Below are positions 1 through 64,000 of a DNA stretch of 64,000 nt, piece after piece. How positions within the stretch are numbered: the stretch's first letter is position 1; each line of letters starts with the position of its first letter. A program made the position numbers and the translations under genes. This stretch comes from Pseudomonadales bacterium (lineage in GTDB: Bacteria; Pseudomonadota; Gammaproteobacteria; Pseudomonadales; Azotimanducaceae), in assembly GCA_051027215.1 (NCBI GenBank), contig JBPCXR010000086.1, positions 798 to 64,797 on the forward strand, read 5' to 3'. The notes under the pieces are model-generated. The model saw nothing but the letters and a program-made list of their open reading frames with translations. It made no database searches and was not told the origin of the DNA.

Positions 1-701
1 GGTGCAGTGTCTGAGCGGGCGACGCAACGTACGCTGAAAACTTCTTGAGCGTTGCGCGGTTGTTGGTTCGAGCTGGTGGAGCGCAGGTGGTAGCTTGGTA
101 GCTCGAGCCCAAAATCTGCCCGGGTTGTGAAGCTCATCCAACTGGTGGGGGATCGAGGCATGAGCTCGTGACCACCAGCATGCCAACTGAGCGCGTTTTC
201 TGCTGCAGTGGCCAGCGCCCAGTAGCCTTGGGGTTCCCGCTTTGCGCAGTGCGCCTTTGCCTGGGCGAGGGTGGGCCGCGATTGGCTCGGAGGCAGGGCG
301 GTCCAGTTGCTCCAAATGATTCCGGTTTGGCTGTTTAGCCATGCGCTGGTGCCGCTAGGTTCAGCGACTTCTGACCATCCGTTCTGGAGACTCCGAGTTT
401 TGCGATAAGAGATTGTTCCGGCAAAGCGTGGCGCAAGCTGTTGCCGCACAGCTACCACCTCTAGCTGCGCTTGTTTCGCCAGCTCACGTTCTCGAGTCCA
501 GTCGTTGTACATAACCTCACCGAGAACCGTGAAACCTCCATGGATGGGAATAGGCCACAGTAGCACGGCCACCGCCATGAACAGCAAAGCGATCAGCGCC
601 GAGAGCACAGCGCCAAAGCGGCGCAGTTTGCGGTAGGCGAAGAAGCTGATGCTGCCGGCGACAATCAGCGCGAATCCGTAGTAGAACGCTAGAAAAAGCA
701 T
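1..701 (-). CDS. partial membrane protein with a DUF1566/Lcl-C-like C-terminal region (3' end runs off the window)
   Basis: Read by hand on the minus strand from ATG at 701-699 (MLFLAFYYGFALIVAGSISFF...). There is no stop before position 1, so it is absent from the ORF track. It has two hydrophobic N-terminal segments. TGIIWSN...AKAHCAK..GYWALAT resembles the DUF1566 motif pattern. Confidence 0.45.
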   Translation of the reverse strand, partial: MLFLAFYYGFALIVAGSISFFAYRKLRRFGAVLSALIALLFMAVAVLLWPIPIHGGFTVLGEVMYNDWTRERELAKQAQLEVVAVRQQLAPRFAGTISYRKTRSLQNGWSEVAEPSGTSAWLNSQTGIIWSNWTALPPSQSRPTLAQAKAHCAKREPQGYWALATAAENALSWHAGGHELMPRSPTSWMSFTTRADFGLELPSYHLRSTSSNQQPRNAQEVFSVRCVARSDTA

Positions 702-789
702 CGCCGCACCCTAACCTACTGTACCCGTTGGCAACAGATGCGGCTGCTGATCGTTAGGCTCAGAACAAATTTTAGCAGAAGGCTAGCCG

Positions 790-1167
790 TTAACGGCGAG
801 TCGCTATGGCGATGGTGTTGCCACCCGGGTCTTTGAAAAATGCCATCCACTCTTCCGTTCCCGGATTGTCGAACGTGCCCGAATCGTCCCGATGAATGAG
901 ATGCGGGTCGCTATCAAACTGCACGCCCCGATTCACGAGGGTCGCATGCGCGTCGTCGATATCATCGACCCAGAAGTACAGCACTGCTGGCGGATTACCT
1001 TTCTCGAATAGGATTCGCGTTCCTGCGAATTCGAAGAAGAGGATTCCCGGCGGATCGAAGTCAGCAATGTAGCGCGCGCCGAGTGCGTTGGTGTAGAACG
1101 CTTTCGTCTCTTCTAGATCAACTAGATTGGCACCAACTTGATGAATGCGTGTTATACGCATTGGCAA
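790..1167 (-). CDS. VOC (glyoxalase/bleomycin-resistance/dioxygenase) family protein
   Basis: 125-aa ORF with a VOC-like beta-alpha-beta pattern (RIHQVGANLVDLEETKAFY ... FFKDPGGNTIAI). It is divergent from a MarR gene. Confidence 0.7.
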   Translation of the reverse strand: MPMRITRIHQVGANLVDLEETKAFYTNALGARYIADFDPPGILFFEFAGTRILFEKGNPPAVLYFWVDDIDDAHATLVNRGVQFDSDPHLIHRDDSGTFDNPGTEEWMAFFKDPGGNTIAIATRR

Positions 1168-1182
1168 TGCTCCAGCTATTTA

Positions 1183-1197
1183 GTTAGCATTGCTAAC
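1183..1197. promoter_or_regulatory. candidate MarR operator, a perfect 7-1-7 palindrome GTTAGCA-t-TGCTAAC
   Basis: Palindrome read directly. It is centred in the 50-nt divergent gap between the VOC gene (start 1167) and the MarR gene (start 1218). Confidence 0.5.
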
Positions 1198-1217
1198 AAT
1201 AGTGTTGAGGCGCCGTT

Positions 1218-1646
1218 ATGTCAATCTCGTCGGATCTTGTCACGCTGAACTCTGCAATCACGCAACTCATGCGAACCTTCAGGTGGGTTGATGAAGCGCA
1301 AGGTGTCGGTCGAGCGCGATTGTCTGCGTTGGCTGTTCTGCATTTCAGTGGGTCCTGTTCGCTATCCGAGCTTGCCCGAGCAGAGATGGTCACTCGAGCG
1401 ACCATGCATCATGTAGTTGCTGGCTTGGAAGGGGATGAACTGATTGTGCGTTTGCCAAACCGCGAAGATGCTAGAAGCCAGCGCATCGAGCTCACGAAGC
1501 TGGGCAGAAGGGTTATTACCGCGGCGCATCAAGCCAGGCTGGACTTTCTTCGCTCGCTTATTCCCGGCACATCTGCAGCTGAGCTTGCTAACGCAGCGAA
1601 AGTCCTGAGTCGTCTTCGTGACAATGCACGGCAAGAGGCGCTTTAA
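1218..1646 (+). CDS. MarR family transcriptional regulator
   Basis: 142-aa ORF with a winged-HTH pattern (LSALAVLHFSGSCSLSELARAEMVTRATMHHVVAGLEGDELIVR...DARSQRIELT). Confidence 0.8.
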   Translation: MSISSDLVTLNSAITQLMRTFRWVDEAQGVGRARLSALAVLHFSGSCSLSELARAEMVTRATMHHVVAGLEGDELIVRLPNREDARSQRIELTKLGRRVITAAHQARLDFLRSLIPGTSAAELANAAKVLSRLRDNARQEAL

Positions 1647-1700
1647 TGACTGCACCCGGTCTACCAGAGCCTTACTCGAACTACATTCAGAGGTTAGGGT

Positions 1701-2399
1701 ATGAACAACACCTGGCTCGAACAAGCAATCGGGAACAACGTTCAGTGGTGCGCGGCCGTTGGTCGCGCACAGGGGGTAGCTAGCGAGATTCAGCCAAGGG
1801 CTTGGATCAGTAAGCGGCCGATGCCATTGCTCTACCCGAACCTAATAACGCTAAAGCCGATAGCGGAAATCGATGACGAGCTGCAACAACTTCAAGGGCA
1901 GCTGCCCAGCGGTTGGGGGATTAAAGACAGCTTCAGCTCTCTGCAAATTACTGATAGAGGCTTCAAGGTGGCTTTCGACGCTCACTGGTATGTGCGAGCA
2001 CCTGAGGCGGTCTGGCCAGGGGGCTTGGAAAATGACGATGTGGTTTTTGTGGTGGAAACCTCGTTGGAGCTCGATGAATGGACCTTTGCGTGGGGTCGAT
2101 CGCAAGGCAACGCAACTTTTCCTGCGCCGTTGCTGAGCGATCCTGGCATCGACTTTGTGTTTGTCAGGCGAGCGGGTGAGGTCGTTGCGGGTTTGGTTGC
2201 CAACCTAAGTGACCAGGTCGTCGGGGTGTCCAATGGGTTTGGGGCAGCTGCGGATTTGCTTGGCTGTATTCAGTCTTTAGCCCAGCGCTATCCCAATCGG
2301 GCGATCGTCGGCTACGGCAGTTCGCTAGAGTTAGCGACGCTGGAAACTGTTGGTTTTACTGCGCTCGGCGATTTGCGAGTGTGGCTGAGCAGTGCGTAG
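1701..2399 (+). CDS. hypothetical protein (possibly an acyltransferase-like fold, not established)
   Basis: 232-aa ORF directly downstream of marR on the same strand. I recognise no diagnostic motif. Confidence 0.55.
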   Translation: MNNTWLEQAIGNNVQWCAAVGRAQGVASEIQPRAWISKRPMPLLYPNLITLKPIAEIDDELQQLQGQLPSGWGIKDSFSSLQITDRGFKVAFDAHWYVRAPEAVWPGGLENDDVVFVVETSLELDEWTFAWGRSQGNATFPAPLLSDPGIDFVFVRRAGEVVAGLVANLSDQVVGVSNGFGAAADLLGCIQSLAQRYPNRAIVGYGSSLELATLETVGFTALGDLRVWLSSA

Positions 2400-2440
2400 T
2401 GACCGAGCACAATGGGGTCTGGACGCTCGAGGTGTTGGTT

Positions 2441-3259
2441 TTAGCCAATCTCTAACAGAAATTTCATCAGCAGTTCGTTGAGCTCAGCGGGCGTCTCCAA
2501 CGGGATCAGGTGTGCGGCTTGTGGAACAACAGCGCGCCTACAGTTGTGCAACCACGATGCTAACTGGTTGTGTCGCTCAATGATGAAGGAAGCGTCCCGG
2601 CCACCTTCGATAAGCAGCACCGGGCATTCGATTGTTGAGATTTTTTCGGCTGCCGAGCCCGGTTCTCGTTCTTGAGTGAGCTCGATTGAATTGAGAGCGA
2701 TACCGTTCATGTCCAAAAAGAGCTCGCGAGCCTCAGCGGTTACTCTGCCTGCTTCACTGTGCGGACCATCCAGCCAAAGGTGAGCTTCAAGTCGATTCAG
2801 TGCTTCTAGGTCGTCACGCTCGTCTGCGGCATCGATCTGAGCGATAAGCGCAGCCTCATGGGCATCTGGGTTAGGCGCATTGGCACCCGAGTAGGTTGCA
2901 GAAATCAGCACAAGTGCTTCGATCTTTTTCGGGTATCGAATGGCAAAGTCGATCGCGATCCGTGCACCCTGTGAGCAACCGACGAGAATATGTTTCCCAC
3001 CCTCGACGGATTCAACGACGGCGAGAAGGTCGTCTACCTGTGAAAAGGGTTCGTCCGTTGCGCTGGTTTTGCCGAAACCACGTCTATCGAAACTTGTGAT
3101 GTTGCATTGGTTGGTCAAGCCAGCGAACTGGCGAGAGTACATACGGGTATCTGCGACACCGGCATGGAGAAATATTAGGGATGGCTTCGCCCCGGGGCTG
3201 TGAACTGATTGTCCTCGGATGATTGCTGAATCGACCTGCAGCTCAAAGGACTTAGGCAA
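2441..3259 (-). CDS. alpha/beta-fold hydrolase
   Basis: 272 aa. It has an HAG oxyanion-region-like LIFLHAGVAD, a nucleophile elbow GCSQG and a C-terminal His region (AAHLIPLE). Confidence 0.8.
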   Translation of the reverse strand: MPKSFELQVDSAIIRGQSVHSPGAKPSLIFLHAGVADTRMYSRQFAGLTNQCNITSFDRRGFGKTSATDEPFSQVDDLLAVVESVEGGKHILVGCSQGARIAIDFAIRYPKKIEALVLISATYSGANAPNPDAHEAALIAQIDAADERDDLEALNRLEAHLWLDGPHSEAGRVTAEARELFLDMNGIALNSIELTQEREPGSAAEKISTIECPVLLIEGGRDASFIIERHNQLASWLHNCRRAVVPQAAHLIPLETPAELNELLMKFLLEIG

Positions 3260-3266
3260 TTGTCGC

Positions 3267-4718
3267 TTAACTCGCGAGCCGAGCCCGCAAAAGCTCGTTT
3301 ACTGTGCCGGGATTGGCCTTGCCTTGAGTGGCTTTCATCACCTGACCGACAAAGAAGCCAAGCACTTTTTCTTTGCCTGCTCGGAATTGCTCGACCTGCT
3401 TTGGATTGGCCGCAATGATCTCGTCGATGATGCCTTCCAGCTCGCCGCTATCGCTCATCTGCCGCAGGCCGCGTTCATCGATGATGCGATCAACGTCGGT
3501 GTCACCAGCGGCGTCCCACAGCGCTTCGAATACCGTCTTGGCAATCTTGCCGCTAATAGTACCGTCCTTGATGCGGGTGATCAGCACTCCCAGCTGGGGC
3601 GCATCGACGGGCGCATCGCTCACGGCTGTGTCGGTGCGATTCAGTGCTGCGCTCAGCTCGCCCAGCACCCAGTTGGCGGCGAGCTTGCCATCGCCGCTGA
3701 CGGTTGCGCTGGTTTCGAAAAACGTCGCCAATTCTGGATCGCTGACAATTTGGGCAGCGTCATAGTCTGTCAGATTCAGCGTTGCGACATAGCGGCTACG
3801 GCGCGCATCCGGCAGCTCTGGTAGCGTCCGCCGAATCTGTTCGATGTCTGCTTCGGTCAGCACCAAGGGCATTAGATCGGGGTCAGGAAAGTAGCGGTAG
3901 TCATCGGAGAGCTCTTTGCTACGCATGCTACGGGTTTCGCCACGCTCCGAGTCGAATAGTCGGGTTTCTCGGGCTATCTCCCCACCGGCTTCTAACACTT
4001 CGATCTGGCGATTGATCTCGTATTCGATGGCTTGTTCAACGAAGCGGAAAGAGTTGATGTTTTTGATCTCGGTGCGAATGCCCAGCGCGTTCTCGCCCGT
4101 TGGCCGCACCGAGACGTTAGCGTCACAGCGCATGCTGCCCTCTGCAAGGTTGCCGTCGCATATACCGAGGTAGCGAACCAGGCTATGCAGCTGTCGAAAA
4201 TAGGCAGCTGCTTCTGCGGGCGTTGACAGCTCTGGTTCGGAGACCACTTCGAGTAGCGGCGTGCCTGCTCGATTCAAATCGATGCCAGTCTTGCCATCGA
4301 TGGCATCGTGGATCGACTTGCCGGCATCCTCTTCCAAATGCGCTCGAGTCACGTTGACGGTTTTCTGGCTACCATCGTCTAGTGTGATGGTGAGCTGACC
4401 CGTGCCGACAATGGGTTGCTCGAACTGGCTGATCTGGTAGCCCTTGGGAAGATCTGGGTAAAAATAGTTCTTGCGATCGAAAACCGAGTGATGGTTGATC
4501 TGCGCGCCGGTTGCCAGGCCAAACAGTACCGCTTTTTCCACGGCGCCCGCGTTGAGAACAGGCAGCACGCCAGGAAGACCCAGGTCTACGGGGGAGGCTT
4601 GCGTGTTTGGTTCTGCGCCGAATGCGGTGCTGGTACCGGAGAAAATTTTGCTTTCGGTGCTCAGTTGCACGTGCACCTCTAGGCCGATGACGGGCTCCCA
4701 GGCCGCCGACCAACTCAT
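3267..4718 (-). CDS. gatB: Asp/Glu-tRNA amidotransferase subunit B
   Basis: 483 aa. The N-terminus [21 protein letters not shown] is typical GatB. It overlaps the gatA stop. Confidence 0.95.
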
Positions 4719-6199
4719 CGCGCCGACTCCTGCGCGGTTAACGGCGGGTGCTGGGTGTGCCAGTCGCTACGCTGCTGATAGGCATGGCCCAGGGTAAGCA
4801 GGGTTTCTTCGCCATGATGGGGGCCAATGAGTTGTGCACCGATGGGCAAGCCATCGACGAAGCCGCAAGGAATGCTCATTGCCGGTAGGCCGGCAAGGCT
4901 TGCCGGAATGGTATAGATGTCTTGCTGGTACATGCTCACAGGGTCGGCCAGTGCTCCGAGCTTGAATGCTGCTGTGGGAGTCGTCGGGGCGAGGATTGCA
5001 TCAACTTGCGCAAAAGCCTGGAGGAAATCCTGTTGAATGAGCCGGCGTACCTTTTGCGCCTTTAGATAGTAGGCATCGAAATAGCCTACCGACAGTGCGT
5101 AGGTGCCGGTCAAAATGCGCCGCTTGACCTCATTCCCAAATCCCTCGCTGCGGGAGCGACAGTACAGGTCTTCGAGAGAGCTCGGGTTAGCGGCGCGGTG
5201 GCCAAAGCGAACACCGTCATAGCGGGACAAGTTGGTAGAAGCCTCCGCGCCGGCGATCACATAGTAGGCGGGCACGGCGGCCCGGGTGTTAGGCAGTGAG
5301 ATGTCTACTGTGGTGTGGCCCATGGCCTCAAGCTCTTTGCGCACATTGTCCAGATGCTCGGCACCAACCACTTGCCCGTCGTAGTACTCTTTGGGTAAGC
5401 CGATGGTCAGTGCTGTGGCAGGCTCCGCTAGCTGCGCTGCCTTTTCCAGCTTGAGCTGTTCTAGCCAAGGGTTTGCTGTTTCAAGACTGGTGGAGTCACG
5501 GTTATCGAAGCCGGACATATGCGCCAACACCAACGCGATGTCGTTGACGCATCGAGCCATGACCCCTCCCTGGTCCAGGTTGGGGGCGAAGGCGATCATG
5601 CCGTAGCGAGAAACGCGACCGTAGGTTGGCTTCAAGCCGCTAATACCGCAGTACGCGGCCGGCTGCCGAATCGAGCCGCCGGTGTCGGTGCCGGTGGCGA
5701 CCGCGCACAGGCCTGCGGCTACCGCAGCGGCTGATCCACCGGAAGAGCCGCCCGGTACATAACTAGTATCCCAAGGGTTGCCGACGGGACCAAAGAAGCT
5801 GTTCTCGTTGGATGAGCCCATTGCGAACTCATCGAGATTGGTTTTACCCAATGTCACGCAACCTGCTTCTTGCAGACGTTGGACCGCAGTGGCGTCGTAG
5901 GGCGCAACAAAGTTGGCCAACATGTGCGAACCGCAGGTGGTGAGAACACCTTGGGTGCAGAAAATGTCTTTATGGGCGATGGGTAAGCCCAATAGGGTTG
6001 TCGCAGCAGTACCTTTGGCCCGTTTTGCGTCTGCAGCGGCGGCCTGAGCTAAGGCTGGCTCTGGAGTCACGGTGATATAACAGTTCAACTCAGCGTGAGC
6101 GCTGATCCGATCCAAATAGGCCTGACACAGCTCGACACTGCTGAACTTTCCGGCATCGAGCCCAGCGCGGAGCTCAGTCAAAGAGGCAAAAGGGTTCAC
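4715..6199 (-). CDS. gatA: Asp/Glu-tRNA amidotransferase subunit A
   Basis: 494 aa with the amidase signature [14 protein letters not shown]. Confidence 0.95.
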
Positions 6200-6206
6200 G
6201 CTGCGG

Positions 6207-6491
6207 CTATTCCACTACCCTGGGCACCAGATATAGCCCTGATTGGGTTTCCGGAGCAACGGCCTGGAAGCTGCTGCGGTCGACGCTTTCTGTGACCTGG
6301 TCGGCACGCAAACGCTGGTGAGTTTCCAACGGGTGAGCCAGCGGCGCTACGCCGTCGGTGTCGATGGCTTGCATGGCATCGATCATTTGCACGATGTTGG
6401 CGAGGTCACGCTGCAGCTCGGCAGTTTGCGCTGGATCTAAGGCCAACTGTGACAAACGGCACAAATGTGCAGTATCGATGGGATCTGACAC
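6207..6491 (-). CDS. gatC: Asp/Glu-tRNA amidotransferase subunit C
   Basis: 94 aa, in the gatCAB operon position, with a GatC-like sequence ([26 protein letters not shown]). Confidence 0.9.
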
Positions 6492-6675
6492 TGGATTCAG
6501 GCTCCGGTCCGGGTCGTTTTGAGGCGGGGCAGTTTAACGCCGTGAGCGCGCTTGGGGTACAGATGTCGAAGTTACGGCACCGCGCCAGGTCCGACGTTGC
6601 TGGACAGTGACGCGGTTGCTAGAGTGCGCCCCGGCCCGCGACCTATACTCGCCGCATTATCTATCCTTTAATTGA

Positions 6676-7731
<1,056 letters not shown>

Positions 7732-7775
7732 GGCGCAGTTCCCTTACGGCGGAGGCCGACATTAAGGCGCTGTTT

Positions 7776-8609
7776 GTGCGCGAGTCCGGTGCCGGCCTGC
7801 TGCTGGCTGGTTTGCTGTTGCTGTCTGCTGCGCTGATTACGGTGGAGTACACCACACGCCTGTTGGAACAACCGCGAAGCATGATCGGTACCTTGGTGAG
7901 TCCGCTACGCGTGGTTGCCGAGGTACCCTATTTGTTGGGTGAGCAGTTTGGCGACGCCTTGTCCACGCGCGAGAATCTGATTGCTGACAATGAGGCATTG
8001 CGCCGCCAGGTGTTGGAGTTGTCCCAAGTTTCCCAACAATTCCTGGCTCTACGGAGCGAGAACGAGCGGCTGCGCGAGTTGTTAGGCAGTCGTCGTCGAG
8101 TGCCTCATGAAGTTCTGGTTGCCGAGTTGATCGGCGTGGTTCCTGGCCCATCGCGCCTGCAAATCATTATCGACAAGGGTTCGGATGCCGATGTTCGGGT
8201 CGGCCAAGCCGTCGTAGATGCGGAAGGGCTGTTCGGGCAGGTTGTCGCGGTGGACAAGTACACGGCTCGGGTTTTGCTACTAAGCGACTCGCTACACGCG
8301 GTGCCGGCCCAGATCAATCGAACTGGCCAGCGCGGCATTGTTAGCGGTCTGGGCGAAAACATCCGCTTGGAGATGGATGGCGTACCGGTTAATGCGGACA
8401 TTCGAGAGGGCGATCTTGTGGTGAGCTCGGGTCTTGGTGGACGATTTCCGGTGGGGTATCCGATCGGCCATGTAGACTCGGTTGTAGTGGAACCAACCTC
8501 AGCGTTTGCTCAGGTCAGTGTTCGACCCGCTGCGCAATTGGATCGATCCCGACATGTGTTGGTGGTGTTCCCGCAAGACCAGGCCAGTGCATCGAGCGTG
8601 GTGCCATGA
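7776..8609 (+). CDS. mreC: rod-shape-determining protein MreC
   Basis: 277 aa with an N-terminal TM, a coiled coil (ENERLRELLG) and beta-rich domains, in the position after mreB. It has a GTG start and the exact start is uncertain. Confidence 0.85.
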   Translation: MRESGAGLLLAGLLLLSAALITVEYTTRLLEQPRSMIGTLVSPLRVVAEVPYLLGEQFGDALSTRENLIADNEALRRQVLELSQVSQQFLALRSENERLRELLGSRRRVPHEVLVAELIGVVPGPSRLQIIIDKGSDADVRVGQAVVDAEGLFGQVVAVDKYTARVLLLSDSLHAVPAQINRTGQRGIVSGLGENIRLEMDGVPVNADIREGDLVVSSGLGGRFPVGYPIGHVDSVVVEPTSAFAQVSVRPAAQLDRSRHVLVVFPQDQASASSVVP

Positions 8610-9100
8610 ATCCCGGCAAAGGCGGCTGGCTGATCCTGTTAACGATTGTTGTGGCGCTCATAGCAGCCATCGTCCATTTGCCCGAGAGTTGGCCGGCTTG
8701 GCTCGGCTGGTTGCGGCCTGCTTGGGTGCCGTTGGTGCTGTTTTACTGGGTGATGGCTGTGCCACATCGCTTGGGACTGATTACCGCTTGGCTCCTCGGT
8801 TTGCTGCTGGATGTTTTGCAAGCGGAACCGCTGGGTCTGAATGCCATACTGTTGGCTAGTATTACGTTCGTTGCCTGGCGGTTTTATGAGCGGCTGCGCA
8901 TGTACGCTGGTTTGCAGCACAGTTTGCTGCTGTTCTTTCTGCTTTTGGCCACCGAGCTCGTGCGTCGGCTTGTGAATTTGCTGATGACCGGCGAAGCGGT
9001 TGGCTGGATGTTTCTCTTGGTTCCGTTAATGAGCGCGATCGTCTGGCCTTTCGTTGATCTGCTGCTCGACAGCCTGCGTCGGCGCGTGCGAGTCGAGTGA
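8606..9100 (+). CDS. mreD: rod-shape-determining protein MreD
   Basis: 164-aa polytopic membrane ORF that overlaps the mreC stop, in the canonical position. Confidence 0.85.
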   Translation: MNPGKGGWLILLTIVVALIAAIVHLPESWPAWLGWLRPAWVPLVLFYWVMAVPHRLGLITAWLLGLLLDVLQAEPLGLNAILLASITFVAWRFYERLRMYAGLQHSLLLFFLLLATELVRRLVNLLMTGEAVGWMFLLVPLMSAIVWPFVDLLLDSLRRRVRVE

Positions 9101-9741
9101 TCCACGACGGCGTTTTTTCGCATTTACCGGCAACCGGGGTGTTGTTGGCTTCAGCCTCACCGCGCCGGGTACAGCTGCTTGAGCAGATGGGGCTGCGGGC
9201 TGTCAGCGCGCCAATGGAAATTGATGAGTCGATCCGTTCAGGTGAGGACCCTGGGGAATATGTTGCGCGAATGTCTACTTCAAAGTGTCGTGCGGCTTTG
9301 GAACACGGGGCAATCTGGCTACAGGAGAGGCCAACCGAGCGGGTGCTACTCGCGGCTGACACCATCGTGGTCGCCGGAGGGGCAATCTTAGGCAAACCCG
9401 CTAGCGATAGGGCCGCCGCAGACATGCTGCGATCGCTGTCGAATACCACCCACCAGGTCATGACCAGCGTTACAGCTCACGCTGGCGTTGCACGGCAATC
9501 GGTGCTGAGCGTCGCCAAAGTGCGGTTTAAATCCCTGACAGAACAGGACATTGCGGCCTATGTGGATAGTGGCGAAGGACGCGACAAAGCGGGCGGTTAT
9601 GGCATTCAGGGGATTGGGGGTATATTTGTCGAACACATTAGCGGCAGTTATAGCGCCGTAGTAGGTTTGCCGATCGCCGCAGTTGAACAATTGCTGGTGG
9701 ACCTCGGTATCGACACCTGGCGGCTGCGCGGTTATGGCTGA
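9097..9741 (+). CDS. maf: Maf-like nucleoside triphosphate pyrophosphatase
   Basis: LASASPRRVQLLEQMGL and KAGGYGIQG motifs, in the position after mreD. Confidence 0.9.
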   Translation: MIHDGVFSHLPATGVLLASASPRRVQLLEQMGLRAVSAPMEIDESIRSGEDPGEYVARMSTSKCRAALEHGAIWLQERPTERVLLAADTIVVAGGAILGKPASDRAAADMLRSLSNTTHQVMTSVTAHAGVARQSVLSVAKVRFKSLTEQDIAAYVDSGEGRDKAGGYGIQGIGGIFVEHISGSYSAVVGLPIAAVEQLLVDLGIDTWRLRGYG

Positions 9742-11236
9742 AGAACTCATCATCAACGTTAGCGACTTCGAGACTCGAGTCGCTTTGCTCGATCAGGGAA
9801 GCGCCTGTGAGGTGCACCTTGCGCGCGCGAACAACTACAGCCTGACGGGCAACATCTACCTAGGCCGGGTTGAGCGGGTGATACCCGGAATGCAAGCGGC
9901 ATTTGTCGACGTCGGCCTGGAGCGTCCCGGTTTCCTGCACGCCCGGGATATCGATGATCTGAAGCTGCCCGTCGGTGAAGACAAGGTCGAGCACCGAGAC
10001 ATTCGAGACCTGTTACGCACCGGGCAAGAGATCATGGTGCAGGTGGCGAAGGATCCCATATCCACCAAAGGCGCGCGGCTGACGGCGCAACTCGCCATTG
10101 CCAGTCGCTATCTGGTGCTCATGCCGTTCACCGATCACATCGGTATCTCCCAGCGCATCGAAGATGAAGCGGAGAAAGACCGACTGCGTGAGTTGGTCAG
10201 TAGCCTACGTGAGCAGCAAGACGTGCAGGTAGGATTCATCGTGCGCACGGCTGGTGAAGGCGTTGCTGCCGGCGCGCTAGAGATGGACATGCGCGTCCTG
10301 GTGCGCATGTGGGACAAGATTTTAAAAAACCGGCACGCGGCAGGTTGCCCCGGATCTATCTACCAGGAAATACCTCTGCATATTCGAGTGGTCAGAGACC
10401 TAGCCGGCCCGACGCTTGAACGGATTGTGATCGATCATCAACCCACTTTTGGAAGGGTGCGATCGTTCGTTGAAGAGTTTCTGCCCGAGTTTGCGGATCG
10501 GCTGGAGTTCTACGAAGAGCCTCGGCCGTTGTTTGAGCGCTATGGCGTTGAGGATGAGCTCAAACGTGCGTTGGGTAAGACGGTCGAACTCAAGTGTGGC
10601 GGCCATCTGGTGATCGAGCAGACCGAGGCGATGATTACCATTGACGTCAACACCGGCAAGTTTCTCGGTGGCTCAAACCTCGAAGACACCGTGTTTCGCG
10701 CCAACTTGGAAGCTGCGCAAATGATTCCCAGGCAGTTGCGCCTTCGAAACCTTGGTGGGATTGTAGTGATCGACTTTATCGACATGATCGATGAAGAGCA
10801 TCAGCGGCAAGTACTGCGTGCGCTGGAAAAAGCCAGCGAGTTGGATGCAGCGCGTATTCGCATCGAAGGTTTCTCGTCCCTAGGGCTGGTGCAGTTGAGC
10901 CGGAAGCGCACTCGCGAAAGCTTGCTGCAGCAGTTGTGTGAACCTTGCGAGCGCTGCACAGGTTCTGGGGTGGTGCGCACCGCGGCAACCACCTGCAGTG
11001 AGATATTTAGAGCGATCTCTCAAGATTCCGATCTTCGCTGCGGTGCGCTGCCGAAAGACGCCGGCGAATATCTGATTCGAGCGACGGACTCGGTGGTCGA
11101 TCGCCTCCTAGATGAGGATTCTGAGTCCCTGGCACAGCTGGGCCGCCTCATTGGTCGCGACATTCGCATTCAGATTGAGCCGAGCTACGGGCCGGGTCAA
11201 TTTGACATCGTTCTTGTTCAGGGCGTTCGACGTTAG
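9734..11236 (+). CDS. rng: ribonuclease G
   Basis: It has an S1 domain (GNIYLGRVERVIPGMQAAFVDVGLERPGFLH) and an RNase E/G catalytic core. I place the start at ATG 9734 (MAEELIINV), which overlaps the maf stop. The track ORF from 9683 is an upstream extension. Confidence 0.93.
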   Translation: MAEELIINVSDFETRVALLDQGSACEVHLARANNYSLTGNIYLGRVERVIPGMQAAFVDVGLERPGFLHARDIDDLKLPVGEDKVEHRDIRDLLRTGQEIMVQVAKDPISTKGARLTAQLAIASRYLVLMPFTDHIGISQRIEDEAEKDRLRELVSSLREQQDVQVGFIVRTAGEGVAAGALEMDMRVLVRMWDKILKNRHAAGCPGSIYQEIPLHIRVVRDLAGPTLERIVIDHQPTFGRVRSFVEEFLPEFADRLEFYEEPRPLFERYGVEDELKRALGKTVELKCGGHLVIEQTEAMITIDVNTGKFLGGSNLEDTVFRANLEAAQMIPRQLRLRNLGGIVVIDFIDMIDEEHQRQVLRALEKASELDAARIRIEGFSSLGLVQLSRKRTRESLLQQLCEPCERCTGSGVVRTAATTCSEIFRAISQDSDLRCGALPKDAGEYLIRATDSVVDRLLDEDSESLAQLGRLIGRDIRIQIEPSYGPGQFDIVLVQGVRR

Positions 11237-11354
11237 CGTTCACTTGCCCTAGCAAGGGCGAAATCGATCGGAAGCAAAGGGAAAGGATAGGAGTGAATTC
11301 GTCGTATCCGCAGCTGTCAAAGGAGCTGCAAAACCCGTATTTCCCGGTGTAGTT

Positions 11355-14300
11355 ATGTTTCGAGCTTTGCGTATTTTGGCCTGGCGAGTGGCGGTGGCAA
11401 TAGCCCTGCTGCTGGCGCTTGGGCTAGCGGCAGGGCGGCTAGGTACTTTGTGGCTGGATGAGCAGCGTGCCAATCAGTGGCTTGAGCAGCTACTGCCCGG
11501 GGCGACCGTTGCAGCGCATGGCTTCGAGCTCTCCTGGCATCGATTCAATCCGGTGATTCGCATCGAGTCACTGACTCTGGGCGACAGCCGTATTCAAGGT
11601 CTCACCATCAAACCAGATTGGATGGAGAGCTTGTGGCGTTGGGGTCCTGTGCTGCGGCACTTTGGCAATACCGACGCGAACCTTCGTTTCGAACAGACCA
11701 GTAGCGGTGCCTGGGCACTCGCTGGCATGCCCAGCGCTGAAGGCGGACTTGATTGGCAAACGTTGCTGGAGCATAGCGACCAGCTGATGTTGAGTGCGGA
11801 GCTGGCTTTTGCCACCAAGCAACAACCTAGCCCGCATCTGGCACTCGCCATACAAGCCCGCAATCAACGTGCGAGCCGACGTTGGGATCTGCAGCTGTTT
11901 GACCCTGATTGTCCGACTCGCTGTCGGCTTGCTGTGGATCTAGAGGAGCGCTTACGAGTGCCGTTGTTGCAGCAGGCCTCTCTAGCCATGGTGGCTGCAA
12001 CTGTGGGGGATGGAGTCCGGATCCCAGCCGCCCTTTTGGGGGGTACGGCTCTGCGGGTTTCCCGCGCGGATGTGCGATGGGATGCTAGCGCTCGCGACTG
12101 GCGGACCTACGCCAAAGGCATGGCTGACCGGGGTACGAAGCAGGAACCGATTGCTGGCCGGTTGGAGGTTGATCTGGCCATCGCCGACATTACCCTGCCC
12201 GGCGGACGGCCTTTCGATCTCACCGTGTCGGCTCGAGGATCCAGCCACCCCGGCTATGCGCTAGCTCGTAGCTTTGATGCCGTGGTGACTCACGACGGTG
12301 AAACCTTGGCGCTGCCGGAGTTTTGGCTGCGCTGGTTGCCGGGACGGCTGCAACTTTATGCGCCGAGATTTGATTTGCGCGCTGCCCTAGCTCAGGCAGG
12401 GCGGAGTCGATTGCCGGACGATGTGATAGGGCAATGGCTCCGTGCCTTAGCCATTGAGGGGGAATTGAGCGGGTTGCAGGGGCAGCATGATCTAACCGCC
12501 GGGCATTGGTCCTGGCGGGCGCAGCTGCGGCGTGGTGCGATGACTGGGCACCAAGGTGCGCCAACCGCAGATGCGCTGTCGGGCCAGCTGTTTGGCTATG
12601 AACGTGGTCTCAGGGCCAATATTCATGCCTCCGCATCGACCGTGGGTTTTCCGGGGGTATTCAACGATCTTTGGCCAGTTCGTGACCTGCAAGCTGAGTT
12701 GGAGCTGCACTGGCGTACGAAATTTTTGGTCCTGCTGGGTCGAAAGCTCGACGCGGAGCTGGTCCAGGGCGATGTCAGCGCACCTCATCTGCACGGCACA
12801 TTCCGCTTGGCTGTTCCGGGCGACCGGCTTGAGCAGACGCTGGCGTTACAACTCAACACTACACAGTTGAGCATGAACACCATCAAGCGTTTCCTCCCTA
12901 GCAAACTCAATCCCGGGCTGCGCCGCTGGCTGCTGACTGCGCCACAGGACGGCTTGGTCAATGACGTGCGCATGGGTTTTATGGGCTATGTACGTAATCG
13001 GCAAGCGCCGAATACCCGACGTATGGCGATGCTGGGCACATTGGCGCAGTCCAGCATTCGCTTTGATGAGCGTTGGCCCAGCGTAAGCCAGCTAGCTGGC
13101 GAATTCGAAATTTCCGGGCAGGCCGCATCTATGTACCTCAGCCATGGTATGAGTGAAGGTGTGGCGCTCGCGGGCACACGCATACAGATTCCTGCGCGGG
13201 CGGGGCGAGTAGAGCTGTCGCTGGTGAGTGAGTTTGATGGAGCGGATGGCTTGAAGTACATCCGGCGCTCGCCGTTGCTGCAATCTCTGCCCTTTATCGA
13301 ACCGGACTGGACGGCCGCCGGTGCGATGAAGGTGGATGGTGCTGTTTCGATACCTTTGGGAGAAGTAAGTCCGAGCAACCCGATCAAGACAGATCTAGGC
13401 ATTCGGCTGGTGAACGTTGACCTACAGATTCCCTCACTGCGAACGGCGCTCAGCGGATTGAACGGGCCATTGCGGATGCAAACACCAAGATTGCTTAGCG
13501 GAGGCGACATCGGTGGTGCACTGAACGGGCAAGCGCTGCAGTTCGATGTTGCTAGCAGTCACGACGAGATTGCCTTTGCGTTTCGAGGCACCAGCGTGCC
13601 AATGCAGGTGTATGAGCTGTTGGGTTTGAGTGATCCTGGTTTTGCCAGCGGCCAAACACAGTACTCGGGTACCTTAAAGTTCCCTACCCCATTGCCCGAT
13701 GGCGCCAGCTCGGCGCCGGTGTTGAGCGTACAAACTGACTTGGCAGGGATTGCCCTGGACTTGCCTGGAGAGCTTGGCAAGGACGCGGAAGATTTACGCT
13801 TGACCGAGGTTACGGCGACCTTTTCCGACCCACAGCAGCATGTCGTCTTATCTCAAGCTGCTCTGCGAGCTTCTATGCAGATGGCACAAGGCAGCGTGGT
13901 GTCTGGTGAAATGCGCCTGTTGGGGGAGCCAGTAGCGGTTGATGCTGCCTACATAGACGCCGTTGTTGGTGCGGTAAATAGCGATGCCCGCGGGCTGGTC
14001 GTTAGCGGAACGCTGGCTGAGCTGCCGATAACCGCTGGCGCAGCGGGCAGTTTGTTTGGCGACGTTCCAGTTCGTATCGGTCAACTCAATGTCGGCTCGC
14101 TATTGGCAGATGACACCAACCTAGGTGCTGTTGCGATCGCCGGCAGCATGCTCGGCGATTCCATGGACTTACACATTGCCGGGGAGCGTTTGGCAGGCAG
14201 AGTAAGCCAGACAGACAACCAGCCGCTGGTAGTAGATCTTGAGCGTTTGCAGATGCCGGAAACCGGCAGCCGGGGTACGCCTCTGGCCGAGCTCGACGTG

Positions 14301-15284
14301 CGCCTGGTGACCGAACCCGACCGAATACGTGAGCAGGTCAGCGTCAGCACAGTGGTGGAGTTAGCCGCGGATCCGCTACCCATCTCCCTGCAAGCCCAGC
14401 TACCAACCGCAACCGTCAATGTGGCGGCGTTGCAGTTCGGCGAGGAGGACTATGGTCGCTGGTCCTTCGCCATGGCGCCTGAAGCAGATGGTATACGCTT
14501 TACCGAGCTGTCCGCGCTAGTGAAGGGCATTGCGATAGAGGCCCCGGAAGTGTTCTGGCAGCAGCAACCGAACCGTACCCAGTTTGCTGGTGAGCTGAGC
14601 GCCGAAAACTTGGCTGAGGTACTGCCACGCTTGGGTTACGCAGCGACCATTGAAACGCAGTCATCGGGGATGCAGGCCGACCTCAGCTGGCCTGGCTCAC
14701 CGGTTAATTTCAACCTACTGAGCATGAACGGCAACGTCGACTTCAATGCCAAAAATGGCCGTTTCATCGAAGTTGAGAGCGGCAATAACGCGCTGCGCAT
14801 CTTCAGCTTGTTGAACTTCAGCGCCCTGGCAAAGCGTATGAACCTGGACTTTTCTGATGTACTAGGCCGCGGAATCAGCTTCGAATCTCTCGAGGCCGAT
14901 GTGGCGTTGCTCGATGGCGATTTGCGTTTTCGCCAACCGATGGAAGTAACGGGCACGGGTTCCCAGTTTCGCTTGAGCGGGACGGTGGATTTGGACACCG
15001 GTGCGCTGGCGAATGACATGATTGTCACATTGCCTTTGAGCAAAGGCCTGCCTTGGTATGCGGCCTATGTGGCCATTGCCAACCCGCTTGCCGGGCTTGG
15101 CGTCTTGGTTGGCGAGCGGGTGCTCGCTAAACCCCTAGAGCAATTGAGCAGCGCCCGTTATCGCATTACCGGTACCCTGGAAAACCCCAAGGCAAAGCTT
15201 GTTAAAGTATTCGAAAACAAAATGGAAGCGGAGCTGCCCGTCGATAAGCAGGCAGCTGCCAGCACAGAGGAACCTAGCGAATGA
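11355..15284 (+). CDS. yhdP: YhdP family (AsmA-like) envelope phospholipid-transport protein
   Basis: 1309 aa with an N-terminal TM anchor. It has the size and the position after rng seen in E. coli and Pseudomonas. Confidence 0.85.
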
Positions 15285-16729
15285 CCAATCCCATAGCTCA
15301 GGCACGCATTGCTCTGCTCGATCCGGCAGGCATTGGTGATGCCGACGCAGTTCGGGTGCTCAATCACCTCATGGGCCGTGCCGTGGACTTGGGAGAGCTG
15401 TTTTTCCAGCATCAACGCGCAGAGAGCTGGATGCTGGAAGATGGCATTGTCAAAGATGGTTCTTACAGTGTCGATCGAGGTGTGGGCGTTCGCGCAGTGG
15501 CCGGTGAAAAAACCGGGTTTGCCTACGCTGAGGACATTGTCTTGCCGGCGCTAACCAGCGCCGCAGATGCAGCGCGTAGCATTACCCGTCAAGGTGCCAG
15601 CGGTGCAGTTCAGGTCGGCGGCGGAGCAGTTACCGCTCCTGCGCGCTATCGCAGTGTTGATCCTTTGGCCTCGAAAAACGAAAAAGACAAGGTTGCATTG
15701 CTAGAGCTGGGCGACAAGGCTGCCCGTGATGCAGACGAGCGGGTTAAAGAGGTAACCGTACGCTTGTCGGCTAATCATGAATCTTTGCTGGTGGTGGCCA
15801 GTGACGGTACCTTGGCTGGTGACGTGCGGCCACTGGTGCGCTTCGATGTCTCCGTAATAGTCGAGCAAGGTGGCCGGCGCGAGCGAGGCAACGCCGGTTG
15901 CGGCGGTCGCGGCGAGATCGCGGATTTCATCACCGCTGCAAGCGTGCAGGAGCTGGCAGCGGAGGCGGTCCGCACCGCGCTTATCAACTTGGAGGCCATA
16001 GACGCCCCCGCGGGACCAATGCCCGTGGTGTTGGGCGCAGGCTGGCCAGGCGTGCTCTTGCACGAAGCTGTTGGCCATGGCTTGGAGGGTGATTTCAACC
16101 GCAAGGGTAGTTCGGCATTTGCCGGTCGCGTTGGCGAGCAGGTGGCCTCGACCCTGTGCACAGTGGTGGATGACGGCACCCTGGTCGACCGTCGAGGTTC
16201 GCTCAGCATCGATGACGAAGGTACACCAACGGGCGAGACCGTGTTGATCGAAAACGGAATACTTAAGGGTTACCTCCAGGATAAGCTGAACGCTCGATTA
16301 ATGGGCGTCGCGCCGACGGGGAACGGTCGTCGGCAATCCTATGCTCACGTGCCAATGCCACGTATGACCAATACCTTCATGCGAGCCGGTGAGCATGCGC
16401 CGGAGGAAATGGTGCGTAGCGTTAAAAAGGGCGTATACGCCGTCAACTTTGGCGGCGGCCAGGTAGACATTACTTCTGGCCGCTTCGTGTTCTCTGCCAC
16501 TGAGGCGTACTTGATTGAGAACGGTGAAGTGACGGCGCCGATTCGAGGCGCGACGCTAGTTGGCGACGGTCCGACGGTGATGCAGCAGGTCTCTATGGTT
16601 GGTAATGATCTAAAGCTAGATGCCGGCGTGGGGGTGTGTGGCAAAGACGGACAGTCCGTGCCCGTGGGTGTGGGCCAACCGACGCTTAAGGTGGACGAGA
16701 TAGTTGTCGGGGGCACCCAGGCCTCCTGA
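15281..16729 (+). CDS. tldD: metalloprotease TldD
   Basis: 482 aa with the [11 protein letters not shown] zinc motif. It overlaps the yhdP stop. Confidence 0.95.
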
Positions 16730-16827
16730 GGGTCGAACTGCCCTCGTGGCGGCCTTACCCGCGCCCCCAAGCCCACATTCTGCCCACGCCTGTGCAACCC
16801 CTGCGCTTTTCTGCGCCAGTCGGATTG

Positions 16828-16852
16828 ACCGCTGGTCGTTAACCGCTGGTCG
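16828..16852. promoter_or_regulatory. tandem 11-mers ACCGCTGGTCG x2 (14-bp period), each with an internal GACC-N3-GGTC dyad; candidate operator
   Basis: Read directly, about 60 nt upstream of the PQQ dehydrogenase start. Confidence 0.35.
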
Positions 16853-16908
16853 ACTTATGATCCCAAGCAGGCAAGATAATCTAATAGCGGCACGATCGAG
16901 GGGGGAGC

Positions 16909-19134
16909 ATGCGCGCTTTTATTGGGATCATCATCGTGGTCATCGTTGCCGCGATCGCTTACAACTTCGTCTCTCGGCAATCGCCGGACGCGCCAGAAGC
17001 GCAGGGATCGACAGTCGGTGCACCGACGGCGTCTGCAGCTGAGCCTAGCATTGGCCTGATTGATGACGCGCGCATAGTCGACGCCGAATCCGAACCAGGC
17101 AACTGGCTCGCCTACGGCCGCACCTATGAGGAGCAGCGCTTCTCACCGCTCAATGCAATCAATCGCGACAACGTCGGCAATCTAGGGCTTGCGTGGTTTA
17201 GAGACATGGGCACTAATCGGGCGCAAGAGTCCACGCCCATTGTCGTTGACGGCATCATGTTCTTCACCAGCACCTGGAGTCGTGTGCACGCGGTAAAGGC
17301 CGCCACCGGTGAATCGGTTTGGGATTACGATCCGCAGGTCCCTCGAGAATGGGGTCGCCGAGCCTGTTGCGATGTCGTCAACAGAGGAGTCGCTGTCTAC
17401 AAGGGCCGGGTTTACTTCGGCAGCCTAGACGGGCGGCTGATCGCGCTCGATGCTGCCACGGGTGACAAGGTCTGGGAGGTAGACACCATCACCGACCGTG
17501 ACCGTTACTACACCATCACCGGTGCCCCAAGAGCGGCGAAAGGCAAGATCTTCATCGGCAATGGCGGCGCGGAGTTTGGCGTGCGCGGCTATGTTACTGC
17601 TTACGATGCTGCAAGCGGCGAGCAAGCCTGGCGCTTTTACACCGTCCCTGGTGATCCTTCGCTGCCCTTCGAGCATCCAGAAATGGAGGTTGCCGCAGAG
17701 ACCTGGAAAGGTGGCAATTGGTGGGAGGTTGGCGGCGGTGGCACCGTCTGGAATTCCATTGTCTACGATCCCGATTTCAATAACGTGTATTTGGGTGTGG
17801 GCAACGGCGCGCCCTGGACTCGCGCAATCCGCTCACCGGGCGGCGGCGACAATTTGTTCCTGTCTTCCATCGTCGCCCTCGATGCGGATACCGGGGCCAT
17901 GAAGTGGTACTACCAGACCACGCCTGGCGACAATTGGGACTACACCGCCGTGCAAGACATGGCCCTTGCCGATATGGAAGTAGACGGCGAGATGAAAAAG
18001 GTGCTGCTGCAGGCGCCGAAGAACGGCTTCTTTTACGTTATCGATCGCGCAGACGGCAAGCTGCTACGCGCTAACAAATATGCCACTGTGACGTGGGCCA
18101 CCCATGTTGATCTGACCACCGGCCGACCAGTCGAAAACCCCGAGCTAGATTACATAGAGAACGAAAAGTGGATTCTTCCGGGGCCGCTGGGTGCGCATAA
18201 CTGGCAAGCCATGTCGGTAGATGAGGAAGCTGGATTGGTCTACATACCGGCCCAGGACAACCCACTAATCTACGGCATGAACGAAGAGTGGAAACAGACG
18301 GGACTTTACAAGCGCAACCCAGGCCGCTGGAATACCGGTATCGAGTTTGGTCGAATCGCGCAACTGTTTGTCGACAATCTCGATGATCAACCCACACCCA
18401 AGGGCTACCTGAAAGCCTTTGATCCGTTGACGGGTAAAGATGTTTGGGTGGTGGAAATTCCGCACTATTGGAACGGCGGCGTGCTTGGCACCGCCGGTGG
18501 CCTGGTTTTCCAAGGCGACGCACTGGGTATGTTCTCTGCCTATGACAAGACCAACGGTGAGGCACTGTGGCAATTCAATACCTACACCAGCATGTTGGCA
18601 CCGCCGATAACGTTCGAGATCGACGGTACCCAGTACGTATCTATCTTGACCGGCAACGGCGGCGGTGATCTCTTTTCTGGTGAAGCCATGGATCCAGTGG
18701 CCACGCCCGCGTCAGAGACCTACGGCAATTACGGACGCCTGCTGGTTTTCAAACTCGGTGGCGTCGAGACCCTGCCAATTCCGAACCCGGTGGACAAGAC
18801 CATTCCCGAGCAACAGCTGGCGGAAGTCAGCGATGAAGAAGTCGCTGTAGGTGAGCGTACTTACAACACTTACTGTGCCGTCTGCCATGGCCTGGTCGTG
18901 CGCTCTGGTGGCGCCATCGCAGACCTTCGTCGCATGAACGAGGCTACTCACCAAATCTTTAACCAGATTGTTCTGGATGGCGCGTTTGCTGGGAAGGGCA
19001 TGGCAGGGTTTAACGATGTGCTTACCGCAGAAGACGCCCAGCGCGTGCATCACTATGTGCGTGCGCGGGCACATGAGGATAGGCAGTTCGCACTCGGTGT
19101 AACCGACGATCCGAAGCTGACCTGGCTGAACTGA
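16909..19134 (+). CDS. PQQ-dependent quinohemoprotein alcohol dehydrogenase (PQQ beta-propeller plus C-terminal cytochrome c domain)
   Basis: 741 aa. It has the vicinal Cys pair RRACCDVVNRG typical of PQQ-ADH, repeated W-containing propeller blades and the C-terminal heme motif CAVCHG. The N-terminus is hydrophobic (signal or anchor). Confidence 0.9.
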   Translation: MRAFIGIIIVVIVAAIAYNFVSRQSPDAPEAQGSTVGAPTASAAEPSIGLIDDARIVDAESEPGNWLAYGRTYEEQRFSPLNAINRDNVGNLGLAWFRDMGTNRAQESTPIVVDGIMFFTSTWSRVHAVKAATGESVWDYDPQVPREWGRRACCDVVNRGVAVYKGRVYFGSLDGRLIALDAATGDKVWEVDTITDRDRYYTITGAPRAAKGKIFIGNGGAEFGVRGYVTAYDAASGEQAWRFYTVPGDPSLPFEHPEMEVAAETWKGGNWWEVGGGGTVWNSIVYDPDFNNVYLGVGNGAPWTRAIRSPGGGDNLFLSSIVALDADTGAMKWYYQTTPGDNWDYTAVQDMALADMEVDGEMKKVLLQAPKNGFFYVIDRADGKLLRANKYATVTWATHVDLTTGRPVENPELDYIENEKWILPGPLGAHNWQAMSVDEEAGLVYIPAQDNPLIYGMNEEWKQTGLYKRNPGRWNTGIEFGRIAQLFVDNLDDQPTPKGYLKAFDPLTGKDVWVVEIPHYWNGGVLGTAGGLVFQGDALGMFSAYDKTNGEALWQFNTYTSMLAPPITFEIDGTQYVSILTGNGGGDLFSGEAMDPVATPASETYGNYGRLLVFKLGGVETLPIPNPVDKTIPEQQLAEVSDEEVAVGERTYNTYCAVCHGLVVRSGGAIADLRRMNEATHQIFNQIVLDGAFAGKGMAGFNDVLTAEDAQRVHHYVRARAHEDRQFALGVTDDPKLTWLN

Positions 19135-19168
19135 CCATCTGCAGCGCTTGCGTAGTTGCCGGTCAGTT
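19129..19168. terminator. possible bidirectional hairpin AACTGACC-N24-GGTCAGTT containing both convergent stop codons
   Basis: Inverted repeat read directly. The large loop and the lack of a U-tract make it weak. Confidence 0.25.
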
Positions 19169-19723
19169 AGATAAGGATTTTGGCGGCAACGCGGGCGGCG
19201 GCACGCGGACAAACTCGAAGTTCGGTCGTTCGCCGCCGTTGCCGGTGACCGCTTGCGTGCCCGCATCCTGCGTACCGGTTGCTGTTTCGCTTTGTTTGCC
19301 GACCAGGCTGCGACCCAGACTGCCGTTAAGCAACTCACCCTCTTCTATCTGCGCCAGAGCTGCTTGGGCTGCTTCCGCGGACGCTTCGTTCCATTGCACA
19401 CGATGAGCCCGGGGAGCACCTACGGGCAGGCCCGCTTCATCCAGTGATCGTACCCAGAAGTAGATAAAACCCGGCTCTTGTGTGGTTTTGTCTGGTTCGT
19501 CCATGGCGATCCACAGGACTCGAAAGTCAGCTGGCATGGCTGCCGGTGTGGCCCAACCCATGACGCCGTTGAGGCCAATCCAGCTAAAGCCATAGAGACC
19601 GGTCACAACTGCGATGGCTGCCGCTTTGACTGAGCGGGCGTAACGTGTCGCCAGGTTCAGCGACAGCAACAACGCGGCCACCGCTGCGTAGGCGATGGCA
19701 AGCAATATGATCGACGTGGTCAC
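19163..19723 (-). CDS. hypothetical 2-TM membrane protein with a Pro-rich tail (third gene of the stator-like cassette)
   Basis: 186 aa with two N-terminal hydrophobic helices, a soluble domain, a T/G/Q-rich stretch and VPPPALPPK. Its start overlaps the upstream stop (19720-19723). Confidence 0.7.
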   Translation of the reverse strand: MTTSIILLAIAYAAVAALLLSLNLATRYARSVKAAAIAVVTGLYGFSWIGLNGVMGWATPAAMPADFRVLWIAMDEPDKTTQEPGFIYFWVRSLDEAGLPVGAPRAHRVQWNEASAEAAQAALAQIEEGELLNGSLGRSLVGKQSETATGTQDAGTQAVTGNGGERPNFEFVRVPPPALPPKSLSN

Positions 19724-20337
19724 TTAGCGTCCTTTAACGCGCGTGTTAAAAGCGTCTTCGGCAGCTCGCTGGTACCAGCGACCTTGCCTTCTGCATCGAT
19801 CGTAAAGCGCACCGCAGTTTGCTCGTCCCCCGTACCAGTGAGCTCACGGGTTCCGTAGTAGACCAGTGCGACCGATGGATTGAGCTTCTCCACCTTAACG
19901 GTCACCGGTAGCGGTGCCGCGTAGTTAGACTGGTAGTGCAGCAGGTTTACCACGTACTCCCCCGGCTGCAAGGCGCGCACCGTCACGGTCTCTTGGTTGA
20001 TCGGGTTCGAAACCACCTTCCCATCGAGCTCGATGCGGTCGGCAAACAGGCCCCGATCGTCTCTGTCCAGGTGCATGAGGCTACTGTCGCGGTTGTGATA
20101 CCAGACCAGATTTCCCTGTGGGCCTTCAACCAGGGTATCGACGTCGTCCGGATGCCGATCTGCCCATTGCACGGTGATGAGCACTTCTGCTTTGGAGTCG
20201 ATTGCGCCGGTGTTTTCGGGGTCTCGAATCAGCGCGAAAGCGGCGATGAACATAAACGCAAAACCCAGCAGGACATTGAACAGCAAATCGGTGAACGCAT
20301 CCTGTGCCTCTGTTTGCTTGTAGATCCCGTGGCGCAT
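19720..20337 (-). CDS. bitopic MotB/ExbD/TolR-like partner protein with a non-canonical periplasmic domain
   Basis: 205 aa with a single TM entered by an Asp (AFTDLLFNVLLGFAFMFI). The periplasmic part of about 160 aa is beta-rich and I can see no OmpA-like motif. Confidence 0.65.
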   Translation of the reverse strand: MRHGIYKQTEAQDAFTDLLFNVLLGFAFMFIAAFALIRDPENTGAIDSKAEVLITVQWADRHPDDVDTLVEGPQGNLVWYHNRDSSLMHLDRDDRGLFADRIELDGKVVSNPINQETVTVRALQPGEYVVNLLHYQSNYAAPLPVTVKVEKLNPSVALVYYGTRELTGTGDEQTAVRFTIDAEGKVAGTSELPKTLLTRALKDAK

Positions 20338-20351
20338 CGCGTTGCAGCGGG

Positions 20352-21086
20352 TTAGCCGGCGGCCCGCTTGAGCGCAGCCTGCGATGCTGGTTGTAGCCGA
20401 GCATCGACCAGAACGGCAAGCCGAGTGACCAGCTGCGCTGCTGACGCATCGAGTATGTGGTACTGGAGCTTCAGCAGAGTACTGGTAATCAGGCCAGCTA
20501 GCGTCGTATACAGCGCTACTGCCATCCCACCGCTCATTGACGTCAACAGCTTTTGCATCGTGCTCGCATCGATCCCTTGCATTTCCGCGATTGGCAGGAG
20601 CATAAAGATGAAGCCGACGATGGTGCCGAGTAGGCCAAGGCGAAGTAATACGTCGCTCAGGAAATGCCCAAATGCATGACCGTTGGCAATCTCGTCACCC
20701 ACTGCTTCCACCAATACTTCAGCGTCTTTGGCATTGCCTTTATATGCCAAGCTTTCTCGAAATCGACGGATGCTGCCGGACGGAGCAGTAGCGTTGCTCT
20801 GCGCCTCTGTCTGCAGATCTGTCAGCGCCTGCCCGTCCTTAACAGCAGACTCCAATATCGCGAACTGCTGTTGCTCAGTGCTGAGCTTTTGCGCCAACCA
20901 AATCCAGTGACCGCTGGCGAGCAGATAAATTCCGAGTATGACGTAAGAGATATAGCTCTTGTCCGAGTCGAGTGCCAACTGCACAAGCCCACGCTCAATG
21001 GCGATGAAAAAGCCGAAGCCGATCAAGCCGGCGATAATGAATGCCCGTAGTACGAGGTTCGCGCCTGTTCTTTGCAACGTGGTCAT
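20352..21086 (-). CDS. MotA/TolQ/ExbB proton-channel family protein
   Basis: 244 aa with four hydrophobic segments and the family signature LGLLGTIVGF ... GGMAVALYTTLAGLITS. Its ATG overlaps the yjgA stop (ATGA at 21083-21086). Confidence 0.8.
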   Translation of the reverse strand: MTTLQRTGANLVLRAFIIAGLIGFGFFIAIERGLVQLALDSDKSYISYVILGIYLLASGHWIWLAQKLSTEQQQFAILESAVKDGQALTDLQTEAQSNATAPSGSIRRFRESLAYKGNAKDAEVLVEAVGDEIANGHAFGHFLSDVLLRLGLLGTIVGFIFMLLPIAEMQGIDASTMQKLLTSMSGGMAVALYTTLAGLITSTLLKLQYHILDASAAQLVTRLAVLVDARLQPASQAALKRAAG

Positions 21087-21622
21087 GATTCTGTGGTGGG
21101 TGGATCGGGCTCTGCTTGTCTGAGAAAACGAAACAAGGCTCGGGCGCTACGTTTTCGCTCACCGTCTGATCCCTGGTTTACCTGAGCTCGGCGAGCCTTC
21201 TCTAGCAACTGGCGTAGCTGTTGCCGGTCTACTTCAGGGTGGGCATTGATGTACTCCGTAAGCGCAGTACCGTCGTCAAGCAAGCGCTCGCGCCACTGCT
21301 CCACCTGATGTTGCAGGTACCGCGCTTTCGCGGTTTCACCGCTGAGCTCTTCCAAGAGCTCGGCGATTGGCTGCGGATCCAAATCGCGCATTAGCGCGCC
21401 GATGAACTGCAGTTGCCGGCGCTTGGCGCCACGGGCCTTGAGCCGTTGGTATTCTGTCAGGGCGGCCAGCAGCCGCTCCGGTAGCTGAAAGCCCTGGAGT
21501 TGCTCGATGCTCAGTTCTGTTAGCGCCTCCCCAAGCTTCTGACGCGCCGTGGCGTCGCGCTTAAGAGCGGTGCGTGACTGCGGCGCTGGGTTGTCGGGGT
21601 CCGCTAGGGCATTATCGTTCAT
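21083..21622 (-). CDS. yjgA: ribosome-associated protein YjgA (DarP, DUF615)
   Basis: 179 aa (LKRDATARQKLGEAL...RRQLQFIGALMRDLD). It is divergent from pmbA, as in E. coli and Pseudomonas. Confidence 0.85.
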   Translation of the reverse strand: MNDNALADPDNPAPQSRTALKRDATARQKLGEALTELSIEQLQGFQLPERLLAALTEYQRLKARGAKRRQLQFIGALMRDLDPQPIAELLEELSGETAKARYLQHQVEQWRERLLDDGTALTEYINAHPEVDRQQLRQLLEKARRAQVNQGSDGERKRSARALFRFLRQAEPDPPTTES

Positions 21623-21647
21623 AGCCCACGCAGCTTAAGGGATAGCA

Positions 21648-23033
21648 ATGACAGATCAAATCGCCAAACCGACCCGCGTAGCCAGCGAAGCTCCAGCGCC
21701 GATCGACCTGCGCGCTCGGGAAGCGGAGATTCAGCAGCGGGTGGCGGACATATTGACCGAGGCCAAGCGTCAGGGCGCAAGCGCCGCGGAGGTGGTGGCG
21801 AGCGAAGATCTGGGTCTGGGCGTGACGGTGCGCATGGGCGAGTTGGAAAACGTCGAGTTCAATCAAGACCGGGGCTTTGGTATCACGGTATATCGGGGTC
21901 AACGCCGGGGCAGCGCTTCGACCTCCGATTCCCGGCCTGAGGCGATCGCAGATACAGTACGGGCAGCGTTGAATATCGCGCGCTATACCCAGGAGGATGA
22001 GTACGCGGGATTGGCTGATGCCGAGCTGATGCCCGAGCAGGTCGCCGATTTAGCGCTGTATCACCCCTGGCCGTTGGATGCTGATCAAGCGCGTGACCTG
22101 GCGTTGGCCTGTGAGAGTGCAGGTCTCGAACATGATGCTCGCATCGTAAACTCCGACGGTGCCTCGGTGAGTAGCGGGCAGATGTGCCGGGTTTACGGCA
22201 ACTCCCATGGTTTTGTTGGTGGTTATTTGGGTACTCGGCACAGCGTTAGCTGCATGTTGATTGCCCAGGACGACAACGGCATGCAGCGCGATTACTGGTA
22301 TTCCGTCGCTCGCGATGCCGAGTCGTTGGAAGAGCCGGCCAGCGTTGGTCGCACGGCGGGTGAGCGCACGGTGCAGCGCCTGTCACCAAGGTCGGTGAGC
22401 ACTGGAACCATGCCAGTGGTGTTTTCCCCACAGATGTCCATGGGGCTCATGGGTCATGTGATGGGTGCCCTGTCGGGTGGCGCCGTTTACAAGAAAGCGA
22501 GCTTTCTACATGACGCCTTGGGTCAACAGGCTCTGTCATCACACATAAAGATTCATGAGCAACCGCACCTGCTTGGGCAATTGGGGAGCGCCGCGTTCGA
22601 CGGCGAAGGCGTTGCCACCTGGGATAAGAATTTCGTCGCAGAAGGCGTGATCCGCAGCTGGATGATGTCCAGCTATTCAGCGCGGCGCTTAGGCCTTGCG
22701 ACAACGGGTAATGCCGGGGGCGCACACAACCTCACCCTGGCCGGTCGCACTTTGCCTAAGCAGGCGCTGCTCAAAGAAGCTGGCTCGGGGTTGTACGTGA
22801 CGGAGCTGATGGGGCAGGGGGTGAATGGAGTGACTGGTGATTACTCCCGCGGCGCATCGGGCTTTTGGTTCGAAGACGGAGAGCTGCAGTATCCTGTGGA
22901 CGGTGTGACCATCGCCGGTAACCTCAAATCCATGTTGCTGCGCATTGAAGCAATTGGCGACGATCTAGACATTCGCGGTAACTATCGTGCTCCCAGCGTC
23001 TGGATCGACGCGATGACGGTAGCTGGCGCTTGA
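21648..23033 (+). CDS. pmbA: metalloprotease PmbA (TldE)
   Basis: 461 aa and colinear with E. coli PmbA (ELENVEFNQDRGFGITVY ... GDYSRGASGFWFEDGELQYPV). Confidence 0.93.
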   Translation: MTDQIAKPTRVASEAPAPIDLRAREAEIQQRVADILTEAKRQGASAAEVVASEDLGLGVTVRMGELENVEFNQDRGFGITVYRGQRRGSASTSDSRPEAIADTVRAALNIARYTQEDEYAGLADAELMPEQVADLALYHPWPLDADQARDLALACESAGLEHDARIVNSDGASVSSGQMCRVYGNSHGFVGGYLGTRHSVSCMLIAQDDNGMQRDYWYSVARDAESLEEPASVGRTAGERTVQRLSPRSVSTGTMPVVFSPQMSMGLMGHVMGALSGGAVYKKASFLHDALGQQALSSHIKIHEQPHLLGQLGSAAFDGEGVATWDKNFVAEGVIRSWMMSSYSARRLGLATTGNAGGAHNLTLAGRTLPKQALLKEAGSGLYVTELMGQGVNGVTGDYSRGASGFWFEDGELQYPVDGVTIAGNLKSMLLRIEAIGDDLDIRGNYRAPSVWIDAMTVAGA

Positions 23034-23056
23034 TGCCTTGTGGTGCTAACGCCTGG

Positions 23057-24427
23057 TTAGGCGTAGGCGTAGGTTGCCGCCCCAAGGAACACGAAGAAGC
23101 CGACCACGTCGGTAACCGTTGTTAGAACCACCCCGCCCGCTATAGCGGGATCGATGCGCATGGTGGTCAGCAAGCTGGGTAGCAAGGTACCAGCCAATAC
23201 GGCGACGATGATATTGATCACCATGGCGATGGCAATCACCGTGCCGAGAATGGGATCTTGAAACACTAGGGCGGCGGCTGTGGCCACGATTGCCGCGAGA
23301 AATAGACCATTGAGGATGGCCACGATTACTTCGCGCCTAATCAAGTAGCTCAGATTTGAGCGCTCGACGTGACCCAGGGCCATGCCACGTACCACCAGCG
23401 TTAGGGTCTGGGTGCCAGCGATGCCGCCCATGCTGGCCACGATCGGCATCAGCACCGCTAACGCTACGACTTTGGCGATGGTGTCTTCGAAGATATTGAT
23501 CACCGCTGACGCCAAAAACGCGGTCAGCAAATTAATGGTGAGCCACAGAGCCCGGCGTCGAAACGATTTGACCACCGGCGCGAAGGTATCTTCGTCTGGT
23601 TCAAAGCCCGCGGTGGCCATGAACACTTCGTTGGCGTCTTCAATGATTACGTCCACCACATCATCGATGGTGATCCGGCCGATTACTTTGCCAGACTGGT
23701 CCACAACGGCGGCGGAGATTCGGTCCTGTTCGGTAAAGATGCGCGACACTTCCGTGTCGGGCATGTTGTCACGTAGGGCCTCGATATCGGTGTTCATCAA
23801 TTCCCGCACCGTGACCGACGGGTCGGAAGTGAGCAGGCGCGAGACCGGCAACATGCCCACGTATTCATCGGAGCTATTGACCACAATCAGCGCATCGGTT
23901 GAGTCAGGAAGCTCTTTGCGCGCGCGCAGGTAGCGCAATACCACCTCTAGAGAGTGACGCGGCCGCACAGTAACCGTGTCGGTATTCATCAGGCCACCAG
24001 CGCAATCGTCTGGGTAGCTGAGAACGGTCTCTAGACGCAGGCGATCGGTATCGCTTAAGGAACGCAGAATCTCATTGGTGATGGTATGCGGCAGCTGCTG
24101 CAAGATGTCGGCGAAGTCATCGGTGTCCAGCTCGTCGGCGGCGTTAATCAGCTGCGCCGTGTCCATCGAATCCAAGAATTCGGCGCGTACGTCTTCGCTC
24201 AGATGCTGAAGAACTTGGTTCTCGGTCTCTTCATCGAGCAAATTCCACAGCACCAGGCGAGTATTAGGTGGTGTAGATTCGAGCAGATGAGCGATCTCGG
24301 GCTCGCGCAGGCTTTCGAGCAGCAGCCGGGTCTCGCTCAATGAGCCACTGTCAAAGCTGTCGAGCACGTTCCGACGCTGCTCCCGAAACTCCTGGGCGCT
24401 TAGTTCAGTCATCGACCACGTCTTCAT
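23057..24427 (-). CDS. mgtE: magnesium transporter MgtE
   Basis: 456 aa with an MgtE N-domain, a CBS pair and a 5-TM C-terminus. An alternative start at 24412 (MTELSAQ) overlaps the ptsO stop as ATGACTGA. Confidence 0.9.
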   Translation of the reverse strand: MKTWSMTELSAQEFREQRRNVLDSFDSGSLSETRLLLESLREPEIAHLLESTPPNTRLVLWNLLDEETENQVLQHLSEDVRAEFLDSMDTAQLINAADELDTDDFADILQQLPHTITNEILRSLSDTDRLRLETVLSYPDDCAGGLMNTDTVTVRPRHSLEVVLRYLRARKELPDSTDALIVVNSSDEYVGMLPVSRLLTSDPSVTVRELMNTDIEALRDNMPDTEVSRIFTEQDRISAAVVDQSGKVIGRITIDDVVDVIIEDANEVFMATAGFEPDEDTFAPVVKSFRRRALWLTINLLTAFLASAVINIFEDTIAKVVALAVLMPIVASMGGIAGTQTLTLVVRGMALGHVERSNLSYLIRREVIVAILNGLFLAAIVATAAALVFQDPILGTVIAIAMVINIIVAVLAGTLLPSLLTTMRIDPAIAGGVVLTTVTDVVGFFVFLGAATYAYA

Positions 24428-24683
24428 CGAAGCCTTGGCGAATCAGCTCCGTGAGGTCTGCGAATGCGGCATCCTCGTCTGGACCTGTCACCGAAAGCTC
24501 GATCTGGCTGCCCAGGGGCGCTGCCAGCAGCATGACGTTCATAATGCTTTTACCGTCGACCAGCCGATCCTCGTGGCCAATCTTTATTTCACTTTCGAAG
24601 ACTTTGGCACGGCCAACGAACTTGGCGGCTGCGCGGGCGTGCAACCCAAGTGTATTGACTATTTTTAGCGAGGTAGTGGGCAC
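24405..24683 (-). CDS. ptsO: HPr-family phosphocarrier NPr
   Basis: 92 aa with the active-site region NTLGLHARAAAKFV, in the position after rapZ. Confidence 0.9.
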   Translation of the reverse strand: MPTTSLKIVNTLGLHARAAAKFVGRAKVFESEIKIGHEDRLVDGKSIMNVMLLAAPLGSQIELSVTGPDEDAAFADLTELIRQGFDEDVVDD

Positions 24684-24739
24684 GCCAGCGGTCCTGTGGT
24701 TCGTCCGAAAATTGGAGGCGGGCCGACAATAGGCGTGAA

Positions 24740-25600
24740 TCAGTGGCGATTCAACTCTCTGTGACGAACCAGCACTGAGCCGGCCTGGTTAACACCAGAG
24801 AAGTGGCTGCTCAGTCGCTCAGCGAGGTAGACGCTGCGGTGCTGCCCGCCGGTGCAGCCGATGGCGACAGTCAGGTAGGTACGATGATTTTCTTCGAAGC
24901 AGCTCAACCAGTTTTCAACAAAGCGGCTGATATCGTCAAACATTCGATTAACCAGGGATTCGTTGGCCAGGTACTCCTTCACTGGCTCATCCGTGCCGTT
25001 CAGCGGTCGCAGGTGCTCCACCCAGTGCGGGTTTGGCAGACAACGCACGTCAAACACGAAGTCTGCGTCAACTGGGACACCGTATTTGAAGCCAAAGGAG
25101 CGGAACATCAAAGCCAGACCCAGGCTGTCGTTTTCGATGACTCTGGTACGAATCAGCTCAATCAAGTCCTGGGCGGTTAGAGTGGTGGTGTCGACTGTCA
25201 AATCTGCCAGATCGGCAATGCCTTCGAGGATGCTTTGCTCGGCATCGATGGCTTCCTTGAGATCCGCGTTCTCGCTGGTCAGTGGGTGTTTGCGTCGAGT
25301 TTCGCTGAAGCGTTTGACTAAGGTCGGCGACAAAGCGTCCAAGTAGATGACTTGGCAATCAACGCCCATACGGTCGAGCTCAACCAATATGCGCGGAAAG
25401 GCCTCCAGATCTGATGTTCTGGCGTCGATGCAAACGGCCTGATCCGGTGGGTTGTCCGATAGACTCTTGGCATTGCTGACCAGAGCTTGCAGTAGCTCAG
25501 GCGGGAAGTTGTCAATGCAGTTGAAGCCAGCGTCCTCCAGTGCGTGTAGCGCCGTGCTCTTACCAGAGCCGGCGCGGCCGCTGAGGATAATGAGCTTCAT
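24740..25600 (-). CDS. rapZ: RNase adapter protein RapZ
   Basis: 286 aa with P-loop SGRAGSGKSTAL and the C-terminal motif GCTGGQHRSV. Confidence 0.93.
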   Translation of the reverse strand: MKLIILSGRAGSGKSTALHALEDAGFNCIDNFPPELLQALVSNAKSLSDNPPDQAVCIDARTSDLEAFPRILVELDRMGVDCQVIYLDALSPTLVKRFSETRRKHPLTSENADLKEAIDAEQSILEGIADLADLTVDTTTLTAQDLIELIRTRVIENDSLGLALMFRSFGFKYGVPVDADFVFDVRCLPNPHWVEHLRPLNGTDEPVKEYLANESLVNRMFDDISRFVENWLSCFEENHRTYLTVAIGCTGGQHRSVYLAERLSSHFSGVNQAGSVLVRHRELNRH

Positions 25601-25612
25601 TGGATTGAACGC

Positions 25613-26080
25613 TTACGCAGCATGCTGCTGTAACAATCCAGACATTTGATGGTAGAGCGCTTCGTCGGTTTCGCACTCGCGCAAACGGGCGCGATTGTCC
25701 GCATCGTTGAATACGGCTGCCAGCTGCGCAAGCATAGTCAGGTGTGCGTTCTGCTCACCTTCGGGGACTACCAGCAGGTACACGAGATCCACTGGCTGCT
25801 CGTCTGGCGCATCGTAGTCAACGGCTGCTTCAAGTTGAAAAAAGGCGCTGTAGATGCGGTCGCATACGGTGCGGCAGTGGGGTATGGCGACGCCCTCGCC
25901 GATCCCGGTGCTGCCGAGGCGTTCACGTGCCATCAGTGCCTCAAATATGGCCCGCTCAGAGAGCTCAGCATTTTGTGCGGCCAGCAGGTCGCTAAGCAAT
26001 TGCAACACCCGCTTGCGGCTTTGCGCGGGTACTCTGGCTACCGTGGTGTCGAGCGCCAGCATTTTGGTCGAATCAGTCAT
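25613..26080 (-). CDS. ptsN: PTS(Ntr) EIIA-Ntr
   Basis: 155 aa with the phospho-His region GEGVAIPHCR. Confidence 0.92.
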   Translation of the reverse strand: MTDSTKMLALDTTVARVPAQSRKRVLQLLSDLLAAQNAELSERAIFEALMARERLGSTGIGEGVAIPHCRTVCDRIYSAFFQLEAAVDYDAPDEQPVDLVYLLVVPEGEQNAHLTMLAQLAAVFNDADNRARLRECETDEALYHQMSGLLQQHAA

Positions 26081-26085
26081 CGGTG

Positions 26086-26406
26086 TTATTCAGGTTCGAT
26101 ACCAGTGGGTTTTTTGTGCCGCTTATCTTTCAGCTTTTCTTTGTGTTTGATGAGCTGTCGATCAAGTCGGTCGGAAAGCATATCGATTGCGGCGTACATG
26201 TCCTCGCAGTTCGCGTCTGCGAACAGCTCACCGCCGCTAACGTGCATGGTTGCTTCTGCCCGTTGTTTTAGCTTTTCTACGCTCAGTACAACGTGAACGT
26301 TGGTGATGTGTTCAAAGTGTCGTTCAAGTTTTTCAAGCTTTCCGGTTACATAGTTTTTCAGAGGATCGGTTACGTCGATGTGATGTCCGGATATGCTTAG
26401 CTGCAT
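26086..26406 (-). CDS. hpf: ribosome hibernation-promoting factor
   Basis: 106 aa (MQLSISGHHIDVTDPLKNYV), in the position after rpoN. Confidence 0.92.
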   Translation of the reverse strand: MQLSISGHHIDVTDPLKNYVTGKLEKLERHFEHITNVHVVLSVEKLKQRAEATMHVSGGELFADANCEDMYAAIDMLSDRLDRQLIKHKEKLKDKRHKKPTGIEPE

Positions 26407-26468
26407 TGAGTTCTCCTGTTAGCAGAGCGCCGTAAGGGTAGCGTGCGCTGTGCGGGTGTACTAGGCAG

Positions 26469-28031
26469 TCAGATCAGGCGTTTGCGCTCGTTGGAAGGTG
26501 GAATGTTCATAGATTCGCGATATTTCGCGACAGTGCGCCTGGCTACCTGAATGTTCTGCTCTTTGAGTATTGCCGCAAGTTTGCTGTCGCTCAATGGTTT
26601 CTTTGCATCTTCTTCTTCAGTAAGCTTCTTGATTAGCGCGCGGATGGCGGTGCTGGAGACTTCACCACCGGTGGTGGTGCCAACATGGCTAGAAAAGAAG
26701 TATTTCAGCTCGTATATGCCCCGGGGCGTGTGCATGTACTTGCGGCTGGTCACCCGCGAGATCGTCGACTCATGCATTTCCACTGCGTCCGCGATGTCGT
26801 GCAGTACCAGGGGCTTCATGGCCTCTGGGCCATAGTCTAAGAATCCGCGCTGGTGTTCAACAATCTTAGTGGCGACTTTTAAGAGGGTTTCGTGCCGGCT
26901 TTGCAAGCTTTTCATGAACCATCGTGCTTCTTGTAGGTTATCCTTCAAGAAGGTGTTGTCCGGGCTGTTGTCGGCCCGGCGAATCATGCTGGCGTAGCCG
27001 TCATTGATGCGAATCTTTGGCGTTGCTTCGCCGTTGAGCTCTATCCGCCAGCGCCCTTTGATCTTCCGAACGAAGACATCGGGCACTACGTACTCCGCCG
27101 CTTCGCTAGAAATAGCTGAACCTGGTCGCGGGTTCAGCGACTGAATTAATTCCACTGCGCCTGCCAGTTCTTCGTCGCTGAGTTTGGTAGCCCGCTTGAG
27201 CGCGGCAAAGTCTCGGCCGCCAAGCAAGGCAAGGTGGTCAGACACCAGCGTGTGGGCCATGCATAGGTAGGGTGTATCCGCAGCCAATTGGTTTAGCTGC
27301 AACAGCAAACACTCCGGAAGATCTCGCGCACCTACGCCTGTCGGTTCGAACTGCTGAATCATCTTTAACACGGCACAGACCTCGGCAACTCCGAGCAATT
27401 CTTCTAGCGCAATGTTCCCTGCCTTGGCTACGCTGGCGAGTTCGGCGCTGGCGTGCAGTGACTCGGCAATCTCTTCGACGCTCTGGGTCAGCATGCCGTC
27501 CACGTTGATGGCATCGATGATGACTTCTGCGATGGCTCGATCAATTGGCGTCAGATTGAGAAGATTCAGCTGCCAGTTGAGGCTGTCCTGCAGATTCTCT
27601 GGGGCGCTGTTGAATTCGGTGAAATCCCAGTCACCTTCGGAACTGCTACTTGAGGTCGAGGTAGCCGGCTCATAGACGTCGTCCCAGTCCGTGTCTACTG
27701 GCAGGTCGTCCGGCAATTGGTCAGTGTTGTCGCCGGCAGCGACTTCGGTCTCTGTGGCCTCACCGGTGACTTTTAGGTCGCCTTCGATTTGCGCGTCAGA
27801 CTCGTCCGCGCTCGTATCTGCGGGCTGCTGCTCTGTGGTTGGATCGGTGCCGTTGGCAGCCAACTCATACTCGTCTTCCAACTCGAGCATAGGGTTGGCT
27901 TCGAGCACTTCTTGGATTTCTTGTTGTAGATCCAATGCCGAGAGTTGCAGCAGTCGAATGGCCTGTTGCAGTTGTGGCGTCATGGTCAAGCTTTGGCCAA
28001 GCTTGAGTTGAAGTCCCTGTTTTAGAGCCAT
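26469..28031 (-). CDS. rpoN: RNA polymerase sigma-54
   Basis: 520 aa with a Gln-rich N-terminus, an acidic region II and the RpoN box ARRTVAKYR. Confidence 0.97.
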
Positions 28032-28149
28032 GGGTTACTGCGGGCTTTACGGCGATGGGGACAGATCATGACGGTACTTCCATTTACGCAAGACTACTGC
28101 GTGACGCTGTTGCGCGATGTACACCCAGCCGATGCTGAGGGTTTTAGCG

Positions 28150-28875
28150 CTAGAGCCTGAAATTTTCTCCCAGGTAAACCTTGCGAACAGTATCGTTGCT
28201 AAGTATGGCGTCTGGGTTTCCTTCTGCAATGATATGGCCATCATGGACGATGTAGGCTCGATCACAAATATCTAAGGTTTCTTGCACGCTGTGATCGGTG
28301 ATCAGGATGCCAATGTCTCGTTTGGCCAGATCTCGAATTTCTGCTTGGATGTCGGCGACCGATATTGGGTCAACGCCGGCAAAGGGTTCGTCAAGCAAGA
28401 TGAACGAGGGCTCCGAGGCCAACGCGCGGGCGATTTCTAGGCGCCGGCGCTCGCCCCCGGAAAGCCGCTCGCCCAATACCTTAGCAACCCCCTGGAGGTG
28501 AAACTCGTCAAGTAGAGTTTCCAACCGAGCCTTGCGCTCACTCTTGCGCAGGTCTCGGCGTAGCTCAAGGATGGCACGAATGTTGTCCTCGGTGCTCAGC
28601 TTGCGAAAGACGCTGGCTTCTTGAGGTAAATAGCCGATTCCTGCCTTGGCGCGCACGTGCATGGGCGCTTTGGTGAGGGACTGATCGTCCAAGCTGATGG
28701 TGCCGGAGTCGGCTCGAATCAAACCGACGATCATATAAAAGCAGGTGGTTTTGCCGGCGCCGTTCGGCCCTAGTAGCCCGACAATTTCACCGCTATCGAT
28801 GGCCAGGCTGACATCTTCGACGGCGATCTTGTTGCCGTACTGCTTACGCAGTGCGTTGGCGGACAGTCGAGTCAT
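28150..28875 (-). CDS. lptB: LPS export ABC ATPase LptB
   Basis: 241 aa with Walker [10 protein letters not shown] and the signature LSGGERRR. Confidence 0.95.
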
Positions 28876-28914
28876 AGGTGATTGGGATACAGCATGGGGG
28901 GTCAGCGCCGCAGG

Positions 28915-29397
28915 TTAGCGTGCGCGATCGGGTTCAAGCACCATGCGAATTGGCCCGTCATCGCCAGATTCAGCGGCGACCCTGCCGGCGACGATGTCGT
29001 AGTCGATACGCTGGCCGTGTAGCTCGTTGCCCTGTTGCGTTAATGATGCATCACCTTGCAGCTGCAGCCGTTCATTTTGCGTGTGATAGATGATGATGCT
29101 GGCGTCGGCGAAAACCATCTCTTCATCGGCGTTGAGTTGCTGCTGGTAGGTGGCTGGTTTGCCGTTGAACGTAATACGCGTGACTTTCTGATCTTTGTAG
29201 ACCACGGTCATAGAGTCCGCTTTGATGCGCAAAGTGCCCTGATCGACCTGAACGTCCCCAGTATAGGTGCCAGTACGACTGACCTGATCGAGCTGGCCTT
29301 CGTTGGCGCGAATGGTGATGGGCTTATCGGCATCCTCAGGTAACGCTCGGGTGTGGGTGCTAAAGCTTGAACTGAGCAGCAGCAACACTAGCGCCAT
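28915..29397 (-). CDS. lptA: LPS transport periplasmic protein LptA
   Basis: OstA-like beta-jellyroll ORF. I place the start at the internal Met (MALVLLLLSSSF, signal peptide), 25 nt after the lptC stop. The track ORF extends to 29472. Confidence 0.85.
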   Translation of the reverse strand: MALVLLLLSSSFSTHTRALPEDADKPITIRANEGQLDQVSRTGTYTGDVQVDQGTLRIKADSMTVVYKDQKVTRITFNGKPATYQQQLNADEEMVFADASIIIYHTQNERLQLQGDASLTQQGNELHGQRIDYDIVAGRVAAESGDDGPIRMVLEPDRAR

Positions 29398-29422
29398 GGT
29401 GCGCTGCTGCCGAGTACTGTCG

Positions 29423-30037
29423 CTATTTGAACTGATCTTTGAGAACAATGGTTTGTACTCGCTGTTTTGCATCCGCAGACAGGTTTATGCGACCGGCCGC
29501 CAGATCAGCGGTCATGCTCGCACCCTTGGTGCGTCCTACGTCCGTGTCGATGGTAACACTCTGGTCAGTTTGGGCGTATTGTCGATCCGGGTAGACGTAC
29601 AGATGCGCTGTGCGTAACTTGAGGAAGCGGCCGTCGATATCACGCTGCTTCAGCTCGACGTTTTCACGCAAAAACACCAATTCTTCGGGTAGCCCTGCGG
29701 GCCCAATTTCCTGACGAATAAATCCCTGACCTGCGGTTGATTGCCAGGGCAGGTTGTTGCTGTCGTTGTAGAGCGTGAGGTCCGGCTTTGTTAGGCGCGT
29801 GATGGCATCAGCCTCAAAGTGGCGGATGCGGTGAGCCAAGAGCTCGTATTTAAGTCGGCCGGGTTCGCCATATTGGCTGATGCTGGCCCGCTCAAGGTAT
29901 AAGTCTGGCTCACCCACCAATGCTTCTGGGAGTTCTGCCAGGACCGTAGGCGCGGCAGGCTCTCGTAGCAAAGCCCAAACAGCCGCGGTCAGCAGCAGAG
30001 CGAAGAGCCAAAAACGAAGGCTTAAGGGTACGGCCAT
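29423..30037 (-). CDS. lptC: LPS export system protein LptC
   Basis: 204 aa with an N-terminal anchor, in the canonical slot between kdsC and lptA. Confidence 0.85.
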   Translation of the reverse strand: MAVPLSLRFWLFALLLTAAVWALLREPAAPTVLAELPEALVGEPDLYLERASISQYGEPGRLKYELLAHRIRHFEADAITRLTKPDLTLYNDSNNLPWQSTAGQGFIRQEIGPAGLPEELVFLRENVELKQRDIDGRFLKLRTAHLYVYPDRQYAQTDQSVTIDTDVGRTKGASMTADLAAGRINLSADAKQRVQTIVLKDQFK

Positions 30038-30552
30038 GAACCCTGGTTGCGCAGCAACATTTCACAGACTTCCCTGGCGACACCCTGACCACCGGCTGCG
30101 CTGGTGATCCAGTGCGCGGCCTTGTGGCTACTAGGGTGACCGTTTGGCACTCCGATCCCGAGCCCGACGGCCTCGAATAGCACAATGTCTGCCAGATCAT
30201 CGCCGACGCAAGCGCATTCGGCCAGGGTGACTCCCTTGAGTGAAGCTTCGTTGACTAACAACGCGTTCAACGTCTCCAACTTGTTGTTGGCGTTTTGGCG
30301 CAGCAAGCTAACTCCAAGTTCTTCTGCACGACGAGCGACCATTGTCGATTGCCGCCCGGTAATGATCGCCACCTGCAGCCCGCTGCGTTGCAGCAGCTTG
30401 AGTGCTGCACCGTCCTGCACGTGGAATGCTTTGATTTCGCTACCATCGGAACTGTAGTACAGCTTGCCATCGGTCAGTACGCCGTCAACGTCGAAAACGA
30501 CAAGGCGAACCCGATTTGCCCGGTTCTGAAGATCTTGGGAATACACCTTCAA
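30022..30552 (-). CDS. kdsC: KDO-8-phosphate phosphatase
   Basis: 176 aa with the HAD motif VVFDVDGVLTDG. Confidence 0.92.
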   Translation of the reverse strand: MKVYSQDLQNRANRVRLVVFDVDGVLTDGKLYYSSDGSEIKAFHVQDGAALKLLQRSGLQVAIITGRQSTMVARRAEELGVSLLRQNANNKLETLNALLVNEASLKGVTLAECACVGDDLADIVLFEAVGLGIGVPNGHPSSHKAAHWITSAAGGQGVAREVCEMLLRNQGSWPYP

Positions 30553-30602
30553 CTCCTGCTTGTGCCGATTCGATGGACGCGCAAATCCCCACGCTGATTG
30601 CC

Positions 30603-31595
30603 TTATCCGACGATTGGACGCACTTGGTTCACTAGCAGCAGATTGTAGCCAATCCAGGCTGCCAGCAGCACAGCACCCTCAAAGCGGGTGATCACAGGTT
30701 GTGAATTGACGGCATAGGCGAACAGCGCCAAGAGCAGAGTCACGGCCAACATCATGCCGCAATCTCGCCATAGGGCTAGCGCGCTAATCTCTGTGGGTGC
30801 CACTAAAGCCGGTACCGCCAACACTGCCAGAATGTTCAAAATGTTGGAGCCGACAACGTTGCCGATAGCTATGTCGGTATCGCCTTTCATTGCGGAACCG
30901 ATGGTTGCCGCCAATTCTGGCAGGCTAGTGCCGATGGCGACGATGGTCAGGCCGATAATCATTTCGCTGACGCCAAGGGCTGCGGCGATGCTGGTCGCGG
31001 ACCAAACCAGTAACTCGGCGCTGGCTATGAGCAGCGCCAGGCCCACGCCGAGCCAAATCCACCCCTCCGCAGGACTCATTTCAGGTAGCTCATCGAGCTC
31101 ATCTTCGATGGAGTGCAGACTGTCGGCGCCAACAAAATCATCTCGAGGATTGAGCTGTGAGTGCACTAGCCGATACATGATGAGCCCAAGACCTGTTAGC
31201 AACAGCAGGCCGTCGCCGAGCGTCAGATTAAGGTCAAACAGCAGGATCAGCGCAAGAGCAGTCGCGCCTAGCAGCCAAGGCAATTCGCTGCGTAGCACCG
31301 CCTGGGAAAACGGTAGGGGCGCAATTAACGCGGTAATGCCTAGCACCAGGCCGATGTTGGCGATGTTGGAACCAACAGCGTTGCCGACCGCGAGCAGCGG
31401 ATTGCCTTCCAAGGCAGCGGCCAAAGCAACGAGGATCTCTGGTGCGGAAGTGCCGAGAGAGACGACGGTCAGACCAATTAGCATCTTCGACACACCGAGG
31501 TTGGTGGCCGTTGCTGCCGCGCCGGAAAGGAACCGATCAGCGCTCCAAACTAGGGTAATTAGCCCAAGAATCAGCGCGAGGACGGGAACCCACAT
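30603..31595 (-). CDS. yrbG: CaCA-family Na+/Ca2+ antiporter (YrbG-like)
   Basis: 330 aa with two alpha-repeats, GNAVGSNIANI and GNVVGSNILNI. Confidence 0.88.
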   Translation of the reverse strand: MWVPVLALILGLITLVWSADRFLSGAAATATNLGVSKMLIGLTVVSLGTSAPEILVALAAALEGNPLLAVGNAVGSNIANIGLVLGITALIAPLPFSQAVLRSELPWLLGATALALILLFDLNLTLGDGLLLLTGLGLIMYRLVHSQLNPRDDFVGADSLHSIEDELDELPEMSPAEGWIWLGVGLALLIASAELLVWSATSIAAALGVSEMIIGLTIVAIGTSLPELAATIGSAMKGDTDIAIGNVVGSNILNILAVLAVPALVAPTEISALALWRDCGMMLAVTLLLALFAYAVNSQPVITRFEGAVLLAAWIGYNLLLVNQVRPIVG

Positions 31596-31647
31596 ATCAG
31601 GTTGTTGGTCTCAAAACAGATAGCTCAATTGGAATGTGAACGTGATT

Positions 31648-31705
31648 GCGCACTTTAGTTGTATCGAGATGCAGAAGCCAACAGTGCAATTAGGCTAAAG
31701 TGCGC
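31648..31705. promoter_or_regulatory. 11-bp perfect inverted repeat GCGCACTTTAG ... CTAAAGTGCGC (36-nt spacer) in the divergent yrbG/mlaF region
   Basis: Read directly. The function is unknown. Confidence 0.3.
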
Positions 31706-31799
31706 TCAATTTTAAACTGTCTTGCATTTGTGGCGCGATGTCCGAGCGGGCTGCGTGGTCAGTGTGTGCTTATGTCGTGTGTTGGGTTAAGGGTCGCCA

Positions 31800-32597
31800 G
31801 TGTCTAATCTAATTGAAATAAGGGACCTGCATTTCTCCCGTGGTGATCGCGTGATCTTCAACGGCATCAACATGTCGGTGCCCGCCGGAAAGATCTCTGG
31901 CCTCATGGGACCTAGCGGTACTGGCAAGACGACGCTGCTGCGCATCATCGGTGGCGAGGTCCGGCCCGACTCCGGAGAGGTGATCGTAGCAGGTCAAAAC
32001 GTCTGCGAATTGTCGCGCAATGAGCTGTTCGAGCTACGTAAGGGCATTGGCTTGTTGTTTCAATCCTCGGCACTGTTCACCGATCTGTCGGTATTTGAAA
32101 ATGTTGCCTTCCCATTGCGCGAGCACACTCATCTGCCCGATGACAGCATACGCGACCTGGTTTTGATGAAACTCAACGCGGTCGGTCTGCGTGGTGCCCG
32201 CGATCTGATGCCCAGTCAACTCTCCGGTGGCATGGCTCGGCGGGTAGCGCTAGCTCGAGCTATTGCGCTGGATCCGCAGCTGGTGATGTATGACGAACCT
32301 TTTACCGGGCAGGATCCAATTGCCATGGGCATCATCGTGCGCCTGATCGATCAATCGAACGCGGCGCTGCGCACCACCTCCTTGGTGGTATCTCACGACA
32401 TCCATGAGACCCGCAGCATCGCTGATCATCTTTTCATCATTGCCGATGGGGTCGTCATCGGTGAGGGCACACCTGCCGAACTGGCCATTCATGCATCTGA
32501 CAAGGTGCGGCAGTTCATGGGCGGTGAACCCGATGGCCCGGTGCCGTTCCACTATCCGGCCGATGACTATCGTTTTGACGTACTGAGTGGCTCCTGA
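31800..32597 (+). CDS. mlaF: phospholipid ABC transporter ATPase MlaF
   Basis: 265 aa with a GTG start, Walker A GPSGTGKTT and the signature LSGGMARR. Confidence 0.93.
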   Translation: MSNLIEIRDLHFSRGDRVIFNGINMSVPAGKISGLMGPSGTGKTTLLRIIGGEVRPDSGEVIVAGQNVCELSRNELFELRKGIGLLFQSSALFTDLSVFENVAFPLREHTHLPDDSIRDLVLMKLNAVGLRGARDLMPSQLSGGMARRVALARAIALDPQLVMYDEPFTGQDPIAMGIIVRLIDQSNAALRTTSLVVSHDIHETRSIADHLFIIADGVVIGEGTPAELAIHASDKVRQFMGGEPDGPVPFHYPADDYRFDVLSGS

Positions 32598-33379
32598 TGC
32601 TGGATTGGCTGCGCAGAATTGGCATACGTGCGCTGAGGCACTTTGAAGATTTAGGCCGGGCAACCCTGATCTGGGTTACTGCCTTGTGGGGATTGCCGCG
32701 CTGGGCGGATTTGAAGTTGCTGGTACGGCAGATCTATCAGGTTGGCGTTCTATCCTTGCCGATCATCGTGCTTTCTGCCTTTTCGATCGGCGCTGTCATT
32801 GCCCTGCAGTTCTATACCCAGCTTGCACGCTTTGGCGCCGAAGATGCGGTAGGCGTGGGGCTGGCCATGGTGTTGCTGCGCGAGTTGGGTCCAGTGGTTA
32901 CGGGCCTATTGTTCGTCGGCCGAGCGGGTAGCGCGATCACCGCAGAAATTGGTCTCATGAAGACCACCGAACAGCTGACCAGCATGGCCATGATGGGTGT
33001 CGACCCATTGCATCGGATTGTTGCACCGCGGCTGTGGGCGGGCTTCATTAGCCTGCCGTTGTTAACAGCGATTTTTAACGTCGTGGCCATCTATGGCGGC
33101 GTGCTGGTAGGCGTGCGCTGGCTGGGCGTTGAGGAGGCAGGGTTCTGGACCGGCATGCAGGATGTGGTGGAGCTGTGGCAAGACGTCGGCAAAGGTATGA
33201 TCAAAAGTCTGGTTTTTGCGGTCGTGGTGACCTGGATAGCAGTCTTTCAAGGCTATGATACGACGCCTACGGCGGAGGGCATCTCCGAGGCCACCACACG
33301 AACGGTAGTGATGTCTTCTGTAATGATTCTGGCCCTGGATTTTCTTTTGACCCTTAGCATGTACGGGGATTTTTCCTGA
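32597..33379 (+). CDS. mlaE: phospholipid ABC transporter permease MlaE
   Basis: 260-aa polytopic ORF that abuts mlaF. Confidence 0.92.
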   Translation: MLDWLRRIGIRALRHFEDLGRATLIWVTALWGLPRWADLKLLVRQIYQVGVLSLPIIVLSAFSIGAVIALQFYTQLARFGAEDAVGVGLAMVLLRELGPVVTGLLFVGRAGSAITAEIGLMKTTEQLTSMAMMGVDPLHRIVAPRLWAGFISLPLLTAIFNVVAIYGGVLVGVRWLGVEEAGFWTGMQDVVELWQDVGKGMIKSLVFAVVVTWIAVFQGYDTTPTAEGISEATTRTVVMSSVMILALDFLLTLSMYGDFS

Positions 33380-33834
33380 TGCGGATGCGAACCATCGAAA
33401 TCAGCGTCGGCGCATTCGTGCTGGCAGGAGTATTAGCTCTAGTGTTTCTGGCCTTGAGGGTCAGCGGCGTGACCGAAGCTCAGCGCGCACAATCCTATGA
33501 GCTACATGCGAAGTTTGACGATGTCGCCGGTCTCCGCAAGCGGGCTAAAGTAACCGTTGCCGGCGTCAAGATCGGCGAAGTTAAACAGATCGACGTTGAT
33601 CTCGAATACGGCGAAGCAGAGGTCACATTCGAAATTCACGGCGAGCCCGGATTGCTGAGCGTAGATACCGGGGCGCAGATCGTCACCGAGGGGATTCTCG
33701 GCACGCGCTACGTCAGCCTGATGCTGGGCGCTGACGAAGAAACTTTGGCGGACGGCGATAAGATTACAGACACTCAAGGTGCGCTGGTGTTGGAAAAGTT
33801 GATCGGCGATTTTATTTCACGAATGGGATCATAA
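33379..33834 (+). CDS. mlaD: MCE-domain protein MlaD
   Basis: 151 aa with an N-terminal anchor and an MCE domain. Confidence 0.9.
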   Translation: MRMRTIEISVGAFVLAGVLALVFLALRVSGVTEAQRAQSYELHAKFDDVAGLRKRAKVTVAGVKIGEVKQIDVDLEYGEAEVTFEIHGEPGLLSVDTGAQIVTEGILGTRYVSLMLGADEETLADGDKITDTQGALVLEKLIGDFISRMGS

Positions 33835-33873
33835 TCGGCGGGAGCAATCCGTCGTGGTGAAAGGTAAACAACC

Positions 33874-34701
33874 ATGAGAATTACATCGAAACTAGCGAAT
33901 GGCCGTTGGGCGGGGCAAGGTGTGTTCCTCTTGCTAGGGCTGGCTTTGGCGCTAAGCAAGGCAATCGCGCTAGACAATCACGACTCGATGCCGGCTACAG
34001 GCGAGGCTGCAGAGGCTGTGGCAACTGAAGCCGTCGCAACTGAAGCCGTCGCAACTGAAGCCGTCGCAACGCCTGCCGTAGAAGCTGAGCAGGTTGGGCG
34101 CACCGAAGAGATCGCCAAAACAGCCAAATCCCCACACGAGCTGGTGGAAGGCTCCACTAAGGCGCTGATTGAGTTCATCGAACAAGCCAAGCCTTACGCT
34201 AACACCGAAACTGAGCGTTACTATCGCGAAGTCGAATCGCTGCTATCGCCGGTGGTTGATTTCAAGAATTTCTCTCGTGGCGTGATGGCCGTGCATTACA
34301 AAAAAGCGACTCCAGAGCAACGTGAGCGCTTTCGCGAGAGCTTTAAGTGGGGGTTGGTGAAGACCTATTCGCTTGCACTTACTGAGTTCAACGACGGTGA
34401 GGTTTCAGTACTGCCGCCGGATCGCGAGCCCGACAATCCGAAGCGGCAACGAGTAAAGATGGAGATCCGCGCGCCCTCTGGAGAGGTATACCCTGTGGTG
34501 TACGCACTACGACAGAATAAATCTGGGCGCTGGCGGATCTACAATCTGGTAGTCAACGGCGTAAATATGGGTCTGACATTTCGTAGCCAGTTTGCCAGTG
34601 CCATGAAAGACCGTCGCTACGGCGGGGATCTTGACCAGGTCATCGAGGCGTGGGCGACGGTTGTTGCCGACACCGATACGAACAACGAAAGCTCCGGCTG
34701 A
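33874..34701 (+). CDS. mlaC: periplasmic phospholipid-binding protein MlaC with an inserted repeat linker
   Basis: 275 aa. After the signal peptide comes a linker of about 45 aa rich in E/A/V/T, then an MlaC-like core (YYREVESLLSPVVDF...). Confidence 0.85.
   Translation: MRITSKLANGRWAGQGVFLLLGLALALSKAIALDNHDSMPATGEAAEAVATEAVATEAVATEAVATPAVEAEQVGRTEEIAKTAKSPHELVEGSTKALIEFIEQAKPYANTETERYYREVESLLSPVVDFKNFSRGVMAVHYKKATPEQRERFRESFKWGLVKTYSLALTEFNDGEVSVLPPDREPDNPKRQRVKMEIRAPSGEVYPVVYALRQNKSGRWRIYNLVVNGVNMGLTFRSQFASAMKDRRYGGDLDQVIEAWATVVADTDTNNESSG
34012..34071 (+). repeat. in-frame tandem repeat, 4 x 15 bp (GARGCYGTSGCAACN; peptide EAVAT x4)
   Basis: Read directly. Copies 2 and 3 are identical, copy 4 differs at one base and copy 1 at three. 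Confidence 0.95.
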
Positions 34702-34709
34702 GAGCGCCT

Positions 34710-35036
34710 GTGTCAGATACAGCAAGCACCGAAACTGAGCAGGTGACCGATGAGCCCTACCAGGTGCAGGGTGAGGTAAATTTGCAAACCTTCAGTGAGC
34801 AACGCCGTGCGGGTGAACAGGCAATAGCCGCGGCAGCTGGGCGCCCGGGAGCTACCATTGACTTCGATTTTGGTGGGGTGCAGGCCGCGAATAGCCTTAG
34901 CGTCGCTCTGATGACCGCTTGGTTTCGTTTTGCACAGACGCAAGGCTGCGAAATGCGGATACTACCGTTGCCCCAGGGCCTGCAGCTCATCGTCGAGTTT
35001 TCCGGTCTGAGCAGCGTGTTACCCCTGGATTCCTGA
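34710..35036 (+). CDS. mlaB: STAS-domain protein MlaB
   Basis: It is in the position after mlaC. A GTG at 34710 is in frame, 9 nt after the mlaC stop. The track ORF from 34650 overlaps mlaC. Confidence 0.75.
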   Translation: MSDTASTETEQVTDEPYQVQGEVNLQTFSEQRRAGEQAIAAAAGRPGATIDFDFGGVQAANSLSVALMTAWFRFAQTQGCEMRILPLPQGLQLIVEFSGLSSVLPLDS

Positions 35037-35089
35037 CTTTGGACTCACTGGATCGCCTTTGCGCTCCAAACTTACAAGCCGCAACCAAG

Positions 35090-35323
35090 ATGACAGATAC
35101 AACCCTGAGTGACCTGCGGGCCGCGCTAAACACGGCGTTCACAGATGGCGAGATCGAGGTCGCTCTAGATGGCGATCGGGCTCGCATAAGCGTGGTGTCC
35201 GAGGCGTTTGCCGGATTGTCCCGCGTAAAGCAACAGCAGGCCGTATATGCGGCCATTGGTCAATTCGTCAGTGATGGTCGACTACACGCAGTCACGATCG
35301 ACACGCGAACCAAGGACGCCTAA
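35090..35323 (+). CDS. ibaG: BolA-family protein IbaG
   Basis: 78 aa from the internal Met (MTDTTLSDL...) with RVKQQQAVYAAI and HAVTIDTRT. It lies between mlaB and murA, as in E. coli. Confidence 0.8.
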   Translation: MTDTTLSDLRAALNTAFTDGEIEVALDGDRARISVVSEAFAGLSRVKQQQAVYAAIGQFVSDGRLHAVTIDTRTKDA

Positions 35324-36601
<1,278 letters not shown>

Positions 36602-36643
36602 CAAGATGAACCAACAGCGCCTAGGATTCCAAGGAATAGCCGA

Positions 36644-37279
36644 ATGGGACTGACCATCGCCCTAAATCGCGGTCGCATCCTACGTGAATGTCTACCGCTG
36701 CTGGCCCGCATTGGCATCGAGCCAGCAGAAGACATCGCGAAATCGCGAAAGCTGGTGTTTGCGACCCGCGATGGCGCCCATCGACTGCTGGTAGTTCGTG
36801 GTGCTGACGTACCGACCTATGTGGAATATGGAGCCGCTGACGTTGGGGTAGTTGGTAAAGACACGCTCCTCGAGCACGGCTCTAGCAGCGGTTACTACGA
36901 GCGGCTGGATCTGGGTATCGGCCGCTGTCGGCTGATGACGGCGGTGCCGAAAGGTGCACGAGCAGTAGAGCCTGGCCGAAAGTTAAGGGTTGCGACAAAG
37001 TTTGTGCGTAGCGCCGCGCAGTTTTATCGCGAACAAAAACGTGAGGTCTCGATCATCAAGCTGTCTGGTGCGATGGAGATTGCACCGGTTATGGGGCTCG
37101 CGGACTGTATTGTCGACATAGTTGATACTGGCAATACCCTCAAAGCCAACGGTCTCGAAGCACGTGAGACCATCGCCGACATCAGCACCCGGCTGATTGT
37201 GAATCGGGCAGCAACCAAAACCCAGTTCGATGCGGTGAGCGCCTTGGTAGACGCATTGCGAGATGAGGTGGCGCGGTAA
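36644..37279 (+). CDS. hisG: ATP phosphoribosyltransferase, short form
   Basis: 211 aa ([13 protein letters not shown]...). This is the short HisG type, which normally works with HisZ. Confidence 0.92.
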
Positions 37280-38610
37280 TGAGCGCGCGCTTAAATCCGC
37301 AGCGCTTGCAAACGTCGGATCCCAATTTCAATGCGCAACTCGATGAGCTGCTCGCCTGGGATCTGAGCGAGTCTAGTTCAATCAACCAGACGGCTGCGCG
37401 GATCATTGCCCGGGTTCGAGAGCAGGGCGAAGCGGCGTTGCTGGCGCTAACCGCGGAGCATGACGGTCTGTCGGCGCAAAGCCTGGCAGAGCTAACCCTG
37501 AGCCCCGAGGAATTTGCCCAAGCCCATGCAAGCCTGCCAGCGGCTGAGCGCGACGCTCTGGAAGTGACCCACCGACGCATCCAGGAGTACCACCAGCATC
37601 AGCTCCAGAGCGATTGGGAGTTTGAAGATGCCCATGGCAATCGACTTGGGCAGCGAATCACGCCCTTGGATCGAGTCGGCGTGTATGTACCGGGTGGTCA
37701 GGCGGCTTATCCTTCCACAGTGCTGATGACCGCCGTGCCCGCAGCTGTAGCAGGTGTTGCAGAAATTGTCATGACGGTGCCAACGCCCCATGGCCAGCGC
37801 AATGCCTTGGTATTGGCTGCCGCGCACCTGGCAGGGGTGTCTGCTGGATATACGGTTGGTGGTGCCCAAGCGATCGCTGCAATGGCGTTCGGCACCGCGG
37901 GCATTCCCAGAGTCGACAAAATTGTCGGTCCGGGCGGCGCTTTCGTGGCTGCGGCGAAGCGGCTGGTCTACGGCCAAGTGGGTATAGATGCCATCGCCGG
38001 TCCGAGTGAGATCCTCATCATCGCAGACGGTAGCGCTGACCCGCGTTGGTTGGCGTTGGATTTGTTCTCACAGGCAGAACACGACGCTGCCGCCCAAGCA
38101 ATCATGATCACCACCGATGCTGACTATTGTGAGCGAGTGTTGGCGCAGATGCGGCTACTGCTACCAGCCCAGCCAAGAGCGCGACTCATCGCGGAGTCAA
38201 TCAATGGCCGCGGCGGGTTGATCGTGACCGAGTCTTTAGCCGAGGCGGTAGCGGTAGCCAACCGTGTGGCGCCGGAGCATCTGCAGCTAGCAGTGGCCGA
38301 GCCCCGTGCTTTGCTGCCAGACATTCGCCACGCCGGCGCGGTCTTTCTCGGAGCCCGCTCTGCTGAGGTAATGGGCGATTACGCGGCGGGACCTAGTCAT
38401 GTGCTGCCGACCTTTGGCACGGCGCGGTTTTCATCGCCATTGGGGGTATACGACTTTCAAAAGCGCAGCTCATTGATCGACCTGTCTGAGGCCGGTGCCG
38501 ATGAGCTCGGCAAGCTCTCGGCCTTGATTGCCGATGGTGAGGGCCTCAGCGCTCATGCCGAGGCAGCTCGCGCTAGGGTGCGTGGCTACGACGAAAATCG
38601 TCAACCCTGA
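37279..38610 (+). CDS. hisD: histidinol dehydrogenase
   Basis: 443 aa with conserved GPGGAFVAAAKR and SQAEHD motifs. Confidence 0.95.
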   Translation: MSARLNPQRLQTSDPNFNAQLDELLAWDLSESSSINQTAARIIARVREQGEAALLALTAEHDGLSAQSLAELTLSPEEFAQAHASLPAAERDALEVTHRRIQEYHQHQLQSDWEFEDAHGNRLGQRITPLDRVGVYVPGGQAAYPSTVLMTAVPAAVAGVAEIVMTVPTPHGQRNALVLAAAHLAGVSAGYTVGGAQAIAAMAFGTAGIPRVDKIVGPGGAFVAAAKRLVYGQVGIDAIAGPSEILIIADGSADPRWLALDLFSQAEHDAAAQAIMITTDADYCERVLAQMRLLLPAQPRARLIAESINGRGGLIVTESLAEAVAVANRVAPEHLQLAVAEPRALLPDIRHAGAVFLGARSAEVMGDYAAGPSHVLPTFGTARFSSPLGVYDFQKRSSLIDLSEAGADELGKLSALIADGEGLSAHAEAARARVRGYDENRQP

Positions 38611-38625
38611 TCGAGGTCAGGGTTG
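38602..38625. terminator. perfect 9-bp/6-nt-loop hairpin CAACCCTGA-tcgagg-TCAGGGTTG embedding both the hisD and degS stop codons
   Basis: Read directly. There is no U-tract. It is a candidate bidirectional terminator or mRNA 3' stabiliser. Confidence 0.45.
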
Positions 38626-39687
38626 CAGCGCTGGGCGCTCGATCGCTACCGCCTCCAGCACTTGGGACTGGCCTGCTCGCTCGATCTCCAAACGTAAGGT
38701 CTGCCCTGGGTCGGCGCTGGCAATTTGACGGCTGACCGTCACTGAGGCCGTGGCCAGTAGACCGTCTACCGACTGCACCACATCGCCCACTCGTACACCG
38801 GCGTTGTAGGCCGGCCCGCCGTAGAGCACGGCGTTCACTCGCAAACCGTTGTTCTCGCCAGGAGCAGGCGCGCCGCCGAGTTCTAGCCCGAGCCAGCCGC
38901 GAACCACTTCGCCGGTTTGCACCAGATGTTCCAGCACATTCATCGCAACCCGGACCGGAATCGCGAAGCCAATGCCCTCAGAGCCCCCAGAGCGCGAGAA
39001 GATCAGCGTATTGATGCCAATCAGCTGACCATCCACATCGATCAAGGCACCCCCGGAGTTACCTAAATTGATCGCGGCATCGGTCTGTAAAAAGTCACTG
39101 TAGGGCGATGCCGTAATGCCGATACGGCCTTTCGCGCTGATAATCCCAGCAGAAACCGTCTGCCCGAGGCCAAACGGGTTGCCGATTGCCAGGGCAAGGT
39201 CGCCAACTGCCACTGCTTCAGAATCGCCAATGGGGATGGCAGTTAAGCCGGTTGCTTGAACCTTGACCACGGCGAGATCGGTTACCGGATCTGTACCGAT
39301 GATGCTAGCGGTAGTAGCTTGGCCGTTGTGAAAAGCCACCAGCACTTCGTCAGCGTTCGCGACCACGTGATTGTTGGTCAAGATAAATCCATCGCTGCGA
39401 ACAATCACCCCAGAGCCCAGCGAACTCTGTACTCGCTCGCTGGTGCCCAGCGACATGCGGTCGCACCAGGCTTGGAACTCCGGGCGCTCGCAGGCGGCCG
39501 GCCGCACTCGTTGAGTGGTATAGATGTTGACCACGGCGGGCGCTGCGGAGCGCACGGCATCAGCATAGCCGGTGCGCTGAGGCTTGAAGTTCACAAAAGC
39601 TAAAACCCCCAGCCCAATGACGGCGCCGACTAGGGCAGGCAGCAGGATGTAGCGCAGCAGATCTCGCATGGCGCGCAAGAATGGCAC
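38617..39687 (-). CDS. degS: DegS/AlgW-family periplasmic serine endoprotease
   Basis: 356 aa with an N-terminal anchor, a trypsin fold with GNSGGAL and one C-terminal PDZ domain. Confidence 0.88.
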   Translation of the reverse strand: MPFLRAMRDLLRYILLPALVGAVIGLGVLAFVNFKPQRTGYADAVRSAAPAVVNIYTTQRVRPAACERPEFQAWCDRMSLGTSERVQSSLGSGVIVRSDGFILTNNHVVANADEVLVAFHNGQATTASIIGTDPVTDLAVVKVQATGLTAIPIGDSEAVAVGDLALAIGNPFGLGQTVSAGIISAKGRIGITASPYSDFLQTDAAINLGNSGGALIDVDGQLIGINTLIFSRSGGSEGIGFAIPVRVAMNVLEHLVQTGEVVRGWLGLELGGAPAPGENNGLRVNAVLYGGPAYNAGVRVGDVVQSVDGLLATASVTVSRQIASADPGQTLRLEIERAGQSQVLEAVAIERPALQP

Positions 39688-39758
39688 CTTGCCCCAGTGC
39701 CCTCAACTGCTCCATGCTTCAACCTGTTGTTGAGTAGATTGTTGCCGACCCCTAGACC

Positions 39759-40868
39759 GTGTCTTTCACTGCATCCATTCCCAAGCCGTCGGAGCGCTAT
39801 CAGGAGCTGCTGGCAGTTTCCGGCTTTACCGCGGATCCAGCCCAGGCTGCGGTGGTGGCAGCGTTCGATGCGCTGCAGTCACGATTATTAGAGCGGCACG
39901 GATCCAAGGGCCTACTCGATATAGTGCGGCGTCGCTTTCGATCCGCGGAGCCCGTGCCTGGTCTGTACGTTTGGGGCAGCGTTGGTCGTGGCAAAACCAT
40001 GCTCATGGATTTGTTCTCGGACTGCCTGCCGGAAGGGCTCGGCGCGCGCATGCATTTTCATCGGTTCATGCATCAGGTGCATGCTGAGATGCGGACGCTG
40101 CAAGGGCAGGGTGATCCCCTCGAAGAAGTTGCGCGACGCTTAGTGGGGCAGGCCAAGGTGCTGTGCTTTGACGAGTTTTTTGTCTCCGACATCGGCGATG
40201 CGATGATCCTGGCCCAGACCCTGCGGCACCTGTTTGACCTTGGTGTGACTTTGGTCGCGACCTCCAACGTGGTCCCGGCAAAGCTCTACGAAAACGGCTT
40301 GCAGCGCCGCCGCTTTCTGCCCGCTATCGAGCTGCTGCAGCAGCATTGCACCATCCACGAGCTGGCGAGCCCGACAGATTACCGGCTGCGAGTGCTGCGG
40401 CAGGCGGAGATTTATCACGAGCCCCTGGATCTAGCAGCCGAGGCCAGTCTGGAACAGAGTTTCCGGGCCTTGGCACCCCAAGAGCCGGTGGCGGATCAAG
40501 ATCTATTGATCGAAGGGCGGAATATTCCAGTGAAGTGGCTTGCGGACGATGTCGCTTGGTTCGAGTTTTCGGCGCTGTGCGAGGGTCCGCGAAGCCAAGT
40601 GGACTACATTGAGCTGTCGCGCATCTTCCACGCCGTGGTAATCAGCAACGTCCCGCGGTTCACGGTCCAGCGAGAAGACGCGGCCCGGCGCTTCATTGCA
40701 CTGGTAGATGAATTCTACGATCGCAATGTCAAGCTGGTGGTGTCGGCAGCGGCCCCGGTCACCGAGCTTTACGCCGGCGAGCGGCTGCGATTCGAGTTCG
40801 AGCGGACCCAGAGCCGCCTGATTGAGATGCGCTCAGAAGCCTATTTGGGTCGAACCCATAAAGCCTGA
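39759..40868 (+). CDS. zapE: cell-division AFG1-like ATPase ZapE
   Basis: 369 aa with Walker A GSVGRGKTMLMD, in the position upstream of rplM. Confidence 0.88.
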   Translation: MSFTASIPKPSERYQELLAVSGFTADPAQAAVVAAFDALQSRLLERHGSKGLLDIVRRRFRSAEPVPGLYVWGSVGRGKTMLMDLFSDCLPEGLGARMHFHRFMHQVHAEMRTLQGQGDPLEEVARRLVGQAKVLCFDEFFVSDIGDAMILAQTLRHLFDLGVTLVATSNVVPAKLYENGLQRRRFLPAIELLQQHCTIHELASPTDYRLRVLRQAEIYHEPLDLAAEASLEQSFRALAPQEPVADQDLLIEGRNIPVKWLADDVAWFEFSALCEGPRSQVDYIELSRIFHAVVISNVPRFTVQREDAARRFIALVDEFYDRNVKLVVSAAAPVTELYAGERLRFEFERTQSRLIEMRSEAYLGRTHKA

Positions 40869-41081
40869 TCTGCCCCCGGGGAGTGAGTCTTTTATTGCCA
40901 AGCCGGAAGCCCTTCGCTAACATTCGCGCTCCAAAATTTCAGGGTCGCGGCGCTAGGCGCATTCGGCATTTGGTCATCGCCATCGACGCGCTTCTCAGAA
41001 AGGGCTCTTGGCTGACCCGAAGCCTACCCGGCCAGACTTCTAAGGCCTTGAAATAGAAATGAATTCTTTGCGGAGCAAAGC

Positions 41082-41510
41082 ATGAAAACGGTGAGCGTTC
41101 GAGCTGAAGACGTTGCCAGGCAGTGGGTTGTTATCGATGCCGCTGACCAAGTCCTGGGTCGGCTGGCCACTGAGGTTGCGAGCCGTTTGCGCGGAAAGCA
41201 CAAGCCTACCTACACCCCACACAGCGATACCGGTGACTACGTGATCGTGGTGAACGCTGCCAAAGTGCGCGTTACCGGCAAAAAGACGACCGATAAGCAG
41301 TACTACCGCCATAGTGGGTACCCTGGCGGCATCAAGTCAGTGAACTTCGAAACGCTGCGTGAGCAGCATCCTGAGCGGATTATCGAATCTGCGGTGAAAG
41401 GCATGTTGCCGAAAAACCCCTTGGGCCGGGCCATGTACCGCAAGCTGAAAATCTACGGTGGCAGCGAGCATCCCCATGCTGCTCAGCAACCTCAATCTTT
41501 GGAGCTCTAA
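41082..41510 (+). CDS. rplM: 50S ribosomal protein L13
   Basis: 142 aa ([20 protein letters not shown]). Confidence 0.98.
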
Positions 41511-41515
41511 TCGCG

Positions 41516-41908
41516 ATGGCAGGCATGCAAAGCTACGGTACGGGTCGACGCAAAACTTCTGCAGCCCGGGTTTATCTTGCCCCCGGTAACGGCCGCATTC
41601 TGGTGAATGGCCAGCCCCTGGACGAGTACTTTGGCCGCGAAACCGCGCGCATGATCGTACGCCAGGCACTGCAGGTGGCCGAGGTGGTGGATCAATTTGA
41701 TATCAAGGTATCTGTCAGCGGCGGCGGTGGCTCCGGCCAAGCAGGAGCAATTCGCCACGGTATTTCCCGAGCGCTGGTGGCCCATGATGAGCGGCACCGA
41801 GCACCGCTACGCAGAGCGGGGTTCTTGACCCGCGATGCTCGCGAAGTCGAACGGAAGAAAGTCGGCCTACGCAAAGCTCGCAAGCGTCCACAGTTCTCCA
41901 AGCGCTAA
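41516..41908 (+). CDS. rpsI: 30S ribosomal protein S9
   Basis: 130 aa, ending in [12 protein letters not shown]. Confidence 0.98.
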
Positions 41909-41930
41909 TTGTTCTTGGCGGGTGTCCGGA

Positions 41931-41972
41931 GCGCGTAAGCCCGTTTCGTTGCGGCTGCCGACGCGCATTTTG
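41931..41972 (+). terminator. possible rho-independent terminator after rpsI
   Basis: An imperfect stem, GCGCGTAAGCC...GGCTgccgACGCGC, is followed by ATTTT. Confidence 0.35.
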
Positions 41973-42247
41973 GTTGCTACTTTTCCGCTATTTTTCCCTC
42001 GCAAGGTGGGCTGAGATCCTGCCCTGTGTGGTAAACTTGTTGGTTGTACGGAAGCGTCATGAAGCCGCCGTATAACATCGCTCGGAGAGAAGCGCTGGCA
42101 TGTAGAAAACCGTGAATTTTGCCTTGCAGCGATCGTCTGGCAACGATCAGTTGGTGAGCGAGGTTTAACTAGCGGGGCGAAATTGTGCCAGCTGAACAAA
42201 CGAGAGGCTGACAAGCGGAATGAAAGCTTTGCGACGGGGGGCAGTGG

Positions 42248-42913
42248 GTGACTAGCGCAGATACGGCAGCAAATGCAGGTGCTGGCTCAGCAGCAGGTGG
42301 CATCAGTGCAATCGACAGCGCTGCACCGCCGAACACTCAGCGCCGCTACTTTTTGATCGGACTGACATCGGTGGTAGGCGCCGCAGGTGTGGTTGGTGCG
42401 GCGGTTCCCTTCGTACGCTCCTGGGTTCCCAGTGCAAAAGCCAGGGCTGCTGGCGCCCCAATACGAGTCGATATATCCAAGCTGCAGCCCGGTGAACTCA
42501 TGGGGCCAATCCCCGCCTGGCGCGGTCAGCCAGTATTTGTCTTGGCGCGTACCCCGCAGGTTTTGGAGAATCTTGAGGCCATTGGCGATGCGCTCGCTGA
42601 CCCCGACTCAGAAGTGCAGTCACAGACGCCTGAATTTGCCAAAAACACCTACCGCTCTAGGCGCCCAGAGATCGGTGTCTATCTCGGGCTCTGTACCCAC
42701 CTGGGTTGTTCGCCGAAGTACCAAACCGAAGTGAGCGCGTCCTCAGCGGGTGAATGGCAAGGCAGTTTCTTTTGCCCATGTCACGGAAGCCGTTTCGATC
42801 TAGCCGGCAGGGTGGCTAAGGGCGTACCGGCGCCTAGCAATCTGTTGGTGCCCCCCTACCGCTTCGAGAGCGAGAACGTCATCGTGATTGGCGAAGAAGA
42901 AGGTGCTGCCTAA
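42248..42913 (+). CDS. petA: ubiquinol-cytochrome c reductase Rieske Fe-S subunit
   Basis: It has a Tat-like RRYFL motif and the Rieske boxes CTHLGC and CPCHGS. It has a GTG start and the exact start is uncertain. Confidence 0.93.
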
Positions 42914-44178
42914 TGGCTAACACTCCACAGCAAACGCCCAACGCTTTTACCAAGTTCATGGGCTGGTTGGATGCTCGTTTTCCCGCCACAGAAACCTGGG
43001 AGTACCACCTTTCCAAGTATTACGCCCCGAAGAACCATAACTTTTGGTATCTGATGGGCTGGATCGCCACGATTGTGTTGGTCAATCAGCTGCTCACCGG
43101 CATTTGGCTAACCATGAGCTATGTACCCAGCGGTGAAGGCGCCTTTGCCTCGGTTGAGTACATCATGCGAGATGTAGACTACGGCTGGTTGTTGCGCTAT
43201 TTGCATTCCACCGGCGCTTCAGCGTTTTTCGTGGTGGTGTATCTGCACATGTTCCGCGGACTGTTGTACGGCAGCTATCAAGCGCCGCGCGAGTTGCTGT
43301 GGCTTATTGGTATGGCGATTTTCATCGCCCTCATGGCGGAAGGCTTCTTCGGCTATCTGCTACCCTGGGGCAACATGTCTTACTGGGGAGCGCAGGTCAT
43401 CGTTTCTTTGGTCGGGGCGATACCGGTAGTCGGCCCTGATCTGATGGAATGGGTGCGCGGCGACTTCTTGATGTCGGGCATAACCCTCAACCGTTTCTTT
43501 GCCCTGCACGTTGTTGCCTTACCGCTGGTATTGGTCATGCTGGTGTTCGTGCACTTCGTGGCGCTGCATCACGTTGGTTCAAACAACCCCGATGGCATTG
43601 AAATCAAAGCGACTAAAGATGCTAACGGCGTGCCGGTAGATGGCTTGCCCTTCTGGCCCTATACGGTTACCCATGACATTCATGCCACCGTCGTATTCCT
43701 GTTTATTTTCTGCGCCGTCGTGTTCTTCGCGCCAGAGATGGGCGGCTACTTCATTGAGAAGCCAAACTTCGAAGAAGCGAATCCGCTGAAAACGCCGGAT
43801 CACATCGCGCCGGTGTGGTACTACACGCCTTACTACGCCATGTTGCGAGCAGCTACCTATCCACTGTTTGGCTTAGACGCGAAGTTTTGGGGTTTCGTGG
43901 TTATGGCGGCTGCCATTTTGGTGCCAGCGGTATTGCCTTGGCTCGACCGCAGCAAGGTCAAATCTATGCGCTATAAGGGCATGGGTTCCAAAATCATGTT
44001 GGGCCTGTTTGTTATCTCGTTTTTCATCTTGGGGTATCTGGGTACCATTGCGCCATCCACCGAAGCCACGCTGCTGGCCCAGTTCTGTACCATCATTTAC
44101 TTCGCCTATTTCGTGTTGATGCCGTGGTATACGCGAGTCGAAAAGACGAAACCGGTACCAGATCGGGTGACGGGCTGA
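42913..44178 (+). CDS. petB: cytochrome b
   Basis: 421-aa polytopic protein with typical cytochrome bc1 b-subunit sequence (RYLHSTGASAFF). Confidence 0.95.
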   Translation: MANTPQQTPNAFTKFMGWLDARFPATETWEYHLSKYYAPKNHNFWYLMGWIATIVLVNQLLTGIWLTMSYVPSGEGAFASVEYIMRDVDYGWLLRYLHSTGASAFFVVVYLHMFRGLLYGSYQAPRELLWLIGMAIFIALMAEGFFGYLLPWGNMSYWGAQVIVSLVGAIPVVGPDLMEWVRGDFLMSGITLNRFFALHVVALPLVLVMLVFVHFVALHHVGSNNPDGIEIKATKDANGVPVDGLPFWPYTVTHDIHATVVFLFIFCAVVFFAPEMGGYFIEKPNFEEANPLKTPDHIAPVWYYTPYYAMLRAATYPLFGLDAKFWGFVVMAAAILVPAVLPWLDRSKVKSMRYKGMGSKIMLGLFVISFFILGYLGTIAPSTEATLLAQFCTIIYFAYFVLMPWYTRVEKTKPVPDRVTG

Positions 44179-45056
44179 TGGCTGTTGAACAATTGCGCAG
44201 ACAAAAAAGCATGATGCAATCCGAACAGACTGGCGTTCCACACGCGCTACATGGGCTGAAAAAGGCCGCCTTGGCGATCGCAATGGTTCTGCTGTCTTTG
44301 TTCGCTGCGACCACCGCTCAAGCGGCTACAGAAAACCTCTGGCCTATGGAGTCATTTGATCCAGACTTAGAGAATCTCCCTTCTTTGCAGAACGGGTTTC
44401 GGCTGTATGCAAACTACTGCCTGGGGTGTCATTCGTTGAAGTTCCAGCGCTACGAGCGCACCGCTGACGACTTGCAGATTCCACATGAGATCGCGATGGA
44501 AACCCTGGTTTTCACGGATCAAAAAATTGGCCAGCTGATGACCACAGCAATGGATCCTGAAAAGGCCAAAGCCTGGTTTGGAGCGCCACCGCCGGATTTG
44601 ACCATGGTTGCACGGGTGCGAGGCAATGAGTGGATATACAACTACCTGAAGACTTTTTACGTAGACGAGACACGTCCCCTCGGCGTTAACAATAAAGTGT
44701 TCCCTAACGTTGGCATGCCTCATGTAATGGCTGATTTGCAGGGCGTGCAGCGAGAAGGCTGTCTGCAGGTTCCCAAAATCGCCGCCAACGGTGGGGAAAT
44801 GAGGGATCCTCTGGAGCCAGGAAAGTCCATCACAGAAGAGCGCTGTGGGTTGCTAACGGTTGAAGAAGGCACGGGAGCCTACGATGCCGACCAGTTCGAC
44901 GCAGCGGTCTACGATCTAACCAACTTTTTGTACTACGTTGGTGAACCCAGCCGGCTCGAGCGGCAACGATTGGGCGTATTTGTCCTGTTGTTCTTAGTGC
45001 TCCTTGGATGTTGCACGTACTTGCTGAACCGTGAGTTCTGGAAGGGAATCCATTAA
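44178..45056 (+). CDS. petC: cytochrome c1
   Basis: It has the heme motif CLGCHS and a C-terminal TM. The start is placed at the ATG overlapping the petB stop (TGATG), and a later Met is possible. Confidence 0.9.
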   Translation: MAVEQLRRQKSMMQSEQTGVPHALHGLKKAALAIAMVLLSLFAATTAQAATENLWPMESFDPDLENLPSLQNGFRLYANYCLGCHSLKFQRYERTADDLQIPHEIAMETLVFTDQKIGQLMTTAMDPEKAKAWFGAPPPDLTMVARVRGNEWIYNYLKTFYVDETRPLGVNNKVFPNVGMPHVMADLQGVQREGCLQVPKIAANGGEMRDPLEPGKSITEERCGLLTVEEGTGAYDADQFDAAVYDLTNFLYYVGEPSRLERQRLGVFVLLFLVLLGCCTYLLNREFWKGIH

Positions 45057-45127
45057 CTGGCGCAGTCACCCAACGGGTGGCGTTCTGTGATCTGCACTGA
45101 CCTCTCCATAGAAGAAAGTGAGACCCT

Positions 45128-45733
45128 ATGACTCTATATTCGGACGCCCGCGATCATTACTCACACCGGGTCCGCATGGTTCTGGCCGAGAAGGGCGTGA
45201 CGATCGACATCGTGGATGTCGATCCTTCCAGCAAGCCAGAGGACCTGGCTGAAGTTAATCCCTATAACAGCTTGCCAACCTTGCTGGATCGGGATCTTGT
45301 GCTCTATGAGGCCAACGTCATCATGGAGTATCTGGACGAACGCTTTCCCCATCCACCATTGCTGCCGGTGTACCCAGTACAGCGCGCGCTCTCACGCCTA
45401 TGGATCACCCGGGTTGAGAAGGAGTGGAGTCATCGACTGGACGTGCTGATGGCAGGCAAGGGCAGAGAGACCATTATCAGCAAAGCGCGCAAAGAGTTGC
45501 GCGAGAGCATTATTAGCATTGCGCCAATATTTGCCGAGAAACCGTTCTTTATGAACGAAGAATTCACCTTGGTGGACTGCTGCGTCGCCCCAATATTGTG
45601 GCGTTTAGATGAAGTGGGAATCAGTTTGCCCGAGCGCTCTACGCGGCCGTTGCAGAAATACATGCAGATGATGTTCGAGCGGGATTCGTTCCGCGCGAGC
45701 CTGACTGAAGCAGAATTGGAAATGCGCGAATGA
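45128..45733 (+). CDS. sspA: stringent starvation protein A
   Basis: 201 aa with a GST-like fold (MTLYSDARDHYSHRVRMVLAEKGV). Confidence 0.95.
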   Translation: MTLYSDARDHYSHRVRMVLAEKGVTIDIVDVDPSSKPEDLAEVNPYNSLPTLLDRDLVLYEANVIMEYLDERFPHPPLLPVYPVQRALSRLWITRVEKEWSHRLDVLMAGKGRETIISKARKELRESIISIAPIFAEKPFFMNEEFTLVDCCVAPILWRLDEVGISLPERSTRPLQKYMQMMFERDSFRASLTEAELEMRE

Positions 45734-46206
45734 AGTCCCGTCGCCCTTATCTTATCCGAGCGCTATACGAGTGGATTGTCGATAGCGACGCAACACCGTT
45801 CATTCTGGTTAAGGTCAACGGTCCTGGCGTTGTTGTGCCACCGGATTATGTGACGGATGGTCAGATTACCCTGAACATCGCACCCACTGCGGTTCGAGAT
45901 CTAGTAATCGGTGACGACATGATGACCTTTGATGGTCGTTTTTCTGGTCAGTCCGTTGCGGTGACTGTGCCGCTAGGCAGCATTGGCGCTGTCTATGCTC
46001 GAGAAACCGGTGATGGCATGTTGTTCGACACCGAGCGCGCACGGAACAGCGAAGTCGAGGATCAGCCTGGTGGTCTGGAAGCGGTGGAAGATGCTGGGGA
46101 AACCGACGGCATGATTTTGGGATCCATTGCGAACGCTGCGGAACCCGGTTCTGCCAGCGAATCGAAGGCCGCTCGTCGAGCGCCACACCTTAAAGTGGTT
46201 AAGTAG
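45730..46206 (+). CDS. sspB: ClpXP adaptor SspB
   Basis: 158 aa. It has RPYLIRALYEWIVDSDATPFI and a C-terminal LKVVK tail. Confidence 0.93.
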   Translation: MKSRRPYLIRALYEWIVDSDATPFILVKVNGPGVVVPPDYVTDGQITLNIAPTAVRDLVIGDDMMTFDGRFSGQSVAVTVPLGSIGAVYARETGDGMLFDTERARNSEVEDQPGGLEAVEDAGETDGMILGSIANAAEPGSASESKAARRAPHLKVVK

Positions 46207-46213
46207 CAGCGCC

Positions 46214-46801
46214 CTAGGCGTCGTCCAAATACTCGAACACTTTAACGATTTTCTGCACGCCGTATACGGACCGGGCAACATCTACAACTGGTTCGGCTTG
46301 CTCGCGCGGTAAGAGACCAAGCAGGTATACCACGCCGTTTTCGGTTACTACCTTAACTCGAGTTGCCGGCGTCTTTTTCGCTGCAAGAAGTTTCGACTTG
46401 ACCTTGGCCGTCAGCCAGCTGTCATTTGAACGAGCGAGATAAGAGATCGGTCCGCCAATTTCCAGCTCATTGTGCACCCGGCGTACCTTGGGGATGGCGC
46501 GTGCTAGGTTTTCTGCCTTAGCTCTGAGCGGTTCGCTACTTACCTGACCGGCAAGCAGGACGACGCCGTTGTAACTCACCACGACGAGGTGTGCGGACTT
46601 GAAACCTGGATCCCCGCGGCGAATGTCGGCACGCACTATGCGTTCTAGCATTTGGTCATCAATGATCGTGCCAGGGGTGCGGATGCGCGGGTCGTTGCTA
46701 ATGGTGCTGCAGCCGGCCAGGCACAACAGCAGCGCTAGCGGGAGCATGCACGCTATGCGACAGAGGTTAGATTGCCTCGAATGCATCTTGTATCCATTCA
46801 A
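46214..46801 (-). CDS. dolP: dual-BON-domain outer-membrane lipoprotein DolP (YraP)
   Basis: It has a lipobox LCLAGC and two BON-like segments. The true start is probably an internal Met (46786 or 46747). Confidence 0.85.
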   Translation of the reverse strand: MNGYKMHSRQSNLCRIACMLPLALLLCLAGCSTISNDPRIRTPGTIIDDQMLERIVRADIRRGDPGFKSAHLVVVSYNGVVLLAGQVSSEPLRAKAENLARAIPKVRRVHNELEIGGPISYLARSNDSWLTAKVKSKLLAAKKTPATRVKVVTENGVVYLLGLLPREQAEPVVDVARSVYGVQKIVKVFEYLDDA

Positions 46802-47225
46802 TGTGCCACTTGGCGTTTGCAGTGTAGTTTGGATGCCGCATTGAGATCACGTCAAATCGACACATAGGCAGACCGCCGTCAGCAGCAGCGGTTCCCTGCT
46901 TGAGCAGATAATACTTGGCGGCGCGCACGAGCTTTTGTTGCTTCCTGTGCGTCACGCTTTCAGCGCCACTGCCGAAATCAAGTTGGTTGCGCAGTCGAAC
47001 CTCAGCAAAGACCAACAGCTGCTGCGAGTGGGACTGTGCCGCCGCAACGATATCGATCTCACCGAGCCGGCAACTAAAGTTGCGCTCGACAATGCACAAG
47101 CCTTTGCGTCGCAAATAGCGTGCGGCAACCTCTTCAGCTTCTGCGCCTTGTTGCGTGCGTGTGCTGGTTATCGGGCGCTGACTCGGGGAACGGGAATGAG
47201 GCGCTGCTGCGCGATCATTCCCCAA
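46767..47225 (-). CDS. yraN: YraN family (UPF0102) endonuclease-like protein
   Basis: 152 aa (GAEAEEVAARYLRRKGL...GEIDIVA...VFAEVR). It overlaps the lpoA 3' end by 58 nt and the dolP ORF. Confidence 0.85.
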   Translation of the reverse strand: MGNDRAAAPHSRSPSQRPITSTRTQQGAEAEEVAARYLRRKGLCIVERNFSCRLGEIDIVAAAQSHSQQLLVFAEVRLRNQLDFGSGAESVTHRKQQKLVRAAKYYLLKQGTAAADGGLPMCRFDVISMRHPNYTANAKWHIEWIQDAFEAI

Positions 47226-49204
47226 GACAGCTCGCGGGTGAACCTGCCATCAGGCTGCACGTTCAGTGCGCCGCTGGCACCACTAAAGCTGAGATCCCGA
47301 TGATTGACCAATATGGGCAATCGATCGGCGATCTGATAAGCATCGTTACCCAGTGCATAGAGGGCGGCTAAATTGTTGCCGGATAGTCGAAACGCCTGGG
47401 TGACTTCGTTCGCCACCGGATTGCCGTTTACAAACCAGGGCAGCTCCGTAATCTGGAACCCAGAGAGTCCGGCGAGATCTTTAGGTTTTGCACCCCGAGT
47501 CGCCTGACCTGTGGCATATATTGGCAAATGATCGCCAAAGTGGAACTTGAGCGCGGGCATGAGCACTTTGGCTTCGGTGTTGTTGACCAGCGCGATGACA
47601 GCATCGAGGTCTTGACGTGCCCGCGGGACAAACTCGATGTGAGTGCCGATCTGCCGAAACACCTGCTGCGAGCGAAGGTGACTTTCTTCTACGAACATGC
47701 CGCGACCCACGGCTTCGGTAACGGTTTTAGCATTGGCGAAGGGCTCAACGGTAGCGCCCTCACCGAGTAGCGATTGCAATCTGGCCGCGGCCCGCATAGA
47801 CCATTCCTGTTCGCTGTGTACGATCAACACGCGCGTGCGCCCCTGTAGCATCAGCTGCCTGGCAAGGGTATCGGCCTCGTCCTCGATCGCTAGACCCAGC
47901 TGCAGAACGTTCGCCTGTGCACGCTGGCCGCTGGCCAAATAGTTCAACGCCAGCACCGGAAGCTCGGGATTAAGGGCTTGTAGGCTGTCGACATTGGGTT
48001 TGGACAGTGGGCCGATGAGTACCTGCGCGCCTTGGGTTAGTGCCAGTTCGAACAGTTCGGGCAAAGGCTGCGCAGCGCTGTCGTAGAAGCGTGCGCTGAG
48101 CCTGGCATTGTCGGCGAGCTGGGCGGCGATAAAGCCGTTACGAACTGCATTTCCTGCGGCGGACAGTGGCCCAGACAGCGGCAACAATAGTGCAACGCTA
48201 TTAGTTTCGCTGCGTGACTCGAGAATTGCGGCTAGGGATCCAGGCCAGGGATACTGCGCAGCGTGGGCGCTGTAGCGGCGCTGCCACTGGGTAATCGACT
48301 GCTGTTGTTCGGTAAGTGAATTTCCCTGGGCGCTGGCTTGGCGTAGCGCCCACCAGCCCTGGTGCTTGCGGCTCGGTAACCTGTTGTTGGCGCTTGCAAC
48401 GCTGGCGGGTGTCAGATTGAGGTAATGCCAGATCTGTTCATTCAAACGCAGCGCGTCCTGCTTCTCCTGAGGTAGCACGCGCGTTTGTGTTGTGGGCAGA
48501 TCGAGGTTCGGGGCCGCTGCAACAGTTGCCTCAGCGCTTGTGCCCGGTGCTGGGATGTGAGTGCTGTCATCTAGATCTGCAGGAGTTAAGCCGGTGTTAG
48601 GGGCGAGGGGCGCCGGCGACGCAACGAAGGATGGGCCAAACCAAGGTGCTGCGATAAATGCGGAAGTTTCTTCGAGCTGAATTAGTTGATTTGCGGCGCA
48701 ATCCCAAACTTCGCGAGCTGCGCAAACGGCCGCTTGCAGTACTGTCGTTTCAATCGCAGAAGGATCGCGTCCGCCCAGCTCGGCTAAGGCCGGGTCGCGG
48801 TTTTGCAGCCACTGTTGCGCCCCTTCTGGATCACCTTTGTGCAGCGCCAGGGCTGCCTGCAAGTAGGCAAAGCGCAGGAACAGATCGGCACGTTGATTGG
48901 CATCAGCAGCGCTGGCTAAGGCGGCCTCCGTGCCGCTCCAGTCACGTTGCGCCATGTATGCATCTGCTGCGCTCAGGTACAGTGCAGTGGCTGACAGGCC
49001 TGATGCTGTGGCCGCCTGTTGCATGAGTTGATCGCCGCTGACGTTGTCGGTTGCTCGCGCTAGCTCAGGTAGCCTGCTCGGCGCGCTTGCGGTTGGGCCT
49101 GAGGGCGTGCTCTGACAAGCTGAGCCGAAGAGCAGCAAAGCGCAGATGCTGGCTCGCAAGAGCTTGGCCGCTGGCCCATGTTTAACCGGATGAAATGGAA
49201 GCAT
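47168..49204 (-). CDS. lpoA: penicillin-binding protein activator LpoA
   Basis: 678 aa. It has a lipoprotein-like N-terminus (LLFGSAC) and a C-terminal binding-protein-like domain (VALLLPLSGPLSAAGNAVRNGF). Confidence 0.9.
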   Translation of the reverse strand: MLPFHPVKHGPAAKLLRASICALLLFGSACQSTPSGPTASAPSRLPELARATDNVSGDQLMQQAATASGLSATALYLSAADAYMAQRDWSGTEAALASAADANQRADLFLRFAYLQAALALHKGDPEGAQQWLQNRDPALAELGGRDPSAIETTVLQAAVCAAREVWDCAANQLIQLEETSAFIAAPWFGPSFVASPAPLAPNTGLTPADLDDSTHIPAPGTSAEATVAAAPNLDLPTTQTRVLPQEKQDALRLNEQIWHYLNLTPASVASANNRLPSRKHQGWWALRQASAQGNSLTEQQQSITQWQRRYSAHAAQYPWPGSLAAILESRSETNSVALLLPLSGPLSAAGNAVRNGFIAAQLADNARLSARFYDSAAQPLPELFELALTQGAQVLIGPLSKPNVDSLQALNPELPVLALNYLASGQRAQANVLQLGLAIEDEADTLARQLMLQGRTRVLIVHSEQEWSMRAAARLQSLLGEGATVEPFANAKTVTEAVGRGMFVEESHLRSQQVFRQIGTHIEFVPRARQDLDAVIALVNNTEAKVLMPALKFHFGDHLPIYATGQATRGAKPKDLAGLSGFQITELPWFVNGNPVANEVTQAFRLSGNNLAALYALGNDAYQIADRLPILVNHRDLSFSGASGALNVQPDGRFTRELSWGMIAQQRLIPVPRVSAR

Positions 49205-49241
49205 GGTGAGTACCCAACCCTTAACAAGTGGCGAGATTTAA

Positions 49242-50081
49242 ATGAGTGGCACGTTGTTTGTTGTCGCAACACCCATTGGAAACCTCGAAGACCTGTCGCG
49301 TCGAGGGCTTACTACCCTGGAGCGGGTGCAGACGATCGCCTGTGAGGATACCAGACGCACCGGAACGCTGCTGTCTCTGTTAGACGTTACCCGCCCCGCG
49401 GAACAGCGCCTGCTAGCCTGCCATGAGCACAACGAAGCCGAAGTGGTGCCGCAAATATTGCGCGAGCTGCGTGCAGGCAAAGATGTCGCATTGGTTTCTG
49501 ATGCCGGAACGCCGTTGCTCAGTGATCCGGGCTATACGTTGTTGCAAGCGGCTTGGCAAGAAGGCGTTAACGTAGTTCCGGTACCTGGGCCTTCTGCACC
49601 TTTGGCGTTGTTGTCGGTTTGTCCACTAGCGGCGATGCCGTTTCTATTTGCAGGGTTTTTGCCAAGCAAGGGCTCGAAGCGTCGCTCGATGCTCGTAGAG
49701 CTTGGGCAATCCGGCGTAGCGCTAGTGCTGTTTGAATCACCTCACCGCATCCTCGACTGTCTGGCAGATGTTGCGCTCGCGTTGCCGCCGCGCAGAGTAT
49801 TCGTCGGACGTGAAGTGACGAAGAAGTTCGAACGCTTTTATACGGGAGATCCCCAACTCGTGGCTGAGCAGTTGCTTGCGGAAGACGCGGTACGCGGCGA
49901 GTTTGCTTTAGTGATTGAAAAATCCAGTCAGGCAGATGCACCACAAAGCTTGGACGGGCGCGATGAGAAGACGTTCAGACTGCTGGTGAAAGAGCTTGGA
50001 CCGAGCAAGGCCGCAAAACTAATGGCCCAGTTGTGCGACATGAACCGCTCTGCGCTTTACGATCTAGCCCAACGTTGGTGA
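49242..50081 (+). CDS. rsmI: 16S rRNA C1402 2'-O-methyltransferase RsmI
   Basis: 279 aa (LFVVATPIGNLEDLS...ACEDTRRTG). Confidence 0.95.
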   Translation: MSGTLFVVATPIGNLEDLSRRGLTTLERVQTIACEDTRRTGTLLSLLDVTRPAEQRLLACHEHNEAEVVPQILRELRAGKDVALVSDAGTPLLSDPGYTLLQAAWQEGVNVVPVPGPSAPLALLSVCPLAAMPFLFAGFLPSKGSKRRSMLVELGQSGVALVLFESPHRILDCLADVALALPPRRVFVGREVTKKFERFYTGDPQLVAEQLLAEDAVRGEFALVIEKSSQADAPQSLDGRDEKTFRLLVKELGPSKAAKLMAQLCDMNRSALYDLAQRW

Positions 50082-50207
50082 TGATTGGGTGATTCTCTGA
50101 AGGTGCGCGTCGGCCCTTAGTCGCCCGCTGTGTCTAACAAAACGGTCAACGGTCTTTCGAAGATGGCAACTCTAGGCAAATGCCTAACACGCAGGTACAG
50201 TAACCCT

Positions 50208-50636
<429 letters not shown>

Positions 50637-50730
50637 ATTACTTTTTAAGCTAACGTGCAGTAAAACCGGTCTAAAACAGTCTCAAACCTAAGACCATTTC
50701 GAGAAGCGACTGTCTAGCCGATGTTTTAAC

Positions 50731-50787
50731 TCGGAATTGAAACCCGAATTAAGCGGAATATTCCGAAAAATCTCTTTAAATTCCGAC
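50731..50787. promoter_or_regulatory. array of GGAAT/ATTCC half-sites including the perfect palindrome CGGAATATTCCG (50754-50765)
   Basis: Read directly in an AT-rich stretch 30-90 nt upstream of the predicted Pmra -35. Confidence 0.35.
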
Positions 50788-50817
50788 AGTTAAGGTGCCC
50801 GCGCAGGCCGAACGGTC

Positions 50818-50845
50818 TTGACTGTGAACCTCTCCCTTTTAATAT
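50818..50845 (+). promoter_or_regulatory. sigma-70-type promoter (Pmra candidate): TTGACT-16 nt-TAATAT
   Basis: Near-consensus hexamers read directly. The MraZ-type boxes follow immediately. Confidence 0.55.
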
Positions 50846-50852
50846 CCCTGTC

Positions 50853-50877
50853 GTGGGAAATGGTGGAGGAAGGTGGT
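50853..50877 (+). promoter_or_regulatory. three direct GTGGN repeats at 10-bp spacing (GTGGG-aaatg-GTGGA-ggaag-GTGGT); candidate MraZ operator
   Basis: The pattern matches the published E. coli MraZ site architecture, which has TGGGN repeats with 5-nt spacers next to Pmra. Confidence 0.5.
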
Positions 50878-51068
50878 TGCGAAGCCCCAACTGCCTCTTT
50901 TTCTGAATTGCATAAATCCGAGTTCTGGCAGAAAGACGCTAATAGGCGCCTTTTGACGGCAAAACTTGGCTAATTGGACCCTTTTTACACGTTTTCGACA
51001 CGAATGGCTCTAGTGGACTGCCCCATGGCGCGCTCGCTGGCCATAAATGATGCACCTGCCGAGGTACG

Positions 51069-51527
51069 ATGTTCAGAGGCATTGCCAGTGCTAGTTTGGA
51101 TGCGAAAGGTCGCATGCCGGTGCCTACCCTATACCGGGAGGACATCCTTGGTCGCGCCGCCGGAAAAGTGGTCGTAACCATCGATCTGGCCGAAAACTGC
51201 CTACTGCTCTACAGCGCGCCGGAATGGGACCAGGTCCAGCGCCGCATCGACAAATTGCCGAATTTCGGCTCGAAAGGGCGAACGCTGCAGCGTTTGTTCG
51301 TAGGTCACGCCACGGATTTGCAGTTAGATGGCAACGGCCGAATTTTGCTACCGCAGATGCTCCGTGATCACGCCGGCTTAAGCCGCAAAGTCGTCACCGT
51401 TGGCCAGGGCAACAAGATTGAGCTGTGGAGCGAAGAGGTCTGGAACGACGGCAAGGAAGAGTGGCTCAGCCCTGCCGGCCGCCAGGCGCTGCTCGACAGC
51501 GACGAGTTCGGGAGCCTGCAGATCTGA
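51069..51527 (+). CDS. mraZ: transcriptional regulator MraZ
   Basis: 152 aa (MFRGIASASLDAKGRMPVPTLYRE). Confidence 0.96.
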   Translation: MFRGIASASLDAKGRMPVPTLYREDILGRAAGKVVVTIDLAENCLLLYSAPEWDQVQRRIDKLPNFGSKGRTLQRLFVGHATDLQLDGNGRILLPQMLRDHAGLSRKVVTVGQGNKIELWSEEVWNDGKEEWLSPAGRQALLDSDEFGSLQI

Positions 51528-52528
51528 TGGCAGTGGCGCAGTCTTTGGCCCACCAACCGGTTCTCTTATCTGAAGTGCTCCAGCATTTGTTGCCGGAGTT
51601 GGTGCAGCAAAAAGGCTTTGACGGTGAGGCTAGTGCGCGGGTCAGCGGCCGTTACTTAGATGCGACTTTCGGTCGCGGTGGGCATGCACGGGCGCTGCTT
51701 GCCCAGCTCGCTACGGATGCCAGTCTCATTGTCATGGATCGAGATCCCGAAGCGGTGGCCGCGGCGAACACGCTGGCTGCAACCGATTCACGAGTTCAGG
51801 TTCTAGATGGTCCCATGTCGAAGCTTGATGAACTACTGGCTCGCAATGGGTTGCCTGTTGCCGCTGAACTCGGGCTAAACGGCATTCTCGCAGACCTTGG
51901 GGTGTCGTCCCCGCAGTTGGACGATCCTGCTCGAGGCTTCAGCTTGCGCAGCAGTGGGCCGCTAGACATGCGCATGGACAACACCCACGGATCCACCGTT
52001 GCCCAGTGGTTGCAAGCGGCAAGCGAAGACGAGATCACCCGGGTTCTGAAATCTTACGGTGAACAACCGGCAGCCCGACGCATTGCTCGGGCAATCATAG
52101 CCGCCCGGCCCATTGACGATACCCAGAGATTGGCCGACATCATTGCCGAAGCCGTTCCGGCAGCGATTCGCCGCCGCGGTGGTAGTCGTCATCCTGCAAC
52201 CCAGAGCTTCCAAGCGCTGCGCATACACATCAACGACGAGTTGGGCGAAGTGCAAGCAGCCTTGCCGAAGTTGTTCTCTGCGCTGGCAATAGGTGGGCGG
52301 CTTGCGGTGATCAGTTTCCACTCGCTGGAAGATCGTCTGGTGAAGCGGTTCTTTCGGTCACAGACCCAGCGTCCGAATGTGCCACGACGACTGCCAGTGC
52401 CCGACGCAGCGCTACCGCCGGCGGCCGCGAAAGCCATCGCCGGTCCCATTAGAGCGTCAGAGCGGGAGCTTACAGAAAACCCCCGGGCCCGCAGCGCCAC
52501 GCTGCGCGTGTTGGAGCGGATTTCATGA
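51527..52528 (+). CDS. rsmH: 16S rRNA m4C1402 methyltransferase RsmH
   Basis: The start is at the Met overlapping the mraZ stop (TGATG). It has HQPVLLSEVL and DATFGRGGH motifs. The track ORF from 51425 is an upstream extension. Confidence 0.94.
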   Translation: MAVAQSLAHQPVLLSEVLQHLLPELVQQKGFDGEASARVSGRYLDATFGRGGHARALLAQLATDASLIVMDRDPEAVAAANTLAATDSRVQVLDGPMSKLDELLARNGLPVAAELGLNGILADLGVSSPQLDDPARGFSLRSSGPLDMRMDNTHGSTVAQWLQAASEDEITRVLKSYGEQPAARRIARAIIAARPIDDTQRLADIIAEAVPAAIRRRGGSRHPATQSFQALRIHINDELGEVQAALPKLFSALAIGGRLAVISFHSLEDRLVKRFFRSQTQRPNVPRRLPVPDAALPPAAAKAIAGPIRASERELTENPRARSATLRVLERIS

Positions 52529-52785
52529 AGACCAAGCTGGTGTTGCTCAGTTTGTTGTTGGTGCTCGCTGTTACTGGTGTAGAGGTGGGTGATACAGCCC
52601 ATGGGGTTAGACGCTTGCACACTGAAATGGAAGATTTGCGGCAACGACATGACCAAGCCTTGATGCTGCACTCACAATTGCTGCTGGAAATCGGCGCAGT
52701 GGCCTCCTTGTCGCAAGTCCAGCAGTTTGCGCAGAACGAGCTGCAGATGCAGTTTCCCGAGCGCCTAGAGCAGATACGCGAATGA
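52525..52785 (+). CDS. ftsL: cell division protein FtsL
   Basis: 86 aa with a TM plus coiled coil, in the canonical slot. Confidence 0.88.
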   Translation: MKTKLVLLSLLLVLAVTGVEVGDTAHGVRRLHTEMEDLRQRHDQALMLHSQLLLEIGAVASLSQVQQFAQNELQMQFPERLEQIRE

Positions 52786-54464
52786 AGGCGTGGCGTCATT
52801 ACAGCGTGTTAGTACTGTTCTTGCTCAGCAGTGGCGCCCTGGCGTTGCGAGTTGGCTACTTAACGGTCACCGAGCGCGACTTTTTACAGGAACAAGGCAA
52901 TGCCCGCTCGGTTCGAACCGAGGAATTTCCTGCGCATCGCGGCGGCATCTTTGATCGACACGGCGAGCCGCTGGCGCTCAGTACACCCGTGAACGCAGTC
53001 TGGGCAGACCCCAGCCGCAGCGTTTTCTCTGCTAAGCAGATTCAGGCAATTGCCGGAGTCTTGAGATTGGATGTAGCAGCGCTTGAACAAACGTTGGCAC
53101 CAGGATCCAACAAACAGTTCGTTTTCATCAAACGCCAGGTCGCACAGGCGCAAGTCCAGGATCTACGTAGTTTGGACATCGAAGGGTTGCACTTCTCCCA
53201 GGAGTACAAGCGATTTTATCCAGCCGCGGAAAGTGCAGCTCACGTCGTGGGTAAAACCAGTGTCGATGATCTTGGATTGGAAGGCATTGAGTTAGCGTTT
53301 GATGATCGGCTGCGTGGGCGTCCGGGCGCAAAGCGAGTGCTGAAGGATCGGCGTGGGGACGTGATTGCGACTTTGGATTACCTGCGCCCAGCCCAGTATG
53401 GCCAGGATCTGACGCTCAGCATCGACATGCGCTTGCAGTATTTCGCCTACCGGGAATTGAAGTCTGCGGTGGCGGGTCAGAGCGCAGCAGCTGCCTCATT
53501 GGTGTTGCTCGATGCGCGCAGCGGCGAGATTCTGGCGTTGGCTAATGCTCCCTCATACAACCCCAACGAGCCACAAACTGGCGACTATCGTGGCAAACGG
53601 AATCTCGCCGTCACCGATACTTACGAGCCTGGCTCGACCATTAAGCCGTTCACGCTCTTGGCTGCTTTGGAGTCCGGATCGTTTACGGCGAAAAGCGTGA
53701 TCGATACCTCGCCGGGTTATATGCGAGTCGGCAAGAAGCTCATTGAGGATCCGTTGAATCGCGGTTCTATTACCCTGGCGCGCGCGCTGCAGAAGTCCAG
53801 CCAGGTGGCCATTGCCAAACTCGCGTTAGCGCTGCAGGAGCGGGCGGTATTCGAAGTGCTGGCACGAGCAGGCATTGGCGACTTTATCGGCACGGGTTTG
53901 CCCGGTGAAGCCACGGGCTATCTCACCGACGAAGATCTCAAGCGTCCCATTACCCGCGTCACCTTGGCTTATGGCTACGGCTTGTCCGCTTCGCCGTTGC
54001 AGCTGGCGCAGGCGTACTTGAGCTTGGCCGCAAAGGGGCAACGCATTCCGTTGTCGATACTAAAACGCGAGGGCACTGTTCCTGGAGATCGCGTTTTCGA
54101 TGAGCGCGATACGCGGGCAGTTTTGGAAATGATGGAGCTGGTGACCCACGCTGAGGGCACTGCACCGAAGGCCCGCATTCCTGGCTATCGAATTGCTGGT
54201 AAAACCGGGACCGCGCGAAAGCTCCACAACGGTCGCTACGATGACGAGCGTCACGTGGCGCTGTTTGCAGGCGTAGCGCCGGTGAGCGATCCGCGCATAG
54301 TTATGGTTGTAGTGGTAGATGAACCAGGGACCCGAGCTTCCGGTGGCGGTGCAGCCGCAGCGCCGATCTTTGCTCGCGTCGGTGAACGGGCTCTGCGACT
54401 GTTGGGCGTAGTTCCCGATGCGCCGATGCTGATTGCCGATGGTGCCGGAGCGAGCCGCTCATGA
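52782..54464 (+). CDS. ftsI: peptidoglycan D,D-transpeptidase FtsI (PBP3)
   Basis: 560 aa with the active-site STIKP motif, an SSQ motif (SxN position) and a KTGT motif. Confidence 0.95.
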   Translation: MKAWRHYSVLVLFLLSSGALALRVGYLTVTERDFLQEQGNARSVRTEEFPAHRGGIFDRHGEPLALSTPVNAVWADPSRSVFSAKQIQAIAGVLRLDVAALEQTLAPGSNKQFVFIKRQVAQAQVQDLRSLDIEGLHFSQEYKRFYPAAESAAHVVGKTSVDDLGLEGIELAFDDRLRGRPGAKRVLKDRRGDVIATLDYLRPAQYGQDLTLSIDMRLQYFAYRELKSAVAGQSAAAASLVLLDARSGEILALANAPSYNPNEPQTGDYRGKRNLAVTDTYEPGSTIKPFTLLAALESGSFTAKSVIDTSPGYMRVGKKLIEDPLNRGSITLARALQKSSQVAIAKLALALQERAVFEVLARAGIGDFIGTGLPGEATGYLTDEDLKRPITRVTLAYGYGLSASPLQLAQAYLSLAAKGQRIPLSILKREGTVPGDRVFDERDTRAVLEMMELVTHAEGTAPKARIPGYRIAGKTGTARKLHNGRYDDERHVALFAGVAPVSDPRIVMVVVVDEPGTRASGGGAAAAPIFARVGERALRLLGVVPDAPMLIADGAGASRS

Positions 54465-55939
54465 GTCTATCGGCGTCACAGTGGCTCCAAGGTCTTGAGT
54501 TCCAAGGGCAGCCAGGTTCGGTGGTGGTTACCGGGCTGACGGACGACTCCCGCAGGGTGAGTCCTGGGGATTGTTTTGTTGCGGTTGCGGGGGCTGCGAG
54601 CGACGGTCACGAATACGCATCTGCAGCAGTCGCAGCGGGCGCTGTACTGGTTTTGGCGGAACGAGCGCTGCCGAACTTGGTGGTGCCGGTATTGCTGCAT
54701 CCTCAACTGGCGCAACTGCGCAGTGAGTTAGCAGCTCGTTTTTATAATCGGCCCAGCGAGCATTTGCGGATCGTCGGTATCACGGGTACCAATGGCAAGA
54801 CCAGCGTGGCTCACTACACCGCAGAACTCGCTGAACGCTTGGGCGTGGCGTCGGGCTACATGGGCACCGTTGGTTGGGGGCGCCCAGGACGGCTAGAGGA
54901 CGCTGCGCTAACAACCGTCGACGCCATTACATTGCAGCAGCGCTTAGCCGATTTCGTGCAGCAGGACTGTGAGCTGGCAGTCCTCGAAGTTAGTTCCCAC
55001 GCCTTGGTACAGCACCGTCTGGCCTCAGTGGCCACCGCCGTTGCGGTGTTCACCAATCTGACCCGAGATCATTTGGATTTTCACGGCTCATTTGAGAATT
55101 ACGCCGAGGCCAAACTGCAATTGTTTCAACGTACTGAGCTGCAAACGGTGGTAACCAACGTTGAGGACCCATTGGGATTGCAAATAGCCACGCAAATGGC
55201 AAGCCGGGAAGGTGTACGGCTGGTGTGTTGTGGCAGTGATGAGGCTACAGCAGTTGCCGGTGCCAGCGTCGTACAATGGTCTGGGCTGCGTTTCGCTTCG
55301 ACCAGCATTGAGGGTGAGTGGCGCACCAGTTGGGGCACTGCGCCGTTTAGCTTGCCGTTGCTCGGTGAGTTTGCGGTGGCCAACGTCGCCGCTGCGCTGG
55401 CGGTGATGTTGAGTGAAGGCGTTGAATTTAGCCAAGCAGTGTCTGCTGCTAACAGGCTGCAAGGCGTGCCCGGACGTATGGAGCGTTTCGCCGCGCCGGG
55501 TCGGCCAACCGTCGTGGTGGACTATGCTCACACCCCGGATGCGCTGGCGAAAGCGCTAACCGCATTGCGCTGTCATTCCAGCGCGAGGTTGCTGGTGGTA
55601 TTCGGCTGTGGTGGTGATCGCGATCGCGGTAAGCGTTCGCAAATGGGCTCGGTGTGCGCTGAGCTTGCGGATCTGATTTATCTCACTAGCGACAATCCCC
55701 GCAGTGAAGACCCCGAGAAAATACTTGATGACATTGCCGTTGGCATCCCCGCCGGCACTGCGGTGCGACGCGTAGCCGATCGGCAGCGCGCTATTACGGA
55801 AGCCGTTGCCGCAGCCGACAACGAAGATCTGATCCTAGTAGCCGGCAAGGGCCACGAAGACTATCAAGAGATTGCCGGGCAACGTCGCGCTTTTAGTGAT
55901 CGCATGCTGGTTCAATCGCTGTTGGGAGAAGCTGCCTGA
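54461..55939 (+). CDS. murE: UDP-MurNAc-L-Ala-D-Glu:meso-DAP ligase
   Basis: 492 aa with P-loop [10 protein letters not shown] and a DNPR motif. Confidence 0.94.
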
Positions 55940-57021
55940 TGTTGTTGTGGCTGACCCAGTATTTGTCAGAGTACATCAGCGGCTTTTCAGTGTTCCAGTA
56001 TCTGACTTTTCGTACCATGGTGAGCGTGGTGACGGCGTTGAGCATGGGTTTGCTCATCGGTCCCGTCGTGATCAAACAACTCTCTGCGCTGCAAATTGGT
56101 CAAGTGGTTCGCACCGATGGCCCTGAAAGCCACTTCAGTAAAGCCGGCACACCTACTATGGGTGGCACGCTGATTCTGATAGTGATCTTAATCACCACCT
56201 TGCTCTGGGGCGACCTGAGCAATCGTTACGTATGGACTGTTCTCATAGTCACCATGGCTTTCGGTCTGATTGGCTTTTGGGATGACTACTTGAAAGTGGT
56301 GCATAAAAACAGTCGTGGACTAATCGGCCGGTGGAAATATTTTTGGCAATCGATCGTTGGTCTCGGCGCAGCCGTGTTCTTGTTCACCAGCGCAACCAGC
56401 GCCGCAGAAACCGAGCTAATTGTGCCGTTCTTTAAGAACGTGGCGATACCGCTTGGCTTTGGCTATCTCGCCGTCACCTATTTCGTAATCGTTGGTACCT
56501 CCAACGCCGTCAATCTGACCGACGGTCTCGACGGGCTGGCGATTCTGCCGACGGTGATGGTTGGCGCCGCCCTTGGACTGATTGCCTATGTGGCCGGCAA
56601 CATTGAGTTTTCTGCCTACCTGCAAATTCCGTATATTCCGGACGCCGGCGAGCTATCGGTGTTCTGCGGCGCGCTAATTGGCGCCGGCCTGGGTTTCTTG
56701 TGGTTCAACACCTATCCGGCTCAGGTATTTATGGGCGACGTCGGCGCATTGGCACTCGGCGCGGCACTGGGGGTTGTTGCAGTCATAGTTCGTCACGAGA
56801 TTGTACTGTTCATTATGGGCGGCGTGTTTGTGCTGGAAACCGTGTCGGTGATCTTGCAGGTGCTGTCGTATCGACTTACCGGACGGCGCATCTTTCGCAT
56901 GGCGCCGATTCATCATCATTTCGAATTGAAGGGCTGGCCGGAGCCGCGAGTCATCGTGCGCTTTTGGATTATCACCGTGGTGTTGGTGCTCATTGGTCTT
57001 TCGACGTTGAAGCTGCGATGA
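55939..57021 (+). CDS. mraY: phospho-MurNAc-pentapeptide translocase
   Basis: 360-aa polytopic protein (MLLWLTQYL ... HHHFELKGW). Confidence 0.96.
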
Positions 57022-58427
57022 ACAAGCAGGCAAGCACATCTGCAAAAACAACCCTGGTGGTAGGAGCGGGCACCACCGGGCTGTCTGTGCTGCGACACCT
57101 TTACGGCCAAGAACCGCTGGTGCTGATCGATACTCGGGGACCTGAAGTCTTTGGCGCCGACGCACAGGCCGAGTTACCGGCAGTGCAGACCTTGCTCGAT
57201 GCTGATCGAGTGCATCTAGAGACACAATTGAATAGTGTGCTACCCAAGATTCGCAGAGCAGTGCTCAGCCCAGGCTTGAGCGAGGATCATTGGCTGTTGC
57301 GACGGCTGCGAGACGAGAACATCTCGCTGTGCACCGACATCGATCTGTTTTTTGCTGCTGTGGATGTGCCTGTTATCGGTATCACGGGGACCAATGGCAA
57401 GAGCACGGTCACCTCCTTGGTGGCTACGCTGTTGAGCGCCGTCGGCTTGCGGGCTCGTGCTGGCGGCAACCTAGGTCCCGCGGCGCTGGATTTGTTGAGT
57501 GAGGATGCCGATGCCTTCGTGTTGGAGCTGTCGAGTTTTCAGCTGGCACGCAGCGAGCGCTTGCCCTACCGGGTAGCCTGTATTCTAAACATTTGTCCGG
57601 ATCATCTGGACTATCACGGCACGATGTCTGCCTACATAGAAGCCAAGCAGCGCATCTATACAGCAGCAACGCACGCGGTATACGCTCGCGAAGACGCCGA
57701 GACTTATCCCAACTCAGGTCCAGACGGCGGCCCGGCTGCGCGCAGCTCTTTTGGTTTGGATGCCCCGGCGCTGGGAGATGTAGGCGTACTGATCCAGAAT
57801 CAGACGCGTTGGCTGGTAGCGGCGGTGGATTCAGTGGCCAGTCCTTGGCTGGTGCTGCCCTGTGCTGAGCTGGGTATTCCTGGTCGTCACAACGAAAGCA
57901 ACGCCTTGGCAGCGCTGGCCATGGTGCTTGCGTTGCTTCCAGAGCCACCCGATTCTGAGGCGCTCGCCGAGGCTCTGCGAGGGTTTTCCGGCTTGCCGCA
58001 TCGCTGCGAGCGGGTTGCCGTAGTTAACGACGTAACGTTCATCAACGATTCGAAAGCCACCAACGTTGGTGCCACTGTGGCCGCTGTCGAAGGCTTGCGT
58101 AGCGATGCTGGTGCGCGGCTGTTGGTGCTCTTGGGTGGCGATGGTAAGGGCGCTGACTTCAGTGCTTTGGCACCTGTGCTGGCAACAGGCGTGCGTGCAG
58201 CCTTCGTTTACGGCGCCGATGCGCAGAGAATATACGACGTACTTGCAGATGTGCTGCCGACCCAACATTGCCCCACTTTGATTGATGCAGTGGATGCGGC
58301 GCTAGTGCAGGCCCAGCCCGGAGACAGCGTTGTGTTGTCGCCGGCCTGTGCAAGCTTTGATCAGTTTGCCAACTTTGAAGCGCGCGGCGATGCATTTCGC
58401 CAGTACGTACAGGAGTTGGCAGCGTGA
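57018..58427 (+). CDS. murD: UDP-MurNAc-L-Ala:D-Glu ligase
   Basis: The start is at the ATG overlapping the mraY stop (ATGA). It has [10 protein letters not shown] and [10 protein letters not shown] motifs. The track ORF from 56700 is an upstream extension. Confidence 0.93.
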
Positions 58428-59584
58428 TCGGTATCTTGCGCGAATCCGAACCTGACCGAATTCTAATCGCGGCGGCGCTGGCATTGATTACCCTTGGGGC
58501 GATCATGGTGCCATCTGCGTCGGTCGCTCTGGGCGATGGTTACTGGATCAGGCATTGGATTTACCTGGCTGTTGCCGGTTTCGGCTTTTTGACCATGTTG
58601 CTGATTCCCACCGAGGTCTGGCTGCGGCTGCGAAACATCGCTCTGGTGCTGGCGTTTGCGTTATGCGCACTGGTTCTGGTCAACGGTATAGGCCGTGAAG
58701 TGAACGGTGCGCGACGTTGGATTGATCTCGGCTTTTTTACGCTACAGAGTTCGGAATTCGCCAAAGTATTGGTTCTGATTTACTTGGCGGGGTTCTTACA
58801 GCGCTTCGAACATCGCGGTGCGGAACTGCGAGGCGCGCTGGTTGTGCCGCTAGGTCTGATCGTTGTACTTAGCGCGCTGCTGCTAGCAGAACCTGACTTC
58901 GGCACGGTGGTGGTCCTCACTTTGCTGACTTGCACGTTGCTGTTTGTTGCCGGTGTTCGCCTGCGACTGTTTTTGCTGGTTGCCACGGTTGCGCTGGCTC
59001 TGTTTGCTGCGCTGATCTACTGGCAGCCGTATCGACTGGCGCGGTTTGCTTCCTTTACTGATCCTTGGTCAGTGGCGTTCGGCGATGGCTATCAACTGAC
59101 TCAATCACTGATTGCTTTTGGCCGAGGCGGCTACTTCGGTCAGGGGCTCGGCGAGGGTGTACAAAAACTCCACTACCTGCCGGAAGCGCACAACGACTTT
59201 ATTTTCGCAGTAATCGTTGAGGAGCTTGGGTTGTTGGGGGCGCTATTGCTCATGCTGGTATTCGTTGCCTTAGTGGCCCGTCTGCTCGCTGTCGCTGCCC
59301 GCGCGGTGAAGCAGGAGCACTGGCATGGCAGCTACCTCGCTTACGGTGCTGCAGTGCTATTGGGTGGGCAATTTCTGATCAACATCGGCGTGAACACAGG
59401 CGCACTTCCTACCAAAGGATTGACCCTACCGTTGATCAGCTTTGGCGGTAATAGCTTGATCGCCAGTGGCTTGTTGCTTGGGCTGGGCTTTCGCGTGCAA
59501 CTGGAGTGTGACCGGCCGACCCGCAAGGGCCGCAGGATGGCGCGGCGTCGGGCTGCTGTGGGGCGAGGGCGCAAGCGTGGCTGA
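58424..59584 (+). CDS. ftsW: SEDS glycosyltransferase FtsW
   Basis: 386-aa polytopic protein with a SEDS-like [12 protein letters not shown] motif. Confidence 0.93.
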
Positions 59585-61076
59585 TCGGCGCGAACATATT
59601 CTGCATGAAGGCTCACCCATTCAGAGTGCAGGTGAGCTTGGCAAGGTCGCGACTAAGGGCTATCAGGTGCCGGAGATGCGGCGCGTGCGACGCATTCATT
59701 TTGTCGGCATTGGCGGGGCTGGTATGTCGGGCATTGCTGAGGTGCTCATCAACCAAGGCTATAAAATCTCTGGCAGTGACCTGGCACCCTCGGCAGTGAC
59801 GCGACGACTGCAACGATTGGGCGCAACCGTACTGTTTGGCCACGAAGCTGCGCACAGCGAAGGCGCGGATGTCATGGTGGTCTCCAGCGCCATAGATTCT
59901 AGCAACCCTGAAGTTGCCGCCGCCCATGCTCAACGAGTGCCGGTAATTCCACGGGCTGAAATGCTGGGCGAGCTCATGCGCTATCGCCATGGTATTGCTA
60001 TAGCAGGAACCCACGGCAAGACCACCACCACTAGCTTGGTCACCTCGATCTTTCAGGCCGCGGGGCTCGATCCCACGTTTGTCATCGGTGGCTTGCTTAT
60101 GAGTGCTGGTACCAATGCGCAACTAGGTGCAGGTCGGTTCATCGTGGTTGAAGCAGATGAAAGCGATGCATCGTTTTTACACTTGAAGCCCATGTTGGCA
60201 GTGGTCACCAATATCGATCAGGACCACATGGCAACCTACGGTCATGACTTCGCTGTACTCAAACAGGCGTTCGTAGACTTTTTGCATCAACTGCCATTCT
60301 ACGGTAGTGCTGTAGTTTGTGTAGACGATGCCAATGCCCGGGAAGTCCTCGAGGAAATCTCTCGTCCTGTGGTGACCTACGGCTTCAGTGAAGATGCGGC
60401 GTTTCAGGCGCTGGAACTACAAGCGAACGGCCATCTATGGCGTTTCACCGTGAAACGCCCGGCACCGCATCCACCGCTGGACATAGAGCTTGGCCTGCCA
60501 GGACGTCACAATGTTCGCAATGCCCTTGCGGCCATTGCGGTTGCTACCGACGAGGGCGTCGCAGACGCCGCCATCATTCAGGGGCTTAAGGAATTCCGTG
60601 GTGTGGGTCGTCGCTTTCAAACTTTTTCTGCAGTTGCAGTGGGTGAAAGCACGGTAACTGTGGTGGATGACTATGGACATCATCCCACCGAGGTTGAAGC
60701 GGTGATCGAGACAGCGCGTAGTGTCTGGCCCGACCGACGCTTGTTGATGTGTTACCAACCGCATCGCTATAGCCGCACACGAGATCTGTACGATGATTTC
60801 GTGCGGGTACTGTCGATGCTTGATGCAGTGGTGGTGTTGGAAGTTTACAGCGCAGGGGAAACACCCATCGCTGGAGCCGATGGCCGGGCGTTGTGTCAGG
60901 GATTGCGCCAGCGTGGCGAAGTGCTGCCGGTATACGCTAAGGACACGACCGAAGCTGCCGCATTGCTCCCAAGCTTGGTGCGTGAAGATGACGTCGTCAT
61001 CGTACAGGGCGCGGGCAACATCAGCGCGCTGTCGGCTGAGCTCACTGAAGCAGCCCGCAGCGAGGTGCCGTCATGA
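59577..61076 (+). CDS. murC: UDP-MurNAc:L-Ala ligase
   Basis: It has [26 protein letters not shown] and GTHGKTTTT motifs. The start is uncertain; the candidates are GTG 59577, GTG near 59667 and ATG 59676. The track ORF from 59466 overlaps ftsW. Confidence 0.92.
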
Positions 61077-61834
61077 TAGATGTCGCTTCTTTCACCCGCT
61101 ATGGCGCAACGGCAGCTGGGTTGTTTACGGTGCTTGCCGCCGGCGCTTTGCTGTTTGCGGAGCTGAACCGACCGGTCGAGCAAATTCGCATTGAAGGCCA
61201 ATTGACCGGCGAAGAGCGACGCTTGATTGAACAAGCGCTTACCGGGCACGCCGACGCCCGTATCCTTACCGCGTCGTTGTCTAAGGTTGTAGCCGATGTC
61301 GATGCGCTGGGATGGCCGCAGAATGTCACAGTGCGTCGGGATTGGCCGGACACGTTGGTGCTGCGGATCAATAAGCAGGGCGTGATTGCGCGTTGGAAGG
61401 GTGATCAGTATCTAACCAGCAATGGCCGGGTGATCAATGAGGCCGATGTAACCGGCGAATTGCCAAGCATTGAAGTTGAGTCCATTTCCCCGGAAGTAGC
61501 GTTGTCCACTCTGCAGCAGCTAGACGAGCGCGCACGACTGCATGGGCTGCGAATCGCACAACTGCGACACAGCGCGGCCCAGGGTTGGTGGCTACATCAA
61601 GACGACGGCGTTCGCGTGAACCTAGGGCGCGGCCATTCCAAAGCGGTGCTGTTGACTCGCTACCAGCGCTTTCTGCGGGTGCGATCGCAGCTGTCAGCAG
61701 AGCAGCGCTCCGGTGTCGAATACGCAGACGTGCGCTATGCCAATGGCGTGGCGCTCAAAGCTCGTAGTGCGGATGACCCCGCACTGCTGATCGGCCAAGC
61801 AGAATCAACGAGGACGGTGATTGATGGGCGTTAG
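61073..61834 (+). CDS. ftsQ: cell division protein FtsQ
   Basis: 253 aa with an N-terminal TM and a POTRA-like region. Its ATG overlaps the murC stop (ATGA). Confidence 0.88.
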
Positions 61835-63071
61835 AAACAAACGTTCAGGCGAAATGGACGGCCGCAAGATCGTTGGTCTGGATATTGGCACCAACAAGGT
61901 TGCAGCAATCGTCGGTGAAATCAACGCCGACAACGAACTGGAAATCATCGGCATTGGCACTCACAACTCGCGTGGACTTAAAAAGGGCGTGGTGGTGAAT
62001 ATCGAATCCACCGTGCAATCCATTCAGCGTGCGGTGGAAGAAGCGGAGTTGATGGCGGGTTGCCACATCGAGACCGTATACGCGGGCATTGCTGGCAGTC
62101 ACATACGCTCGCTCAATTCTCACGGCATCGTGGCGATTCGTGACCGGGAAGTGTACCCCCAAGACGTGGAGCGCGTGATCGACGCTGCTCAGGCGATGGC
62201 CATTCCAGCAGACCAGAAGATTCTGCACATCCTGCCCCAAGAGTATGTGATCGACAGCCAGGAGGGTGTGAAGGAACCGCTAGGCATGAGCGGTGTTCGC
62301 TTAGAAGCGAAAGTGCACCTGGTGACTTGCGCCGTGAACGCGGCTCAGAACATCGAAAAGTGTATCGAGCGCTGCGGCTTGAACGTTCAGGATGTGATCT
62401 TGGAACAGCTTGCTTCCAGTTATTCCGTGCTCTCTGACGATGAGCGGGATCTCGGCGTGTGCTTGATCGATATCGGCGGCGGCACCACAGACATCGCGAT
62501 ATTCACCGATGGTGCGATTCGTCACACGGCAGTCATCCCGATCGCCGGGGATCAGGTGACCAACGACATCGCTATGGCCTTGCGCACACCCACGCAGAAT
62601 GCCGAAGACATCAAAATCAAGTACGCCTGCGCGTTGACCCAACTCGCGCAGGCCGATGAGACCATCAAAGTGCCCGGTGTTGGGGATAAACCCGATCGCG
62701 AGTTATCGCGACAAGCGCTGGCAGAGGTCGTCGAACCACGCTACGACGAGCTTTTTACTTTGATTCAGTCGGAGTTGCGTCGCAGCGGGTTCGAAGACCT
62801 GATCGCGGCCGGCGTCGTGCTGACCGGTGGTGCTGCCAAGATGGAAGGCGTGATCGATCTGGCGGAAGAGATTTTCCACATGCCCGTTAGCCTGGGTTCC
62901 CCGCACAACATTTCGGGGCTCAAAGACATCGTGCAAAACCCCATCTATGCCACCGGCGTAGGGCTGCTGCTCTACGGGCAGGAGCGGGAAGCGGAAAACC
63001 CAAACAGCGTTAGAAACCATGGTGCTGGGCTTGGCGCTCGCATCAAACGCTGGTTTAGCGAAAATTTTTAG
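61824..63071 (+). CDS. ftsA: cell division protein FtsA
   Basis: It has the actin-fold motifs VGLDIGTNKV and LIDIGGGTTDIA. The start is ATG 61824 or 61854. Confidence 0.95.
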   Translation: MGVRNKRSGEMDGRKIVGLDIGTNKVAAIVGEINADNELEIIGIGTHNSRGLKKGVVVNIESTVQSIQRAVEEAELMAGCHIETVYAGIAGSHIRSLNSHGIVAIRDREVYPQDVERVIDAAQAMAIPADQKILHILPQEYVIDSQEGVKEPLGMSGVRLEAKVHLVTCAVNAAQNIEKCIERCGLNVQDVILEQLASSYSVLSDDERDLGVCLIDIGGGTTDIAIFTDGAIRHTAVIPIAGDQVTNDIAMALRTPTQNAEDIKIKYACALTQLAQADETIKVPGVGDKPDRELSRQALAEVVEPRYDELFTLIQSELRRSGFEDLIAAGVVLTGGAAKMEGVIDLAEEIFHMPVSLGSPHNISGLKDIVQNPIYATGVGLLLYGQEREAENPNSVRNHGAGLGARIKRWFSENF

Positions 63072-63156
63072 TGGCGTGAACCTGTTGTTCGACCCACTAA
63101 ACACAAACGACGAGGCGCTAATGCTTCGGAGTCACAACTCATGAAAGGAGAATGAG

Positions 63157-64000
63157 ATGTTTGAACTGGTAGACAGTGCCCCTCAAAGCGCAGTCATCAA
63201 AGTGGTCGGTGTCGGTGGCGGCGGGGGTAATGCCGTAGCCCACATGCTCAAGAAGAACGTCGAAGGCGTTGACTTCATTGCAGCGAATACCGACGCCCAG
63301 GCGTTGAAGAACATTCACGCCAAGACAGTTCTACAGATGGGGACGGAAATCACCAAGGGCCTTGGCGCTGGTGCAAACCCGGATATCGGCCGCCAAGCGG
63401 CGTTGGAAGACCGTGAGCGAATCGCCGAAGCGCTAGCAGGTGCGGACATGGTGTTCATCACTGCGGGAATGGGTGGCGGCACCGGTACCGGTGCAGCGCC
63501 GATCATTGCCGATGTGGCCAAAGAGCTGGGAATTTTGACGGTGGCGGTGGTTACCCGACCTTTCCGCTTTGAAAAGCGCGGTGAAGCTGCAGATCGCGGC
63601 ATTCGTGATCTGTCAGAGTCGGTAGATTCGTTGATCACCATTCCCAACGAGAAACTGCTCGCCGTGCTTGGTGAACGGACCAGCATGCTGGATGCCTTTA
63701 GCGCCGCCAACGATGTGCTGCTTGGCGCCGTTCAAGGCATTGCCGACCTGATCATTCGCCCCGGCATGATCAACGTCGACTTTGCCGATGTGCGCACCGT
63801 GATGTCAGAGATGGGCATGGCGATGATGGGTACCGGTCGTGCTGCTGGTGACAACCGTGCCCGTGATGCGGCTGAAGCAGCCATTCGCTCGCCGTTACTC
63901 GAAGACGTCGATCTGCATGGCGCCCGAGGTATCCTGGTGAACGTAACCGCAGGTCCTGAACTCAATATTGGTGAGTTCACCGACGTCGGCACCATTGTTG
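63157..64000 (+). CDS. ftsZ: cell division GTPase FtsZ (3' end runs off the window)
   Basis: Read by hand from the ATG at 63157, which follows AAAGGAGAA. The sequence is [27 protein letters not shown]... with the tubulin signature GGGTGTG. It has no stop in the window and so is not in the ORF track. Confidence 0.97.

Follow-up and report, generated by a model that had tools for sequence, protein, structure and literature searches.

Three adjacent minus-strand genes (ORF-A, ORF-B and ORF-C) in a 64,000-nucleotide stretch of a Pseudomonadales genome (contig JBPCXR010000086.1; hereafter the window) are best read as a new, unnamed family of the MotA/ExbB/TolQ superfamily, whose relatives are the flagellar-stator and Ton/Tol motors. 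ORF-A belongs to this superfamily by its profile match, ORF-B and ORF-C are novel, the A-B-C trio is conserved, and it is linked to a pyrroloquinoline quinone (PQQ) dehydrogenase gene. As an overall explanation we favour, with somewhat better than even confidence, an ion-driven motor family of the 5:2 type with a periplasmic output, recruited in this lineage to the PQQ enzyme.

The trio is tightly packed. ORF-A (20352-21086, minus strand, 244 aa) is separated from ORF-B (19720-20337, minus strand, 205 aa) by a 14-nt spacer, CCCGCTGCAACGCG, and the stop codon of ORF-B shares GTGA with the GTG start of ORF-C (19163-19723, minus strand, 186 aa). Upstream lies yjgA/darP (21083-21622, minus strand, 179 aa), whose stop shares ATGA with the start of ORF-A (…GAA TCA TGA / ATG ACC…). 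This arrangement of four minus-strand ORFs, with the ATGA overlap, the 14-nt gap and the overlap of the 205-aa and 186-aa ORFs, agrees in every detail with the layout proposed by the first-pass annotation. On the far side of ORF-C, after 28 nt, ends a convergent plus-strand gene for a PQQ alcohol dehydrogenase (ADH, 16909-19134). The trio and the ADH gene form a four-gene module inserted between tldD and yjgA-pmbA in an otherwise ordinary neighbourhood.

ORF-A is, by profile comparison, a divergent MotA/TolQ/ExbB-superfamily protein and a putative ion-conducting pentamer subunit. It matches Pfam PF01618 (MotA_ExbB) over residues 150-223 (1.1e-8; 35.4 bits, above the gathering score of 22.9), a score that phage and Azospirillum homologues also pass. 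Hydropathy places four hydrophobic segments at residues 12-30, 46-64, 146-164 and 187-205, with a cytoplasmic loop of about 80 aa; minimal phage versions, with a loop of about 15 aa, are almost devoid of a cytoplasmic domain. The TM3 LGxxGT and TM4 A-x-x-T-T-x-x-G motifs, with their ion-pathway Thr residues, are both present, the second reading ALYTTLAG. Among 26 homologues, including phage and Azospirillum sequences, D42, LGLLGT (150-155), A191, T195 and G198 are invariant and T194 is kept in at least 90%. The MotA/ExbB-type assignment made earlier from the letters alone is borne out by these data. A profile of ORF-A searched against the PDB finds MotA best (8gqy, 2.7e-6), followed by ZorA (8vvn, 6e-4) and by ExbB, TolQ and PomA (about 1e-3 to 2e-3), so that the five are matched weakly and to much the same degree. 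No named subfamily (MotA/PomA, ExbB, TolQ, ZorA) accommodates it, with NCBIfam scores of 11-17 bits against cutoffs of 100-700; ZorA is nearest in PADLOC and NCBIfam, weakly and over the TM core only, and TolQ and PomA are also weak and far under their cutoffs.

ORF-B consists of one N-terminal TM helix (residues 10-36 in an AF2 model of pLDDT 91), a short linker and an all-beta sandwich spanning about residues 52-190, which bears the invariant acidic clusters DDVD (64-67), DRDD (91-94) and E116. The sandwich is membrane-proximal and probably binds Ca2+. D17 lies in the cytoplasmic third of the helix, with a further Asp at position 13. Conservation of the TM Asp, an expectation of the first-pass annotation, holds in part: D17 is present in this clade, in 62/62 phage members (in which 14 other residues are also invariant) and, across 56 diverse members, in at least 90%, but both soil clades linked to PQQ enzymes have Val at this site and keep only the Asp four residues upstream, corresponding to D13 here. 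The family is large (1623 clusters at 50% identity, E<=1e-3). A very diverse alignment of B lacks any conserved stretch, and the genome scan for related loci used an alignment of closer B sequences as its query.

We found no significant match for ORF-B in Pfam, NCBIfam, PADLOC or PDB sequences, and nothing in the PDB at E<=1e-3 by Foldseek with the AF2 model. Neither an ExbD/TolR periplasmic domain (PF02472) nor an OmpA-like peptidoglycan-binding domain was detected by Pfam (E<=1), PDB profile or Foldseek searches, and ExbD, TolR and MotB were all absent from the PDB profile results, in agreement with the earlier impression that the protein is none of these; a single member of the 56 has a weak ExbD Pfam match (5e-3). 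Outside these resources, ORF-B matches domains of large phage proteins in BFVD (9e-6) and, weakly, PHROG 1735 in PHROGs. PDB sequence and profile searches of B and C gave nothing beyond sub-significant motif matches, namely a virion protein (E 0.1) and the jelly-roll domain of the Tk-SP subtilisin (E 0.39). A cupredoxin or other redox-partner role for ORF-B was considered and dropped because the Pfam Cupredoxin_1 match is insignificant (0.13) and conserved His, Cys or Met residues are absent.

ORF-C, a small membrane protein and the third subunit, has two N-terminal helices, a beta-beta-beta-alpha-beta domain (66-136), a T/G/Q-rich variable linker (138-166) and a conserved tail, FEFVRVPPPALPPK, with the pattern FxxLPPxxLPxK and invariant F, L, P and K within 171-182. 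The architecture described at first pass (two TM helices, a soluble domain, a T/G/Q-rich and then Pro-rich tail) stands for the domain, linker, tail and strongly hydrophobic helix 1; helix 2 (30-55) is less marked and is taken from the AF2 model (pLDDT 73). We collected 113 homologues, and the family HMM recognises the third gene in distant bacterial trios as well as in 53/62 phage trios, whose copies also carry the tail motif. ORF-C has no family match in Pfam, NCBIfam or PADLOC, no useful one in PHROGs and no profile, sequence or Foldseek match (E<=1e-3) in the PDB, as anticipated for a protein other than TonB or TolA. Those transducers are marked by a single TM helix, a His motif, a Pro-rich spacer and a TonB_C/TolA domain; ORF-C has two helices, no invariant His in its alignment, no TonB_C/TolA domain and only the short PPPxLPPK tail, and its identification as TonB or TolA was rejected.

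The A-B-C arrangement was found again in hundreds of independent loci, far beyond chance. A is adjacent in 80 of the 83 loci of the marine set and C in 79, which settles in the affirmative the question raised at first pass of whether the trio is conserved outside this genome. Viral loci show the same set (B 89/89, C 89/89, A 86/89), and their next commonest neighbour family reaches 26/89. Among phages the trio is present in at least 114 IMG/VR contigs and 29 phages of Rhizobium or Sinorhizobium, for example as EVC06_145-147 in Rhizobium phage RHph_N34 and EVB79_063-065 in RHph_N3_13. Azospirillum brasilense Sp7 has it on chromid p1 (NZ_CP012915) near 986 kb, where in locus L094 A spans 5169-5996, B 5983-6594 and C 6591-7112. 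The family occurs in marine bacteria (SAR86 and other Pseudomonadales), soil bacteria and many phages; this phage spread had also escaped the first reading. The trio is a fixed, self-contained set in many phages and bacteria. Wherever our searches gave a source name for a family member, it was no more than 'hypothetical protein', and precomputed Pfam domains are absent throughout. The marine module is otherwise flanked by metabolic genes that are lineage-specific (CoA-transferase, GST, enoyl-CoA hydratase, MFS, SDR and others) and yield no hint of function.

The cassette had been described as an orphan, a description that overlooked its conserved convergent neighbour. The gene at 16909-19134 is, by its domains and matches, a type II quinohemoprotein (PQQ and haem c) alcohol dehydrogenase of the methanol/ethanol family: it combines a PQQ propeller (PF01011) with a C-terminal Cytochrome_CBB3 domain (PF13442), scores 620 bits against TIGR03075 (cutoff 480), matches ADH IIB (1KV9) at E 6e-219 over residues 51-725, and carries the Ca-type motif WDYT at 343; a hydrophobic anchor lies at its N-terminus, and it also has a linker rich in P/A/E/T. 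An ADH gene adjoins the trio in 67 of the 77 marine loci that are informative, that is, have enough DNA, and is missing from the other 10, which include the 'Azophilus' group; apart from A, B, C and ADH, no neighbour is conserved in this set. Two soil sister clades adjoin a PQQ dehydrogenase of another type, 596 aa long with a DYD motif and a separate cytochrome c, which is co-directional with the trio in one clade and divergent in the other; a soil clade further encodes a cytochrome c together with a periplasmic pentapeptide-repeat protein. The linkage has been kept across three gene orders and a switch of dehydrogenase type, and within the marine set ORF-B is conserved at 65-85% and the enzyme at 68-87%. 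The PQQ-linked clades group together in a neighbour-joining tree; the linkage falls within one clade and perhaps arose only once. As ADH is convergent with ORF-C, the two are not in the same operon. From this conserved adjacency we consider it reasonably probable that the trio and the PQQ enzyme are functionally connected in this clade. Many other trios (phages, Azospirillum, loci L086 and L175/176) had no PQQ enzyme nearby, so the generic function of the trio cannot be PQQ-specific. We know of no need for such a partner in P. putida ADH IIB and similarly close homologues.

It is quite likely that A and B, perhaps with C, form an ion-driven complex of the MotA/ExbB type. In the mechanism we propose, the three proteins would make up a self-contained three-subunit inner-membrane machine in which, by analogy with the solved relatives, five A subunits would form an ion-conducting ring enclosing two B TM helices. 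Protons (or Na+) would pass via D17 of B and Thr155 and Thr194/195 of A, and A would then turn relative to B. As the phage versions of A are almost without a cytoplasmic domain, the site of delivery must be the membrane or the periplasm, where the candidates are the sandwich of B, as a putative anchor or axle head, and C, as a putative transducing arm built from a membrane-anchored small domain, a flexible linker, and a conserved strand and PPPxLPxK tail. In this bacterial clade the trio would have been recruited to a periplasmic PQQ-dependent dehydrogenase, moving with it as a four-gene module, and work driven by the proton motive force (PMF) might support the enzyme, for example through cofactor or holoenzyme supply or envelope handling. 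Any single specific output is at best doubtful. The Val that replaces the TM Asp in the soil clades counts against this explanation, as do the convergent orientation of the ADH gene, the 10 informative loci that lack it, the many trios with no PQQ enzyme nearby, the perhaps single origin of the linkage, close ADH homologues not known to need such a partner, and the lack of a match between the B and C domains and any structure of known function. A bolder version, which we regard as a long shot, makes the trio a major, hitherto overlooked motor class spread chiefly by phages, with a Ca2+-binding sandwich as its rotating or anchored periplasmic head and C as its arm, whose PMF-driven work would be needed to keep or make periplasmic PQQ dehydrogenases active in marine and soil bacteria (e.g. 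by PQQ or metal delivery or loading) and would manipulate the envelope in phage hosts.

Well-studied 5:2 ion-driven motors are of five kinds (MotAB, ExbBD, TolQR, GldLM and ZorAB), each of which revealed a new route by which inner-membrane energy enters the envelope. The trio resembles MotAB/PomAB in its four-TM A subunit, in the best PDB profile match of A and in a TM Asp of B that corresponds to MotB D32; A/B gene overlap was counted as a further likeness, although a 14-nt gap separates the two at this locus. It differs in an A loop too small for a torque-generating interface, in the absence from ORF-B of a plug and of an OmpA-like peptidoglycan-binding domain, in the absence of flagellar genes and in an obligatory third subunit. 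With ZorAB it shares a non-flagellar, four-TM A subunit whose TM core has ZorA models as its top PADLOC and NCBIfam matches, but at 16.6 bits against family cutoffs of 100 and above, and the long ZorA tail, the ZorB peptidoglycan-binding domain, ZorC, ZorD and ZorE are all absent, while the trio is itself phage-borne. Zorya was rejected on these grounds; no Zorya genes were found among the conserved neighbours, and PADLOC had no match for B or C. GldLM/PorLM is likewise a 5:2-type motor, whose single-TM partner passes the output to the periplasm through beta-rich domains located there; GldL combines a cytoplasmic domain with two TM helices, and GldM is long, with four domains. No sequence or fold match links the trio to this system (Pfam, Foldseek), nor are T9SS genes linked to it.

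There is also a likeness to ExbB-ExbD-TonB and TolQ-TolR-TolA: three adjacent genes encode an A protein of the same Pfam family with the LGxxGT and AxxTTxxG motifs, a B protein whose single N-terminal TM helix has an Asp towards the cytoplasmic end, and a third protein that is anchored in the membrane, lies in the periplasm and has Pro in its tail. A plain Ton/Tol system was rejected on the membership tests on B and C described above. A Ton/Tol-like energiser, in which A stands in for ExbB/TolQ, B for ExbD/TolR and C, by function, for TonB or TolA, seems to us rather unlikely. The tail of C would then reach peptidoglycan or an outer-membrane partner such as a TonB-dependent transporter importing PQQ, metal or nutrients, and phages would carry the trio to boost or hijack outer-membrane transport. 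This reading draws on the shared layout, on a periplasmic output implied by the negligible cytoplasmic domain of A, on the typical auxiliary genes also found on trio-bearing phage contigs, and on the uptake of PQQ and lanthanides via TonB-dependent transporters. It is opposed by the four TM segments of A, as in MotA and ZorA and not three as in ExbB/TolQ; by the beta-sandwich of about 150 aa with acidic clusters that takes the place of the ExbD/TolR fold in B; by the two helices, other small domain and short tail of C, without a conserved His, where TonB and TolA have a Pro-rich rod and a C-terminal domain (Pfam, PDB profile and Foldseek searches); and by neighbourhoods in which receptor, TolB and Pal genes are not linked to the trio and a TonB-dependent receptor is absent from the conserved neighbours in 83 + 80 + 89 loci.

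The trio might instead belong at root to phages or mobile elements and serve, for example, in superinfection exclusion, the timing of lysis, the sensing or dissipation of PMF, or defence or counter-defence, with bacterial copies domesticated or hitch-hiking and the ADH adjacency functionally meaningless. Phage B lineages are numerous, diverse and basal in a rough B tree, one Vicinamibacterales copy (L003) lies alongside IS110 and DDE transposases, the genomic context of the module varies, and ZorA is the nearest match of A in PADLOC and NCBIfam. We nevertheless judge it distinctly unlikely, since the PQQ linkage outlasts the changes of gene order and dehydrogenase type, marine B is about as conserved as the enzyme, an even base composition around the cassette gives no hint of recent transfer here, and the ZorA matches come without ZorB, ZorC or ZorD and without any PADLOC match for B or C. 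The first-pass annotation had proposed a further reading, a four-gene yjgA-A-B-C operon with the motor functionally coupled to ribosome maturation. The upstream gene is a genuine DarP/YjgA (Pfam DarP 7e-47; NCBIfam equivalog 153 bits against a cutoff of 70), it shares ATGA with ORF-A, and no promoter-like site was found between them. Comparative data contradict the proposal, to which we give next to no probability: yjgA, pmbA and mgtE are near the trio in 0/83 related loci, a 327-nt intergenic region lies directly upstream of the trio in other loci such as L001, and the housekeeping genes tldD and yjgA-pmbA are neighbours that the inserted module has separated. On this comparison the yjgA link is a local accident outside the conserved module, and the overlap with ORF-A is due to where the module inserted in this genome. 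Co-transcription is possible in this genome only, as no sigma-70-like promoter or terminator between yjgA and ORF-C rises above shuffled background.

A motor recruited to a PQQ enzyme, the reading we prefer, would place the trio among the accessory genes of PQQ alcohol and methanol dehydrogenases (ped, exa and mxa clusters), which it resembles as a conserved neighbour of a periplasmic PQQ dehydrogenase; a MotA/ExbB-type motor is not known as such an accessory, and our literature searches found none. Nor did they find an account of the trio, of phage MotA/ExbB cassettes or of any motor linked to PQQ dehydrogenases. The trio would add a motor family of thousands of members with two partner proteins of unknown fold class. 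Because the family is present in abundant marine bacteria, soil bacteria and many phages, it bears on two questions, the role of phage-encoded membrane motors and whether periplasmic PQQ enzymes need energy-dependent servicing, for which Azospirillum brasilense Sp7 and the cultured Rhizobium phages are tractable carriers. One study reports two MotA/TolQ/ExbB genes of M. alcaliphilum that are co-repressed with mxaFI (PMC6277846).

The window encodes four minus-strand ORFs: yjgA (21083-21622), a bona fide DarP/YjgA gene by Pfam and NCBIfam, followed by ORF-A (20352-21086, 244 aa), ORF-B (19720-20337, 205 aa) and ORF-C (19163-19723, 186 aa, GTG start). The yjgA and A genes overlap by ATGA, A and B are separated by a 14-nt gap, and B and C overlap by GTGA, so that the ORFs and junctions described in the first-pass annotation are all exact in the window sequence. 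A scan of the window revealed no promoter- or terminator-like signals above shuffled background inside the yjgA-A-B-C block, and base composition is flat around the cassette.

ORF-A is a MotA/ExbB-superfamily protein bearing ion-pathway motifs. Its Pfam MotA_ExbB score of 35.4 bits exceeds the gathering cutoff of 22.9, and hydropathy shows four hydrophobic segments. Its D42, LGLLGT and A-x-x-TT-x-x-G are invariant across 26 aligned homologues, phage and Azospirillum proteins among them. ORF-A scores far under every NCBIfam cutoff for MotA/PomA, TolQ and ZorA, and a profile built from its alignment matches the structures of MotA, ZorA, ExbB, TolQ and PomA with similarly weak E-values. Because of these sub-cutoff scores and evenly weak matches, we place A in a clade of its own within the superfamily.

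ORF-B is the single-TM, Asp-bearing partner of A. Searches of Pfam, NCBIfam, PADLOC and PDB sequences gave no match for it. In its confident AF2 model (pLDDT 91), a TM helix (10-36) leads through a short linker into an all-beta sandwich (52-190), which a terminal helix follows; Foldseek at E≤1e-3 gives this model no relative in the PDB. Among 56 diverse members, W58, D65, D67, D93, G96, E116 and G126 are invariant and D17 is kept in at least 90%. The motif DDVDxW/Y..DP.GN recalls PPC (pre-peptidase C-terminal)/jelly-roll Ca2+-binding domains, a likeness that lies below significance. In a viral structure library, the sandwich matches domains within large uncharacterised phage proteins, at E 9e-6 in a 713-aa protein of Cellulophaga phage phi4:1 and also in proteins of Campylobacter phages CP21 and IBB35. 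Outside that library there are weak matches to the PDB 'virion structural protein' 11pb_C and to PHROG 1735; the modelled fold may therefore be one that phage envelope-binding proteins also have. ORF-C, the obligatory third subunit of the trio, likewise matches no family, PDB sequence or fold in Pfam, NCBIfam, PDB or Foldseek searches. In its alignment and AF2 model, two N-terminal helices precede a small beta-beta-beta-alpha-beta domain, which a variable linker joins to a tail with the conserved motif FEFxRVPPPxLPPK.

A plain Ton or Tol system is ruled out, since tests for ExbD/TolR and TonB/TolA features came back negative; a flagellar stator and Zorya were also rejected. The non-canonical stator cassette proposed in the first-pass annotation is real. 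Literature searches turned up no description of an A-B-C cassette, and a 2025 survey of MotAB relatives lists many uncharacterised 'generic ion transporters' with no mention of PQQ (PMC12505986). We file the trio as a new family within a known kind of machine.

A scan with the B alignment of one genome per species yielded 80 loci from SAR86, other Pseudomonadales MAGs, Myxococcota-labelled MAGs and Vicinamibacterales, which with three fetched earlier form a marine set of 83. The trio recurs across these neighbourhoods, with A adjoining B in 80/83 loci and C in 79/83. De novo clustering found only four conserved neighbour families, namely those of A, B and C plus homologues of the window gene at 16909-19134; the next commonest family occurs at 16 loci. 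None of the 83 loci has yjgA, pmbA or mgtE near the trio. To one side of the window module lie mreBCD, rng, yhdP and tldD, to the other yjgA, pmbA, mgtE and rapZ. This order is ordinary gammaproteobacterial housekeeping synteny, and two PmbA/TldD-family paralogues bracket the module (tldD-like, 15281-16729; pmbA, 21648-23033). With housekeeping genes on both sides, the four-gene module is therefore an insertion. The coupling to yjgA noted in the first-pass annotation carries no meaning, and the overlap is a local accident, with co-transcription possible in the window genome.

The fourth conserved gene (16909-19134, plus strand) encodes a type II quinohemoprotein alcohol dehydrogenase (ADH), a PQQ propeller fused to cytochrome c, which matches P. 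putida HK5 ADH IIB (1KV9) at E 6e-219. It lies convergent directly after C at 65 of the 83 loci, divergent upstream of A at one and co-directional upstream at another. It is not present at 10 loci despite at least 2.5 kb of DNA at hand, two of which have another PQQ propeller protein in its stead, and six contigs are too short to decide. The trio-linked ADHs (window, L001-L083) all look membrane-tethered. They have a hydrophobic anchor that seems to be uncleaved, or in its place a lipobox (L-x-x-C), as in several lineages of SAR86 and others, and either is followed by a 25-30-aa P/A/E/T-rich linker and the propeller (window N-terminus, 16909-17060); the 1KV9 alignment starts at window ADH residue 51, which is residue 3 of the 1KV9 chain. 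B is present twice in a 5.7-Mb assembly (L002, L003) and in Vicinamibacterales MAG OY759970.1 (L039, L041), both copies being ~80% identical to window B; one copy of each pair lacks C and precedes a gene for a different PQQ propeller protein. IS110 and DDE transposases beside L003 suggest mobility or recent transfer.

The nearest sister of B is P0235 (51% identity), from soil metagenomes. Across 80 loci of its group, the conserved gene order starts with cytochrome c and a 596-aa PQQ dehydrogenase, continues with genes for an unknown secreted protein, for a pentapeptide-repeat protein of the periplasm and for an SNase-like protein, and ends with A, B and C (L089, 463-7133; L095, L124, L130, L131); the dehydrogenase occurs in 10/11 loci with enough upstream DNA. 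A second soil subgroup (58-67% identity) has, at five loci, a divergent PQQ dehydrogenase immediately upstream of A. The soil enzyme belongs to the methanol/ethanol family and carries D-Y-D, a signature of the lanthanide type; the window enzyme has D-Y-T, that of the Ca type. The marine and both soil clades group together in a rough NJ tree of B, and the linkage of trio and PQQ dehydrogenase probably arose once. That it was kept through three gene orders and a switch of dehydrogenase type speaks for selection to hold the two together, and a functional tie of trio to dehydrogenase in this clade is reasonably probable. In Methylomicrobium alcaliphilum 20ZR, lanthanum is reported to lower the expression of MEALZ_3990 and MEALZ_3991 (MotA/TolQ/ExbB) along with that of mxaFI, the Ca-dependent PQQ methanol dehydrogenase (PMC6277846).

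We consider it likely, with good confidence, that the trio is an ion-driven MotA/ExbB-type complex. On the model of the established systems MotAB, ExbBD, TolQR, GldLM and ZorAB, A and B would assemble 5:2 and ion flow would turn A around B. The output would have to be periplasmic or intramembrane, because minimal A proteins in the alignment have essentially no cytoplasmic loop. The membrane-proximal, probably Ca2+-binding sandwich of B would be an anchor or axle head, and C would be an arm whose tail would engage a partner. The most likely client of the machine in this clade is the PQQ dehydrogenase; confidence in any one specific output is low. Cell-wall genes recur near some trios (amidase, L,D-transpeptidase, lysozyme) and hint weakly at an envelope ligand. 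A caveat is that the canonical TM Asp of B (FTDLLFN), near-universal elsewhere, is Val (FTVMLFK) in both soil clades (L095, L124, L130, L147, L153, L158, L164), which keep an Asp four residues upstream, equivalent to D13 of the window protein; marine-clade B has both D13 and D17.

The trio is far wider than the PQQ-linked clades and largely phage-borne. The cassette is not the 'orphan' of the first-pass annotation, which missed both the PQQ dehydrogenase and the phages. The B family comprises 1623 clusters at 50% identity (E≤1e-3), and a profile search returned 4469 proteins at E≤1e-10; among the matches listed, those with a source name are all called just 'hypothetical protein', and no precomputed Pfam domain is attached to any of them. 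By tblastn, 29 phages of Rhizobium and Sinorhizobium encode B, and its neighbours there are a MotA_ExbB protein of 141-148 aa and a two-helix protein of ~150 aa. At least 114 IMG/VR viral contigs carry B, all at ≤50% identity to window B; trio-bearing contigs include some of 200-527 kb. Loci of the trio in cultured phages of these two genera and in the viral contigs are L092 (3554-5061), L093 (3426-4915), L177, L178 and L179-L267. At 89 viral loci, B and C are present in 89/89 and A in 86/89, the next neighbour family reaching 26/89; genes for terminase, head protease and primase lie nearby. All 62 of 62 phage B sequences keep D17 together with 14 other key residues, and most phage C proteins retain a ...F-x-x-LPPxxLPxK tail.

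Some bacterial trios have no PQQ enzyme nearby, as in Azospirillum brasilense Sp7 and two large genomes. The Sp7 trio (L094, 5169-7112; chromid p1 NZ_CP012915, ~986 kb; A 275, B 203 and C-like 173 aa) is near PhyR, a BON-domain protein and an amidase (Amidase_3). This stretch carries no annotation in the plasmid collection's table, and Sp7 is a cultured, genetically tractable trio carrier. In the two large genomes (L175, L176; 6045-10851), the trio lies between YkuD-DUF302 and a ~505-aa VWA and FHA protein. The YkuD there is an L,D-transpeptidase, a cytochrome b561-like gene lies upstream of both trios, and L176 also has a soluble-GDH-like propeller.
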